Positions 1-64,000 of a DNA stretch of 64,000 nt are shown here, in pieces. The notes beneath the pieces were generated by a model. That model was not told the origin of the DNA. It saw nothing but the letters and a program-made list of their open reading frames with translations, and ran no database searches. Numbering within the stretch: the stretch's first letter is position 1; every line of letters begins with the position of its first letter. This DNA comes from Aeromicrobium sp. (GTDB taxonomy: Bacteria; Actinomycetota; Actinomycetes; Propionibacteriales; Nocardioidaceae): positions 106,944 to 170,943 of the forward strand of contig NZ_JASGEK010000010.1 of the NCBI RefSeq assembly GCF_047606445.1, given 5' to 3'. Position numbers and translations under genes: made by a program.

Positions 1-213
1 AAGACCGCCGACGAGGTCAAGAGCATCCTGCAGGAGCAGGGCTTCACCGGCAGCATCCCGACGCAGACCGACTACTCCGACGAGTACGCCAAGGACATGG
101 TGATGGCGATCGATCCGAGCGAAGGAAGCCGGATCAGCCCGGACAGCACGATCACGCTGACCATCTCGCTCGGTCCCAAGCCGGAAGAGACGACGGCGAC
201 GCCCACGCCCTGA
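1..213 (+). CDS. pknB: C-terminal PASTA repeat of a Ser/Thr kinase (PknB/Stk1-like), partial
   Basis: Frame 1 reads KTADEVKSILQEQGF...DYSDEYAKDMVMAIDPSEGSRISPDSTITLTISLGP* (PASTA-like). Position next to DUF881/crgA is the usual pknB context. The kinase domain is outside the window. Confidence 0.7.
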   Translation, partial: KTADEVKSILQEQGFTGSIPTQTDYSDEYAKDMVMAIDPSEGSRISPDSTITLTISLGPKPEETTATPTP

Positions 214-278
214 CCGGAACATGCGACGAGGCCCGGCTCCCCTGGGGGCCGGGCCTCGTCGTCTCCGCGGGCGAGAGG

Positions 279-1007
279 CTACAGCGGGTCGATCACCTCG
301 GCATGCCGCACGTCGACGTGGCCGGTGTAGGCCGGGGCGACCACCGAGTCACGCGTCTCGGTCCGCAGCCCGAGCCCGAAGGCGCGCACGTACTCGCGGT
401 AGACCCGGACCTGCGAGGAGTCCTCCAGCGCCTGGGTCAGGTCGGCGGGAGCCCCCACCGCCTCGATGACATACGGCGGGGAGTAGGGGACGCCGTCGAC
501 GACGACCGTGCTGCCCACGCACTTGATGCCCGAGGTGGAGACGAGCCGCTGCCCCTGGAGGGTGACCGCCCGCGCGCCGCCCGACCACAGAGCGTTGACG
601 AATCCTTGGATGTCCTGTTGGTGCACGACGAGCTGATTGGGGTCCACCGCGCTCTCATCGGCGCTGCGCGGGGCGTCGGTCAGAGTGATCCGCAGACCGG
701 CCCCGGACACCGGCGACACGCCTGCCTCGACCGCAGCAGTGTCGCCGGCGGCCAGCAGTTGGTCGAGCTCCGGCGCGCCGACGGCCGACGACATCTCGGC
801 GATCTGCCGCTCCAACGACGTCGCGGTGTCACGCTGCTGCTCGACCTCGCGGGCGCGATCCTGCAACAGCACCGAGATGTCGCCACCTGCGGGCCGCAGA
901 TCGGAGCCGCGCGAGGTGACGGCGCTCGACACGAAGGCGTACCCGGCCGCCATGCCGACACACAGCGCGCCCATGCGCCACGCGCGCGACTGCGGTGGTA
1001 TCCCCAT
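279..1007 (-). CDS. DUF881 family protein
   Basis: Motifs VSGAGLRITLTDAP, LVVHQQDIQGFVNALWSGGARAVTLQGQRLVSTSGIKCVG and SPPYVIEAVG; lies beside crgA. Confidence 0.9.
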   Translation of the reverse strand: MGIPPQSRAWRMGALCVGMAAGYAFVSSAVTSRGSDLRPAGGDISVLLQDRAREVEQQRDTATSLERQIAEMSSAVGAPELDQLLAAGDTAAVEAGVSPVSGAGLRITLTDAPRSADESAVDPNQLVVHQQDIQGFVNALWSGGARAVTLQGQRLVSTSGIKCVGSTVVVDGVPYSPPYVIEAVGAPADLTQALEDSSQVRVYREYVRAFGLGLRTETRDSVVAPAYTGHVDVRHAEVIDPL

Positions 1008-1100
1008 GCCGACCTCCCGACCTCTGGCCGCTGAGACTACGCTAGCGGAGGCGTTCGCGCCCTGATCCTTCGCAATCCTTTGTCAACTTCGAGGTGTCCT

Positions 1101-1547
1101 GTGAGCAAGTCCGACTCCACATCCCGCATCCGTGGCGGCTGGTGGCATCCGGCCGCCATCGTCCTGGGCGTCCTGGGCCTCGGCTGGTTCGTGGCCTGGC
1201 TGTTCTACGGGATCGACACCAACCTGCCCGGACCGGAGATCCCCTCGTTCATCTCCGACCTCGGCAACTGGAACTGGGCGATCGCCGCAGCCCTCGCCTT
1301 GGCGGCGTCCTTCGTCGCGTCGAGCACGGCGCCCGAGCCCGAGCCGGGCGCGAGCCTCGGCTGGCGCTACGCCCCGCACCTGATGGTCGCCTGCGCGGTG
1401 ATCGGCCTGCTGTGGATCGTCACCTTCTACACGATCTCGAACACCGACATCGACATCCCGGTCATCACCGATCTGCAGAATTGGAATCTCGTGGTCGGCA
1501 TGGGCTTCATCGTCGCCGCCTTCGGCTTCGCCACGAAGTGGGAGTGA
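1101..1547 (+). CDS. crgA: Cell division protein CrgA with internal duplication
   Basis: C-terminal GLLWIVTFY...[13 protein letters not shown] CrgA motif; canonical position. GTG at 1101 chosen as start. Confidence 0.85.
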
Positions 1548-1557
1548 CCCTCACCAC

Positions 1558-1601
1558 ACGCGAAGGGCGCGCCGGGTCCTCCCGGCGCGCCCTTCGCGTT
1601 T
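1558..1601 (+). terminator. Intrinsic terminator after crgA
   Basis: Perfect 19-bp stem acgcgaagggcgcgccggg / cccggcgcgcccttcgcgt with a tcct loop, followed by tt. Confidence 0.8.
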
Positions 1602-1632
1602 CTCCGCCGTTCACCGAATGACAGCGGTGTGA

Positions 1633-1694
1633 TTATGCACAGTGTGGATAACCTGTGTGGATAACTGTGGATCAGGGAGGCAGACTGGGGATAA
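1633..1694. promoter_or_regulatory. DnaA-box cluster 1 (off-origin)
   Basis: TTATGCACA 1633, TGTGGATAA 1643, TGTGGATAA 1656, TGTGGATCA 1666, TGGGGATAA 1686. Confidence 0.8.
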
Positions 1695-1700
1695 ACCCGC

Positions 1701-2546
1701 TCAGGCTGTGAGGGAGGCTGTGCGTAGCGCCACCACGACGACGGCGCCCGCCACCAGCATTGCCACCCCCAGCGTCTGCGCCAACGCCCCCCGGCGCGGC
1801 GCGACCAGCACGAGCACCAGGCCGAACAGCACCCCGGCGATGAAACCGCCGAGGTGGCCCTGCCAACTGATGCCCTCCCGCAGGCTGAACACGCCGTTGA
1901 TGAGCAACAACACCACGAGCGTGCTGACGTTCTGTCCGGCCTTGACCAAAGTCACCAAGGCGAAGCCGAAGAGCGCGAACACCGCGCCGGAGGCCCCGAC
2001 CGTCACCGTGTACGGATCGGTCAGCCAGAAGACCACGGCGCCGGAGAACAGCGCCGCCGCGAGATAGAACGCGACGAAGCGCGCCGCGCCGAGACGCTGT
2101 TCGAGGAACGGCCCGAACAGGTACAGCGCCATCATGTTGAACACCAGGTGCAGCAGGCCGTTGTGCAGGAAGGCGGAGGTGACGAGCCGCCAGTATTCGC
2201 CTCCGACCACACCGTCGACGACGCCGTGGTAGTTGACCTGGCCGCCGATGAGAGCGCCGTACGCGGTCAGCTGGTCGAAGGCCAACGGGCCGGTCAGCAG
2301 GTAGACAACGACGTTGACGCCGATCAGCGTCATCGTGGCCAGATTCTCGCGACCCGGCGCGGGGACAGCCCCCCCGGCGACCGTGCGCGGCTGTCGGACG
2401 GCCTTCGCTCCCGCCCTCACGCAGTCAGGACACTGGAAGCCGACCGACGCATCGCGCATGCAGTCGATACAGATCGGGCGCTCGCACCGCTGACACGCGA
2501 TATACGTCTCGCGGTCAGGGTGGCGATAACAGACGGGCTCGCTCAC
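1701..2546 (-). CDS. Rhomboid intramembrane serine protease with N-terminal B-box-like zinc finger
   Basis: CYRHPDRETYIACQRCERPICIDCM N-terminus; WRLVTSAFLH, GASGAVF catalytic Ser motif, SWQGHLGG. GTG at 2546 overlaps the ppiA stop. Confidence 0.92.
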   Translation of the reverse strand: MSEPVCYRHPDRETYIACQRCERPICIDCMRDASVGFQCPDCVRAGAKAVRQPRTVAGGAVPAPGRENLATMTLIGVNVVVYLLTGPLAFDQLTAYGALIGGQVNYHGVVDGVVGGEYWRLVTSAFLHNGLLHLVFNMMALYLFGPFLEQRLGAARFVAFYLAAALFSGAVVFWLTDPYTVTVGASGAVFALFGFALVTLVKAGQNVSTLVVLLLINGVFSLREGISWQGHLGGFIAGVLFGLVLVLVAPRRGALAQTLGVAMLVAGAVVVVALRTASLTA

Positions 2547-3070
2547 GCGCGCGCGATGTCGACCTTCTCGATGACGACCGGCCGCAGAGGCCGGTCGAAG
2601 TGGTCGGTGCGGGTGGTCGCGATGGCGTCGACGACCTTGCGGCCCTCGGGATCGACGACCTCGCCGAAGATCGTGTGCTTGCGGTTCAGGTGCGGCGTGG
2701 CGCCGACCGTGATGAAGAACTGCGAGCCGTTGGTGCCCGGACCGGCGTTGGCCATCGCCAGCAGGTAGGGGCGGTCGAACTTCTTCTCCGGATGGAACTC
2801 GTCGCCGAAGGCGTAGCCCGGACCGCCGGTGCCGGTGCCGAGCGGGCAGCCGCCCTGGATCATGAAACCGGAGATGACCCGGTGGAAGCCGAGGCCGTCG
2901 TAGAACGGACGCGTGGTGACCGCGCCGGAGGTGGGGTCGACCCACTCCTTCGTGCCCTCGGCCAGGCCGACGAAGTTCTCGACCGTGGTCGGCGCATGAT
3001 GCTCGAACAACTCGATCGGAATATCCCCGAGATTGGTGTGTAACGTCGCGATCAGCGATGAGGCGGCCAC
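2543..3070 (-). CDS. ppiA: Cyclophilin-type peptidyl-prolyl cis-trans isomerase
   Basis: FHRVISGFMIQGGCPLGTGTGGPGY, LAMANAGPGTNGSQFFIT, HLNRKHTIFG. Start placed at GTG 3070 (ORF track begins at 3124). Confidence 0.95.
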   Translation of the reverse strand: MAASSLIATLHTNLGDIPIELFEHHAPTTVENFVGLAEGTKEWVDPTSGAVTTRPFYDGLGFHRVISGFMIQGGCPLGTGTGGPGYAFGDEFHPEKKFDRPYLLAMANAGPGTNGSQFFITVGATPHLNRKHTIFGEVVDPEGRKVVDAIATTRTDHFDRPLRPVVIEKVDIARA

Positions 3071-3200
3071 GAGATTCCTTTCACATGCGAATTCTTGCTT
3101 TAGTCTCCCACGCGGGACTGACACGACCGGCCACCGACGCGCGCGCGGCGCGCGCTGTCGTCGGAATCACCCGCGTTCTCACCCCCTCTACAGTGATCCT

Positions 3201-3320
3201 ATGAAGCTGACTGGACGCCGCCTCCTGCTCGCCGCCGTCGCCGCGACCACCGCCGCCGTGGTGGTCCGGCTGGCCACCGCCGACCGCGGTGGCGTGTACG
3301 ACCCGGAGGAGCAGCGATGA
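3201..3320 (+). CDS. Small (39 aa) single-helix membrane or secreted peptide
   Basis: MKLTGRRLLLAAVAATTAAVVVRLATADRGGVYDPEEQR; TACAGT -10 lies 6 nt before the ATG; stop overlaps the next ATG (ATGA). Confidence 0.6.
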   Translation: MKLTGRRLLLAAVAATTAAVVVRLATADRGGVYDPEEQR

Positions 3321-4102
3321 GCCCGACCCCGACCGTCACCGTCGAACGCCACGGGGAGGTCGCCGTCCTCACCTTCGCCGACGGCGAGGTCAACCTCTAC
3401 TCGCGGGCGATGCACGAGGCTTTCGACGCCGCGCTCGACGAGCTCGACGCCGATCCGCCGCGCGCGCTGGTGATCCGCGCCGAGGGCCGCCTGGTCTCCG
3501 GCGGGGTCGACGTCGCGGAGTTCTACGCGCGCAAGAGCAAGGACGACACGAAGGCGCTCTACGACGACATGATGGCGCTGCCGGACCGCCTCGACGCGCT
3601 CGACTACCCGACGATCTTCGCCGCGCACGGCCTGACACTGACCTGGGCGCTGGAGGTCGCGCTGGCCTGCGACCTGCTGCTGGCGGCGCCCCGGGCGAAG
3701 TTCGGGCTGGTCGAGCGGGTCATCGGCCTGACCCCGACGATGGGCGGCACACAACGGTTCGCGGCGCGGGCCGGGGTCGCCCGGGCCAAGGAGTTCGTGT
3801 TCACCGGCGAGCTGTACGACGCGGCCACGCTGGAGCGCTGGAACGTCGTCAACCGGGTGCTCGACGGCGACGACTTCGACGCGGCCGTCCTGTCCTTCAC
3901 CGAGCAGATCGCGGTCGGCCCGACGAAGGCCTTCGGCGCGGCCAAGCAGATCCTGCGCCACTACGAGGTCGGCGGCGTGCCCGAGGCGGTCGAGCACACC
4001 ACCGCCATCGCCGCCGGGCTCTTCGACACCGAGGACCTGCAGCACGGCATGAAGTCGTTCCTCGACAACGGCCCCGGCAAGGCTGTCTTCACCGGCCGCT
4101 GA
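3317..4102 (+). CDS. Enoyl-CoA hydratase/isomerase family protein
   Basis: VAVLTF, SGGVDV, PTIFAAHG, EVALACDLLLA, KFGLVE...P MGGTQRF crotonase motifs. Confidence 0.92.
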   Translation: MSPTPTVTVERHGEVAVLTFADGEVNLYSRAMHEAFDAALDELDADPPRALVIRAEGRLVSGGVDVAEFYARKSKDDTKALYDDMMALPDRLDALDYPTIFAAHGLTLTWALEVALACDLLLAAPRAKFGLVERVIGLTPTMGGTQRFAARAGVARAKEFVFTGELYDAATLERWNVVNRVLDGDDFDAAVLSFTEQIAVGPTKAFGAAKQILRHYEVGGVPEAVEHTTAIAAGLFDTEDLQHGMKSFLDNGPGKAVFTGR

Positions 4103-4183
4103 CCCGGGTCACCTTCTTCCCAGATGTGCGCCAAGTTCAACCGTTTTCCTTCGCAGATTCGGTTGAACTGGGCGCAAATCTGG
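4096..4183 (+). repeat. REP/MITE-like palindromic element, copy 1
   Basis: ccgctgacccgggtcaccttcttcccagatgtgcgccaagttcaaccg-loop-cggttgaactgggcgcaaatctgg; near-identical inverted copy at 6642-6731. Confidence 0.85.
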
Positions 4184-4191
4184 TGGGAACG

Positions 4192-4539
4192 CTAGCCCTG
4201 GGCGGCGGTGAGGACGGTGCGGGTGGCGCGGCGCTCGGCCCAGAAGCTGACGAAGGGGACGCAAGCCAGCAGGATCGTGGTCAGCGTGAAGGCCGGCGTC
4301 CAGCGGTGCTTCGTCGCGAGCATGGCGATGAGCACCAGCAGGATCATGAACAGCAGGCCGTGCACCTGGTCGATGACCATGAAGGTGTTCTGCACGTCCT
4401 CACGGTTCCACCACGAGGTGTCGTCGGTCAGCAGCTTGCCGAGGAAACCGGCCATCACGACCAAGAGATTGAGGCCCACGATGGTGGCCATGACCTGATA
4501 GGGCCGCAGCGGCCCGAGTTCTGACGTCGTCTCGCTCAC
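4192..4539 (-). CDS. DUF3817 family membrane protein
   Basis: HGLLFMILLV...ACVPFVSFWAERR signature; paired with SURF1. Confidence 0.85.
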   Translation of the reverse strand: MSETTSELGPLRPYQVMATIVGLNLLVVMAGFLGKLLTDDTSWWNREDVQNTFMVIDQVHGLLFMILLVLIAMLATKHRWTPAFTLTTILLACVPFVSFWAERRATRTVLTAAQG

Positions 4540-5306
4540 GGCGTCAGGCTATCGGCCGGAACCAGACGTTCGGCCGCCCGTTGGTCAGCCACCATGTCGC
4601 GACCCCAGCGCCACCACATGAACAGCGCGAAGAGGCCGAAAGCCCACCACTGCGTCGCATAGGCGAGATTGCGCATGCCGACCATGAAGGAGACGTCCGG
4701 CTCGGGCACCTCCGCGAGTTCCAATCCCGAGGCGACCTCGGCGGTCGTGCTGATGCCGTAGCCGGGGAACAGCGCGTAGGGCAGCTCGTTGACCAGGGCC
4801 GGGACGCGCACTGCGGGAACGACCCGCTCGTCGGCGGGCGGAGCCACCTCGGCCGCCGGCTCACCCGGCTCCAACACCATCCGCACCGTCTGCTCGCCGG
4901 GTGGCGGCGCGGGCAGGTCACCGGCCTCGGTCGAGAACCCCCGGACCACGAGGATCGCCTCGTCCGGGGCGGTCGCCAACGGCGTCAGCAGCCAGTAGCC
5001 GTCGACGCCGTCCTGCGTCCGTCCCGACACCCAGCGCTGCTCGTCCGTCGCGCCGAACTCGCCCGTGACGGTCACCGGCCGGTGGTTCATCACGTCGCGG
5101 AACGGCTCGCCCGTCGTCCAGACCTCCTCGATCGGGACCGTCGGCACCTCCTGCCGATCCGCCCGCTCATGCTCCTGGCGCTGGTCGTAGACGCCCAGCT
5201 GCCAGGAGCCGCCGACGGCGCAGAAGGTCGCCGCGACGAGCGCCACGAGGTGCAGCCCCCACATGCGGGGGCGCAGCCACGCTCGCAGTGTCTCGCCGGC
5301 GCCCAC
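4536..5306 (-). CDS. SURF1 family protein
   Basis: GSWQLGVY N-terminal TM, PVTVTGEF, GYWLLTPL, ILVVRGF, NLAYATQWWAFGLF. Confidence 0.9.
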   Translation of the reverse strand: MGAGETLRAWLRPRMWGLHLVALVAATFCAVGGSWQLGVYDQRQEHERADRQEVPTVPIEEVWTTGEPFRDVMNHRPVTVTGEFGATDEQRWVSGRTQDGVDGYWLLTPLATAPDEAILVVRGFSTEAGDLPAPPPGEQTVRMVLEPGEPAAEVAPPADERVVPAVRVPALVNELPYALFPGYGISTTAEVASGLELAEVPEPDVSFMVGMRNLAYATQWWAFGLFALFMWWRWGRDMVADQRAAERLVPADSLTP

Positions 5307-5320
5307 CTGTCAGGCCGTGA

Positions 5321-6589
5321 TCAGGCCGACGGCGGCAGGTCGGGGTAGAGCGGGAAGCGCTCGGCCAGCACGGCGGTGCGCCGGCGCAGCGACTCCAGGT
5401 CGGCGCCCGGCTTGAGCGCCTCGGCGATGACGTCGGCGACCTCGGCGAACTCCTCGGCGCCGAAGCCGCGCGTGGCGAGCGCCGGGGTGCCGACGCGCAG
5501 GCCGGAGGTGACCTTCGGCGGGCGCGGGTCGTTCGGGACCGCGTTGCGGTTGACCGTGATGCCGACCTCGTGCAGCCGGTCCTCGGCCTGCTGGCCGTCG
5601 AACTCGGAGTTCCGCAGGTCGACGAGCACCAGGTGGACGTCGGTGCCGCCGGACAGCACCGCGACGCCCGCCTCGGCGACGTCGGACTGGGTCAGCCGGT
5701 CGGCGATGAGCTTGGCGCCCTCGAGGGTGCGCTGCTGGCGGTCGGCGAAACCGTCCTCCAACGCCATCTTGAAGGCGACGGCCTTCGCGGCGATGACGTG
5801 CTCCAGCGGGCCGCCCTGCTGCCCGGGGAAGACCGCCGACTGCAGCTTCTTCGGCACGTCGGGGTCGTTGCTGAGGATCGCGCCGCCGCGCGGGCCGCCG
5901 AGGGTCTTGTGCGTGGTGGTCGAGACGACGTGCGCGTGCGGCAGCGGGCTCGGGTGCAGGCCGGCGGCGACGAGACCGGCGAAGTGCGCCATGTCGACCC
6001 ACAGGTAGGCGCCCACCTCGTCGGCGATCTCACGGAAGGCGGCGAAGTCGAGCTGGCGGGGGTAGGCCGACCAGCCGGCGATGATGACCTTCGGCTGGTG
6101 CTCGCGGGCGAGCTCGCGGACCTCGTCCATGTCGACGATTCCGGCGTCGTCGACGTGGTACGGGACGACGTGGTAGAGGCGGCCGGAGAAGTTGATCTTC
6201 ATGCCGTGCGTCAGGTGGCCGCCGTTGGCGAGGTCGAGGCCGAGGATCGTGTCGCCGGCGCGCGCGATGGCGTGCAGGACCGCGGCGTTGGCGCTGGCGC
6301 CGGAGTGCGGCTGGACGTTGGCGTAGTCGGCGTCGAAGAGCTGCTTGAGCCGGTCGATGGCGATCTGCTCGACCTGGTCGACGACCTCGCAGCCGCCGTA
6401 GTACCGCGCGCCCGGGTAGCCCTCGGCGTACTTGTTCGTCAGGACGCTGCCGTTGGCCTGCAGCGAGGCGACGGGGGCGAAGTTCTCCGACGCGATCATC
6501 TCCAACGTGGTCTGCTGGCGGGCGAGCTCGGCGTCGATCAGCGCGGCGATCTCGGGATCGGCCACGGACAGGGGCGCGTTGTGGTCCAT
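5321..6589 (-). CDS. glyA: Serine hydroxymethyltransferase
   Basis: [50 protein letters not shown] site, SGLRVGTPA. Confidence 0.98.
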
Positions 6590-6641
6590 GCGCGCAAGCC
6601 TACCGGCGCTCCCCCGCCCTCCGTCCTCCGCTCGGTCCCTG

Positions 6642-6731
6642 CCAGATTTGCGCCAAGTTCAACCGAAACGTCAATGGGAAACGGTTGAACTTGGCGCAAA
6701 TCTGGGAAGAAGGTGACCCCAGGGTCAGCGG
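6642..6731 (-). repeat. REP/MITE-like palindromic element, copy 2 (inverted)
   Basis: Reverse complement reads ccgctgaccctggggtcaccttcttcccagatttgcgccaagttcaaccg-loop-cggttgaacttggcgcaaatctgg. Confidence 0.85.
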
Positions 6732-7453
6732 GGGCGGGCGGCGGCGACGGTGCGGGCGCGGTGCTCGACGGTGTCGTCGAGGTCGCCGGGGGTGAAGGAG
6801 CCGTGACGACGGACCACGGCCCGCTCGATGAGGAAGTCGGCGACGAGCGGATTCTTCGGCAGCAGCGAGCCGTGCAGGTAGCTGCCGACGACGTTGCGGT
6901 GGCGCACGCCCTCGGTGCCGTCCTCGCCGTTGTTGCCCGCCCCGGCCAGGACCCGGCCGAACGGCGTGGCGCCCGCGCCGAGATAGGTCTTCCCGCTGTG
7001 GTTCTCGTAACCGATGACCTGCCCGAACTCGGACGATTCCGTGACGATATTGCCGATCAGCCGCTCCTGGCCGCCGATCGTCTCGATGTCGAGCAGGCCG
7101 ATCCCCTCGATCATCTCGCCCTCCAGAGTCCGGAAGAAGCGACCGAACAATTGGTACAGCCCACAGATCGCGAGCATCGGCACGTCGTCCTCGGCCCACT
7201 CGCGCAGCCGGGGGCCGATGGCGCGCAGGTCAGTCTGGATGACGCCCTGGCCGGAGTCCTGCCCCCCGCCGCCGACGACGAGGTCGACGTCCTCGGGGAA
7301 GGCCTCGCCGGGGTCGTAGCCGACGACGACCGGCGTGTAGCCGTGCCACTCCAGGCGGCGGCTCAGCGTGAGGACGTTGCCCCAGTCGCCGTAGATGTTC
7401 ATATCGCGCGGGTACAGCTGCAGGATCGTGACCGCGCCCTTGCTCTCGCTCAT
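6725..7453 (-). CDS. gatD: CobQ-like glutamine amidotransferase (GatD)
   Basis: LYPRDMNIYGDWGN, GGGQDSGQ, LAICGLYQLFG, GYENHSG, GSYLHGSLLPKN. Confidence 0.92.
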   Translation of the reverse strand: MSESKGAVTILQLYPRDMNIYGDWGNVLTLSRRLEWHGYTPVVVGYDPGEAFPEDVDLVVGGGGQDSGQGVIQTDLRAIGPRLREWAEDDVPMLAICGLYQLFGRFFRTLEGEMIEGIGLLDIETIGGQERLIGNIVTESSEFGQVIGYENHSGKTYLGAGATPFGRVLAGAGNNGEDGTEGVRHRNVVGSYLHGSLLPKNPLVADFLIERAVVRRHGSFTPGDLDDTVEHRARTVAAARPR

Positions 7454-8751
7454 GCCACCTCCTCCACGTCGGTGATCCGGGCGAGCTCTTTGCGCAAGGC
7501 GAGCATCGCGGTGTAGGTGGTGAAGATCCGTTTCGGCGCGTCAGCGTGCTCGCGCAGGAAGGCGCGCAGCGCGTCGGCGAGGTCGGGCTCGACGGCCGCC
7601 ACCGGGACGTCGTCGTACTTCAACCGCAGCGCCATGTCCCAGGCGCGCGTGCCGGTGACCTGCGCGACCCCCGTCTCCCGCAGCGCCTCGAAGGAGACGT
7701 CCCACAGCCAGCTCATATCGCGACCGTCGGCGTACTGGTCGTTGATCGCGATCATCGTCGCGTGGCCCTCGGAGGGGAAGGACGCCAGGCTCAGCCGGAA
7801 GCCCGCCGGATTCTTGACGAGCACCAACTCCACCGGCTGCCCGTCGACCTCCACCTGCTCGCCGCGGCCGAAGGCGGGCGTGACCTGCGACAGCGCGGTC
7901 AACAGCGCGGGCCCGTCGAGCCGGTCGCCGGCGACCTGGCGCACCAGCGCGAGCGCGGCGGCGGCGTTGAAGACGTTGTGGACGCCGCGCAGCGCGAGGT
8001 CGACCTCGACCAGGCGGCCCTCAATGACGAAGCTCCCCCGGTCGCCCTCGACTCCGGCCAGCTCGACGTCGGCCGCGCGCGTCGGCTCGGCGGCCGGCGA
8101 CGGACCGCTGTGCAGGTCGTTGTCGCTGGGGAAGATGTGCGCGAGCGACGGGTCGAAGCCGAACCAGGCGACGTCCCGCCCGGCCACATGGTCGGCCAGC
8201 GCGGCGACCCGAGGGTCCTCGCGGTTGAGCACGACGCCGTCGGTGGTGGCCTCGGCGATGGCCTGGAGCATGCGCGCGGTCGTGTCGATCTCGCCGAAGC
8301 GGTCGAGCTGGTCGCGCATGACGTTGAGCAGCAGGCTGTGGCGCGGCCGGACGAGTTTGACGAAGTGGACCGCGTGGGCCTCGTCGAGCTCCAGCACCGC
8401 GATGTCGGCGTCGAGACGGCCTTTGAAGTCGACCTCGGCGACGAGCGCCGCCGCCACGCCGCGCACGAAGTTGCTGCCGGTGCGGTTGGTGAACACCTTC
8501 AAGCCCTGGCTCTGGAGGAGTTCGGTGACCATCTTGGTGGTGGTGGTCTTGCCGTTCGTGCCGCTGACGACGACCACGCCGCGTGGCAGCTGGGCGAGCA
8601 CCGACGGGACGAAGCCGGGGTCGCGGCGCTCGATGACCAGGCCGGGCAGCGCTGAGCCACCGCCGCGCAGCCGGGCGAGCGCGCGCACGAGCTTGCCCAC
8701 CACGATGGTCGAACGCCTCACCGCGGGCCGTCGTTCAGGCAACGTCGTCAC
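7450..8751 (-). CDS. murT: MurT-type Mur ligase (lipid II isoglutamyl amidation)
   Basis: VSGTNGKTTTT, NRTGSN, LELDEA, LNVMRDQLDRFGE, LVKNPAGF, ADGRDMSWLWDV (DUF1727); coupled to gatD. Confidence 0.92.
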   Translation of the reverse strand: MTTLPERRPAVRRSTIVVGKLVRALARLRGGGSALPGLVIERRDPGFVPSVLAQLPRGVVVVSGTNGKTTTTKMVTELLQSQGLKVFTNRTGSNFVRGVAAALVAEVDFKGRLDADIAVLELDEAHAVHFVKLVRPRHSLLLNVMRDQLDRFGEIDTTARMLQAIAEATTDGVVLNREDPRVAALADHVAGRDVAWFGFDPSLAHIFPSDNDLHSGPSPAAEPTRAADVELAGVEGDRGSFVIEGRLVEVDLALRGVHNVFNAAAALALVRQVAGDRLDGPALLTALSQVTPAFGRGEQVEVDGQPVELVLVKNPAGFRLSLASFPSEGHATMIAINDQYADGRDMSWLWDVSFEALRETGVAQVTGTRAWDMALRLKYDDVPVAAVEPDLADALRAFLREHADAPKRIFTTYTAMLALRKELARITDVEEVA

Positions 8752-8795
8752 CCTGCGAGCCTACGGGACCAGGCGCGTGAATGACACCTGTGTAG

Positions 8796-9112
8796 TTATC
8801 CCCAGGTCTGTGCACAACCTGGGGATAAACCTGGGCGCCTGATGTGGAACGACCAGACGACTGATCGTATGGCCGTCGTCGTTCATTCACAGGCTCCTCC
8901 CCCACCCTCGTCTGCCTGCTCGTGAGACGGCATCGGGTGACAGGTGTCCGCCGACCCTGGAATACCAGCCGTCATCACGAAATGTCCGAGGCCTCCGCTA
9001 ACCTGGCGCGGGCTTCTCGCAGGCCCGTCGACCACGAATGACCGTCGCGTAATCACACCGATGTAGTTTTCCCCAGACGTGTCCACAGACTGTGGGTAAC
9101 GCTGTGTCCACA
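8796..9112. promoter_or_regulatory. DnaA-box cluster 2 (off-origin)
   Basis: TTATCCCCA 8796, CTGTGCACA 8808, TGGGGATAA 8820, TCATTCACA 8883, TTTTCCCCA 9067, GTGTCCACA 9079, TGTGGGTAA 9091, GTGTCCACA 9104. Confidence 0.7.
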
Positions 9113-9122
9113 GGAGGCCGCC

Positions 9123-10163
9123 ATGCCCACTGGCTCACCCGCCCACCGTCGTGGCCGTGCGATGCTCGTCACAATGCTGCTCGTCGTCGGCCTCCTGGCG
9201 AGTTGCTCCAGCGACGACAGCCCTCCGCCACCGGCCGACCCCCTCACGCTGGCTCCCGGCTCCTGCCTCTCCGACACGACGGCGAACCACGCCGGAACCG
9301 TCGACGCCGACCTCGAATCGCTCGTTCCCTGCACTGAGCCACACCTGTTCCTGGTCTACGAGGTCGCCGACCTCGACCTGGCCGAGCTCGGACTCGGCGA
9401 CCTCGACGCCGAGCAGATCGCCGAGACCCGAGCGACACTTCAAGACGTCACCTCGGAACTGGGCCAAGCTCTGACGACGCTGGCCACCGCCACCTGCCGC
9501 TCCTCGCTGAGCGCCGCCGTCGGTTTCGACGGAGCCGCCCTCGACGCGCTCGCCGTCCCCGTGGGCTCCTTCGCCCACGACGTCACCTTGACCAGCGAGG
9601 AGGACTGGACGGACGGGAAGCCGGGATTCGTCTGCTCGCTGTCGTGGCGGACCGGCGAGGACTTCACCGAGCGCACCGAGGTCACGCTGCCGGAAGGGGT
9701 GACCCTCGCCGATTGGTTCAGCGACGATTTCCCCACGGAGACACGCCGTTGCGAGGCGACGCCCGACGGCGCGCCCACCCCGTGCGACGACCCTCACTGG
9801 CGGCAGACCGCAGTGTCGGTCAACGCGAACGCCGTACTCGCCGCCGAGACGGTACAGTCGCTCCGCGATTCTCTGTCGTACCAAGGGGTCTGGTCGCCCG
9901 AGGCCGCCGCCGCGGTCGACCAGGTGTGCGCGAGCTTCCTGCCGATCGCGCTCGGAGACGACAACGACGCGTTGGCCGCCCGCGGCGACCTCGGCTCCCA
10001 AGGCTGGGCCGACCTCGGCGGCACGACCTCCGTCCTGCCCGGATTCGACGAGTTGGTCTGCGGCGTCACCGCGACCGACTCGGCCGGTCTCAACCTCGTC
10101 GGCGACGTCTTCGGCTCCGGCTCCGCGGCCCCGACCACCGAACCCGTCAGCCCCGGCATGTGA
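9123..10163 (+). CDS. Lipoprotein with two septum-formation-like Cys/His repeats
   Basis: Lipobox LASC; repeats VPCTEPHLFLVY and TPCDDPHWRQT, each followed by C...W...C patterns. Confidence 0.65.
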   Translation: MPTGSPAHRRGRAMLVTMLLVVGLLASCSSDDSPPPPADPLTLAPGSCLSDTTANHAGTVDADLESLVPCTEPHLFLVYEVADLDLAELGLGDLDAEQIAETRATLQDVTSELGQALTTLATATCRSSLSAAVGFDGAALDALAVPVGSFAHDVTLTSEEDWTDGKPGFVCSLSWRTGEDFTERTEVTLPEGVTLADWFSDDFPTETRRCEATPDGAPTPCDDPHWRQTAVSVNANAVLAAETVQSLRDSLSYQGVWSPEAAAAVDQVCASFLPIALGDDNDALAARGDLGSQGWADLGGTTSVLPGFDELVCGVTATDSAGLNLVGDVFGSGSAAPTTEPVSPGM

Positions 10164-10228
10164 GCGGGGCCACGGTCTTCAACCGTCCAATAGACTCGTC
10201 GTCTACACTCTCACACCGGAAGAGCCCC

Positions 10229-12109
10229 TTAATCGACAACTCTCCAAAGCATTATCTGGCCCGCTTTCTCCTGTGAGCCTAGAACAACCTCACCGGGAGC
10301 GAGTCGGTAGCTATCCGATGCCAGCAATGTGAGATTATCTTTATATTTATCCCCCAAATTCACGGAACATGCGGAATCTGTGAGGACAAATACTACATTG
10401 GCTTGATCCATCGAATTTAAATCGAGGCTCCCGTCAGCTCTGGCGGAGATGACGTTGTCAATCTCGTCCTTCTGTGAAGGCCAGGCCATTCCTAGGTGGT
10501 AGTACGCGAAGGGAGAACCCGATGTGACCTTGGCAGTGCGATTATCGATGCAACCATCCGTGACAATCAAGCCATCCGATGAATCCATCGTCCCCTTTCT
10601 GGCCATTTCTGAGATGGCACTCTCCCTCTCAGTGAAGGGATTCCATGAGGCCTGCATTTCAGAATCCCTCATCGAGTTGATCCAATCAGGAAGTGATGCA
10701 CCCCAGAACAACGCCGTCACCGCGACGGCCATTACAATGGAACTTTTGAGTCGAATACAGGCACGAGGAGATGTGAGATAATCTGATGCGCCCTTAAGAA
10801 TTCTGAGAAGACTAAATAATAGGGCGATCCCGCCGACTAGAAATCCTTCAATCCAGAATCGATAGGGCTCCGCGTTTGCACCCCAGAGATCGTTGACCGC
10901 CAGGAAGGGGAGGACGAGTAGAGCTGTCAGTGTGATAGTGGTAGCTAATTTGTCTCTCGTCCTCAAAGAAAGAAGGAAGATGACAAAAAGTGGAATGGCA
11001 ATCGCTGAAGCGCTCACTGCGGATTCCCATGCAAAGATTCCAAGATGATTATTTGACGCGACTCGATAGGTGAGGAACGGGTCTCTTGAAAAAATTCCGC
11101 TCAGCGTGAACACGACTTGGGGAGCAGCAGTAGCCACTGCGGCAAAACCTGCTACCGCAACAAGCCACTTGGTACGGAATACTGCGTAAATAATACCTGG
11201 GAAAGCGGGGAGAAGACCGCAGAACAAAGTCGGTAGCTGGCCGAAACGGTCGGCCAAATGCGGTCCAAATAAGAACACTCCGATAACTAAAAATGCACCG
11301 CCCAAGATCACCTGGCGCCTGCATTCCTTCACGTAGACTGCGACAGCCAACGCCGTCCCATACACCAGGCAGTAGGTGAACATGAGGAAGGAGTATGTTT
11401 GAAAACTCGACAGAACTCCGATAGAAGCAGACGATGCGATGGTGACAATGGCACGCGTACGCTTGGAGCAATCGCATGACCAGACCCAGATAACGGATGA
11501 AAGAGCAACAATTCCGATGCAAATCCCAGCCGTCTCCGCATTATTAGAGAACAGTACGCCGTACGGACCCCAGAGAACGGCATGCGACTGAAGGCTCGTG
11601 TACCACGATGTCGAATCGTGCACGTAAGAAAATGTGCCGGTGAAAAAAGGAAGGGGGGCAAAGAATGCCGCCCACCAACGACCCAGGATCGACGCCGCTA
11701 CCATTCCGATAGCAGCAACCGCCACAACCTGCAAGGTAAAAGAAGTTAGATTCCAGGCTACTACAGTGGGAAGACCCGTTAAATTTGCAATGATCCCGAC
11801 CAGAGAATAGTAAAGCCGAGGATAGTAACTGACACCAGTCATTGAAACCGGTTCAGTGGATTCAAAATTACCATTTGCGACATTAGCTGAAATGGCTAAA
11901 AATCCCAACTGGTCGTACCAGAAGTTTGTTCTTAGTCCGGTCAGTGGGTTATGTCCCCGACTAATCTGACCGGATTGCTGGACGATAACCATCAAGATTC
12001 CAGCGAGAATAGCGGCCGCGATGGTCTTCGCTGAGAAATGTCTTCGGGAATTTCGCGCAAACCAAGTGCGCGGCTTCGCTCCCACTCTACGACACCGCCC
12101 CGTCTTCAC
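10229..12109 (-). CDS. Polytopic membrane protein, putative GT-C glycosyltransferase
   Basis: Many TM segments; first-loop motif FWYDQLGFL...YYPRLYY resembles GT-C enzymes; lies directly downstream of the GlfT2-like gene; AT-richer than the backbone. Confidence 0.5.
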   Translation of the reverse strand: MKTGRCRRVGAKPRTWFARNSRRHFSAKTIAAAILAGILMVIVQQSGQISRGHNPLTGLRTNFWYDQLGFLAISANVANGNFESTEPVSMTGVSYYPRLYYSLVGIIANLTGLPTVVAWNLTSFTLQVVAVAAIGMVAASILGRWWAAFFAPLPFFTGTFSYVHDSTSWYTSLQSHAVLWGPYGVLFSNNAETAGICIGIVALSSVIWVWSCDCSKRTRAIVTIASSASIGVLSSFQTYSFLMFTYCLVYGTALAVAVYVKECRRQVILGGAFLVIGVFLFGPHLADRFGQLPTLFCGLLPAFPGIIYAVFRTKWLVAVAGFAAVATAAPQVVFTLSGIFSRDPFLTYRVASNNHLGIFAWESAVSASAIAIPLFVIFLLSLRTRDKLATTITLTALLVLPFLAVNDLWGANAEPYRFWIEGFLVGGIALLFSLLRILKGASDYLTSPRACIRLKSSIVMAVAVTALFWGASLPDWINSMRDSEMQASWNPFTERESAISEMARKGTMDSSDGLIVTDGCIDNRTAKVTSGSPFAYYHLGMAWPSQKDEIDNVISARADGSLDLNSMDQANVVFVLTDSACSVNLGDKYKDNLTLLASDSYRLAPGEVVLGSQEKAGQIMLWRVVD

Positions 12110-12114
12110 AGATA

Positions 12115-14097
12115 TCAGTACCGACGATCACCGATGGTGTTCGTCTCAAAAACCTCAGCCCAAGAATCGAACGAGGTGATTTCGGCGAGCGACTCACGAT
12201 AACGCTTCGACAAGTCACCCCACTCCTTCCGCAGACGCCAGTACAGCAAGGAACTCTCACGCATCAGGGTGCGGGCCTTCTCGGGGTCGCGCTTGTACCA
12301 CGAGACCGCCGTTCCCTCGGCGTTCGACACCAGAGCCGAGTCGAACTGCGAGACGAGCCACCACTTGTTGTCCTGGTGAGGCAGATGCGTCTGCGGACGA
12401 CGCTCCCGCTCGTCCTCCACCTTGGTCATCGACTGGCGAAGAAAGTTCTTCATCGTCCAAGGCGCAAGCAACGCCTTCGGTGGCTGCTTGAAGCCGCCGC
12501 CACGGCGCGGAGGCTTGCTAACTCCCGCCGGGGGGAAGTCGTCGACGCTGATCTCCATACGGGAGTCCGAATAATGCGCAAGCTCCCCCCGAACGTCCTG
12601 CAGCTTGGTCGCCAGGAGGCCCTTCAAAGCCTCCGGGCCCGCCATCACATCCCGAAGAGCCATGTTCCTCAGGACCACGGTCCCATACTGCAACGACAGC
12701 AGGTGGCGCACGGTATGCGTCATCCATTCCCACGAGACTCGGCCGCCGTCCTCGTAAGGACTGTGCAGCAAGGCCGCGATCACACGATTTCGAGCATGGA
12801 AGTACGCCTGCCAGCCGACAGTGTCGTCCTTGTCGACCCACGAGACATGCCAGACTCCCGTTCCCGGCATCGTCACGGTGGGGAATCCGTGCGCCTTGGC
12901 CCGAACTCCGAACTCGGCATCGTCCCATTTGATGAAGACCGGCAGGGACAAACCCACCTCGCGGATCACCGCAGTGGGGATCAAACACATCCACCATGCG
13001 TTGTAGTCGACGTCGAAACGACGATGGAGCCATGGCGTCTGACGAAGATTCGAAGCCGCGAGGTTGTGAGCGCTCTCCATGCTCTCGTGGGCGTTCACCC
13101 AGAAGAACCGCCACGGGTTCACCACTTCGCCCAATGTGTGCAGCGTCGAACGATTATAGATATCGAACATCAAGCCGCCGACAATCAAAGGAGTCTTAGC
13201 GAACTGCGCCATAGCTAACATGCGAGGCAGACTCTCGGTCTCCATCTCGACATCGTCGTCCATCAGCAGGACATAGTCGAAATCGCCCTGCACCGCTTCG
13301 TACATTCCGCGGGCGAAACCCCCCGATCCGCCGATATTGGTCTGATCGATAATGCGAAGCCGTCCGCCAAGCGCTGCGGCCGCATCACTGAAACCATTCG
13401 CTTCAGCGACTTTCTTGCGCCCTTGATCGACAAGGAGGATCTCATCGATGGCCCCCAAAACCTCGCTCGCCTCGCCAAGTCGTCGAAGATTGGCTAAGCA
13501 GTAGTCCGGCTTGTCCATCGTGGTCATCTGGATCATGACCCGAGGCCGCTCCCGGGGGGGCGCCTCGGTCAGCCATTCAGCAGACTCCAGGACGAGATCG
13601 CCGTCACCGCCCAGCAGGTCGAACCACAGCCATCCGCCATCACCGAAGGAGGACAGGTCCGCATCAATCAAGACCTCGCTCTCCCCGTTGACCCGATGCA
13701 ATTCGAGCATCTGCAACGTCCCACGAGCGTTCGACTTCATCAGGATGATAGAGCCGTCGCCACGTGTCCGCACCCGCAAAGTGACACGCTCAACGGTAGT
13801 CCAACGGTTCCAGTAACTCGCCGGGAAGGCGTTGAACAACGACGCGTAGGAGACTCGCGTTCCCGCTCTGACCACCATCGAGTGCCGAGAGAGGAAGTCT
13901 CCGAGATTGACATCGCCACCCGACTGGACAACGGACACCGCGACGTCCTTGGCCTGTCCTTTCGAACTGGGCTTGAGCGTCACTGCGGCGCCTGTGTCGA
14001 CGTAGAGAGCCACGGCGTCAAGAGCCGACTGCTGTGGGAACACCGTCCTCTGGATCACCGTGGCCTGCGCCATAGGATTAGCGGGCGACATCTGCAC
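12115..14097 (-). CDS. glfT2: GlfT2-like galactofuranosyltransferase (GT2)
   Basis: IQRTVFP, SYASLFNAFPASYW, NIGGSGGFARG, LLMDDDV, WWMCLIP, PVFIKWDDAEFGVRA, WQAYFHARNR. The true start may be ATG 14073. Confidence 0.85.
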   Translation of the reverse strand: MQMSPANPMAQATVIQRTVFPQQSALDAVALYVDTGAAVTLKPSSKGQAKDVAVSVVQSGGDVNLGDFLSRHSMVVRAGTRVSYASLFNAFPASYWNRWTTVERVTLRVRTRGDGSIILMKSNARGTLQMLELHRVNGESEVLIDADLSSFGDGGWLWFDLLGGDGDLVLESAEWLTEAPPRERPRVMIQMTTMDKPDYCLANLRRLGEASEVLGAIDEILLVDQGRKKVAEANGFSDAAAALGGRLRIIDQTNIGGSGGFARGMYEAVQGDFDYVLLMDDDVEMETESLPRMLAMAQFAKTPLIVGGLMFDIYNRSTLHTLGEVVNPWRFFWVNAHESMESAHNLAASNLRQTPWLHRRFDVDYNAWWMCLIPTAVIREVGLSLPVFIKWDDAEFGVRAKAHGFPTVTMPGTGVWHVSWVDKDDTVGWQAYFHARNRVIAALLHSPYEDGGRVSWEWMTHTVRHLLSLQYGTVVLRNMALRDVMAGPEALKGLLATKLQDVRGELAHYSDSRMEISVDDFPPAGVSKPPRRGGGFKQPPKALLAPWTMKNFLRQSMTKVEDERERRPQTHLPHQDNKWWLVSQFDSALVSNAEGTAVSWYKRDPEKARTLMRESSLLYWRLRKEWGDLSKRYRESLAEITSFDSWAEVFETNTIGDRRY

Positions 14098-14294
14098 CTT
14101 CCTTCCATCGTCCAGCGACTGGTAGTCACCAACGAGGGCTCATTGTCGCATGCGCGCCTGTGATCTTATGCAGCGATGCCAAGTTCGAGGCGTACTCAGC
14201 CCGCCATTCGGTGATGGGGGATCCATACAACCGCTCCTGACGCCTTGGTGTCATACCGTCGAAGCCACATCCCTGAAAAGGGTGGGGATGACGG

Positions 14295-14690
14295 GTTGGA
14301 GATCGAAGACCGGCAAGACTCCGTCGATGATCGGCGGGTTCCGAGGGATTGGGAAGGAGACCTCGTCATCGGAGTCAGGTCGCGACCCTCCAGGAACGGA
14401 CCACCAGGTTCGTGGTGATCAAGCGCACCCTGGTCGGAAGAAAGCCGACCGTCTCGCCGACGTCCTCATCGACGAGGTCGACGAGCCACCGGCGTCGATG
14501 CGGAGGTCGTTGACGTCGGACCAGGGAGCCAAGATGGCCCCCCATGCCGGTCTACCGTTTGCCACGAACATGCCGGTCTACTCGCGCACCCCCACTCACC
14601 CTGGGAACGCGGCAGCTCAGTAAACGAACCCTACACAGAAACCACGGCCCATTTTTGCGATATGGGCCCATGGGCCCATGCCACACCGCG
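14295..14690 (+). mobile_element. Degenerate IS30-family transposase fragment
   Basis: Across frameshifts it reads DDRRVPRDWEGDLVIG, RRSLTSDQGAKMA and HSPWERG, which are IS30 DDE-region motifs; no intact ORF or terminal repeats found. Confidence 0.8.
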
Positions 14691-14962
14691 CTCGACAGCA
14701 CAAGAAATTCAGCGCTTCCCTCAACCATCGACCTTATCGTCGGACTATATTTCTGGGCCACCGCCTGAATATTCTTCACGTCTCAAGGACTCTGTCGGAT
14801 GGGCCCTCCCCGATTCGACCCCGACAGAAGCTGATCGTCGAGACCAGCAGTTCTCCCTGCGTCGAGACCCGCCCCTGCCTCATAGCCCCAGGATTTCGAA
14901 CCCGCCGACCACAGCCGGACACACACGCCGAAAACACCCAGCCACCCAGTACTCTAGTCACC

Positions 14963-17188
14963 GTGTCCGAAAGAACCAGAACCAACGAACGAGTTAATTC
15001 CGCTGCTCCGTCCCTTCGCTTTACCCTCAGCTGGTGGGCATTCTCCGCACTTGCCGTCTTACTTATCGCAGCAACGAGGGTGGCAAGAACCCCCAAGTAC
15101 TTCTTCTGGGACGATACTCAGACGGGATCCTTCGGACAGTGGTACGATGTCGGTCGCCGCGTCATCTCAGGCGAATGGACCATTCTCGATCCCGGTTCTT
15201 GGCAAGGGGGAAATTTCCTCGCCGAACAGCAGTGGGGTTTATGGAGCCCTTTGACATGGATCGTCGGCGCAGGGAGTCATCTCAGCGATAATCCTGCGAT
15301 CTACGCGACGTTCGTCAAAATTGGATTCCTTCTCCTTCTCCACTCATCCACCTTCGGGCTCGCCCGATCCTATGGCGTATCCGCACCCTGGTCTGCCTTT
15401 GCTGGCGTAAGTTCCGTCACCGCAGGGCAGACCCTCTACATGGATGCACCCTCCTGGGTCACAGGACTCCAAGGTGTCTCTATCTTCGTTCTCACATGGT
15501 GGATGCTTCGTCGACACGTCGAGGAAGGAAAGAACCCCCTATTCTATTTCCTGTCAGCTTTCCTCCTTATCACCCTTGGTTACATCTTTGCCGTCATAAC
15601 TCTCGTCTTCCTCTTCGCAGCGCTCATCCTTGAAGCTCTCATTGTTCATCGTGATAAGTTTCGAATATTCAGAATCTTTCTCCTAGGAGCTTACAGCGGA
15701 CTGTTGACAATTTTTGTCTACCTTCCCGGTATTTTGACCTCTTCAGTCACGGTCCGTTCCGGAAAAGGCATCCAGAACGACCAGTTCCTCAACCTCGACC
15801 TCGGGGATCTCGCCACTTCTCCCGCCGTCACAGGACTGACCTCAGTCACTGGATACTGGGGGACCATAGCACCGGCTCCCATTCAATATCTCGGATGGTT
15901 TATTCCACTCTTTGTCATACTGGCGCCACAATTCCGTCATCACTGGCGCACTTTACTAGTCATCATCGCAATTTGTGCTATGACTTTAATCATGATCCTC
16001 GGCCCGAGCATTGTCGGTCCGCTCCGATTCCCCGCGCGCATGCTGCCGTACGTTTCGGTCTACCTTGCTTTGGCATTCGCTATTCTCGCCACCAAATCCT
16101 GGCCTCGGTCACCAACGCGTGCGCAACTTGCATGGCCTCTCGCTCTGACTTCGCTCAGCCTGTGGCTTTCATGGTCAGCCCAACCGGACAACATGCGTTG
16201 GCTCGCCATCGGAGGATTTCTTCAGCTTTTGTCGATCATCCTCGTTCTTAATATCGGACCTCGGATGACCGTTCGCCATGCTGCTTCCTGGAGCGCGGGG
16301 ACAGCAATTCTAGCAACGATCGTCCTGCTCGCCGTACAGACTCAATTGGCACGTACTTCTCCCCTTCCAGACTTCCAGATTCCGACCTCCACCGATCAAA
16401 TTCGCTCTGTTCAAAATAACATTGACTCTGGAGTTTTCACTGTTGGGGATATCTACGCCATGAAGAACGATCCGAGCGGATGGGAAGAAACTCTCATCGC
16501 AAACGTCTGGCACGTGACCGACCTTGACGCGGCCGGGGTTTACACGGTGCTTCCTCACCGAGGACTTTCTCAGCGCCTGTGCGCCGATGCTCGCGGAGCA
16601 ACCTGCCCTGAGGCTTATAGCCGTCTTTTCAAAGAGCGGAAAGACGGCTCCAAACTAGTCGACGACATGCACATCAACACCGTCATTGTGGTGCGTGATG
16701 GAACCACTTCAGAAGGCGATCCAATCACCGCGCCGGAACTGCATGAAGGATGGGAGATGCAGACAGGCGAACACACATGGACCGTCCGCCGCCTCAACCC
16801 ATTACCCCCTGCAGGTGGCATCACTCGCACCGACGGAGTGTCAGTCTCTGACGTAAAGGTCAGCAACACCGAAGTCTCTTTTACCGTCGACTCAGTTGAC
16901 CAGGAATCCAATGGCTCTATCGTATTCAGCCGCATCGACTGGCCTGGGTACCGAGTCACCGGGGCCAACCATGTCGATCCTACCGACGATTACCTGCTAA
17001 CCGTTCACGTCGGCAGTAAGCAGGTCGGCGAACGAGTCACCATCTCTTTCCGACCCCCCGGGTGGAGATTGGAACTTCTCAGCGGAATTCTCGCCCTCGT
17101 CACTGCGGGCGTATGGAGCACCTCGCATGCCATCCGAAACCGTCAAGGAGACTTATTCATGAGGTCGTCCAGAAAATCGGCCCAATGA
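14963..17188 (+). CDS. Polytopic membrane protein, YfhO/GT-C-like glycosyltransferase
   Basis: YFFWDDTQ acidic loop, AEQQWGLWSPL, multiple TMs, C-terminal FSRIDWPGY...ISFRPPGW YfhO-like tail. GTG 14963 chosen (ORF track begins at 14678 inside the IS relic). Confidence 0.65.
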   Translation: MSERTRTNERVNSAAPSLRFTLSWWAFSALAVLLIAATRVARTPKYFFWDDTQTGSFGQWYDVGRRVISGEWTILDPGSWQGGNFLAEQQWGLWSPLTWIVGAGSHLSDNPAIYATFVKIGFLLLLHSSTFGLARSYGVSAPWSAFAGVSSVTAGQTLYMDAPSWVTGLQGVSIFVLTWWMLRRHVEEGKNPLFYFLSAFLLITLGYIFAVITLVFLFAALILEALIVHRDKFRIFRIFLLGAYSGLLTIFVYLPGILTSSVTVRSGKGIQNDQFLNLDLGDLATSPAVTGLTSVTGYWGTIAPAPIQYLGWFIPLFVILAPQFRHHWRTLLVIIAICAMTLIMILGPSIVGPLRFPARMLPYVSVYLALAFAILATKSWPRSPTRAQLAWPLALTSLSLWLSWSAQPDNMRWLAIGGFLQLLSIILVLNIGPRMTVRHAASWSAGTAILATIVLLAVQTQLARTSPLPDFQIPTSTDQIRSVQNNIDSGVFTVGDIYAMKNDPSGWEETLIANVWHVTDLDAAGVYTVLPHRGLSQRLCADARGATCPEAYSRLFKERKDGSKLVDDMHINTVIVVRDGTTSEGDPITAPELHEGWEMQTGEHTWTVRRLNPLPPAGGITRTDGVSVSDVKVSNTEVSFTVDSVDQESNGSIVFSRIDWPGYRVTGANHVDPTDDYLLTVHVGSKQVGERVTISFRPPGWRLELLSGILALVTAGVWSTSHAIRNRQGDLFMRSSRKSAQ

Positions 17189-17328
17189 TCGCGGTGATGG
17201 TTTACGGAAGGCGTTTTGAGGCATCGCTGAGTGGTGTGGGACATGCGCCAACTTGACGGCCGTAAAACACCTCAAGGATTGAACCGCCGCGCGCGAGGCC
17301 TTGCACTGGACTGAACAAGCGTTTCATG

Positions 17329-18480
17329 TGCTGAACATGCGTTCAGCCGAATCCCCGAAGCGAGCACGGCGTCAGCGCGAGCACGGATCCGCGACACCGC
17401 GACCCTGTGCTTCGCCCGCCACGGCTTCGGAACTTCAGTCCGCACGATCGCCAGCGACGCCGGAGTGAGCCCCGCCCTCGTCATCCACCGCTTCGGCTCC
17501 AAACAAGCCCTGCGCGACGAGTGCGACGGGGAGATCCTGGCGCGGATCCGGACGTCCAAACGGCAGACGCTCGCCGCGGTCACCTCCGGCCAGAGCATCC
17601 TGCACCGCCTCGCGGAGGTCGACGAGGCGGCGCGCGCCCGCTATCTCACCTTGTCGGCGCTCGGAGCGCTCCTCCTGGAGATTCAGCGCGACCCGGCGGG
17701 CTCGCCGCCGCCTCGTCCCTCCCGGCGTCGCGGGCCTCGTCACGGAACCGGACGGGGCCGCCACCCGCCTGGCCTTCCACGTCGCTCGAAGAACTCTTCA
17801 TGCGGCACTACGGCGAGGCCCGCTGATGGGTGGTGGCCGCTTCTGCTCAGGATCGCGGCGATCGGCGTCCTCTGGCGGTCAGCGCCCTGCTCGTCTCCCG
17901 GCGCGACCTCGACAGCTCGCTGATCCCCGACCGGCCCGGACCGGCCGACGCCGGGGCAGGCCTCGGCTCTCGCCTCGGCCTGGCCTGGCGACAGAGCGCG
18001 GAGCCCTCTTCTGGTGGTTCGCCGGAGCTTTCGTGATGTTCGGAGCCGTCGGCACCTATCTCGGCGGCGGCATCGAGGAGACGCTGGAGTCGATGGCGCA
18101 GAGCAACGCCGCCGTGCTGGGGCTGTTCGGCGACAATCCGACCACCGGCTTCCTCGCGGCCATGATCTCGTCCACCGCCTCGCCGCCGCCGGTTACGCCG
18201 TCGCGATGACGTTCCGCGCACGGACCGAGGAACGCGTCGGCCGACTCGGCATCACCCTCGCCCGCCCGGTCTCCCGGCGTCGCTGGCTGGCCGTCGCGGT
18301 CGTGGTGGCTCTCGCCACCTTCTGTCACGCGTGGTCGCCGTGCGCCTCGGGACTGGTCTGGGGGAGCTTCGGGTACATCACCATGACCACCATGCTCGGG
18401 CCCGTGCTGCGACTCCCCGACGGAGCACTGCCGCTGTCGCCGTTCTGGTGCGTCGGCCAGGGACCGGTCCGATCAGAGCG
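17329..18480 (+). pseudogene. Collapsed TetR / ABC ATPase / ABC-2 permease operon relic
   Basis: TetR HTH (RIRDTATLCFARHGFGTSVRTIASDAGVSPALVIHRFGSKQAL), then an ATPase-type tail (SLEELFMRHYG), then permease fragments (RRDLDSSLIPDRPGP, LGLAWRQ, TFRARTEERVGRL), joined by deletions and frameshifts. Confidence 0.75.
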
Positions 18481-18832
18481 ACGAGGGGCTGGGCGGCACC
18501 TTCTCCATCGCCACCGTCAACAGCACGGCGGCGTCCTCCAGCGCGGTGAGGTCGTGGCGCGCGTGCGGGATGACGAGGTGGTCACCGACGCCGCCCTCCC
18601 ACTGCTCGTCGCCGGCGGTCAGCCGCACCCGGCCGCGCAGCACCTGCAAGGTGGCCTCGCCGGGGTTCTCGTGCTCGCCGAGCGCCTGGCCGCCGACCAT
18701 CGCGATGAGCGTCTGGCGCAGGGCGAGGTCGCGGCCGCCGTAGACCGTGACCGACGACCGGCCGGAGGACTGCCCCCGAGCCGATTCCAGCTGAATATCG
18801 GCCAGCGTCGTCAACGAAGCTCCTTCGGTCAT
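18473..18832 (-). CDS. Cupin-domain protein
   Basis: LRQTLIAM..GQALGEHENPGEATLQVLRGRV...HLVIPHARHDL cupin motifs; TAGAGT -10 lies 6 nt upstream. Confidence 0.85.
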   Translation of the reverse strand: MTEGASLTTLADIQLESARGQSSGRSSVTVYGGRDLALRQTLIAMVGGQALGEHENPGEATLQVLRGRVRLTAGDEQWEGGVGDHLVIPHARHDLTALEDAAVLLTVAMEKVPPSPSSL

Positions 18833-18972
18833 GCGTCGACTCTAACCATCGGAGCCGACGGGCGCGGCAGCGACGGACAGGCTGTTGCCGTCGAGGTCGA
18901 CGACGACGTGCCGGACACCGTCGTCATAGGTCCCGACCAGCTCGTGCGCGACGCCCTCGCTGCTCATCTGCG

Positions 18973-20456
18973 TCATCCTCGCGGCCTCGAGGTCATGTCA
19001 GCGTCCAACGCCAGCGCCGTCGCCTCCGCCTGAAGCGCGTGGAGGCGGCCGAGGGCGGTGTCACGCGTGGCGGTGAGGGCGCGACCCTCCTCGGTGAGCG
19101 GGGCGAGGGACTGCTCGACCCGGTCGATCCAGGCGTCGAGGTGGTCGAGGCCGCCGGCGAAGAGCAGCGCGCGGACCTCGGCTCCCTCCTCCTCGCCGCG
19201 CAGCCGCAGATCCTTGCGATGTTTGGCGATCCGCATCCGGCGCGCCTGACCTTTCGCCGCCCCGACAGGTCGGCGAGCGGGCCGACCACCTCCAGCGCCC
19301 ACTGGCTTTCCTCGCCCGGCTCGGCGCCACTGCGGGCGAGGTCGCCGAGCTTGCGGCTCACCCAGATCGCACCGGTCTGCGCGGCGCTTCTGCCCAATCG
19401 TTCCAGCGACGACTCCCCCAGCTCGCCGCCGGACGCCAGGTCCGCCAGGTCGACGGCGGCCACCCACGCCGCAGGCGGTGGAACCTCCGACCCGTGCTCC
19501 TCGACCAGTTCGGCGTGAGCGGCCGACAGCGCCGCCGAGAACTTCGCGTCGAACGTCGTCAACACCTCGGCCCGCTCCTTCTCACCCTTGCTCCACACCC
19601 GTTCGGGGACCGAACCGTCCTTGTCGGAGACCTGCTGGGCGAAGCGCTCGAACACCGACCGCAACGCGGCCTCGACCGCCTCGCTCTGCTGGTTCAGCGT
19701 CGTCGTCACACGGCGTCGTCGAGCACTCGGACGAGCTCGTGGGCCTGCGCCATCGGTCGGAAAGCCTCGACCCCGGCGTCCACGATCTTCTGTAGCTCGA
19801 CGGTGAAGGCGTCGAAACCGCTCCGCGCGAGCAGCCACTCCCGCTGTTCCGCGTCGAGGTCGGGATCGTTCACCGCCTCGATGTGGTCGAGGGCGTCGGT
19901 GGCGACGACGGGCACTCGATCGGCGAAGGGTCCGAGCCGTAGGCGCACCTCGTCGAGGATGAGCGCGGGGTCGCTGTTCTCGGCGTTGATCTTGTTGACG
20001 ACGACGAGGCTGCGGCCGACGAAGCTGTCGGCGTCGAGCGCCGCACGGATCGCGGCGGTCTCAGCCTCCCCGGGCAACTCGCTCGTCGTGACGATGACCA
20101 GCGCGGCGGCCGACCGCAGGCCCTCACGCGCTCGTGCCGTGTGCGCGTCCTCCCCCGACAGCGTGCCCGGCAGGTCGAGCAGCGTCACGCCGTTCCAGTC
20201 GTAGGCAGTCGGCTCGGAGGTGGCGGGCGCGGCGTCGACCAACTCGTCGACCAGGTGTTGCGGAAACCCGCAGAGCGCGGCGATCAGGGTTGGTCTTGCC
20301 CGCGCTGTACGGGCCGGAGAAGGCGATCCGCAGCGGGTTGTCGTCGGCGCGGGGCAGCCGATCGGCCACCTCGGCGGTGCGCGGGTGCTCGCGCAGCGCG
20401 GCGTCGGCGCGGGCGCTCAGCCCGAGCACCCGGTCGGCGAGACGGCCGTCGTTCAT
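18973..20456 (-). pseudogene. Dynamin-like / TRAFAC GTPase 2, disrupted
   Basis: G1 GPYSAGKT followed by a +1 frameshift (about 20292); G3 DLPG and G4 VNKIN in the next frame; further breaks near 19706 and 19265; helical C-terminus. Confidence 0.75.
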
Positions 20457-23170
20457 CGGCTCGCTCCTGTCAGGCTCGCGGGCGCTTCGAGGGCGCACAG
20501 ACGTTGGTCAAGGACGTCGTCGATGGCGCTGAACGCCGCGACGACATCGGGGATCAGGGCGTTCAACCGGTCATAACGGTCACGGATCCGAACGATATCG
20601 GCCTTCTGACCGTCGAAGTGCGCCTCCGCGTGCGCGGTGGCGGTGTCGACGATCTCGGTCAGCCGCGCTCCGATTCGGGCGAACAGGACGTTCAACACCG
20701 TCTCGGCCTGCGCCGCCGTCATCGTCGTCCAGGCGCGGCCCGCCTCATTCGCCCGGTCGACCTCCTCACTGACCGCCTTGACCACGCCGGTCACCGCTTG
20801 CACCGCGATCAGGATCTTGACCTTCGTCGTCACCGCCCGCATCAACGAGCCGGCCGTCCCCCGCGCGGCGACCTTCGCCCAGCGCCGGGTCGAGGTGCGC
20901 GGGCGACGCACGGCTGCCAGTGGCTCGTCGACCAGGTCATGGCCGCCGACCGACGGCAGCACCCGCTCGTGCTCACGCGCGGCCTGGTCGATCCGGTCGT
21001 ACAACTCCACGGCGATCTGCTCCAGCGCGAGCCCGTCGAGGAACTGGCTCCATCGACGCGCGTGGTCGCCGCGACCGAGACGGTCTAGTTCGGTGGCCAG
21101 CCGCTCAGCGGTGAGGTGGCGGGTCGCGTCGAGCCGGTCGTGGGCGTCGCGGCCCGCGCGTTCGACCGCTCGGCCGAACGCCTCACGCTGGCGAGGCGCC
21201 TCCTCCTTCAGGTTGCGCAATCGTCGGTCGATCGGGGGAAGGTCGGACAGCAACCGCTCGTGCGTCACGACCACCGGCCCGCGCACATGGTCGGCCAGAC
21301 GCAGCGCCCGCAGCGGGATCGAGCGCTCGGCGAGCAGCCGTCGCAGCGAAGCCTCCAGTTCGGGGAGCCGACTCGCCACGAAGGCCTGGTCGCCGAGGTC
21401 GCGGTCGGCCAGCGACAAGGCCTCGTGCGCGGCGGCTGCGTGCACCGGCAGCACGGTCGGCGCGCCAGCCCCCACGCTCGCCGCGACCTGTTCGATCCGG
21501 CGGGCGTGCTCGGGCACGGCGGCGAACAGGCGGTCGGGGCGACGCACGAAAGCGCGCAGGCTCTGCTCATCGTCGACGCGCCGTTTCACATTGACCACGG
21601 CCAGCATCGGCTTGCCCGCTCGCAGGATGCGGCAGAACTCGGCCGCCTCTTCCTCGCGCAGCGTGTCGGCGTAGTTCCAGAGGACGGCGTCGGCGCCCTC
21701 CCAGGCCTCGCGGGCGCGGGCGGCGTCGAAGTCGTCGTCCTTGGCCGCGAGCCCGGGGGTGTCGAGGTACACCACTGAGCCGAGTTCGAACGCCGAGGTC
21801 TCGCGGGTGGTGCGGTGGGCTCCCCGGCCGATGCCGTCGCGGTCGGCCTCGCGCAGGAGTGCCTTGCGCAGTGTCGTCTTGCCCGACTTCGTGCAGCCGA
21901 CGATGGCGACGCGCAGCGGGCCGCTCGGCGCGGGCAGCGACCGTACGGCGTCGTGGAGGTCGCGTTCGATCGCGCCCAACGCGCCGATGACGCCGACGAG
22001 ACGTTCGCTCTCGACCGCGTAGGCGGAGTAGTCGAGTGGCGGCAGGCGGAGGGCGGCGGTGGCGCGCAGTCGCGTCTGGATGTCGCGATAGGCGGCGCGG
22101 CTGGGGTCGACGCCGAAAGGCGGGAGGGACGCGGCCACGAGCGTGTCGAGTCGTTCGCGCAGCGCGGGGTCGTCGGGCAGCGCGTCCATCGCGGCGGCGA
22201 CCCGGTCGAGGGCGTCGAGGTGGTCGCGCCACCAGGTGTGCAAGGCCGGCGCCTCGGCGGCGGCCGCGTCGTCGAACGCGGCGAGCCCGGCGGCGAGACG
22301 TCCGTTGACTCCTGGCTTCAGCGTGACGACCTCTCCAGGAAGGCCCTCGACCAGCACCGCGCGGACGCCGGGATCGGCGAGCAGGTCGACAGCGTCGACG
22401 GAGAGGGCGCCCGTGTCACGGGCGTGGATCGCCCACCGCAACGCGGCGCAGCGGTCCTCGCGCACTCGCAGTCGTACGTCCTGCGGCCCGAGCCAGCGCC
22501 ACCACGAGGGTTGGACGAGCACGACCGACTCATAGGCCTCCCGCGCGACCACGACGTCGAGCACGAGGTCGAGGCGGTCGGCGAGTTCTCGGTTCGACAG
22601 TCGGTCGGCGCCGGGTCGGCTGTGGTCGAGGACGCGGTCGCGCAGGCGGGCGGCCTGACGGCTCGCCCGCCGTCGCAGAGTCGCGGCGGCGGACTCCACC
22701 TCCAGGTCGAGGACGGAGCGCGTGAACTCGATCGGCCATCGGGCCTCCGCGCGGCGGCACTCCGCGAGGACGATGGCGAGGGAGCGCTCCGCCGAGGCCA
22801 CCTCGGCGAGTGAGGCCCGCAGCACCTCGACCGTGACGCCTTCGAAGGAGCGCAGATGTTCGCTCAGACCACGCTGGGCCGCGAGCGCCCTGAGGTCGTC
22901 GACCTGGTCGAGCGGGAGGCGCCCGCCCCGGTCGGTGACACGGGCGACAAGCTCACGGTCCTGTTCACGGCGACGCGTGAACGCCTCGACGACCCGCAGG
23001 GTGCTGCCGGAGGTCGGACGGTCGGGAACGCCGTGGTCGCGCGCCACCTCGGCGAGCCGGTGGATCAGCTCCTCGACCGCGGCCGCCCCCACGACCGAGT
23101 CGACGCCGAGCGGCTCCATCAGCAGCCCCAACGTCTCCGCGACCAGCCCCGCCCCGAGCCGCTCCGTCAT
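20453..23170 (-). CDS. Large dynamin-like / TRAFAC GTPase 1 (905 aa)
   Basis: Central G domain: VAIVGCTKSGKTTL, RTTRE, YLDTPG, AVVNVK; helical N- and C-terminal regions; TATGTT -10 lies 6 nt before the ATG; overlaps the next gene (ATGA). Confidence 0.75.
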   Translation of the reverse strand: MTERLGAGLVAETLGLLMEPLGVDSVVGAAAVEELIHRLAEVARDHGVPDRPTSGSTLRVVEAFTRRREQDRELVARVTDRGGRLPLDQVDDLRALAAQRGLSEHLRSFEGVTVEVLRASLAEVASAERSLAIVLAECRRAEARWPIEFTRSVLDLEVESAAATLRRRASRQAARLRDRVLDHSRPGADRLSNRELADRLDLVLDVVVAREAYESVVLVQPSWWRWLGPQDVRLRVREDRCAALRWAIHARDTGALSVDAVDLLADPGVRAVLVEGLPGEVVTLKPGVNGRLAAGLAAFDDAAAAEAPALHTWWRDHLDALDRVAAAMDALPDDPALRERLDTLVAASLPPFGVDPSRAAYRDIQTRLRATAALRLPPLDYSAYAVESERLVGVIGALGAIERDLHDAVRSLPAPSGPLRVAIVGCTKSGKTTLRKALLREADRDGIGRGAHRTTRETSAFELGSVVYLDTPGLAAKDDDFDAARAREAWEGADAVLWNYADTLREEEAAEFCRILRAGKPMLAVVNVKRRVDDEQSLRAFVRRPDRLFAAVPEHARRIEQVAASVGAGAPTVLPVHAAAAHEALSLADRDLGDQAFVASRLPELEASLRRLLAERSIPLRALRLADHVRGPVVVTHERLLSDLPPIDRRLRNLKEEAPRQREAFGRAVERAGRDAHDRLDATRHLTAERLATELDRLGRGDHARRWSQFLDGLALEQIAVELYDRIDQAAREHERVLPSVGGHDLVDEPLAAVRRPRTSTRRWAKVAARGTAGSLMRAVTTKVKILIAVQAVTGVVKAVSEEVDRANEAGRAWTTMTAAQAETVLNVLFARIGARLTEIVDTATAHAEAHFDGQKADIVRIRDRYDRLNALIPDVVAAFSAIDDVLDQRLCALEAPASLTGASR

Positions 23171-23338
23171 GAGAGCAACATACTCGCGCGGCGCGACCCA
23201 TGTCCGACATTGACGACGACCTATGAGACTTCACGTCGTGATCTCTTCACAAATGTATGACTATCGACGTCAAAAGATTTACGCAGCGTGGGATCATTCC
23301 TCAGGGATGGACGAATCGACTCACTTCGCCCGCCTGGA

Positions 23339-23674
23339 TCACGACCGTAAGCCCGCGCGGTCGAGTGTCCGACGCAGCTTCTCGTCGAGGAGTTCGAGGC
23401 ATCGTCCGTCGTGGTCGCGCAGGTGCTCCAGGGCGGCTAGGGCCGTGATCGCGACGTCGAGCAACTCGCCCTCGACGTCGGCGAGCGTATGGGTGACGCC
23501 TTTGCGCGGGTTCTGACCGGTGGCCCCGATGTAAGCGGCCACCACCTCACCCGCCTCCTCGGTGATCTTCGCCAACCGCGCCCACGTCGCCGCCTCCACG
23601 TCGCGCTCGATGTTGGCCGCGTCGATCCACGCGCTCAACACGGCGACACCCTGAGAAGTCTCGTCTCTGCTCAT
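23339..23674 (-). CDS. MazG-like nucleotide pyrophosphohydrolase
   Basis: LAKITEEAGEVVAAY and VEGELLDVAITAL (EExxE...ExxD pattern). Confidence 0.85.
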   Translation of the reverse strand: MSRDETSQGVAVLSAWIDAANIERDVEAATWARLAKITEEAGEVVAAYIGATGQNPRKGVTHTLADVEGELLDVAITALAALEHLRDHDGRCLELLDEKLRRTLDRAGLRS

Positions 23675-23723
23675 CCACCCATTGTCGTTGACCGAAAACC
23701 CCCGAGGCGTTATCACTGGTCAC

Positions 23724-24137
23724 ATGGCAGGAACCACCGGGAAGACCAAAGACGCGGGCTGGCAGATGGGAGTGCGGCGCACCCTCCCCATCGCCGCCGA
23801 GGACGCCTGGGAGTTCCTGGTGGGCGAGGGACTGCCGCTATGGCTGGGACACACCTCGCTCGGCGACAGGGCTGGCGAGCCGTACGTCACCGAGGAGGGC
23901 GTGTCAGGCGAGCTCCGTAGCCGGACCGACGGCCGGAGAGTACGGCTCACCTGGCGGCCGTCGGACTGGTCGCACGACACGACCCTCCAACTCACCGTCC
24001 TGCCCGCCGCGACGGGAGCCACCATCGCCGTCCACCAGGAACGTCTCGCCGACGCCGATGAGCGCGAACGCATGCTCACCCACTGGACAGCCGTCCTCGA
24101 GACCCTCGGCGCGGCGCTCAGCGACGCGTCAGACTGA
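23724..24137 (+). CDS. SRPBCC/AHSA1 domain protein
   Basis: GWQMGVRRTLP..AEDAWEFL, RVRLTW, IAVHQERL, MLTHW. Confidence 0.8.
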   Translation: MAGTTGKTKDAGWQMGVRRTLPIAAEDAWEFLVGEGLPLWLGHTSLGDRAGEPYVTEEGVSGELRSRTDGRRVRLTWRPSDWSHDTTLQLTVLPAATGATIAVHQERLADADERERMLTHWTAVLETLGAALSDASD

Positions 24138-24590
24138 GACACCACTGGCTTGATAACGCAGGAGCATCGCCCCTGAACCGAACTCCTGACGATCGACCAA
24201 CTCGAGCTGGACGCGTTCACGCAGACCTGCGAGCAGGGTCGGGCCATGTCCGGCGAGGACCGACTGCACTAAGAACTCGTACTGGTCGATCAACCCCAGG
24301 TCCACCAGCGCCGAGGGCAGGGTCACCCCCACCGACCCACAGACCTTCGCCGGGTTGTTCTTTGAGCCGCCGCACCGTTTCTCCCAGGTCGCCGCGCACC
24401 AGCTCAGCGTTCCAATCGACGTCGCTGAGCGTGCTCGACACGACATGCTTGTCCGCCTGGTCGATCGCCTCGGTGAAGAGGACCTCCCCGTCACTCATCC
24501 AGTCGGGCCAGTCTCCGGAGGTCGGACGCCGCCACGCCGACTCCATCATCTGGTAGGTGACCCGCCGAGGATCAATGTGTCAGCCCACGC
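24129..24590 (-). pseudogene. Dihydrofolate reductase/RibD C-terminal family pseudogene
   Basis: (G)RVTYQMME, KHVVSSTL, LKEQPGEGLWVGG / LGLIDQYEFLVQSVLAGHG split over frames; N-terminus missing. Confidence 0.8.
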
Positions 24591-24631
24591 CTGAGACGCT
24601 TCACTGAAGGTCCCACACCGTTCGGAACCGG

Positions 24632-24898
24632 GTGGACTCCATCGACCACTACAGGAACAGGCGACAACGGATCGAGAGGCTCGTTTCCGCGTGGCATCAA
24701 GGTACCGACGGCCTGGCCGAGCCTGACGACCCACTGCTCAAGGCCGCCGCAAGGCCAAGGAGACGCGCTCGAACACCACTGACGAACGACGAAGTGGACG
24801 GTATGCGAACAGCCCGCGCCGCGGGCGTCAGCGTGCTCGCGAAGCAGTTCGGCATCCACCGTGGCACAGTGCGGACGAAGACGCGAGCGCTGCAGTGA
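24632..24898 (+). CDS. Small HTH-domain protein, possibly a relic
   Basis: LTNDEVDGMRTARAAGVSVLAKQFGIHRGTV HTH-like segment; the helix appears shortened. Confidence 0.5.
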   Translation: MDSIDHYRNRRQRIERLVSAWHQGTDGLAEPDDPLLKAAARPRRRARTPLTNDEVDGMRTARAAGVSVLAKQFGIHRGTVRTKTRALQ

Positions 24899-24972
24899 GA
24901 CAACACCCGACTGCTCCGTGTCCACGGTCGTGCTCCGAGCATGCGAGACACGATTCGAAGCAGACGTACTCA

Positions 24973-25003
24973 TGTATGACTGTGTTACTATCACTGTCAT
25001 ACA
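24973..25003 (+). promoter_or_regulatory. Inverted-repeat operator enclosing a -10 box
   Basis: TGTATGACtGTG-ttactat-CACtGTCATACA (11 of 12 paired) encloses TACTAT, 18 nt upstream of the RHH-YfbU start. Confidence 0.7.
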
Positions 25004-25021
25004 CTAATACGTGAGGTTTCG

Positions 25022-25795
25022 ATGGCAGTCTTGAACATCCGAGTAGACGACCGGGTCCGCGACCAGTTGAAGGAGTTGGCTGAAGATCAGGGCGTCTCGC
25101 TGAGTGAGTATGTCCGTGACCTGCTGATGGAGGCGGTCGTCCCTGTCTACGAACAAGAGGTGAACCATGGCGGCGAGCCGCCGGTGGATAGCATGCGCAT
25201 CGCCGACCGACAGATCCTCTCTCTGTTGCACCGGATCCTGGCGCGAGTGCTGCCCGAGGACGCAAATGACGTCGACGGCGACCTCAAGTATCAGTTGATG
25301 CGAGCAACGATCCTTGAGGAGGGCTACACCGGCGAGTATTGGTACGAGACCGCTGGGTTTAGCACCGAGCTTTCGAAGCGGGACTGTGGTCGAGTCAAGG
25401 ACATTCTTGACATGTTCCGCATCTGCACCTACAGCATCGATCACCTCCGCAAGGAAGGCATTGAGCTTGATGATCAACTGGTTTACGAGCTCGAGTTCAT
25501 GGGGTTCGACCACAACGACGCGCTTGAGGGCCACATGGCTAGTTACGTCAAGTTCCTTATGCGCGACGGCGAGCGCTGGACCGAGCTGCAGCCCCAGATC
25601 GCCCGCAACGACGGCGGGAACTCTCACTCGCTGATGCTCGACACCTACCTGCGCATGCTCACGGAGTACCGACGGATCATGGATAGCCGCAAGCGGGGCT
25701 CCAGTCGCCTCGACTACTTGTTGGGTGAAGGTGAACTCGTACGGATCTCCGAGGCGCGCGTCCACCCGGCAAACCGCCGCGCGGCCCAGGACTGA
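25022..25795 (+). CDS. Ribbon-helix-helix / YfbU-family fusion protein
   Basis: N-terminus AVLNIRVDDRVRDQLKELAEDQGVSLSEYVRDLL (RHH); then ILEEGYTGEY, VKDILDMFR, FMGFDHND..EGHMASYV, NSHSLMLDTYLRML (YfbU-like). Confidence 0.8.
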   Translation: MAVLNIRVDDRVRDQLKELAEDQGVSLSEYVRDLLMEAVVPVYEQEVNHGGEPPVDSMRIADRQILSLLHRILARVLPEDANDVDGDLKYQLMRATILEEGYTGEYWYETAGFSTELSKRDCGRVKDILDMFRICTYSIDHLRKEGIELDDQLVYELEFMGFDHNDALEGHMASYVKFLMRDGERWTELQPQIARNDGGNSHSLMLDTYLRMLTEYRRIMDSRKRGSSRLDYLLGEGELVRISEARVHPANRRAAQD

Positions 25796-25797
25796 GC

Positions 25798-26286
25798 ATG
25801 CCTAGATCCCGCGCCGCGCTCCCCGACGTGGACTATCTCGCCCGTATTGGCGAGATCGCCTACTCGGTTTCGTACCTTGAGTGGACGATCCTCGGTGACC
25901 TGCATCGCCTCGCAGACCAGTTGCCGGACGGCCTCGCCTTGAGTCGTCTGGAGCCGATGATGACCTCGCAGATCGCCTCGGCAGTGAAGAACGCATCGAA
26001 GGAGGTTGCCGAAGGCCCGGTGAAGGACTACCTGGTCGCCGTGTATCGCGGGCTGTTCGTCGCGGCCGACCTCCGCAGCGACGTCCTCCATGCTCGCCCG
26101 GCCACCCACTCTAACCAGGGCCAGCGCCTGAACCGCGCCGAAGTGCGAGACCGGCGGACCACGGGTAAGCGCTTCTGGATCGACGACGAGTGGTTCGACT
26201 CGGCGATCAGCGAGCTGAACGAGCAGTTATTGGCGGTGTCGCGGACGAGGCCGCCGTTCACAGCCGCCGAGGAGGTCCGTGGCTGA
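25798..26286 (+). CDS. Hypothetical helical protein with RxxxxH (HEPN-like) motif
   Basis: YLARIGEIAYSVSYLEW N-terminal helix and LRSDVLHARP; begins 2 nt after the YfbU stop. Confidence 0.5.
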   Translation: MPRSRAALPDVDYLARIGEIAYSVSYLEWTILGDLHRLADQLPDGLALSRLEPMMTSQIASAVKNASKEVAEGPVKDYLVAVYRGLFVAADLRSDVLHARPATHSNQGQRLNRAEVRDRRTTGKRFWIDDEWFDSAISELNEQLLAVSRTRPPFTAAEEVRG

Positions 26287-26392
26287 TTTCGGTGGACTAT
26301 CAGACGCATGATCGTGCTACTGATTGCACGACCATACTGACGATATCGTCAACGAGCCCGGCGACCCGTTGATTCTGACGCATGGAGCCTCC

Positions 26393-27352
26393 TCATTGAT
26401 ACGGCCCGAGAAAGCGTTCGCCGTTGTAATGGATCATGTGGGTGGGGTGGTCGGCGCACCAAACTTCGGATTCCCAGGCGATCTTGTCGACGTACTTGCG
26501 GAACTCGACACGGTCGGGAAAGCAGGAAACGTAGACAAGACCCGCCGTCGATTCGGAGAACAGGTCAGCAAGTTCGGCTTGTCGTTTGGAATCGACAGGG
26601 CCGTGGGAACTGGCTGCTTCCAGGAGCACAAGCCAGTTGCGGTCAGGGAGGTAGATGACGAGGTCGGGCATCTTTCCGTGCTCGTCGACCTCGACATTGA
26701 GCGAGAATAGGGTCTCTCGTTCGAAGAGTGCCCACTTGTCGCCCGCATCGCCGATGTACAGCACTTGCCCACCGGGGGTGAAGCGCGGACAGAAGTCCTC
26801 AACCATCGCCTTAAGCAGCACGTTCTGCCCGCCGGGCGTCAGAGTGAAGGTCGAACTGTCTGGAAGCGTGAGCGGAATGCGATCCATCTCGCGCGCGGCC
26901 GCATAACGGGCCTTGAGCCCTGGTAGAGCAACGAGGTATCGATCGGTTGCTACCTGCCATTCGTTAGTACCGTAGGTGCGCAGTACGTCCAGCGCCTCGG
27001 CCGTGACTTGGTAGTTCCACTTGGGCGAGTTGACGGGGCGCTGCGGCTCGTCAGCGTTCTGCACCACGAGTTGTGCTTCCACGAACTGGTGGAGTGTGAA
27101 TCGTCGGACCGTCTCGCGAGTGTTCGGTGCGTAGTTCTTGCCATATTCGTCGCGGATGAAGTCCATGATGGCTCGAGTTCCAAGCATCGGGTTGGCTGCC
27201 TCTACCCATGACTTGGCGGGTTTGAGCCGGAGAAGCGCCAGGAGCACGAGGGCAGAACGTTCGTTGCTGCGCTCCGCATCCATGCCGAGCGTCTCCAATG
27301 CCATCCGAGCATCCTCAACTCGCTCGTACGCGGCGTCACCCAGTTCACTCAC
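26393..27352 (-). CDS. BsuBI/PstI-family type II restriction endonuclease
   Basis: NERSALVLLALL, YAPNTRETVRRFTLHQF, VNSPKWNY, LTPGGQNVLLKAMVEDFCPRF, HGKMPDLVIY, LEAASSHGPV, WESEVW..DHPTHMIHYNGERFLGPY. Confidence 0.93.
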   Translation of the reverse strand: MSELGDAAYERVEDARMALETLGMDAERSNERSALVLLALLRLKPAKSWVEAANPMLGTRAIMDFIRDEYGKNYAPNTRETVRRFTLHQFVEAQLVVQNADEPQRPVNSPKWNYQVTAEALDVLRTYGTNEWQVATDRYLVALPGLKARYAAAREMDRIPLTLPDSSTFTLTPGGQNVLLKAMVEDFCPRFTPGGQVLYIGDAGDKWALFERETLFSLNVEVDEHGKMPDLVIYLPDRNWLVLLEAASSHGPVDSKRQAELADLFSESTAGLVYVSCFPDRVEFRKYVDKIAWESEVWCADHPTHMIHYNGERFLGPYQ

Positions 27353-28830
27353 GCCGCGATCAACTCGTTTACCAGGGTGTCAACCTCGACCTGCGATACG
27401 ACTGCGTTGCGTCCAAGGCGCCGTAAGGTCGCCAGAGCGGGGAACCTCAGTGCGCGGAGGTCGGTAGCGTTGACTTGGGTGTGGCCGGAGAAAGTACGAA
27501 AGAACTTGTCGATCACGGACGAGTTGAGCCAAGTAGCTATGCCTCTCGCGAGGTCTTCATCCAGCCCGCGACCTCCGATGTGGAACACGTTCAGGTGGTT
27601 CTCGAAGGCTACTTCGCCAGGGTTGTCCACAGGCGACCAGACTGACGCTACGATCCGCCGACGCTCCTCTTTCGCACTGAACCGCTTGACGACTGTGTAC
27701 CAGCCCTCGGGCAGGAGCATCGCCCGATCCTTGTCGTTGCTCGGCTGGAACCACTGGGGCTTACGGATTACCCGCGGCCAGAGCACTTCGCCGTCACGGA
27801 GATTGCCGGGATAGACGAGCGGAACGGCCTCGGGTAACTCGACGCCGCTGAGTGCGTGGCGTGAGCGGAAGTCCACCACACGGCCGGTCGAGACCTGAAC
27901 TCCGAGATCGGTCAGCGCGCAAGGTTGCGATAGAACCAGTTCGGCGACCCTGGTGTCGTCGTCATCGGTTGCCAGCCGGATGAATCGGTTGGGGTCGTCA
28001 GGAAAGACAACTTCGGCGTAGGGAAGGACCCGCGACGCGATCTCGTCGGTGTGATCGCGGCTCACCGATAGTTCAACGACGCCGGAAGCGGCTCCGCGGG
28101 TTCCGGAGAAGATCACGTTCTCCTGGAGCACACCGGTGTCTGCGAATACTGTGGAACGGGAGTCGAAGACGTGTACTCGGTTGAGCGCGATGGAGTCGAG
28201 CAGGTGGGCGCGGAAGGATCCGAAGTACGGTCCATTGAAGAAAGATCGGGGCGTGATCGCCACAACTTGTCCGCCTGGCCGTAGCGCGGCGACAGATAGG
28301 GCAAGAAATGCAGCGTAGAGGTTGGGAGCATCGACTCCAGCGGCACGCATTGCGGCCCGGTGGGAACTCGACGTAGACAACTTCCCGTAAGGCGGATTCT
28401 CGATGACCAGATCGAACTGTGCTTCTAGGTTGAGCGAGGCATCCAGTCCCGTGGAATCGAGAATAAAGTCGGCCTCGACGGCCTCTGCTGTTACCCGACC
28501 TTCTCCGACGCGCTCGCATTCAGCGAGAGTTGCCCGAAGGTACGACAGCACGCCCGGATCACGTTCAACCGCGACGATCTCTATCGAGAGTTCAGGCTGT
28601 TCGGCCAACGCTCGACCCACCAAAGCCGCAGTGAGAACTCCTGAGCCAGCTCCGGGATCAAGCACGCGAATAGTGCCACTAGACGGCAGGCGGGGCAACG
28701 AAGCGATCAACTGTGCGGCGGCGGCGGGGGTGAAGAACTGACCTAGATCGCTCTGTGTGCCCGCATCGAGCCCACCGAGGGCGGCAACTCGCTCACTCTC
28801 GGCGATGTCCAAGAGGTCGGTCGCCAGCAC
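27349..28830 (-). CDS. BsuBI/PstI-type N6-adenine DNA methyltransferase
   Basis: GQFFTP, VLDPGAGSG, VIENPPYGK, ITPRSFFNG, KRFSAKEERRRI, FSGHTQVNATDLR. TACGAT -10 lies 6 nt before GTG 28830. Confidence 0.93.
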   Translation of the reverse strand: MLATDLLDIAESERVAALGGLDAGTQSDLGQFFTPAAAAQLIASLPRLPSSGTIRVLDPGAGSGVLTAALVGRALAEQPELSIEIVAVERDPGVLSYLRATLAECERVGEGRVTAEAVEADFILDSTGLDASLNLEAQFDLVIENPPYGKLSTSSSHRAAMRAAGVDAPNLYAAFLALSVAALRPGGQVVAITPRSFFNGPYFGSFRAHLLDSIALNRVHVFDSRSTVFADTGVLQENVIFSGTRGAASGVVELSVSRDHTDEIASRVLPYAEVVFPDDPNRFIRLATDDDDTRVAELVLSQPCALTDLGVQVSTGRVVDFRSRHALSGVELPEAVPLVYPGNLRDGEVLWPRVIRKPQWFQPSNDKDRAMLLPEGWYTVVKRFSAKEERRRIVASVWSPVDNPGEVAFENHLNVFHIGGRGLDEDLARGIATWLNSSVIDKFFRTFSGHTQVNATDLRALRFPALATLRRLGRNAVVSQVEVDTLVNELIAA

Positions 28831-28885
28831 CCTCTCATCGTATCCGGGGGCACAGACAGCCAACCGGGAACACGCAGACCGGGAG

Positions 28886-28958
28886 TGGAGCATAGGGGAC
28901 TCGAACCCCTAACCCCCTGCTTGCAAAGCAGGTGCGCTACCAATTGCGCCAATGCCCC
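28886..28958 (-). tRNA. tRNA-Ala(TGC)
   Basis: GGGGCATTGGCGCAATTGGTAGCGCACCTGCTTTGCAAGCAGGGGGTTAGGGGTTCGAGTCCCCTATGCTCCA; cloverleaf folds, anticodon TGC, no encoded CCA. Confidence 0.97.
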
Positions 28959-28964
28959 TGGGTG

Positions 28965-29078
28965 TCAGACCTCGTCGGTGGTCGCGGCCCACGGGTTCTC
29001 CGGGGCGCGGCGTACGCGGGCGAGGACAGCCCATGTGACGCCCGCGAGGGCCAGGCCACCGGCGACGAGCTTCTTCAC
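28965..29078 (-). CDS. DLW-39-like small membrane protein
   Basis: MKKLVAGGLALAGVTWAVLARVRRAPENPWAATTDEV (37 aa) between tRNA-Ile and tRNA-Ala, the usual locus for this family. Confidence 0.7.
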   Translation of the reverse strand: MKKLVAGGLALAGVTWAVLARVRRAPENPWAATTDEV

Positions 29079-29104
29079 GGGCGACCTCCGATGAGACACG
29101 ACGG

Positions 29105-29179
29105 TGGGCCTAGCTGGACTTGAACCAGCGACCTCTTCCTTATCAGGGAAGCGCTCTAACCGAGCTGAGCTATAGGCCC
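29105..29179 (-). tRNA. tRNA-Ile(GAT)
   Basis: GGGCCTATAGCTCAGCTCGGTTAGAGCGCTTCCCTGATAAGGAAGAGGTCGCTGGTTCAAGTCCAGCTAGGCCCA; anticodon GAT. Confidence 0.97.
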
Positions 29180-29229
29180 GCAACAGCGTTGAACTCTACC
29201 CCACCGGATTTCACCCGGAGGGTCGGGGT

Positions 29230-30002
29230 TCAGGAACGCTCGCGGAAGGTGAGCTGCACGCCCCCGACCAAGTGCGTCGCCGCGTTGTACAGCCGCGCGC
29301 CGATCGCCGCGAGCGCCGTCATCAAGATGACGTTGATCGCCGACAGCACCAGCGTCAGGCCGACCACCCGGCCGAAGCCGAAGTAATTCTTCACGTCGAA
29401 GGTGCCGTCCTCGGCGCTCAGCACCGAGTTGACCGTGTCGTTGAGGTTGTCCCACACGCCGGTCACGCTCAGCACCAGCCAGAACACCGTCACCGCGACC
29501 ACTGTGACCACCATCAACGCCGTCGACACAACGAAGGCCAACTGCGTGACCGACCACGGGTCGACGTGCACGAGGCTCAACCGCGCCTGCCGGGTGACCG
29601 GCGTGGTGTCGACTGACTGAGGCTTCGGCTCCTTCGGCTCCACCGCCGAAGCGGGGGCGCTCTCCTCGACCTTCGGGAACACCGACGTCGACGCCGGGTC
29701 GGCCTCCACCGTCCGGGCGTAGTCGGCCGCCGTCATCGGCCGCTTGATGTCGCGCGGCCCCTTGGCGACCGCCGGCTCCGGCTCGACCGTCGACTCCACG
29801 ACGCCTCCCCTCGACAGGGTGACACCGCGCGGCGGATCGTCGGCCGGAGGACTCTCGACGACCGGCTCGGAGACCACCTCGACGACCGGCGGGGACGTCG
29901 GCACGGGGTCGGTGGGCGGGGGTGACGTCGGCGGGAGCGGCGGCCGATTCGACGCCTGCACCACCGGCTTGCTGACCGGCTTGTTCCGGGGCTTCCGCTT
30001 GC

Positions 30003-30006
<4 letters not shown>
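29230..30006 (-). CDS. DUF3566 domain membrane protein
   Basis: Pro-rich N-terminus, then [20 protein letters not shown] and two TMs; follows gyrA. Confidence 0.9.
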
Positions 30007-32546
<2,540 letters not shown>

Positions 32547-32592
32547 GGTGGGTCCTTACGGGGAAGTTTCCGGTCAACAAGGAGATATGTCG

Positions 32593-36098
<3,506 letters not shown>

Positions 36099-36106
<8 letters not shown>

Positions 36107-37226
36107 CGGGGGTCGCCTCCCCGTCGGCGACGACGAAACGATGTCCGCGCAGCGCGTCCGGCACGTCGTCGACCACGGCGGCGGTGACGAGCACCTGCTC
36201 GACGTCGTGCGTCATGCCGGCCAGATGGTCGCGCCGCCCCGTGTCGAGCTCGGCGAAGACGTCGTCGAGGATCAGGATCGGGTCGTCGTCGACCCTCAGC
36301 CGGTCGAAAGAGGCCAGTTTCAGTGCGAGGGCCAGCGACCACGACTCGCCGTGGCTCGCATAGCCCTTCGCCGGAAGGCCGCCGATCGACAGCGCCAGCT
36401 CGTCGCGGTGCGGTCCGACCAAGGTGAGCCCCCGGTCGCGCTCGTCGCGGCGCCGTTCGGTGATCGCCGCGAGCAGCAGCTCGCGGCACGCGTCGGCCAC
36501 GCGTGGAAGGTCCGCGCTGTCGCCAGCGGCCCGGCACTCGTAGACGGCTGTCACCGTCTGGCGCCGCTCGGCCGCCGAGGCCGCGACCCCGGCGTGCCGC
36601 TCCTGGAGATACGGGGCGAGCGCGTCGAGCGTGCGCAGGCGCCGCGCCATGATCTCCCCGCCGAGCGAGGCGAGTTTGTCGTCCCAGATCTCTAAAGTCG
36701 ACAGATCGACCTGTCGACCTCTCGATGTTTTGAGCAGCGTGTTGCGCTGCCGCACCGTGCGCTCGTAGTCGGACTTGATCCCCGCGACCCGCACCGACTC
36801 CATCACCAGCAGATCGTCGAGGAAACGGCGCCGCTGCGCCGGATCGCCCTTGACCAGCGCCAAATCCTCCGGCGAGAACAGGACGGTGCGCACCACCCCG
36901 AGCAGGTCGCGTGGCCGCGAAAGATCCGCACGGTTGATCCGCGCGCGATTCGTCCGGCCGGGGCGCAACTCGACCTCGATCAGCGCCGGACGGTCGTCCT
37001 TGACCGCCTCCACCCGCACGATCGCCGAGTCGCAGCCCGCCCTCACCAGCGGCGCCTCGCTCGACACACGGTGCGACTCCAGCCGCGACAGGTAGTCGAT
37101 CGCCTCGACCAGATTCGTCTTGCCCTGGCCGTTGGCGCCGACGAAGCAGACCGGCCCCGGCGACAACGCCAGGTCGACGTCCTCGTAAGAGCGGAAGTCG
37201 TGCAGCGCGAGTCGTGAGATGCGCAC
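36099..37226 (-). CDS. recF: DNA replication/repair protein RecF
   Basis: FRSYE, GANGQGKTNLVEAI, GDPAQRRRFLD, GPHRDEL, ASHGESWS, ILILDDVFAELD. Confidence 0.98.
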
Positions 37227-37227
37227 G

Positions 37228-38115
37228 TCAGTCAGGCGTGGACTGCTGCACCGCGTGCCCGCCGAACTGCTGACGCATCGCCGCGATGGCCTGCATCGCC
37301 GGAGACTCGTCCTGCCGCGAGCTGAACCGCGCGAACAGCGAGGCCGCGATGGCCGGAGTCGGCACGGCGTGCTCGATGGCCGCCTCGACGGTCCACCGAC
37401 CCTCGCCGGAGTCCTCGGCGTAGCCGCGGATGTCGGTCAGCCCCGGATGCTCGTCGAGCGCCTTGACCAGCAGGTCGAGCAGCCACGACCGCACGACCGT
37501 GCCCTCGCGCCAGGAGTCGAGCACCGCCGGGACGTCCTCGACCAGCTCGGTCTTCTCCAGCAGCTCGTAGCCCTCGGCATAGGCCTGCATCATCGCGTAC
37601 TCGATGCCGTTGTGGACCATCTTCGAGAAGTGCCCGGCGCCCACCTGGCCGGCGTGCACGAATCCAGCGTCGCCGTCGGGACGCAGCGCGTCGAAGACCG
37701 GACGCGCGGACTCGACCAGCTCGGCGGCGCCGCCGACCATGAGCGCGTAGCCGTTCTGGCGCCCCCAGACGCCGCCGCTGACCCCGCAGTCGAGATAGCC
37801 GACGCCCTTCTCGGCGAGCAGCGCCGCGTGGGCGATGTCGTCGGTCCAGCGCGAGTTGCCGCCCTCGATCACGATGTCGCCGGGGCTGAGCAGCTCGGCC
37901 AGCTCCTCGACCGTCGCGCGCGTCGGGGCGCCGGCGGGCACCATGACCCAGACGACCTTCGGCGACTCCGGCAGCGCCGCGACCAAATCGGCGAGCGAGG
38001 CGACGTCGCTGACCGAGGCGTCCCGGTCGTAGCCGGTCACCTCGACCCCGCGCTCGCGCAGGCGCTCGCGCATGTTGCCGCCCATCTTGCCGAGTCCGAT
38101 GAGTCCGATACGCAT
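37228..38115 (-). CDS. gnd: Decarboxylating 6-phosphogluconate dehydrogenase (short form)
   Basis: GLGKMG, IEGGNS, DCGVSGG, KMVHNGIEY, DSGEGRW, AMRQQFGGH. Confidence 0.96.
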   Translation of the reverse strand: MRIGLIGLGKMGGNMRERLRERGVEVTGYDRDASVSDVASLADLVAALPESPKVVWVMVPAGAPTRATVEELAELLSPGDIVIEGGNSRWTDDIAHAALLAEKGVGYLDCGVSGGVWGRQNGYALMVGGAAELVESARPVFDALRPDGDAGFVHAGQVGAGHFSKMVHNGIEYAMMQAYAEGYELLEKTELVEDVPAVLDSWREGTVVRSWLLDLLVKALDEHPGLTDIRGYAEDSGEGRWTVEAAIEHAVPTPAIAASLFARFSSRQDESPAMQAIAAMRQQFGGHAVQQSTPD

Positions 38116-38137
38116 GACGCCTCCTAGGGATAACCGA

Positions 38138-39283
38138 TCAGGTTTGCAATCGCACCGGCATGATCAGATAGCGGAAGGCGCCGTCGGGGTCGGCCCCGAC
38201 CTCGCCCACGCCGCTGATCGCGGCCGGTTTGGTGTGTTGGGTGAAAGCCAGGTGGACCACCGGCTCGCCCATCACGCTCAACCCCTCCAGCAGATAGGAG
38301 GGGTTGAAGCCGATCTCGATGTCGGGGCCGGTGACGGCCGCCTCGATGGACTCGCTCGCCTGGGCCTCGTTGCCGGTGCCCGCCTCCAGCAGCAGTCCGT
38401 TCTCCGCCGAGAAGGTGAGGCGCACCGGCGTGTTGCGCTCTGCGACCAGGGCCACACGTTTGACCGCGTCGACGAGATGCTGAGTCGACACGTACGCGAC
38501 CGTCTCCGGTTGAGTCTGGAACAACTGTCGCACCCGGGGGAAGTCGCCTTCGAGCAGTCGGGTGGTCGTGCGGCGCGTGCCGTTGCCGACCGTTCCCTCG
38601 AAACCGATGAGTCCGTCGCCGACGTCGCCGACCGAGACCGCGATCGAGATGTCGCTGCCGCCGGCGAAGGAGCGGGCTGTCTCGCTGAGCACCCGTGCGG
38701 GCACCAAAGCCTGTGCGGAGATCTCGCCGTCCTCGGGGAACCACTCGACGTCGCGCAGGCTCGCACGGAACCGGTCGGTGGCCATCAGCGAGATCGTGGC
38801 GCCAGCGAGTTCGAGACGCACCCCCGTCAGCAACGGCAGCATCTCGTCGCGGCCGGCGGCGGCGCCGGCCTGCTGCACAGCTGTGACGAAGGCGTCAGCC
38901 TTGACGGCGCCGGTGGAGGTGGGCATCTGGGGCAGTCTCGGGTACTCCTCCACTGGCATCGTCTGCAAGTGGAAACGGGCGCGACCGCAGACGACGCTGA
39001 CCCTGGTGTCCTCCAAGGCGACGTCGACCGGCTGGGCCGGCAGCGACTTGACGATCTCGCTGAGCAGCTTGCCGCTGACGAGCGCCCGGCCGTCGGCGGA
39101 GACCTCTGCGGGCAAGGTGGCGCGCGTGGAGGTCTCGTAGTCGAAGCCCGACAGGGTGAGTCCCTCGTGGTCGGCCTCGATCAACAGCCCGGCAAGCACA
39201 GGGACGCTCGGGCGCACCGGAAGGCTGCGCGCCGTCCACGCGACAGCGTCAGCCAGGGTGTCGCGATCGATCCTGAACTTCAC
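38138..39283 (-). CDS. dnaN: DNA polymerase III beta clamp
   Basis: MKFRIDRDTLADAV, LSGFDYETS, ATDRFR, RLLEGDFP, IGFNPSYL, YLIMPVR. Confidence 0.98.
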   Translation of the reverse strand: MKFRIDRDTLADAVAWTARSLPVRPSVPVLAGLLIEADHEGLTLSGFDYETSTRATLPAEVSADGRALVSGKLLSEIVKSLPAQPVDVALEDTRVSVVCGRARFHLQTMPVEEYPRLPQMPTSTGAVKADAFVTAVQQAGAAAGRDEMLPLLTGVRLELAGATISLMATDRFRASLRDVEWFPEDGEISAQALVPARVLSETARSFAGGSDISIAVSVGDVGDGLIGFEGTVGNGTRRTTTRLLEGDFPRVRQLFQTQPETVAYVSTQHLVDAVKRVALVAERNTPVRLTFSAENGLLLEAGTGNEAQASESIEAAVTGPDIEIGFNPSYLLEGLSVMGEPVVHLAFTQHTKPAAISGVGEVGADPDGAFRYLIMPVRLQT

Positions 39284-39359
39284 GAGATGGCCTTTCAGAC
39301 GCGGGCGAGTACCGGTGAGTGAATCCTGCCACGTGGGCGGGCAGACGTCTCGCGCAGGG

Positions 39360-39642
39360 CGCTTCATCCACACACAGGGCGCGACGACCCTTCAACGAGG
39401 ACTTTCACGTGTCTTTCGGTAGTAGTTGTCGTAGCATCTGTGCATAGCGTGGAGAACCGGATTTCCCACTGGAACTCCAGCGAAGCCGCCGGTGGAAAAA
39501 GCGGGGAGGGAGGCGTGGACGGACCCCTGAGGGGGTGTGGACGGCGTCTGGTTGTTCGTCTGGCGTCCACACGGGGCGCCGTGACTGTCCACGTTCCCCC
39601 GAGTTTTCCCACAGCTTCGTCCACAGCTGGGGATGGTGTCGG
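39360..39642. other. oriC (dnaA-dnaN intergenic) with DnaA boxes and DnaA-trios
   Basis: Several degenerate boxes (TCATCCACA 39364, GCGTCCACA, TCGTCCACA and others). The minus strand reads CTATGCACA-GATGC-TAC GAC AAC TAC TAC (39447 to 39419). Confidence 0.9.
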
Positions 39643-41061
39643 CTACGCCTGACGGGCCTGCTGGCGGATGCGATTGGTCAACTCGGTCACTTGGTTGAAG
39701 ACCGCGTGGTTCTCGGTCATCAGCTTGCCGATCTTCTTGACTGCGTGCATGACGGTCGTGTGGTCGCGGCCGCCGAACTCCTGGCCGATCTTCGGCAGCG
39801 ACATCTCGGTCAGCTCGCGGCACAGGTACATGGCGATCTGCCGGGCGAGCACCAGGTCGCGCGAGCGGTTGGCGCCGCAGATCTCATCGATGGAGAACTC
39901 CGAGTACACGGCGGTCTGCGCGATGATGACCGCGCTGGTGACCTCCGGCTCCTCGGTCGCCGACACGATGTCCTTGAGCACGATCTGCGCCAAGTTGAGG
40001 TCGATCGTCGACTGGTTGAGATTGGCGAAGGCGGTCACCCGCAGCAAGGCGCCTTCGAGCTCGCGGATGTTGCTCTGCACCTTGCTGGCGATGAACTCGA
40101 GCACGTCCTCGGGCACGGTGAGGTCGTCGTTGTCGGCCTTCTTGCGCAGGATCGCGATCCGTGTCTCGAGCTCGGGCAGCGTGACGTCGGTCGTCAGGCC
40201 CCACTCGAAGCGGTTGCGCAGGCGCTCCTCCAGCGTCTTGAGGTTCTTCGGCGGGCGGTCCGAGGTCATGACGATCTGCTTGTTCTCGTTGTGCAGCGCG
40301 TTGAAGGTGTGGAAGAACTCCTCCTGCGTCGCCTCTTTGCCCTCGAAGAACTGGATGTCGTCGACCAGCAGCACGTCGATCTCGCGGTACTTGCGCTTCA
40401 TCTCGCTGGTCTTGCGGTCGCTGATCGCGTTGATGACGTCGTTGGTGAACTCCTCGGTGTTCACGTACCGCACGCGCGAGGACGGGTAGACGCTGAGGAT
40501 GTAGTGGCCGATGGCATGCAGCAGGTGCGTTTTGCCCAGGCCGGAGTCGCCGTAGATGACGAGCGGGTTGTAGGCCTTGCCCGGCGCCTCGGCCGCGGCG
40601 ACCGCGGCGGCGTGCGCGAACCGGTTCGACGAGCCGGTCACGAAGTTCTCGAAGAGGTAGCGCGGATTCAGTCGCGCCTCGGAGGTGGTGCTGCTGCTGG
40701 TCGGCTCGGGCCGACGGGCCGGGCCCCACAGCTGCGGCGACGGCTCCGGTTGCGGTGCCGCGGCGGAGGGACGCTCGGGCTCGGGCTCGGGCAACTGGAC
40801 GTTCGGGTCGATGGTGATGATCAGCCGGACCTCGGTGTCGAGGTCGCGGCTGAGCGTCTGCTCGAGGATCGGCTGGACGCGCGACTCCAACTGCGAACGG
40901 GTGAGCTCGTCGGCGACGGCCACGATGAGCATGCCGCTGTGGAAACTCAAGGGGACAGCCGGGAAGGCCCAGACCCGCGCTCCCATCGAGAGCCGGTCGA
41001 CTGCCGTGCGCCAGACGGCCTGAAGTTCGCTGTCAGACAGCGGCGCCGCGTCCTTCGGCAT
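39643..41061 (-). CDS. dnaA: Chromosomal replication initiator DnaA
   Basis: [62 protein letters not shown]. Start placed at ATG 41061. Confidence 0.99.
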
Positions 41062-41073
41062 GGGGTCCTCCTG

Positions 41074-41139
41074 TGTTCCACAAGTTTGTCCACATCTGTG
41101 GATCCAGGGAGTCCAAAGAAAGCGACAACCTGTGGACAA
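41074..41139. promoter_or_regulatory. DnaA boxes upstream of dnaA
   Basis: TGTTCCACA 41074, TTGTCCACA 41086, TGTGGATCC 41097, TGTGGACAA 41131. Confidence 0.85.
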
Positions 41140-41395
41140 CCTGCTGACTCGGCGACGCTAGCAGCCGCTTGAGAGGCAGACAACCCATACGTCCGCCGTC
41201 CTGGGGAAACACGCTGGCGCCGAACGGCCGGAAACGGGCGAAAAGCCGTGAAGAGGTCAGTTTGACCGGTGTTCGCAGGCCCCCGTACCGTTGGACAGTC
41301 GCGCGACGAGCGGCCGCGTGCCCATGAGGTAGAAGCTTCGTGGGCGAGCGGTGATCGTCGATGCGGTCATCGACCCTTTCGAGAAGGACTTTTCC

Positions 41396-41533
41396 GTGAG
41401 CAAGCGTACGTACCAGCCGAACAACCGCCGCCGTGCCAAGAAGCATGGCTTCCGCCTCCGCATGCGCACCCGCGCCGGCCGCGCGATCCTCGCGTCGCGC
41501 CGCAGCAAGGGTCGCGCCAAGCTGTCTGCCTGA
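41396..41533 (+). CDS. rpmH: 50S ribosomal protein L34
   Basis: [45 protein letters not shown]. Confidence 0.98.
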
Positions 41534-41537
41534 AGCA

Positions 41538-41897
41538 TTGCTTCCGCAGGCGGTCCGCATGCGTGACGGAGAGACCTTCCGTCACACACTGCGGCGGGGC
41601 GCCTCGTCGACCTCGGGCTCGGTCGTCGCACGTGTCGTGCTGACGACCGAGCCCGACGTGCAGGTAGGGCTGATCGTCGGCAAGAAGGTCGGCAACGCCG
41701 TCGCCCGCAACCGGGTCAAGCGTCGCGTCCGGCACGCGCTGCGTTCGGAGCTGTCGACGCTGCCCGTCGGCGCCCGCGTGGTGATCCGCGCGTTGCCCGG
41801 CGCCGCGACCAGCGCGGCTCTGCCGCACGAGACGCGTGACGCGGTGGCGCGGGCCACGCGTCGGGCCGTCGAGCGCTCCCCTGCCCCGGCGGTCTGA
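41538..41897 (+). CDS. rnpA: Ribonuclease P protein component
   Basis: MLPQAVRMR..F..TLRRG, GLIVGKKVGNAVARNRVKRRVR, VVIRALPGAA. Confidence 0.95.
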   Translation: MLPQAVRMRDGETFRHTLRRGASSTSGSVVARVVLTTEPDVQVGLIVGKKVGNAVARNRVKRRVRHALRSELSTLPVGARVVIRALPGAATSAALPHETRDAVARATRRAVERSPAPAV

Positions 41898-41903
41898 GGC
41901 GTC

Positions 41904-42425
41904 ATGGCGCGCTGGCTTCTGATCGGTCTGCTCAAGGCCTACCGATTTGCGATCAGTCCCCTGTACGGACAGGTGTGCCGCTACCATCCGACCTGTTCGG
42001 CCTACGCGCTCGAAGCCGTGGAGACGCACGGCGCGTTGCGCGGCTCATGGCTGGCGGCGCGACGACTGGCGCGCTGCCACCCCTGGAATCCTGGCGGGTA
42101 CGACCCCGTCCCCCCTGACACCCGGTGCTCGGGTGTCTCACTGAGGAGTTTGAACCGTGGAGATCTTCAGCATGATCGGCTCGGCGATCATGACGCCGCT
42201 GTATTACGCCGTGTCGGCGATTCTGCTGGGCTGGCACTGGGTGTTCGAGCATGTGCCGAACTTGAGCGACGGTTGGACGTGGGCGTTGTCGATCGTCGGT
42301 CTGACGGTGACGATCCGCGCGCTGCTGATCCCGCTGTTCGTCAAGCAGATCAAGAGCAGCCGGAACATGCAGCTTCTGCAGCCCAAGATCAAAGAGCTGC
42401 AGAAGAAGTACGGCCACGACCGTGA
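41904..42425 (+). CDS. yidD: Membrane protein insertion efficiency factor YidD (extended C-terminus)
   Basis: [50 protein letters not shown]; the ORF continues into yidC. Confidence 0.9.
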
Positions 42426-43113
42426 GCGGCTCACTCAGGAGCAGATGAAGCTCTGGAAGGAGACGGGCACCAACCCGTTCGCCTCCTGTCTGCCGCTGCT
42501 CGCGCAGATGCCGATCTTCTTCGCGCTCTTCCGCACGATCGACCAGGCGGCCAAGAATGGCGCCGAGGGCAAGAAGGGCTTCCTCTCCGGCGCGGACGCC
42601 GACTCCATTCAGTCGGCGCTATGGCTCGGCGGCAAGATCTCCGACACCTTCATGAACACCGACCACTGGGAGACGCGGGTCGTCGCGATCATCCTGGTGG
42701 TGGCCATGTGCGCCACGCAGTTCTTGACCCAGCGCCAGCTCATGGCCAAGAACATGCCCGAGGACGCGCTGACCGGTCCCTATGCGCAGCAGCAGAAGTT
42801 GCTGCTCTACATCTTGCCGTTCGTGTTCGCGATCAGCGGCGTGATCTTCCCGCTGGGCGTCCTTATCTACTGGGTGACCTCGAACCTGTGGACGATGGGC
42901 CAGCAGTTCTACGTGATCCGCAACAACCCGGTGCCGAACACGCCGGCCTTCCGCGCGAAGCAGCTGCGCGACGCGGCCAAGGGCAAAGACAAGAAGAAGG
43001 ACGGCACGGGCGGCAGCTCGGTCGAGGTGGTCGAGGAGGCTCCCCAGCCCGCTCGCCAGCAGCCGAAGAGGCAGTCGCGGAGCCAACGGACGAAGAAGAA
43101 GGGTGGCCGCTGA
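42157..43113 (+). CDS. yidC: Membrane protein insertase YidC
   Basis: [69 protein letters not shown]. Confidence 0.97.
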
Positions 43114-43583
43114 TGAGCGCGGACAAGCTGGAGGCCGAGGGCGATATCGCCGCTGACTTCCTGGAAGGCCTGCTGGACATCGCCGATCTCGACGGCGACA
43201 TCGACATGGACGTCGACGGCGATCGTGCGGCGGTCTCGGTGGTGGGTGGTGGCCTCGACCATCTCGTCGGTCACGATGGTCAGGTGTTGGAGGCGCTGCA
43301 GGAGTTGACTCGCTTGGCGGTGTACCGCGAGACGGGCGACCGCAGTCGGCTCATGCTCGACATCGCCGGTTATCGCGAGGGCCGCCGCGTCGCGGTGCGG
43401 GAGGAGGCCGAGAGCGCGGTGGCCGCCGTGCGCGACGGCGCGGCGCGGATCGAACTGGCTCCGATGTCCGCCTTCGAGCGCAAGATCGCGCACGACGCCG
43501 TGACGGAAGCCGGTCTGCGCAGTGAGTCGGAGGGAGCCGAGCCGCGTCGCTTCGTCGTGGTGCTGCCGGCGGCGGACGACTGA
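43113..43583 (+). CDS. jag: Jag/EloR KH-R3H RNA-binding protein
   Basis: EGDIAADFLEGLLDIADLDGDID, LVGHDGQVLEALQELTRLAV, PMSAFERKIAHD, SEGAEPRRFVVV. Confidence 0.93.
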   Translation: MSADKLEAEGDIAADFLEGLLDIADLDGDIDMDVDGDRAAVSVVGGGLDHLVGHDGQVLEALQELTRLAVYRETGDRSRLMLDIAGYREGRRVAVREEAESAVAAVRDGAARIELAPMSAFERKIAHDAVTEAGLRSESEGAEPRRFVVVLPAADD

Positions 43584-44218
43584 TGTCTGTTTCACGTGAA
43601 ACCGGCGCCTCAGGGGTGGGCACTCCCCCGGAGGCGCCGGCTTATTTCGGAGACCAGTGGGCCACGGCTCAGCGGTACGCGGAGTTGCTCGCGACCTGGG
43701 GGGTGGAGCGAGGCATGATCGGTCCTCGTGAGGTGCCGCGCCTATGGGAACGTCATCTTCTGAACTGCGCCGCAGTGTGCCCGCGATTGCCTGACGGAGC
43801 CACCGTCGCCGATGTCGGCACGGGCGCCGGGCTCCCCGGGCTGGTCTGGGCCATCGCTCGCCCGGACGTCTCGATGACCCTGGTCGAGCCGCTGTTGCGT
43901 CGTGTCCGTTTCCTCACCGCGGTCGTCGACGATCTCGATCTGACGAATGTGGAGATCGTCCGGAGTCGGGCGGAGGACCATGACCGTCGGTATGAGGTGG
44001 TGACCGCCCGCGCTGTGGCGTCTCTCGATAAGTTGATGACGTGGTGTTGGCCCCTGGTCGCCGAGGGCGGTGTGCTGTTGGCGATGAAGGGTCAGTCCGC
44101 AACGGATGAGGTCAAGGCCTCGCAGCCGTCGTTGAAGCGGCTCGAGGTGAAAGATGTCCGTATCGAGTCCTATGGTGATCTAGCGGTTCCGACGACCGTC
44201 GTGGAGATCACCCGATGA
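43583..44218 (+). CDS. rsmG: 16S rRNA m7G527 methyltransferase
   Basis: GPREVPRLWERHLLNC, DVGTGAGLPG, LVEPLLRR, TARAVA, LAMKG. Confidence 0.96.
   Translation: MSVSRETGASGVGTPPEAPAYFGDQWATAQRYAELLATWGVERGMIGPREVPRLWERHLLNCAAVCPRLPDGATVADVGTGAGLPGLVWAIARPDVSMTLVEPLLRRVRFLTAVVDDLDLTNVEIVRSRAEDHDRRYEVVTARAVASLDKLMTWCWPLVAEGGVLLAMKGQSATDEVKASQPSLKRLEVKDVRIESYGDLAVPTTVVEITR
43589..43602. promoter_or_regulatory. parS centromere site 1 (inside the rsmG 5' end)
   Basis: Perfect GTTTCACGTGAAAC palindrome. Confidence 0.95.
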
Positions 44219-44226
44219 TCCATGTT

Positions 44227-44240
44227 GTTTCACGTGAAAC
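44227..44240. promoter_or_regulatory. parS centromere site 2 (upstream of parA)
   Basis: Perfect GTTTCACGTGAAAC palindrome. Confidence 0.95.
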
Positions 44241-44246
44241 CCGGAG

Positions 44247-45173
44247 GTGGCGATGACGACGGTCTTCCCCGACGACCCCACGCCCTTGGCGCGCGCCGCT
44301 GAGGAGCACGTCTCATTGGCGCGCAAAGTGGAGAGCATCGTCCAGCTTCCCCGACCTGCCCAGACGCGTGTCTTCGTCGTCGCCAACCAGAAGGGCGGCG
44401 TCGGCAAGACCACGACCACCGTCAACCTGGCGGCGGCCATGGCGATCAAGGGCCTGCGCATCCTGGTGATCGACCTCGATCCACAGGGCAACACCTCGAC
44501 GGCCCTCGACATCGTCCACACCGAGGGCACTCCCGGCGTCTACGAGGCGCTGGTGGAAGGCGAGTCCATCGGCACGCTGGTCCAGCAGTGTCCCGCGCAC
44601 GAGAGCATCCAGGTGCTCCCCGCCTCGATCGACCTGGCGGGCGCCGAGATCGAACTGGTGTCCTTGGTGGCTCGCGAGACGCGTCTCGACAAGGCGCTGC
44701 AGAGCTACTTGCACGAGGCTGAGCAGAAAGGCGAGCGGTACGACTATGTCTTCATCGACTGCCCGCCCTCCCTCGGCTTGCTCACCGTCAACGCGCTGGT
44801 CGCGGGACGTGAGGTGCTGATCCCCATCCAGTGCGAGTACTACGCCCTGGAAGGGCTGGGTCAGCTACTGCGCAATATCGAGCTGGTCAAAGCCCATCTG
44901 AACCCCAAGCTCAACGTCACGACGATCCTGCTGACCATGTACGACGGTCGCACCAACCTGTCCTCCGGCGTTGCCGCCGAGGTGCGGCAGCACTTCGGCG
45001 GGACGGTGTTGACGACGGCGATTCCCCGGTCGGTGCGCATCTCCGAGGCTCCGAGCTATCAGCAGAGCGTCGTCACCTACGACCCCTCCTCGTCGGGCGC
45101 CCTGTCGTACATCGAGGCGGCGCGTGAGATCGCCGAGAGGGCGTCCGGTCAGAAAAGAGAGGCTCAGCGATGA
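44247..45173 (+). CDS. parA: Chromosome partitioning ATPase ParA
   Basis: [53 protein letters not shown]. Confidence 0.98.
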
Positions 45174-46069
45174 GCAGTCGTCGTACCCGTGGTCTCGGTC
45201 GTGGCTTGGAGGCCCTCATCCCCCAGGGTCCCGAGGAGGCCGCGAGCACGGGACTCCAGGAGATCCAAGGCGCCCGCTTCGAGGAGCTGCCGCTCGATGC
45301 GATCACACCGAACCCGCGTCAGCCGCGCACGGTCTTCGACGAGGAGTCCATGGCTGAACTGGTCCACTCCATCAAGGAGATCGGCCTGCTGCAGCCGGTG
45401 GTCGTCCGGGAGATCGCGCCGGGCCGCTTCGAGCTCATCATGGGCGAGCGCCGCTGGCGGGCCAGTCGTGAGGCCGGCAAGGAGACCATCGCCGCAGTCG
45501 TCCGGGAGACCCAGGACGAGGATCTGCTGCGCGACGCGCTGTTGGAGAACTTGCACCGTTCTCAGCTGAACCCGCTGGAAGAGGCGTCGGCCTATCAGCA
45601 GCTGCTCGACGACTTCGGCTGCACGCACGAGGAGCTCGGTCGCCGGATCGGCCGCTCGCGTCCGCAGATCAGCAACACATTGCGACTTCTCAAGCTCACG
45701 CCGGCCGTCCAGCGCCGGGTCGCCGCCGAGGTCATCAGCGCCGGGCACGCTCGCGCGCTGGTGACCGTCGCCAACCCGGAGATCCAGGAGCGCCTTGCCA
45801 CGCGCGTCGTGGCCGAGGGGCTGTCGGTGCGGGCGTTGGAGGAGATCGTCTCGCTCACCGACGACGATGAGAAGCGACCCACCCCTGCGCGTAAGAAAGC
45901 CACAGTCTCCTCGCCTCGTGTCGAGGAGATCGCGAACCGTCTGTCCGAGCGCTTCGACACGCGGGTCAAGGTAGCGCTCGGCCGCTCCAAGGGTCGCATC
46001 ACCGTCGAGTTCGCGACTGTCGACGACCTCGAGCGCATCGTCGATCTGATGGACCCGAAGAAGGACTGA
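45170..46069 (+). CDS. parB: Chromosome partitioning protein ParB
   Basis: [60 protein letters not shown]. Confidence 0.98.
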
Positions 46070-46074
46070 GCACC

Positions 46075-46094
46075 TTGTCCACAGTTGTGGACAA
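46075..46094. promoter_or_regulatory. Inverted pair of DnaA boxes after parB
   Basis: TTGTCCACA-GT-TGTGGACAA. Confidence 0.8.
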
Positions 46095-46107
46095 GTTCGG
46101 TGGAAAG

Positions 46108-46145
46108 ACAAAGACCCTTGTCGATAGAACGACAAGGGTCTTTGT
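46108..46145. terminator. Bidirectional terminator between parB and trxA
   Basis: Perfect 16-bp stem acaaagacccttgtcg / cgacaagggtctttgt. Confidence 0.85.
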
Positions 46146-46156
46146 GTTCTCGCAGG

Positions 46157-46480
46157 TCAGAGGTGCTTGTCGATCTCCGCGAGCAGGCTCGACTTGGGAC
46201 GGGCGCCGGTGATCGAGGCGACCACCTCGCCCCCCTTGTAGAGGTTGACCGTCGGCAGACCGGTCACCCGGTAGGCGGCGGCCGTGGACGGGTTCGCGTC
46301 GGCGTCGATCTTGACGACCGTCAGCTGGCCCTCCTTCTCCTTCGCGATCTCCTCGAGGATGGGGGCGAGCTGACGGCACGGGCCGCACCAGGAGGCCCAG
46401 AAGTCGACGAGCACGGGCCCGTCGGCCTGCAAGACCTTCTCGGCGAAGTCGGCGTCGGTCACGTTGTCGAGTGTGGACAT
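46157..46480 (-). CDS. trxA: Thioredoxin
   Basis: LVDFWASWCGPCR. Confidence 0.97.
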   Translation of the reverse strand: MSTLDNVTDADFAEKVLQADGPVLVDFWASWCGPCRQLAPILEEIAKEKEGQLTVVKIDADANPSTAAAYRVTGLPTVNLYKGGEVVASITGARPKSSLLAEIDKHL

Positions 46481-46506
46481 GATTCTCCTCAGGGTGGATG
46501 TCGGTG

Positions 46507-47442
46507 TCAGTCGGTCAGGGCGGCCAGATAACGCTCGGCGTCGAGGGCTGCGGCACAGCCGCTGCCAGCGGCCGTGATGGCCTGGCGGTAGGTGTGGTCG
46601 ACGAGGTCGCCTGCGGCGAACACGCCGGTGAGGTTCGTCGCGGTGGAACCGCTCTGGACGAGCACGTACCCCTCGTCGTCGAGGTCGACCTGACCGGCCA
46701 ACAGCTCCGAGCGCGGGTCGTGGCCGATGGCGATGAACAGGCCGGACGCGTCGAGGCGACGGGTCTCCCCCGTGACTGTGTCGCGCAGGGTGACGGCCTC
46801 CAACTTGCCGTCGCCGTGCAGCTCCGCGATCTCGCTGTTCCAGGCGAACTCGATCTTCTCGTTCGCGGTGGCGCGGTCCTGCATGATCTTGGAGGCGCGC
46901 AGTTCGTCGCGACGGTGCACGAGGGTGACCTTCGAGGCGAAGCGGGTCAGGAAGGTGGCCTCCTCCAGCGCCGAGTCGCCGCCGCCGACCACGATGATCT
47001 CCTGCTCGCGGAAGAAGAAGCCGTCACAGGTGGCGCACCAGCTGACGCCGTGGCCGGACAGCTCGTCCTCCCGGTCGACGCCGAGCTTGCGGTAGCCCGA
47101 ACCCGTCGCCAAGATGACCGCGAGCGCCGAGTGCGCCGACCCGTCGGAGAGCTTCACCGTCTTGACGTCGCCGGTCAGGTCGACCGACACCACGTCGTTG
47201 GCGACCAGCTCCGCGCCGAAGCGCTCGGCCTGGGCGCGCAGGTTGTCCATCAGCTCCGGGCCCATGATGCCCTCGGGGAAACCGGGGAAGTTCTCGACGT
47301 CGGTGGTGTTCATCAGCGCGCCGCCGGCAGTCACCGACCCCTCGAAGACCAGCGGCTCCAGACTGGCCCGGGCGGCGTAGATCGCCGCAGTGTAGCCGGA
47401 AGGACCGGAACCGATGATGATCAGATTGCGTACGTCGCTCAT
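46507..47442 (-). CDS. trxB: Thioredoxin reductase
   Basis: [43 protein letters not shown]. Confidence 0.98.
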
Positions 47443-47530
47443 ATCCGCTCTTTCGCTGGTGACGCCTGGTGCAACACAGCCTAGTCGCGCGCGATTCCCG
47501 CCCCGCCGCGCTCGTCTGGCGCGAGACGGC

Positions 47531-49123
47531 TCAGGAGACGCCGTCGATGCGGAGTTCGGCGATCTCCGCCCGGAACTCCCCCGTGTCGACCTGCGGCAGA
47601 GAGGTCAGCCAGACCACGACATAACGGGTCATCGTGGTCTGCGGAACGCTCACGGTGACATCGGTGCCGGCGCTCTCGACCGAGGCGACCGAGGTGAGTC
47701 GGGACAGATCTTCCGGCGCTCCGTCGGTGCCCGGCGGAGCGGTGAAGATCTGCAGGCTGGTCGGCGAGCCGATCAGATTGAGCCGCACAGAGTCGATCTG
47801 TCGGGTCGCACCAAGGTCGATGAGCAGCCCGACGCCGTCCTTGAGCCCGCCGAGATCGGCGCGCGACCGATAGGTGGAGGTGGTCCACGCCGTCTCGGGA
47901 TCGCCGTCGGTGACGAAGGACAGCTTCTGCGGCGACTCCCGACCGTCACCGTGAGGGTCGAAGTCGGTGATGGAGTCGAAGGTCAGCGGGTGGACCTCGC
48001 CCGACGTCTGGGTGATCGGGTCGGCGTCGTCGCTGCTGTGTTGCAGGACGGCGACTGCGGCGATGACCACTACGAGTGCGAGGATGCCGACCGTGCCGAG
48101 AGCCACGAGGCCACGGGCTCCGTGCAGCATCTTGAGAGCCTGCTCTTTGCCCTTCTCCACTGTGGTCGGCGGAGGCGGCTCCGAGGATTTCGGTCGAGGC
48201 CGGGGCGGGCGCAGGCCCGGCGGCGGCTCCAACGGCTCGACGACCGGGTCGTAGCGGACGAGGTCGGGCGCCGGGGCGGCGTCGGGGGTGGCGAGTTCGG
48301 CCTCCTCCAGCCGGGTGGCGATCTGTTTGAGCTTCGCGGCGACTTGCGAGGCGGTCGTCAGCGGAGGGCGGGTCGAAGAGGAGTCGCCGCGGATGCGGTC
48401 GTACACCGCGTCGAGTTCACGGTCGATGCCCGCGCGCACCTGGCCGGGGCGCAGCTCGCGGCCGTGCTCGGTGGGGGCGGCGCGCAGCCCGTCGACGCTG
48501 CCGCCCGGCCAGCGGCTGGCGAGGCAGACGTACAGCAGTTTGCCGAGCCCCCGCACGTCGAGCCGTTCCAATTCCTCCAGGTCGGGCGGGTCGTCGTGCG
48601 AGGACACCGGCGCCAGGGCGGTGGCGACGCCCAGTCCGACCACCCGCACTGCGCCGGACTTCTTCAACAAGACGTGGCGGGGGGCGAGGCGTCGGTGGAA
48701 CTGGCCGTCCTTGTGGGCGCACGCCAACGCTTCGGCGACCTCGGCGACGACGGCCGCCGCCCGGGCGCTGGGCAGGGGTCCCTGGGCGAGCACCGAGCTC
48801 AGGGTGTAGGCGCGAGCCCACTCCCGCACGACCATGTGGTGGCCCTGCTCGTCGGGAAGGAGGTCGAGCACCCGGAGGAAGCGCGGATCGGAGACGGTGG
48901 TCGACCGTCGGGCCGCGTCGAGGAAGCGGTCGGCGCGCGGGTCGTCGCTGCGCAGCAGTTCCAAGCCGACGCTGCGCGACAGGACGCTGTCGTGCGCACG
49001 CCAGGTGATCGACCCCGCGTGCTCGTGGACGAGGTCTTGCAGGTGATAACGCTGGGCGACGACATCACCGGAGACCAGGGTCCGACGTTCGAGCATGCCA
49101 CGCACCTCCTTGCCGAAAGGCAA
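47531..49123 (-). CDS. Kinase-like (MviN-associated pseudokinase type) membrane protein with extracellular beta-sandwich
   Basis: [37 protein letters not shown] (degenerate catalytic loop), one TM, C-terminal [18 protein letters not shown] discoidin-like domain. Confidence 0.8.
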
Positions 49124-49141
49124 GTCTAGAGGGCTCGCCGA

Positions 49142-52100
49142 CTATTCCGTAGGTGACATGCGTGACGCTCGGCGGCGGAGGAGGGTTGTGACCCGGGTGA
49201 CCTCGGTCAGTCGGACGACACGGGCCGCGATCAGCAGCGTCGCCGCGCCGACCGCGCCGGCCAGGGCCAGCACGGCGAGCGCTCCGAGCGGCGTCTCGCC
49301 GTCGAGGCCGACCGCGTCGAGCAGCGTCGCCGCGCCGCGTAGCGCCGCAGCCGTCGCCGCGCAGGCGGCCGTCAGGCGGACGAGGAAGCCGAGGGTGGGT
49401 CGGTCGATGATCGTCCCGCAGCGCCGTGATTGCAGCCAGAGGGCGGCGAGGCTGCCGACGAGATAGGCCGTCGACCACGCCCAGGCGAGGCGTGAGGCGA
49501 CCTGGTGCGGGTCGGCGTCGCGGGTGAACGCCATCGCGGCGGCCAGGTTCGTCGCCGCGACGACGAGCTGCAGGAAGAACGGCGTGCGGGTGTCCTCGGC
49601 TGCGTAGAAACCGCGCAGCATCACGAAGTGCAGACAGAACAGCACCATCGACGGGGCGAAGGCGACGACGGTGGTGCCGATCGCCTCGGCCTGTCCCGGA
49701 GTCGTGCCGAGTGCGATGGCGGTCGCCGCCGGCGTCGCGAGGCAGGCCGCCGCCACGGCGAGCGGCATGATGAGGGCGAGCGCGGTGCGCAGCGTCCGAC
49801 GAAGTTCCTCGCCCAGCAGGTCCGGGCGACGGTCGATGGCGAGGCTGGCCAGCGTCGGCATGATGGCGGTGACGAGCGAGACCGTGATGACGCCGTGCGG
49901 CAGCTGGCTGATGAGGAAGCCGAAGTTGTAGACCGTCGACCCGGCCCCGCCCTCCCCTGCGGAGGCTCCGTCGAGGCTGCCGCTGGTCGCGAGACGGTTC
50001 ACCGTGATGAAGGTGATCTGGTTGACGATGACGAAGGCGAGCGTCCACCCGCCGAGTCGGAGCGTGTGGCCGAGTCCGACGCCTCGGAAGTCGAAGCGCG
50101 GCCGATAGCGGAAGCCGGTGGCGCGCAGGCAGGGCACGAGCACGGCCGCCTGGGCAGCGATGCCGAAGGTCGAGCCGAGCCCTAGCAGCAGGGCTTCGTC
50201 GAAGGTGAAGCCGTCGTTGCCGCCGCTGCGTCCGAAGACGACCATGTAGGCGATCAGTGTGGAGCCGGCGACGATGTTGTTGAGGATCGGCGCCCACATC
50301 ATCGGGCCGAAGCGACCTCGCGCGTTGAGCACCTGGCCGACCAGCAGAAAGGCTCCGTAGAAGAACACCTGCGGCACGCACAGATACATGAGCCACAGGG
50401 CCGACTGCCGCTGGTCGGCGAAGGTCTCGGTGAACAGCGCCCCGTCGAAGACCACGCGCACGAGAACAGGCGCGGCCGCGACCAGGACCACGGTGGCCGT
50501 GCCCAGCACCAGCAGGCCGAGCGTCATGATGCGGTGGGCGTAGGCCGCGCCGCCGTCGGAATCCTGCTTCATCGCGCGGACGAGCTGCGGTACGAGCACG
50601 ACGTTGAACACACCGCCTGCGACCAGGATGTAGAGCGCGTTGGGCACGGTGTTGGCGCTGTTGAAGAGGTCGCCGTTCAGGCCGGTGCCGATCACCCAGA
50701 TGAGGAGGAGGTCGCGCAGGAAGCCGGTGGCCCGTGAGACGAGAGTGCCGAGCGCCATCCAGGCGCTGGCGCGGCCGACCTCGCGGGTGGTCTGGGGGGC
50801 GGTGGGGGCGGCCGTCTCCTTGCCGACCGACTCGGAGTCCTCGTCGCCGCCGGGGACGTCGCTGTGTTTGAAGCGCTGCCAGAGGCGCCGCGCCACGGCG
50901 AGCGCCAGCAGGCCACTCGCGACGCCCATGACGATCCAGACGACCATCCCGGTGTTGCTGGAACGGACGTTGAAGCGCGCCGCCTGTCCGAACGGCAGGC
51001 CCTCCGGGGTGACGAGCTGAGTGGTCAGCGACGTGGTGTTCTGCCGACCGACGTCGATGGGCACGGTGACCGTGGTGCGGGCGCCGGCGGGCACCTCGAC
51101 ATCGCTGAGGTCGTCGACGCGGAGTTGCGGATTGGTCGAGCTGACCGAGACGCCCACGCGGATCGTCTGGCTCGTGGGGTTGTGGATGGTGAGTGGCACC
51201 TGTCCGTGACGACCGGCGAGCAGGAAGCTGGGCGGCCCTTCGATGGCGGGTTGCCGCAGCTCGGACTCGATGGCGGTGCGGCGGTCGGCCGCCGCGGCGA
51301 CGGCGTCGTCGGGACGGTCCCGCCATGCGACCCCGAGGAGGTCGACGATGAGGGCGTGGTCAGCCGCCACCGCCTCATCGTCGACGGAGATCGACGCCAG
51401 CTTGTCCACGACCGATCCGAGTCGGCGGACCTCGTCGACGACGACGGTGGAGACAGGGGCTGAGTCGGGCGGGCTGAGGGTCTCCTCGGGCACCGGCACG
51501 ACGCCGAGGTCGGGCAGGCCGGACGTCAGGTCGGCGAGGGTCCACGCTGCGGCGAGGTCGGCCTCGCGCCAGTGTGCGCCCGGATCCCAGCCCGGCGCCG
51601 TGATGACGAGCGCGTCGGCGCGCGAGGCCGGGTCGTCGGCGCGTCCGCGCGCGGCGAGGTCGGCCTCGGCGAGCAACAGCTGGCGCAGCGTCACGGCCGT
51701 CACGGCGCCGGGTAGCGCGGCGGTGAGGTCGTGGCGCAACAGCGTCGGCGCGCCGCCGACGAGTGTGAACGAGCCGTCTGAGGGCCGCCAGTCGGCGAGG
51801 TCGTCGGCGTTCGCGATGTACGGTTGGTCGGTGCCGAGGGCTGACAACAGTGCTCCGCTCATCCCGCCGTCCTCGATCCATCGGACGGACGGGACGCTCA
51901 GCCCGTGGTCGTCGAGCGCGCGTCGTGTGACCGTGTCGGTGATCGTGCGCAGCGAGGCGGTGCCGGTCGCCGCAGACAGCGCGGTGAGGTCGGGCAGGCC
52001 GTAGCCGGTGGTCAGCGTCGGCAGGGCGGTGATCGTGCTCCGCAGACGGTCGTCGAAGGCGACGAGCTGCTCGTGGTCTTGTGGATGGTCGCGCGCGAAG

Positions 52101-52849
52101 GCCTCGTCGTCGGCGAGCGCGCCGACGAGGTCGAGGAGGTACGGGTCGAGCACGATGCCCGCAGCGCCACGGGGCAGCGTCTTCACCAGGTCGAGGCTGC
52201 GTCCCAGCGGGCCGTCGGGGCTCACTGCGTCGACCAGCTCCCTCGGGTCGGCCGGGGTGGCGGCTCCGGCCAGACGGACCGGCGCGGCCAGGGTCACCAT
52301 CAGCGCGCTGGGGACGGACGGTAGTCCGTCCGAGGTCAGCGGCACGAGTGTGGCGGCCTTCCCGAGGGAGAGCTCGTCGCCGACGAGCTCGACGCCAACG
52401 GGATAGACGCCGGGCCCGCCGGTGATGTCGAGACGGTCCCAGGGGACGGTGATCGAGAAGGACGCGGTCTGTCCGGGAGCGAGGTTGCCGATCTCGCTGG
52501 TCGCTGCCGGGTCGGCCACCGGCGAGCCGGTGGCGTCGGGATCGTTCTCGAGCTCGTCGACCAGCTCGGCGCGGTCGGTGAACGGCCGGGGCGCGATGGA
52601 GGCCTGCACCCGGGTGTCGGACCAGGCAGCGTCGTCGTCATTGCGCACCGTGCCGGCGACGACGAGCGGCTGGCCGGAGGTCAGGCGGGGCGACACGGCG
52701 GTGATCGTCACGGTGAGGCGGGCGTCCTCCTCGACTGCGTGGACGGACGGCGTGACGGAGCCCCCGACGACGAGGCCGAGCAGCAGAGCGGCGAGCCACA
52801 CCGCGACAGCCTTGCCCCGAAGGCGTCTTGTCGGGCGTCGGTGGCTCAC
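49142..52849 (-). CDS. murJ: DUF6049-like domain fused to lipid II flippase MurJ
   Basis: Signal peptide and GVYPVGV DUF6049-like region, a TM, then in frame MALGTLVSRATGFLRD, ANTVPNALYILVAGGVFNVVLVPQL and RGFYAAEDTRTPF. TACCAT -10 lies 6 nt before GTG 52849. Confidence 0.85.
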   Translation of the reverse strand: MSHRRPTRRLRGKAVAVWLAALLLGLVVGGSVTPSVHAVEEDARLTVTITAVSPRLTSGQPLVVAGTVRNDDDAAWSDTRVQASIAPRPFTDRAELVDELENDPDATGSPVADPAATSEIGNLAPGQTASFSITVPWDRLDITGGPGVYPVGVELVGDELSLGKAATLVPLTSDGLPSVPSALMVTLAAPVRLAGAATPADPRELVDAVSPDGPLGRSLDLVKTLPRGAAGIVLDPYLLDLVGALADDEAFARDHPQDHEQLVAFDDRLRSTITALPTLTTGYGLPDLTALSAATGTASLRTITDTVTRRALDDHGLSVPSVRWIEDGGMSGALLSALGTDQPYIANADDLADWRPSDGSFTLVGGAPTLLRHDLTAALPGAVTAVTLRQLLLAEADLAARGRADDPASRADALVITAPGWDPGAHWREADLAAAWTLADLTSGLPDLGVVPVPEETLSPPDSAPVSTVVVDEVRRLGSVVDKLASISVDDEAVAADHALIVDLLGVAWRDRPDDAVAAAADRRTAIESELRQPAIEGPPSFLLAGRHGQVPLTIHNPTSQTIRVGVSVSSTNPQLRVDDLSDVEVPAGARTTVTVPIDVGRQNTTSLTTQLVTPEGLPFGQAARFNVRSSNTGMVVWIVMGVASGLLALAVARRLWQRFKHSDVPGGDEDSESVGKETAAPTAPQTTREVGRASAWMALGTLVSRATGFLRDLLLIWVIGTGLNGDLFNSANTVPNALYILVAGGVFNVVLVPQLVRAMKQDSDGGAAYAHRIMTLGLLVLGTATVVLVAAAPVLVRVVFDGALFTETFADQRQSALWLMYLCVPQVFFYGAFLLVGQVLNARGRFGPMMWAPILNNIVAGSTLIAYMVVFGRSGGNDGFTFDEALLLGLGSTFGIAAQAAVLVPCLRATGFRYRPRFDFRGVGLGHTLRLGGWTLAFVIVNQITFITVNRLATSGSLDGASAGEGGAGSTVYNFGFLISQLPHGVITVSLVTAIMPTLASLAIDRRPDLLGEELRRTLRTALALIMPLAVAAACLATPAATAIALGTTPGQAEAIGTTVVAFAPSMVLFCLHFVMLRGFYAAEDTRTPFFLQLVVAATNLAAAMAFTRDADPHQVASRLAWAWSTAYLVGSLAALWLQSRRCGTIIDRPTLGFLVRLTAACAATAAALRGAATLLDAVGLDGETPLGALAVLALAGAVGAATLLIAARVVRLTEVTRVTTLLRRRASRMSPTE

Positions 52850-52884
52850 CGGGCCATGGTAGGCGGTCCGTAGACTCTGGCTCC

Positions 52885-54306
52885 GTGTCCTCACCGTCTT
52901 CCGCGTCCGACCGTCTCGCCGCACTTCTGCGACGAGAGAGCGTGCTGACCGAGCTGGGCGGGCTTTTCGCCGCCGCCGGCCACGAGATCGCTTTGGTCGG
53001 CGGGCCGGTGCGCGACGCCCTGCTGGGACGTCCGGGCAATGACTGGGACCTCACGACGTCGGCACGGCCGGAGCAGATCGAACAGGTCGTGGCCGGCTGG
53101 GCCGACGCGGTGTGGGACATCGGCCGCGACTTCGGCACGATCGGCCTGCGCAAGGGTGGCGCGCAGCTGGAGATCACCACGTACCGCAGCGACCAGTACG
53201 ACGGGGAGACCCGCAAGCCGGTCGTGGCCTTCGGCGACACGCTGGAGGGCGACCTCTCGCGCCGTGACTTCACCGTCAACGCGATGGCCCTGGTGCTGTC
53301 CACCGGCGAGTTGGTCGACCCCTTCGACGGGCGCGGCGCGTTGACGCGTCGTCAGTTGACCACGCCGGTGACCGCCCAACAATCCTTCGACGACGACCCG
53401 CTGCGCATGATGCGGGCCGCGCGGTTCGTGGCGCAGCTTGGTTTCACGGCCGACGACGACGTGGTCGAGGCGATGCGACGTCAAGCCGACCGTTTGCAGA
53501 TCGTCTCGGCCGAACGCGTCCGCGACGAGCTCGACAAGCTGATCTGCGCGGCCGACCCGGTGGCGGGACTGCGGCTCATGGTCGACACGGGTCTGGCCGA
53601 CCAGGTCATCCCGGAGGTCGCGGCGCTGCGGGACACGACCGACGAGCACCGTCGCCACAAGGACGTCTACGAGCATTCGCTGACGGTGTTGGAACAGGCG
53701 GTGGCGCTGGAGGGACGGCTCGACAGCCAGCCTGACCTCGTCATCCGGCTGGCGGCGGTGCTGCACGACATCGGCAAGCCGCGCACCCGCCGTTTCCAGT
53801 CCGACGGCTCGGTGACTTTCCACCATCACGATGTCGTCGGCGCGAAGATGACCCGCAAGCGCCTGGGCAAGCTGCGCTACAGCAACGAGGTCACCGACCA
53901 GGTGTCGAAGCTGGTGGAGTTGCACCTGCGCTTCCACGGGTATGGGTCGGGGGTGTGGACCGACGCGGCGGTGCGACGGTATGTGCGCGACGCGGGGGAT
54001 CTGCTCGACCGCTTGCACGTGCTGACCCGCGCCGACTGCACGACCCGCAACGCGCGCAAGGCGATGCGGCTGCAGCGCACCTACGACGACTTGGAACGGC
54101 GTATCGCCGAGTTGCGCGAGCGCGAGGAGATCGACTCGATCCGTCCCGACCTCGACGGCACGCAGATCATGGAGATCCTGGGCATCTCCCCCGGCCGCGA
54201 GGTCGGCGAGGCCTACCGCTTCCTGCTCGACCTGCGCATGGACCGCGGCCCCCTCGGCGAGGACCAGGCCGCCGAGGCCCTGCGCGCCTGGTGGGCCGCC
54301 CGCTAA
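52885..54306 (+). CDS. cca: CCA tRNA nucleotidyltransferase with HD domain
   Basis: LVGGPVRD, DWDLTT, DLSRRDFTVNAMA, FDDDPLRMMRAARF, HKDVYEH, LHDIGKP. Confidence 0.96.
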   Translation: MSSPSSASDRLAALLRRESVLTELGGLFAAAGHEIALVGGPVRDALLGRPGNDWDLTTSARPEQIEQVVAGWADAVWDIGRDFGTIGLRKGGAQLEITTYRSDQYDGETRKPVVAFGDTLEGDLSRRDFTVNAMALVLSTGELVDPFDGRGALTRRQLTTPVTAQQSFDDDPLRMMRAARFVAQLGFTADDDVVEAMRRQADRLQIVSAERVRDELDKLICAADPVAGLRLMVDTGLADQVIPEVAALRDTTDEHRRHKDVYEHSLTVLEQAVALEGRLDSQPDLVIRLAAVLHDIGKPRTRRFQSDGSVTFHHHDVVGAKMTRKRLGKLRYSNEVTDQVSKLVELHLRFHGYGSGVWTDAAVRRYVRDAGDLLDRLHVLTRADCTTRNARKAMRLQRTYDDLERRIAELREREEIDSIRPDLDGTQIMEILGISPGREVGEAYRFLLDLRMDRGPLGEDQAAEALRAWWAAR

Positions 54307-54330
54307 CGCTCGATCGGTGCGCGCGGGTGC

Positions 54331-54621
54331 TCAGCCTGACGCCACCGAGGTCTCGTCTGAGACGCGCCGCGTTTCTGCGAAGAGCGCGCGCAGTTCGGGT
54401 GACCCCGAGTGGGCCGTGTCGAGAGCTTCTTCGATCTGGCGGATGTCGGCGGTGGACAGACGCAGAAGATGCCGCTCGATCAACACCGAGCGAGCGCGCG
54501 AGGTCGCCGCGTCGAGGATGAACGACGTGGTGTCTTGCTGTGTCAGCGCGGCCGCTTCTGTGATCTGGCTTTTCGCTTCGGATGAGACACGCAGTTGGAT
54601 TCGCTCGGATTTGTTCGTCAT
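54331..54621 (-). CDS. DUF1778 RHH antitoxin (TacA/AtaR-like)
   Basis: KSERIQLRVSSEAKSQITEAAAL....TSFILDAATSRARSVL...LRLS......IEEALD. Confidence 0.88.
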   Translation of the reverse strand: MTNKSERIQLRVSSEAKSQITEAAALTQQDTTSFILDAATSRARSVLIERHLLRLSTADIRQIEEALDTAHSGSPELRALFAETRRVSDETSVASG

Positions 54622-54655
54622 GTCTGACCACCATCGTGTGTACGTGGTACGTACG

Positions 54656-55189
54656 TTAGTGGGATGGCCTGCTTCCGTCAAGGGAGGCGCGGATGGTCTG
54701 TGTCGGGAGGAACATGCGGCGTCCGTCGCCGTGAAGGAGTTGGAAGCCGTGGCGTCGATAGAAAGCGACGGCGTTGTCATCGATCGCGTCCACCAGGAGA
54801 ACTTCGGAAGCTGAATGCTCCAGTGCCACGAGCACATGCTCCATTGCTCTCACAAGCAAGAGTTTGCCCAGCCCTCGGTTCTGTGCTCCGCTGGCGACAG
54901 CCAGACGGGCCAGCAAGGTGGCGGGCATGGGATAGCGATATCGACGGTTCAGCACGAGCGTGGCCTCGGAGGGCACTATCTGATAATTCAGGAGGGAAAA
55001 GTACCCGTAGATCTGACGGGACGCCTCAAGTCGGTCGACGAGAAGGAATGTCCTGGCCCTGTTGAGTCGTTCGTTCTGCCCGGCGTGGCGCTGAAGCCAG
55101 GTGTCCATCGATTCATGACCGCAGGCGAAGGACGTGTAGTCGTATCTCTTGCTCTGATAAGGCACGAGTTTGAGCAAACGGGGGTTCAC
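54656..55189 (-). CDS. GNAT acetyltransferase toxin (TacT/AtaT-like)
   Basis: FACGHESMDTWL, YGYFSL, PATLLARLAV, QNRGLGKLLL, LVDAIDDNAVAFYRRHGF. Confidence 0.9.
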   Translation of the reverse strand: MNPRLLKLVPYQSKRYDYTSFACGHESMDTWLQRHAGQNERLNRARTFLLVDRLEASRQIYGYFSLLNYQIVPSEATLVLNRRYRYPMPATLLARLAVASGAQNRGLGKLLLVRAMEHVLVALEHSASEVLLVDAIDDNAVAFYRRHGFQLLHGDGRRMFLPTQTIRASLDGSRPSH

Positions 55190-55242
55190 GTCGTCGACGT
55201 TAGGCGGATGACGCGCGCTTCCTCAAGGAAAATGTCGACTCG

Positions 55243-55929
55243 TCACCATCCGAGGGTGTCGATGAGGGTGTTCAGGTGGGCGTCGAAGAAGGCGGCGGGG
55301 TCGGTGAGGGTGTCGGCGCCGAGGTGTTCGTGGACCTCGAAGGCGACCGCGCCGACGAGCGCCGACCACAGGCCGATCCCTCGAGCCAGCACGAGCGGCG
55401 GCAGGGTCAGACCGTACTCCTGGCGCAGCCGCTCCATGTCCTCGCTTACGTCGTCGGGGAGGTCGTCGTCGGGCGCGGTGAGCCGTCCTGCGGTCCAGGC
55501 CTGTTCGACGATCCCCATCAGCGCGACCGCGACGCGGGTGCCGGGGTCGTTGGTGCGCTCGCTCGGCGCGGTGTAGCCCGGCACCGGGGTGCCGTAGAGC
55601 AGGGCGAAGCGCGACGGCTCGCGCAGCGCCCACGCCCGGAGCGCGCGGCCGAGGGCGAGCAGGCGCTCACGGCCGGGGCGGTCGGCGGTCTGGGCGACGG
55701 CCGCCTCGACCTCCTCCCCCAGTTCGTCGTAGGCGTCGACGATGAGCAGGGTCAGCAACTCGTCGCGATCCTTGACATATCGATATATCGCTGAAGAGAC
55801 AAGGCCGAGGTCGCGGGCGATGGCGCGCAGCGACAACTCGGCGGGCGTCGCCGTCGCCAGCTGCTCGCGGCCGAGTCGCACGATGTCGGCCATCGTCTGG
55901 CGCCGGGCCTGTTGGCGAGGAGTCTCCAC
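55243..55929 (-). CDS. TetR/AcrR regulator with WHG-type C-terminus
   Basis: LSLRAIARDLGLVSSAIYRYVKDRDELLT, RAWALREPSRFALLYG, LWSALVGAVAFE. Confidence 0.92.
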   Translation of the reverse strand: METPRQQARRQTMADIVRLGREQLATATPAELSLRAIARDLGLVSSAIYRYVKDRDELLTLLIVDAYDELGEEVEAAVAQTADRPGRERLLALGRALRAWALREPSRFALLYGTPVPGYTAPSERTNDPGTRVAVALMGIVEQAWTAGRLTAPDDDLPDDVSEDMERLRQEYGLTLPPLVLARGIGLWSALVGAVAFEVHEHLGADTLTDPAAFFDAHLNTLIDTLGW

Positions 55930-55958
55930 GGAGTCCACCGTAGCGAAGGCGACGGATT

Positions 55959-56022
55959 GAGAGAGCACTGCTCTTGATTTTCTTGTGGAACGGTGCCATG
56001 CTCAAAGAGAGAGCACCGCTCA
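55959..56022. promoter_or_regulatory. Duplicated TetR operator
   Basis: GAGAGAGCACTGCTCT (55959) and GAGAGAGCACCGCTCA (56007), each quasi-palindromic, between the divergent tetR and epimerase genes. Confidence 0.7.
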
Positions 56023-56037
56023 CTTTTAGGAGAAGCC

Positions 56038-56925
56038 ATGAGCCACCTCGTCATCGGAGCCGGACAGATCGGCCCACACCTCGCCCGTCACCTCCTCGCG
56101 CAGGGCGAGCGCGTCACCGTCGCCACGCGCTCCGGCCGGGGCCCGGCCGACCTGCCCGTCGAACGCCTCGAGGCCTCCGACGGCGCGGCGTTGCGCGCCG
56201 CTCTCATCGAGGTCGAGACGCTGCACCTCTGCTTGCACGCCTCGGCGTACCGTGCCGATGTCTGGGAGCGGGAACTGCCGTCGTTGGAGCGGACGGTGCT
56301 CGACGCGGCCGCCGTCACCGGGACCACGGTGGTCTTCCCGGAGAGCGTCTACGCCTTCGGCACCTCCTCCCCAGTCACTGCCGCCTCGGCGTTCGCGCCG
56401 CGCAGCCCGCTCGGCCAGGTGCGGCGACAGTTGCTGGAGCAGCGTGCGGCCTCACCGGCGCGCACGGTCAGCGTGGTGGCCGGCGACTTCATCGGCCCAG
56501 GCGCCGACCAGTCGCACGCGGGTCCGCGCATGTGGCAGGCGGTGGTCGCCGGGAAGACGGTGCGGCCAGTCGGCGACGTCGACACCGTCCACGCGTGGAC
56601 CTATCTGTCCGACCTCGCCGCTACCATGAGTGCTGCGAGTCGACATATCGATGAGTCGATCATCGTGGCTCCTGCGGTCCACGCCACCCAGCGTGAGGTC
56701 GTCGAGGCCTTCGCCCGTGCGGCGGGCGTGCCGGTCCCCCGGATCCGTCCGGTCCCGCTGTGGGCGCTGCGCGCTGTCGGCGCCGTCCACCCCGAGACCA
56801 GCGCCCTCGCCCAGACCGGCCACCTGTTCACTGAGCCGCTGCAGATCGACTTCACGACGACACGCGAACAGTTCGGCCTCCCCGCCACCGACCTCGACGT
56901 CATCGCCAAGGCGACCGTCGGCTGA
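56038..56925 (+). CDS. NAD-dependent epimerase/dehydratase family protein
   Basis: LVIGAGQIG, VATRSG, ESVYAFG, AGDFIGPG, HAWTYLSD. Confidence 0.88.
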   Translation: MSHLVIGAGQIGPHLARHLLAQGERVTVATRSGRGPADLPVERLEASDGAALRAALIEVETLHLCLHASAYRADVWERELPSLERTVLDAAAVTGTTVVFPESVYAFGTSSPVTAASAFAPRSPLGQVRRQLLEQRAASPARTVSVVAGDFIGPGADQSHAGPRMWQAVVAGKTVRPVGDVDTVHAWTYLSDLAATMSAASRHIDESIIVAPAVHATQREVVEAFARAAGVPVPRIRPVPLWALRAVGAVHPETSALAQTGHLFTEPLQIDFTTTREQFGLPATDLDVIAKATVG

Positions 56926-56926
56926 C

Positions 56927-57682
56927 TCAGATCAGCTTGCGCGCCACGGGACGCGGGGCGTGCTTGAGGACCTGGCCGAGCGGGACCCAGGGCCAGGCTG
57001 GGACGGCGGCGTTGTCGACCTCTTTGTCGATGGCCTTGACCATCGCGCGCACGCCGGTCGCGGTGTCGACCATGAGCTTCTGCTCCTGCTCGACCTTCTC
57101 GTTCATCTCCGAGGCGATGTAGCCGGGATAGATCGTGGTGACCAAGATGTCGAGGCCCCGGCCGACCAGGTCCATGCGGATGCCTTCGGCCAGATGCGCG
57201 ATGCCCGCTTTCGTCGCGGCGTAGGCGGCCATGCTCGACGGCATGCCGCGCATGGCCGACACCGACGAGATCACCACGAGGTGACCGGACTTCTTCGCGT
57301 AGAAGTGCTCCATCGCGGCCTCGCACTGGGCCATCGCGGCGATGAAGTTCGTCTCGGCGGTCTGCTTGTTGGCGTGGAACTTGCCGGTGCCGATCCGTCC
57401 GCCCTTGCCGAGGCCGGCGTTGACGATCACCCGGTCGAGGCCGCCCAGCTCGTCGGCGGCTTCCTTGACGACGGCGAAGACCTGGTCGTGGTCGTTGACG
57501 TCGAGCTGGCGGACGACCACCTCGACGTCGGGGTGCGCGGCGACGATCTCGGCGCGCAGCTCCTCCAGCCGGTCGAGACGGCGCGCGGTGAGGGCGAGCG
57601 AGTGGCCCTTCGCGGCGAACTGACGGGCCATCTCCGCGCCGAGGCCGGAGCTCGCGCCGGTGATGAGGATGTTCGTGCGCAT
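56927..57682 (-). CDS. Short-chain dehydrogenase/reductase
   Basis: ITGASSGLG, NAGLG, SSVSA, YAATK. Confidence 0.93.
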   Translation of the reverse strand: MRTNILITGASSGLGAEMARQFAAKGHSLALTARRLDRLEELRAEIVAAHPDVEVVVRQLDVNDHDQVFAVVKEAADELGGLDRVIVNAGLGKGGRIGTGKFHANKQTAETNFIAAMAQCEAAMEHFYAKKSGHLVVISSVSAMRGMPSSMAAYAATKAGIAHLAEGIRMDLVGRGLDILVTTIYPGYIASEMNEKVEQEQKLMVDTATGVRAMVKAIDKEVDNAAVPAWPWVPLGQVLKHAPRPVARKLI

Positions 57683-57683
57683 G

Positions 57684-58481
57684 TCAGTCCTTCTTCGCCA
57701 TCTTCGCGGCGGCCTTGAGCATCTCGCGGGTGTACAGGGGGCGCAGCCAGCGCTTCGCCGCGTAGGCGATCGTGCCATTGCGGTCGGTCGTGATGACGTG
57801 CACGCCCTTCTCCATCTTGCGCAGCGTGGCCGCGGCGATGTCGTCGGCGGTGACCTTCGACCGGTCGATGAGCTTGGCGGCGAGTTGTCGCGACGACTCG
57901 TCCTTGCCGCGCAGCGACTCGGCGAGGTTCGTCTTGAAGAAGGTCGGGCAGATCACCGACACCTTCACGCCGAAGGGGTCCAGCTCATAACTCAGCGACT
58001 CGCTCAGCGCGACGACGCCCGCCTTCACCGCGACGTACTCGGTCATGCGAGGCGGGTGGACGAGCCCGGCGGCCGAGGCGGTGTTGACGATGTGGCCGCT
58101 GCCCGCCTCCTTCATCATCGGCGTGAACTGTCGGCAGCCGCGTGCCACGCCGAGCAGGTTGATGTCGACGATCCACTGCCACTGGTCCATCTCGGTCAGC
58201 TCGATCCGGCCGCCCGCCGCGACGCCCGCGTTGTTGAACAGGTAGTCCAGGCCGCCCCAGGTCTCGACCACCCAGTCGTGCGCGGTCTGCCAGTCGACGT
58301 CGGAGGTGACGTCGAGGCGGCGGTACTCGACGTCGAGCCCGTCGAGGGAGTCGGGGCGCTCCTGGTGGACGTCGGTGGCGAGCACGCGCACACCCTTGTC
58401 GCGAAGCTGCCGGACCAGCGCCAGGCCGAGCCCAGAGGCCCCGCCGGTCACCAGCGCACGGGAGCCGGAAGTGATCTGCAT
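57684..58481 (-). CDS. Short-chain dehydrogenase/reductase
   Basis: VTGGASGLG, NNAGVA, NTASAAG, YVAVK. Confidence 0.93.
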   Translation of the reverse strand: MQITSGSRALVTGGASGLGLALVRQLRDKGVRVLATDVHQERPDSLDGLDVEYRRLDVTSDVDWQTAHDWVVETWGGLDYLFNNAGVAAGGRIELTEMDQWQWIVDINLLGVARGCRQFTPMMKEAGSGHIVNTASAAGLVHPPRMTEYVAVKAGVVALSESLSYELDPFGVKVSVICPTFFKTNLAESLRGKDESSRQLAAKLIDRSKVTADDIAAATLRKMEKGVHVITTDRNGTIAYAAKRWLRPLYTREMLKAAAKMAKKD

Positions 58482-58541
58482 TTTTCAGATACTACCGGTA
58501 TCTGAAAGTTTCACCCCCGGTGACACGTCACAACTGCCACG

Positions 58542-61238
58542 ATGGTCGACATGCCCCTCCTCAGCTCGCTGCTCTCCGCCCGTCAGGTCACCGATGAGTC
58601 CGACACGCTCGACCTCGTCCGATTGATCGGCCCGATCCTCCATGAGAAGAACTACCCCGCTCTCGCAGGCGCTGTCCGCAGCTGTCTGGCGACCGTGGCG
58701 CCGGGCTCGGTCCCCGCGACTGTCATGGACTGGTGGGTGAAGGTCGTGACCGGCGAGTCGGCCAACGGGTCGTGCTACCAGCTGCCCGCCGACATCCGCG
58801 GCGATCTCGCCGATGCCATGACCGCGTTGCGGGACATCCACTCCGATATCGCGCCCTGGAGGTGGCTCAGCGCGCGGAGCACCGTCGCTAAGGGCCGCGC
58901 GTTGATCGAGCCCGGAACGAAGGGTCCGTTGAGTATGGACTACTACGGGAACTCGCGCATCCCGAAAGAACGAGCTGCCTGGGATCAGTTCATCGAGTTG
59001 TTCGAGCCGCACATCAGCGCGTTGCGATCGGGTCGTCCGGGTCCGGAGATCGCCGATATCGAAGACGATGTCAAGCGCATTCTCATCGCCAGCGACATCA
59101 TCGAGAACTCCGATCGTTGGAAGGCCATCAAATACCGGGTGCAGCAGATGGCGGACTTCCTCTACGATCTGCGCGAGGAGACGCAGATCTGGCTGTCGCA
59201 CACCCCCGACGTCGATGTGCCAGTCCTGCGGGAGGTCCCCGAGGAGATGCGCGATCTGCTGGGCGACAGCGCCGATGTCTTGTTGTTCCCGGTACTGGTC
59301 GATCCTCCTCGGCCTGCGGACCTGGAGTCGACGCTCGACGCCGAACTGGAGCGACTCGACACGGGGAGCCGACATCAAGTGGCGCTCCTGCTACGCCCCT
59401 GGGTCGACGAACGGTACGACCTCTACGCCGCGGCGCCGGCGCTGCCCGCGATTTCGGAGGCGTTGCATCAGATCCCGCAGATCGAGTCGCAGATCGAGGA
59501 GCTCCGACAGGCTGACCTCGACAGCGAGGCGATCGACGAGATCGAGTTGTACTTCCTCGAGGGCGACTTCGACCACGCGCACGAGCTCATCGGTCAACAT
59601 CAGGGCGACAAGGAGATCGAGCTGTCCACACGTCGGTGGCAGAGCGAGATCGACGCCGCTCTCCACCGTGCGGAACGAGTCGGCGTCGAGGACGCGGATC
59701 TACGATCGCTGCGAGACGACATCGCGACCTTGCTGGTCGACGGCCGGGAGTCGACCCTGCGAGAGGGGGTGCGCGAGGCCGGAGAACGGCTGGAGAACCA
59801 GGTCGCCAGACTCCGGCGGGAGGAGTTCCAACGTCACGTCAAGACCCTCGAGACGTTGGGGACGACGAAGGAGCGCGTCTACGACCTCAACAATGAGGCG
59901 AAAGCCACGATCACGCGCAGTCGGCTGGAAGAGATGGAGCGTCAGGTCGCCAACTTGCGAGACGACCGCGTCGAGGAGGTGCGACGTACCCGAGAGCGGG
60001 TCGCCGACGCACTCTCGGACCCCTCGATCGACGAGGACCGGCGGGCCGAGCTACGGCAGTCGGCGCCGCCGATCGTCGACCGTGACTCCACCGACGTGGA
60101 GATCATGGCCACGCACGCGGGGTTGTTGGCCTTGGAGGCGGAGATCAACAAGCTGATCACCCGCCGATGGATTCCAGACCGTCACTCCGAAGGCGAGTTG
60201 CTCGGCCACCTCATCAAATACTGCACGGAGCGCATCGACTACGACGAGAACGACCTGAAACGGCTGTTCGTGGCGCTCAAGACCAAGCCTTTCGTCATCC
60301 TCGCCGGGTTGACGGGATCGGGCAAGAGCAGCATCGCGCGCCTGGTCGCGGAGGCCTTCGGCTCGTCGGCGGCCAACGGACGTTTCCGTCGGATCGCGGT
60401 GCGGCCGGACTGGATCGACCAGTCCGACGTCCTCGGCTACATCAACCCGATGTCGGGGGATTTCGAACCGGGCTGGTTGGCCGATGTGGCCCGTTCCTGC
60501 CAGGCGAACCCCGACGACCTGTTCTTCGTCCTCCTCGACGAGATGAACCTCGCGCCGGTCGAGCAGTACCTCGCGGAGTTCCTCTCGGCGATGGAGTCGG
60601 TCCGCGCGGGCTTCGACGATGTGACGCTGCCGCTCTACACCCGGGGCGCGAAGCCGAGGAACGCGCAGCAGTGGCCGGCCGAGTTGCGTTTCCCGACGAA
60701 CCTCTTCGTCATCGGCACAGTGAACGTCGACGAGACCACGAGGCCGCTCTCGGACCGGGTGATCGATCGGGCGAACCTTCTCCAGCTCAAGCTCCGATGG
60801 TCGCGCGGTCACCACGAGGCGGAGGACACGAAGGAGACCCAGCCGTGGGTGGTCGACAGTGACGCGTGGCGTGCCTTGGTCAAAGTCGAGCCGTCCTCGG
60901 AGCATCACGACATCCTCGTCGGGTTCGCCGAGATGCTGGAGCTGGTGGGCATCGGCGTCGGGTTGCGATCCCACGTCGAGATCGAGCGGTTCCTCGCCAA
61001 CGCCGAGGACATCCTGGAGTCGCACGTCGCGCTCGACATGGGCGTCCTCCAGCGCATCATCCCGAAGGTGCGCGGCTTCAAGCGCGAGCTGACGCCTGCC
61101 CTGGAGGCAATGCGGGAAGCGTTGGTCGCCGAGAAGTGCGGTGAGTCGCTGGCGGTCGTCGACCGGTGGCTCGATCCGTCAGTGTCCGACGACGCCTACA
61201 TCGACGGCACCGCTCCGCACATCGGGATCCCGCGCTGA
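58542..61238 (+). CDS. McrB-like AAA+ GTPase with long helical N-terminus
   Basis: KPFVILAGLTGSGKSS Walker A, IAVRPDW, FVLLDEMNLAPVEQYLAEFLSAME Walker B, GTVNVDETT (NxD) and LSDRVIDRA. Confidence 0.9.
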   Translation: MVDMPLLSSLLSARQVTDESDTLDLVRLIGPILHEKNYPALAGAVRSCLATVAPGSVPATVMDWWVKVVTGESANGSCYQLPADIRGDLADAMTALRDIHSDIAPWRWLSARSTVAKGRALIEPGTKGPLSMDYYGNSRIPKERAAWDQFIELFEPHISALRSGRPGPEIADIEDDVKRILIASDIIENSDRWKAIKYRVQQMADFLYDLREETQIWLSHTPDVDVPVLREVPEEMRDLLGDSADVLLFPVLVDPPRPADLESTLDAELERLDTGSRHQVALLLRPWVDERYDLYAAAPALPAISEALHQIPQIESQIEELRQADLDSEAIDEIELYFLEGDFDHAHELIGQHQGDKEIELSTRRWQSEIDAALHRAERVGVEDADLRSLRDDIATLLVDGRESTLREGVREAGERLENQVARLRREEFQRHVKTLETLGTTKERVYDLNNEAKATITRSRLEEMERQVANLRDDRVEEVRRTRERVADALSDPSIDEDRRAELRQSAPPIVDRDSTDVEIMATHAGLLALEAEINKLITRRWIPDRHSEGELLGHLIKYCTERIDYDENDLKRLFVALKTKPFVILAGLTGSGKSSIARLVAEAFGSSAANGRFRRIAVRPDWIDQSDVLGYINPMSGDFEPGWLADVARSCQANPDDLFFVLLDEMNLAPVEQYLAEFLSAMESVRAGFDDVTLPLYTRGAKPRNAQQWPAELRFPTNLFVIGTVNVDETTRPLSDRVIDRANLLQLKLRWSRGHHEAEDTKETQPWVVDSDAWRALVKVEPSSEHHDILVGFAEMLELVGIGVGLRSHVEIERFLANAEDILESHVALDMGVLQRIIPKVRGFKRELTPALEAMREALVAEKCGESLAVVDRWLDPSVSDDAYIDGTAPHIGIPR

Positions 61239-62623
61239 TGGCGCAGATCTTCGGCGCTCAACGGTGGCACAGGCTGGCCTCGGACCAGCCTCCGGCGCAG
61301 ATCGGGGAGAGCGACCTGTTCCGCCTGCGCGGTGTGGAGGCGAACGCGACCGTCACCCTCGGCGACCAGATCGACGTCACCGCGAGCAACCGGGGCGACG
61401 TCTCGTTCAAGCTGCGCGACTTCGACGATTTGCGCGGGCACATCGGGCTGATCTCCGTGAGCGTCGAGGGTGTTCCGCTCGGCGAGATCGACGTCGTGCC
61501 CGACAAGATGAGCCAGGACGCCTACCGTCGGCTGCGGGCTGACGTCGAGACGGTGTGGACCGGTCTGACGCTCGACCCGGAGGCGCTCTCCCATTTGGAG
61601 GCAGGGCCGCCGCCGCCAGCCGACCTGTGGAAGGAGATCGAAGGCGTTGTCCGGCAGATCGCGGCGCAGCCGCACGAGGAGTTGCGCGACACTGTCGGAT
61701 ACCGATCCTCGTTGCGGGTCCGACACCGGCGGGAGTTGACGGCGGCGACGTTACGGGCGTTGCCCCGTGGCGGAAGCGCTCTCGTCCGGGTCGTCGAACG
61801 GACGGCGATGACGGCCGACAACGCCATGGTCGCCGACACGCTGCGGCGGATCAGGGCGTACGCGCTGCGTCGCGGTGACGCCGCCGTCGCCTCCTATGCG
61901 GCTCGGTGGCTCTCGGTGGAGCCGTTCTGCGACCTCCGGCCGGGCGGTTTCGCCGGGTCGAGCTATGTGCTCGACCAGCGGTACCGGCAGGTGCAGCGGG
62001 TACGTCGCCTGTTGACGCGACCGGACCTCGCACCGGTGGAGGGACCCGGCGAGATCCGTCTGGGTGTTCGTGGTTTGAGCCGACTGTACGAGTACTGGGT
62101 GTTCTTGCAGGTGCTCCTTCAAGCGCGTGAGAAGTACGGAGATCCGATAGCCGGCGGATTCAGTGTGCTGCGCGCCGAGACTGCTCGGGGGCCGCGCATC
62201 GACATCCCCGCAGGCGCGACCGTGAGATTCCCCGGCGACATCAGGGTCGCTTTCGAGCCGTGCGTCACGACCCGACCGGCGGACAGCTGGGCGGGGATCG
62301 AGTATGTGCGGCACCCCGACCCGGAGCGGGCACAGGGGCGGGCGACGCCTGACGTGGTGGTGCTGCGTGGCGGCGTGCGGCCCGAGCTGTTGATCATCGA
62401 CGCGAAGTACGTCGGCCAAGTCTTCGTGGAAAAGGACGCGGTGAAGATCCACGACAAGTACGCGCGCATGCTTCTCGGTCAGACGCCGGTCGTCTCCCAG
62501 GTCGTGGCCGTGCATCCGCATCACCGTTTGGCGGCGCGTCATTGGGCGGGATACGGACACATGCCGATGAACCCCGAGGCGGGTGTCGCGCGGTTGCCGT
62601 TGCCGGACCTTGTGAAGACGTGA
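61238..62623 (+). CDS. McrC-like DUF2357 / PD-(D/E)xK nuclease
   Basis: Beta-rich N-terminus, VVPDKM, T.DNAMVA, YRQVQR, LSRLYEYWVFLQV, TPDVVV...IIDAKY. ATG overlaps the McrB stop (TGATG). Confidence 0.88.
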   Translation: MAQIFGAQRWHRLASDQPPAQIGESDLFRLRGVEANATVTLGDQIDVTASNRGDVSFKLRDFDDLRGHIGLISVSVEGVPLGEIDVVPDKMSQDAYRRLRADVETVWTGLTLDPEALSHLEAGPPPPADLWKEIEGVVRQIAAQPHEELRDTVGYRSSLRVRHRRELTAATLRALPRGGSALVRVVERTAMTADNAMVADTLRRIRAYALRRGDAAVASYAARWLSVEPFCDLRPGGFAGSSYVLDQRYRQVQRVRRLLTRPDLAPVEGPGEIRLGVRGLSRLYEYWVFLQVLLQAREKYGDPIAGGFSVLRAETARGPRIDIPAGATVRFPGDIRVAFEPCVTTRPADSWAGIEYVRHPDPERAQGRATPDVVVLRGGVRPELLIIDAKYVGQVFVEKDAVKIHDKYARMLLGQTPVVSQVVAVHPHHRLAARHWAGYGHMPMNPEAGVARLPLPDLVKT

Positions 62624-62629
62624 ATGCCG

Positions 62630-63271
62630 TCAGCGGAAGGTGACCGAGTCCCGAGGAATGTGTGAGTGCTCGTTGAAGGTGAGCAGTCGCGTGCCGCCGC
62701 GGCCGACCATGAGGGTGGTGACGGAGGCGTTGACGACGACCCGGTTGAGCGTGATGAACAGCGAGGCGTCGCCGGCCAGCAGGTGGGAGGCGACGAGCGC
62801 GATGGGGCCGCCGGAGGTGAACACCGCGACGTGCTGGCCCGACCCGGCGCCGCGGACGGCGGCGTCGAGCGAGCCGAGCACCCGCTCGGAGAACTGGGCG
62901 AAGCTCTCCCCGTCGGCGCTCGCCTCCCCTGCGACCCACCGTTCCAGCGCCGCGTCGAGCAACGCTTGGAACTCTTTGGCGTCGGCGGGCCGGTCGGCCG
63001 CGTCGCTCATCTGGACCAGCGCGAGATGGTCGTACTCGTTCCACCCGGCGTTCACGTCGTAAAGGTCGCCGTCGATCGCGTCGATCGCGCCGACGGCGGT
63101 CTGCGCGTGACGCCTCATCGAGCCGGCCACCGACCACGTCGGCCGCAGCCCCCCGGCCTCCCACGCCAGCCCGACCCAACTGGCCTGACGTTGGCCGAGA
63201 TCGCTCAACTGGTCGTAGTCGTCGGATGCCCACGAGGCCTGCCCGTGCCGGATCAGCGAGATAGCGCCCAC
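62630..63271 (-). CDS. Histidine phosphatase family protein
   Basis: LIRHGQAS, GSMRRH, WNEYD, AVFTSGG, TFNEHSH. Confidence 0.92.
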   Translation of the reverse strand: MGAISLIRHGQASWASDDYDQLSDLGQRQASWVGLAWEAGGLRPTWSVAGSMRRHAQTAVGAIDAIDGDLYDVNAGWNEYDHLALVQMSDAADRPADAKEFQALLDAALERWVAGEASADGESFAQFSERVLGSLDAAVRGAGSGQHVAVFTSGGPIALVASHLLAGDASLFITLNRVVVNASVTTLMVGRGGTRLLTFNEHSHIPRDSVTFR

Positions 63272-63292
63272 CCGGCGAGCGTAACGGGCTGG

Positions 63293-64000
63293 TCAGCTCA
63301 TGCGGCTGAACCGGCGCATCGTGAGAGTGCCGAAGACGACGAGCACGCCGGCGCCGATGAGCAGGACCGTGAGGATGGCGCCGCCGTCGGGCGAGCCCTC
63401 CATGAGGCTGCGCACCGCGGTGACCACGGAGGAGATCGGGTTGCGCTCGACGATCGGCTGCAGCCAGCCCGGCATGGTGTCGATGGAGACGAAGACGTTC
63501 GACAGGAAGGTCAGCGGGAACATCACCATCATCGACACGCCCATGACCGCCTGCGGGGTGCGCAGCATGAGGCCGAAGAGCGTCCACAGCCAGCTCAGGC
63601 AGAAGCAGAACACCAACAGCAGGCCGACCGCCGACACGATGCCGAGCACGCCGCCCGGCGGACGGTAGCCGATGAGCATCGTCACGACGAGGATGATCGT
63701 GGAGGCCATCGTGTAGCGGAGGGTGTCGGCCAGCAGCGCGCCGACCATGAGCGACGGACGCCAGACCGGCAGTGCGCGGATGCGGTCGAAGACTCCCTTG
63801 TCGATGTCGTCGTTGATGTTCATCGCCGTGTACATGGTGATCATCACGACGGTCTGCACGAGGATGCCCGGCGCGAGGTACTGGATGTACGCCGAGGTGG
63901 ATCCCTCGATGGCGCCGCCGAAGATGAAGGTGAACATCACCGTGAACAGGATCGGGAACAGCGTGACGTCCATCAGCTGTTCCGGGACGTGCTTGATCTT
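63293..64000 (-). CDS. ABC-2/DrrB-type transporter permease (5' end outside window)
   Basis: KIKHVPEQLMDV, YLAPGILVQ, DKGVFDRIRALP, FPLTFLSNVFV..TMPGWLQ, NPISSVVTAVR. Confidence 0.9.
   Translation of the reverse strand, partial: KIKHVPEQLMDVTLFPILFTVMFTFIFGGAIEGSTSAYIQYLAPGILVQTVVMITMYTAMNINDDIDKGVFDRIRALPVWRPSLMVGALLADTLRYTMASTIILVVTMLIGYRPPGGVLGIVSAVGLLLVFCFCLSWLWTLFGLMLRTPQAVMGVSMMVMFPLTFLSNVFVSIDTMPGWLQPIVERNPISSVVTAVRSLMEGSPDGGAILTVLLIGAGVLVVFGTLTMRRFSRMS

What the first reader, a model, noticed from the sequence alone, without database searches (positions are those of the whole stretch)
58542..62623. NxD-type McrBC system with an approximately 540-aa helical/coiled-coil McrB N-terminus (CoCoNuT-like type IV variant)
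Seen: McrB has TVNVDET instead of canonical MNTAD. Its N-terminal about 540 aa is helical and acidic, with heptad-like runs (LENQVARLRREEFQ, LEEMERQVANLRDD), and shows no methyl-DNA reader (SRA, EVE, YTH) that I can recognise. The coupled McrC has a beta-rich N-terminus, a DUF2357-like core and an intact PD...DAK. The cassette is wedged cleanly between a histidine phosphatase and two SDR genes, with no mobility genes. Known: NxD McrB plus DUF2357 McrC with coiled coils characterises the CoCoNuT branch of type IV systems, proposed to respond to triggers other than simple modified DNA. Inference: an undescribed sensor domain and possibly a new subtype lacking helicase and HEPN partners.
Basis: partly seen in the sequence, partly recalled or inferred. 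Interest (0 to 1): 0.75.

Follow-up and report, generated by a model that had tools for sequence, protein, structure and literature searches.

The report
NxD McrBC pair, unknown helical sensor
A two-gene, horizontally acquired relative of the McrBC restriction machine sits here: its motor protein carries an N-terminal helical domain found in no other protein family, so it is an untested variant of a known kind of anti-phage system whose trigger is unknown.

Summary
Window 58542-61238 encodes an 898-aa McrB-type AAA+ protein with the shortened NxD signature (N728-V-D730-E731). Overlapping it by one base (TGATG), 61238-62623 encodes a 461-aa McrC-like protein: Ig-like beta-sandwich, DUF2357-like core and an intact PD...DAK nuclease site.

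The 4123-bp cassette (58507-62629) is a clean insertion. In two congeners the flanking histidine phosphatase and SDR genes are 1 to about 210 nt apart, and 24 congeners lack the gene.

The N-terminus has two parts. Residues 1-300 form a confident all-helical globular domain, found among 1.84 billion representative proteins only in this roughly 900-aa family. Residues 301-545 are helices of at most 37 residues with weak heptad regularity.

A tree puts the family in its own 100/100 clade inside the NxD branch. It lies beside an EVE-type and a membrane/coiled-coil type, and outside the Type I-A CoCoNuT references.

No cold-shock, YTH, HEPN or helicase part was found. Two-gene CoCoNuT types already exist, so lacking helicase and HEPN is not new. 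Close relatives fuse a NYN (PIN-like) domain to McrC; the window copy lacks it.

Relatives sit in defence islands. This scan had not met the family before.

The parts
58507..62629 (.). Inserted 4123-bp cassette: 35 bp of leader, two genes and 6 bp of tail
   Evidence: blastn of the flanks against congeners. In G007 the homologous flanks are separated by 1 nt, and in G012 by about 210 nt. GC is 0.64-0.67 inside against 0.69-0.73 outside. No terminal repeats.
58542..61238 (+). McrB-like NxD AAA+ NTPase gene (898 aa; alternative start at 58551)
58542..59441 (+). Residues 1-300: family-exclusive all-helical globular domain (invariant D63-W64-W65, W108, P233, W287); the presumed sensor
   Evidence: AlphaFold2 pLDDT is mostly above 90. 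A profile search of 1.84 billion representatives finds it only in roughly 900-aa family members and fragments of them. No Pfam or PDB sequence match. Only 23% identity to homologues, against 58% for the AAA+ module.
59442..60176 (+). Residues 301-545: acidic helical stalk or bundle (helices of 9-37 residues)
   Evidence: DSSP on the model. Weak sequence-profile matches to apolipoproteins and designed helical bundles. Only residues 398-426 pass the heptad score.
60177..61235 (+). Residues 546-898: McrB-type AAA+ module with lid
60306..60329 (+). Walker A, GLTGSGKS (residues 589-596)
   Evidence: Invariant in 40 homologues.
60531..60548 (+). Walker B, LLDEMN (residues 664-669)
   Evidence: Invariant.
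60723..60734 (+). NxD signature, N728-V-D730-E731
   Evidence: Invariant. Aligns with MNTAD of E. coli McrB, one residue shorter.
61238..62623 (+). McrC-like gene (461 aa), translationally coupled by a TGATG overlap
   Evidence: A McrC-like ORF lies directly downstream of the McrB-like gene in 35 of 35 loci.
61238..61498 (+). About residues 1-87: Ig-like beta-sandwich
62351..62407 (+). PD-(D/E)xK active site: D372 ... D388-A389-K390
   Evidence: Invariant in 25 homologues. DAKY aligns with DAKY of E. coli McrC. Homologues P0126 and P0206 pass the PF04411 cut-off.
58484..58506 (.). Flank, not part of the cassette: conserved palindrome TTCAGATAC-N5-GTATCTGAA ahead of the SDR start. It marks the left junction.
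   Evidence: Present at the same place in the window, G007 and G012.

Best explanation
This is a self-contained, horizontally acquired two-gene McrBC-like module of the NxD branch. It is most likely an anti-phage or anti-plasmid defence system.

Shown:
- An McrB-type AAA+ NTPase with all nucleotide-binding motifs intact and the NxD signature.
- A translationally coupled McrC-type partner made of an Ig-like sandwich, a DUF2357-like core and an intact PD-(D/E)xK site.
- Strict pairing of the two genes wherever the family occurs.
- Insertion into a housekeeping locus that is empty in relatives.
- Defence-island surroundings of homologues.

Inferred, by analogy with solved McrBC complexes:
- The NTPase forms a ring, and McrC plugs into it and stimulates nucleotide hydrolysis.
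- The fast-evolving, family-exclusive N-terminal helical domain, held on a helical stalk, recognises the trigger.
- Recognition is coupled to cleavage of nucleic acid, probably DNA, by the McrC nuclease.

The sensor domain is net acidic in every member aligned here and resembles no modified-base reader. I therefore lean towards a trigger other than plain modified DNA, such as a phage protein or a nucleoprotein feature, but this step is the weakest. In close relatives a NYN (PIN-like) domain fused to McrC may add RNA cleavage. The window copy lacks it and would rely on the PD-(D/E)xK site alone.
For: - McrB-type fold of residues 546-898.
- NxD motif aligned against E. coli McrB. Invariant Walker A, Walker B and NxD.
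- McrC fold and DUF2357 relatives for a 56%-identical homologue. Invariant D372 and D388-A-K390.
- TGATG overlap of the two genes.
- Gene pair conserved in 35 of 35 loci.
- Not found in 24 congeners nor in 400 other genomes sampled from the phylum.
- Empty sites in G007 and G012.
- Neighbours of homologues: type I restriction-modification, RloB with an AAA_21 ATPase, AbiJ, SNF2 with an MmeI-type methylase, Piwi with DUF4365, GmrSD_N fragments, and IS110 and DDE transposases.
- The N-terminal domain evolves faster than the motor, 23% against 58% identity, and is exclusive to the family.
- All 40 aligned members match the PADLOC defence candidate PDC-M26A over the AAA+ part.
Against: - No NxD McrB has been characterised experimentally (PMC11090510, section 7), so GTPase activity, ring formation and the nuclease substrate are all inferred.
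- The sensor domain's fold could not be searched on its own, so a distant known reader fold is not excluded.
- The McrC-like partner matches no PADLOC model, and the window McrC has no Pfam hit.
- The window's immediate neighbours are housekeeping genes, not defence genes.
- No promoter was recognised in the 35-bp leader, and no sequencing run was listed, so expression is unknown.
- The whole protein is strongly acidic, which is unusual for a DNA-tracking enzyme.
Confidence: 0.7

Rival explanations
1. It is a classical type IV (modification-dependent) restriction enzyme. The N-terminal helical domain would be an unrecognised reader of a modified base or backbone, for example through its invariant tryptophans D63-W64-W65, W108 and W287. 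The complex would cut modified phage DNA as E. coli McrBC does.
For: McrBC architecture and an intact PD-(D/E)xK site. McrB N-termini are the usual carriers of DNA specificity, and all-helical readers exist in other McrB-family clusters, such as the sulfur-binding domain PF26340 listed. Invariant aromatic residues could form a binding pocket. Homologues sit next to other restriction systems.
Against: No sequence match to any reader family in Pfam or the PDB. The domain is net acidic in every member aligned (window -18, family mean -9, never positive). The conserved positions are mostly W, P, G and L, which suit a structural core rather than a basic DNA-binding face. No fold match to a reader appeared in whole-model searches, but these are insensitive for one domain of an 898-residue model.
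Confidence: 0.3
2. It is a true CoCoNuT-type system that targets RNA or the translation apparatus and acts by abortive infection, as proposed for CoCoNuTs. The helical region would act as the coiled coil and, in full-length relatives, NYN would be the RNase.
For: NxD GTPase with motifs very like Type I-A CnuB. Ig-like sandwich on McrC, as in CnuC (PMC11090510, section 8). The two-gene layout matches Types I-A and I-C. A NYN fold is fused to McrC in 7 of 35 loci, including the nearest relatives, which amounts to tandem nucleases. The family groups with the Type I-A references at 95/88 support within the NxD clade.
Against: No cold-shock, YTH, SmpB-like or Hsp70-like domain in either protein. 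Heptad regularity is weak. The family clade lies outside the Type I-A pair and nearer to an EVE-type, methylase-linked McrB. The window copy has no second nuclease. Only about three of the acidic positions expected in a NYN site are conserved in relatives. The McrC PD-(D/E)xK site is intact, whereas many CoCoNuTs have lost it.
Confidence: 0.2
3. It is not a defence system. It would be a selfish or housekeeping NTPase-nuclease pair, for example in DNA repair, addiction or genome maintenance, that happens to be mobile.
For: No experimental defence data for any NxD McrBC. The window's neighbours are metabolic genes. Other McrB-like modules noted in this scan appear to have been reused for non-defence roles (unchecked notes).
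Against: Patchy distribution with an empty site in congeners. Repeated defence-island context in unrelated genomes. Fast-evolving N-terminus. Broken copies in some genomes (L027, L030, L037, L043), as is typical of dispensable accessory genes.
Confidence: 0.1

Closest known systems
NxD branch of McrBC systems (Bell, Sahakyan, Makarova, Wolf, Koonin 2024, eLife 13:RP94800, PMC11090510), non-CoCoNuT members such as the methylase-linked EVE-McrB plus DUF2357 pair of Ca. Chlorohelix plasmid NZ_CP128401.1 (L103)
   Same: NxD followed by E. Strongly similar motifs (LDEMNLAP, GTVNVDETT, SDRVxDRA). The Chlorohelix protein is the best out-of-family score with the AAA+ profile (239 bits) and is 38% identical over the AAA+ part. 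The partner is a DUF2357 plus PD-(D/E)xK McrC. The two group at 94/94 support.
   Different: That protein carries EVE and HARE-HTH reader domains and sits beside an N6 DNA methylase. The window protein has a family-exclusive helical domain and no methylase neighbour. The family is separated by a long, fully supported stem (2.07 substitutions per site).
Type I-A / I-C CoCoNuT (CnuB + CnuC); reference used here: E. coli plasmid pYLPM4a, L107, which matches AZU78436.1 of the paper's Supplementary file 3
   Same: Two-gene NxD GTPase plus McrC-like nuclease. A helical region lies N-terminal to the GTPase. McrC has an Ig-like sandwich. No helicase or HEPN partner.
   Different: No cold-shock or YTH domain. 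No long regular coiled coil (12% against 61% of positions pass the heptad score). No helical insert between Walker B and NxD. McrC has no cold-shock domain, coiled coil or zinc ribbon. The family falls outside the Type I-A pair in the tree.
Canonical McrBC (E. coli K-12 EcoKMcrBC; PDB 6hz4, 6ut6)
   Different: NxD instead of NxxD. About 545 residues of helical N-terminus instead of a roughly 160-residue 5mC-binding domain. McrC has an added Ig-like sandwich. Sequence similarity is marginal (profile E 0.57).
PADLOC candidate PDC-M26 (protein A)
   Same: All 40 family members match PDC-M26A (best E 5e-43).
   Different: The match covers only the AAA+ core (residues 563-686 against profile positions 313-431 of 724). 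No McrC partner matches any PADLOC model. I found no description of PDC-M26 in the papers searched.

Membership tests
McrBC-type (type IV restriction-like) system | McrB-type AAA+ NTPase fold with Walker A, Walker B and the Nx(xx)D signature | tested here: met
   [not shown]
McrBC-type (type IV restriction-like) system | Adjacent McrC partner (DUF2357/McrC N-terminal region plus PD-(D/E)xK nuclease) | tested here: met
   The model of 56%-identical P0124 matches McrC chains 6ut7_G and 6hz4_M (E 1e-4 and 3e-4) and DUF2357 clusters (E 1e-16). D372 and D388-A-K390 are invariant. Pfam on the window protein itself gave no hit.
McrBC-type (type IV restriction-like) system | N-terminal domain of McrB that reads modified DNA | tested here: inconclusive
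   No Pfam or PDB sequence match, an all-helical acidic domain, and no fold match in whole-model searches. The domain could not be folded and searched alone.
McrBC-type (type IV restriction-like) system | GTP-dependent cleavage of DNA, stimulated by McrC | not testable with these tools
   Needs biochemistry.
NxD branch of McrB GTPases (Bell et al. 2024) | Signature shortened to NxD, usually followed by E or D | tested here: met
   N728-V-D730-E731 is invariant in the family. All 76 relatives aligned show N-x-D followed by E, D or H, whereas E. coli McrB shows N-T-A-D.
NxD branch of McrB GTPases (Bell et al. 2024) | Ig-like beta-sandwich at the N-terminus of the McrC homologue (common in the branch) | tested here: met
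   [not shown]
CoCoNuT (coiled-coil nuclease tandem) systems | [quoted passage not shown] | tested here: inconclusive
   Residues 301-545 are helical but in pieces of 9-37 residues. With a home-made heptad score, 12% of positions pass, against 61% in the Type I-A CnuB control and 4 +/- 7% in shuffles. No separate coiled-coil gene lies in the cassette.
CoCoNuT (coiled-coil nuclease tandem) systems | Tandem nucleases (HEPN or another nuclease besides or instead of the McrC PD-(D/E)xK) | tested here: not met
   [not shown]
CoCoNuT (coiled-coil nuclease tandem) systems | Domains predicted to bind RNA or translation components (cold-shock domain, YTH, SmpB-like, Hsp70-like) | tested here: not met
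   No such Pfam hit in either protein or in 31 N-terminal homologues. The McrB model has no beta-rich domain before the AAA+ module.
CoCoNuT (coiled-coil nuclease tandem) systems | Placement inside the CoCoNuT clade of the GTPase tree | tested here: inconclusive
   The family clade (100/100) lies outside the two Type I-A references and joins an EVE-type and a membrane/coiled-coil type first (94/94), then the Type I-A pair (95/88). Types I-B, I-C, II and III were not sampled.
PADLOC candidate system PDC-M26 | Both proteins match the system's models over most of their length | tested here: not met
   Protein A matches only over the AAA+ core. The partner matches nothing.

The most novel reading that the evidence does not exclude
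The family-exclusive, acidic N-terminal helical domain is a sensor of a phage protein or another non-nucleic-acid trigger. That would make this an McrBC machine switched on by protein recognition rather than by DNA modification. In its full-length relatives it would fire two nucleases at once, PD-(D/E)xK on DNA and NYN on RNA, giving an actinobacterial lineage parallel to, but separate from, the CoCoNuTs.
Probability: 0.3. Interest if true: 0.75.

Novelty: new variant of a known kind. Interest (0 to 1): 0.5.

Why it matters
McrBC is the textbook modification-dependent restriction system. Its NxD branch, which includes the CoCoNuTs, is large but has not been tested by experiment.

This family offers a compact two-gene entry point to that branch:
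- The motor and nuclease sites are intact.
- The sensor domain occurs nowhere else and evolves fast.
- Natural variants exist with and without a NYN domain.
- The empty insertion site in relatives provides an isogenic comparison.

Finding its trigger would show what NxD McrBC systems recognise, and whether they cut DNA, RNA or both.

The family is common in uncultured Acidimicrobiia, including sponge-associated and freshwater lineages, for which few defence systems have been described. PADLOC version 2 does not recognise the McrC partner, so current defence annotation probably misses the system.

Tried and rejected
- Pfam, NCBIfam and PADLOC on the window proteins gave only weak AAA_5/AAA_16 and a partial PDC-M26A hit for McrB, and nothing for McrC.
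- A PDB sequence-profile search of the whole family found McrB only at E 0.57; the helical region drew low-complexity matches to apolipoproteins and designed bundles.
- The N-terminal domain alone gave no consistent Pfam family in 31 members, no PDB sequence hit and no usable ESM Atlas hit. Two fragment proteins also gave none: the penicillin-amidase rows share too few features and I rejected them as chance.
- Whole-model Foldseek, VIA and Atlas searches returned only AAA+ matches.
- I considered that the window McrC is truncated, because its five nearest relatives are about 600 aa. I rejected this as an error of annotation or sequence. It ends where the many natural 460-490-aa forms end, and no NYN remnant follows. 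A past loss of NYN remains possible.
- I looked for transposon-like ends or target duplications and found none.
- The promoter and terminator scan was uninformative for this high-GC genome.
- No public sequencing run was listed for the cassette.
- I looked for a third conserved gene. None exists; neighbours differ in every locus.
- The site in congener G017 holds about 2 kb of unrelated cargo (an LRV_2 protein and ORFs without a Pfam match), not a defence gene.
- Literature searches for 'PDC-M26' and for McrC with NYN found nothing.
- Earlier notes of this scan hold no look-alike sequence.

Full report
**What is there.** Two overlapping genes lie on the + strand. The first, 58542-61238, encodes 898 aa (P0001). 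A second ATG at 58551 is an alternative start; a 100%-identical 895-aa entry in the protein collection (P0003) is consistent with it. The second gene most likely starts at ATG 61238, sharing one base with the TGA of the first (TGATG), and ends at 62623 (461 aa). The longer GTG-initiated frame from 61166 listed by the ORF finder adds 24 poorly conserved residues that are absent from homologues.

**The motor protein.**
- Sequence libraries barely recognise it: AAA_5 at E 0.003, NCBIfam McrB at E 0.005, and a family profile against PDB sequences finds McrB only at E 0.57.
- It also superposes on McrB-family clusters of the ESM Atlas at about 3 A over 340 residues.
- Walker A (GLTGSGKS), Walker B (LLDEMN) and the signature N728-V-D730-E731 are invariant in the family.
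- Aligned with E. coli McrB, the signature lies over MNTADRS and is one residue shorter. All 76 relatives aligned show N-x-D followed by E, D or H.
- This is the NxD variant that Bell et al. (PMC11090510, section 7) use to define a large branch that has not been characterised by experiment.

**The N-terminus.** The model splits it into two parts.
- Residues 1-300 form a compact all-helical domain, with pLDDT mostly above 90 and invariant D63-W64-W65, W108, P233 and W287.
- A profile of this domain, searched against 1.84 billion representative proteins, found 68 clusters. Nearly all are roughly 890-940-aa family members or obvious fragments of them. The domain therefore does not occur in other architectures.
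- It has no Pfam or PDB sequence match and no usable Atlas lead.
- Residues 301-545 are helices of 9 to 37 residues.
- A home-made heptad score passes only residues 398-426. That is 12% of the region, against 61% for the coiled coil of a bona fide Type I-A CnuB and 4 +/- 7% for shuffles. 'Helical stalk or bundle' is safer than 'coiled coil'.
- All three regions are net acidic: -18, -21 and -17. The N-terminal domain is never net positive in the family.
- The window protein shares 23% identity with homologues in the N-terminal domain, 18% in the stalk and 58% in the AAA+ module. This is the pattern expected of a specificity or sensor part attached to a conserved motor.

**The partner.**
- Pfam and PADLOC say nothing about the window protein.
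- It has 96 homologues, with invariant D372 and D388-A389-K390. The DAKY motif aligns with DAKY of E. coli McrC.
- Two homologues pass the PD-(D/E)xK family PF04411, and one approaches DUF2357.
- I folded the nearest long homologue, P0124 (56% identical over 99% of the window protein; pLDDT 86). It has a beta-sandwich (residues 1-87), a mixed helical core (93-260) and a PD-(D/E)xK fold (281-445).
- Its best solved matches are the McrC chains 6ut7_G and 6hz4_M. Its best AlphaFold DB clusters are DUF2357 proteins, aligned from residue 1 (E 1e-16).
The sandwich is the Ig-like domain that Bell et al. report for McrC homologues throughout the NxD clade.

**An extra domain in relatives.**
- The five nearest McrC homologues and several others are about 600 aa, because of a C-terminal domain that the window protein lacks.
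- With home-made profiles, a McrC-like ORF lies directly downstream of the McrB-like gene in 35 of 35 loci. NYN is fused to it in 7 of them: Nocardioides, Microthrixaceae, Ilumatobacteraceae, Actinomyces, Gordonia and one metagenome contig. It is absent from the large Ca. Aldehydirespirator group.
- Conserved residues include D492, D506 and D581 but not the full canonical set of acidic positions, so catalysis is uncertain.
- No paper in the library mentions McrC together with NYN, and the CoCoNuT paper does not mention NYN.

**Insertion and distribution.**
- The gene was not found in 24 genomes of the same genus, nor in 400 other genomes sampled across the phylum.
- In congener G007 the histidine phosphatase and the SDR gene are adjacent. 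The homologous flanks meet with a single base between them, so window 58507-62629 (4123 bp) is an insertion. In G012 about 210 bp lie there, and in G017 about 2 kb of unrelated cargo.
- The left junction abuts a palindrome conserved ahead of the SDR gene.
- There are no terminal repeats, duplications or mobility genes, so the mode of insertion is unknown. GC is lower inside the cassette.
- In the species-level genome collection the family occurs mainly in Acidimicrobiia metagenome-assembled genomes (Ca. Aldehydirespirator, Microthrixaceae, Ilumatobacteraceae, sponge-associated Acidimicrobiaceae). Scattered Actinomycetes also carry it: Nocardioides, Actinomyces, Gordonia and Rathayibacter.
- Only the gene pair is conserved. 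Its neighbours include type I restriction-modification, RloB with AAA_21, AbiJ, SNF2 with an MmeI-type methylase, Piwi with DUF4365, GmrSD fragments, an nSTAND ATPase and transposases. This is a defence-island signature.

**Where it sits among known systems.**
- I assembled references that could be verified.
  - An E. coli plasmid pair (L107) whose CnuB matches the paper's Type I-A entry AZU78436.1.
  - A Type I-A-like Bacillus cereus pair (L106).
  - A Sinorhizobium protein with a membrane helix and a coiled coil, CoCoPALM-like (L102).
  - A Chlorohelix methylase-linked EVE/HARE-HTH McrB with a DUF2357 partner (L103).
  - A Mycobacteroides methylase-linked pair (L104).
  - E. coli McrB as outgroup.
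- In an IQ-TREE analysis of the AAA+ module (45 rows) the family is a 100/100 clade on a long stem.
- It joins the EVE-type, two unassigned proteins and the CoCoPALM-like protein at 94/94. That group then joins the Type I-A pair at 95/88.
- Several branches are long and Types I-B, I-C, II and III were not sampled. The safe statement is that this is a distinct lineage of the NxD branch, not nested in Type I-A.
- Neither window protein has the hallmarks that Bell et al. stress for all CoCoNuTs: RNA or translation-related binding domains, and a second nuclease.
- Two-gene CoCoNuTs already exist (Types I-A and I-C), so the absence of helicase and HEPN partners is not a novelty in itself.
- All 40 family members match the PADLOC candidate PDC-M26A, but only over the AAA+ core, and no partner matches any PADLOC model.

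**Mechanism.**
- Shown: intact NTPase and nuclease motifs, coupling and strict pairing of the genes, mobility, defence-island company, and a fast-evolving exclusive N-terminal domain.
- Inferred from solved McrBC complexes: a ring of the NTPase with McrC inserted, partner-stimulated hydrolysis, and cleavage triggered when the N-terminal domains engage their ligand.
- The ligand is the open question. The acidic, tryptophan-rich helical domain with no reader-like features makes me favour a trigger other than simple modified DNA (about 0.45) over an unrecognised modified-DNA reader (about 0.3).
- RNA targeting in the CoCoNuT sense is plausible for the NYN-bearing relatives but less so for this copy.

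**Verdict.** This is a new variant of a known kind: an actinobacterial NxD McrBC lineage with an exclusive sensor domain and, in relatives, a McrC-NYN fusion. Interest is moderate. The scan's earlier notes contain other CoCoNuT-like loci but no look-alike of this family.

Noticed in passing
window 58484-58506: A near-perfect palindrome, TTCAGATAC-N5-GTATCTGAA, lies 2 nt upstream of the SDR start codon. It is conserved at the same place in congeners G007 and G012 and is probably an operator for a repressor of the SDR operon. The cassette landed exactly between it and the stop codon of the histidine phosphatase gene, cutting the SDR genes off from the upstream gene.
   Followed up: partly
[not shown]
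   Followed up: partly
L010/L007 (G017:C1:932028-934038) and L005 (G012): The same intergenic site between the histidine phosphatase and SDR genes holds about 2 kb of other cargo in G017 (a protein with an LRV_2 repeat and ORFs without Pfam matches) and about 210 bp in G012. The site therefore varies among congeners.
   Followed up: partly
L042 (Rathayibacter rubneri NZ_JAMRYM010000012.1), ORF 6312-10118: The family's McrB-like ORF here is 1268 aa. About 350 residues lie beyond the AAA+ module, before the McrC-like gene. This may be an added C-terminal domain or a read-through; I did not examine it.
   Followed up: no
L027, L030, L037, L043: In these Acidimicrobiia genomes the McrB-like reading frame is much shorter (411-677 aa), or the match is spread over 3.9 kb. 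This suggests frameshifted or interrupted copies.
   Followed up: no
L022 (MAG labelled Gammaproteobacteria) and L039 (MAG labelled Bryobacterales): Family members nearly identical in their AAA+ part to Acidimicrobiia copies occur in sponge-metagenome bins labelled as other phyla. This could be either mis-binned contigs or recent transfer.
   Followed up: no
L107 (E. coli plasmid pYLPM4a, NZ_CP074002.1, 5098-9854): In this plasmid copy of the Type I-A CoCoNuT, an IS4-like element abuts the 5' end of cnuB and replaces its first codons, compared with the paper's reference sequence.
   Followed up: no
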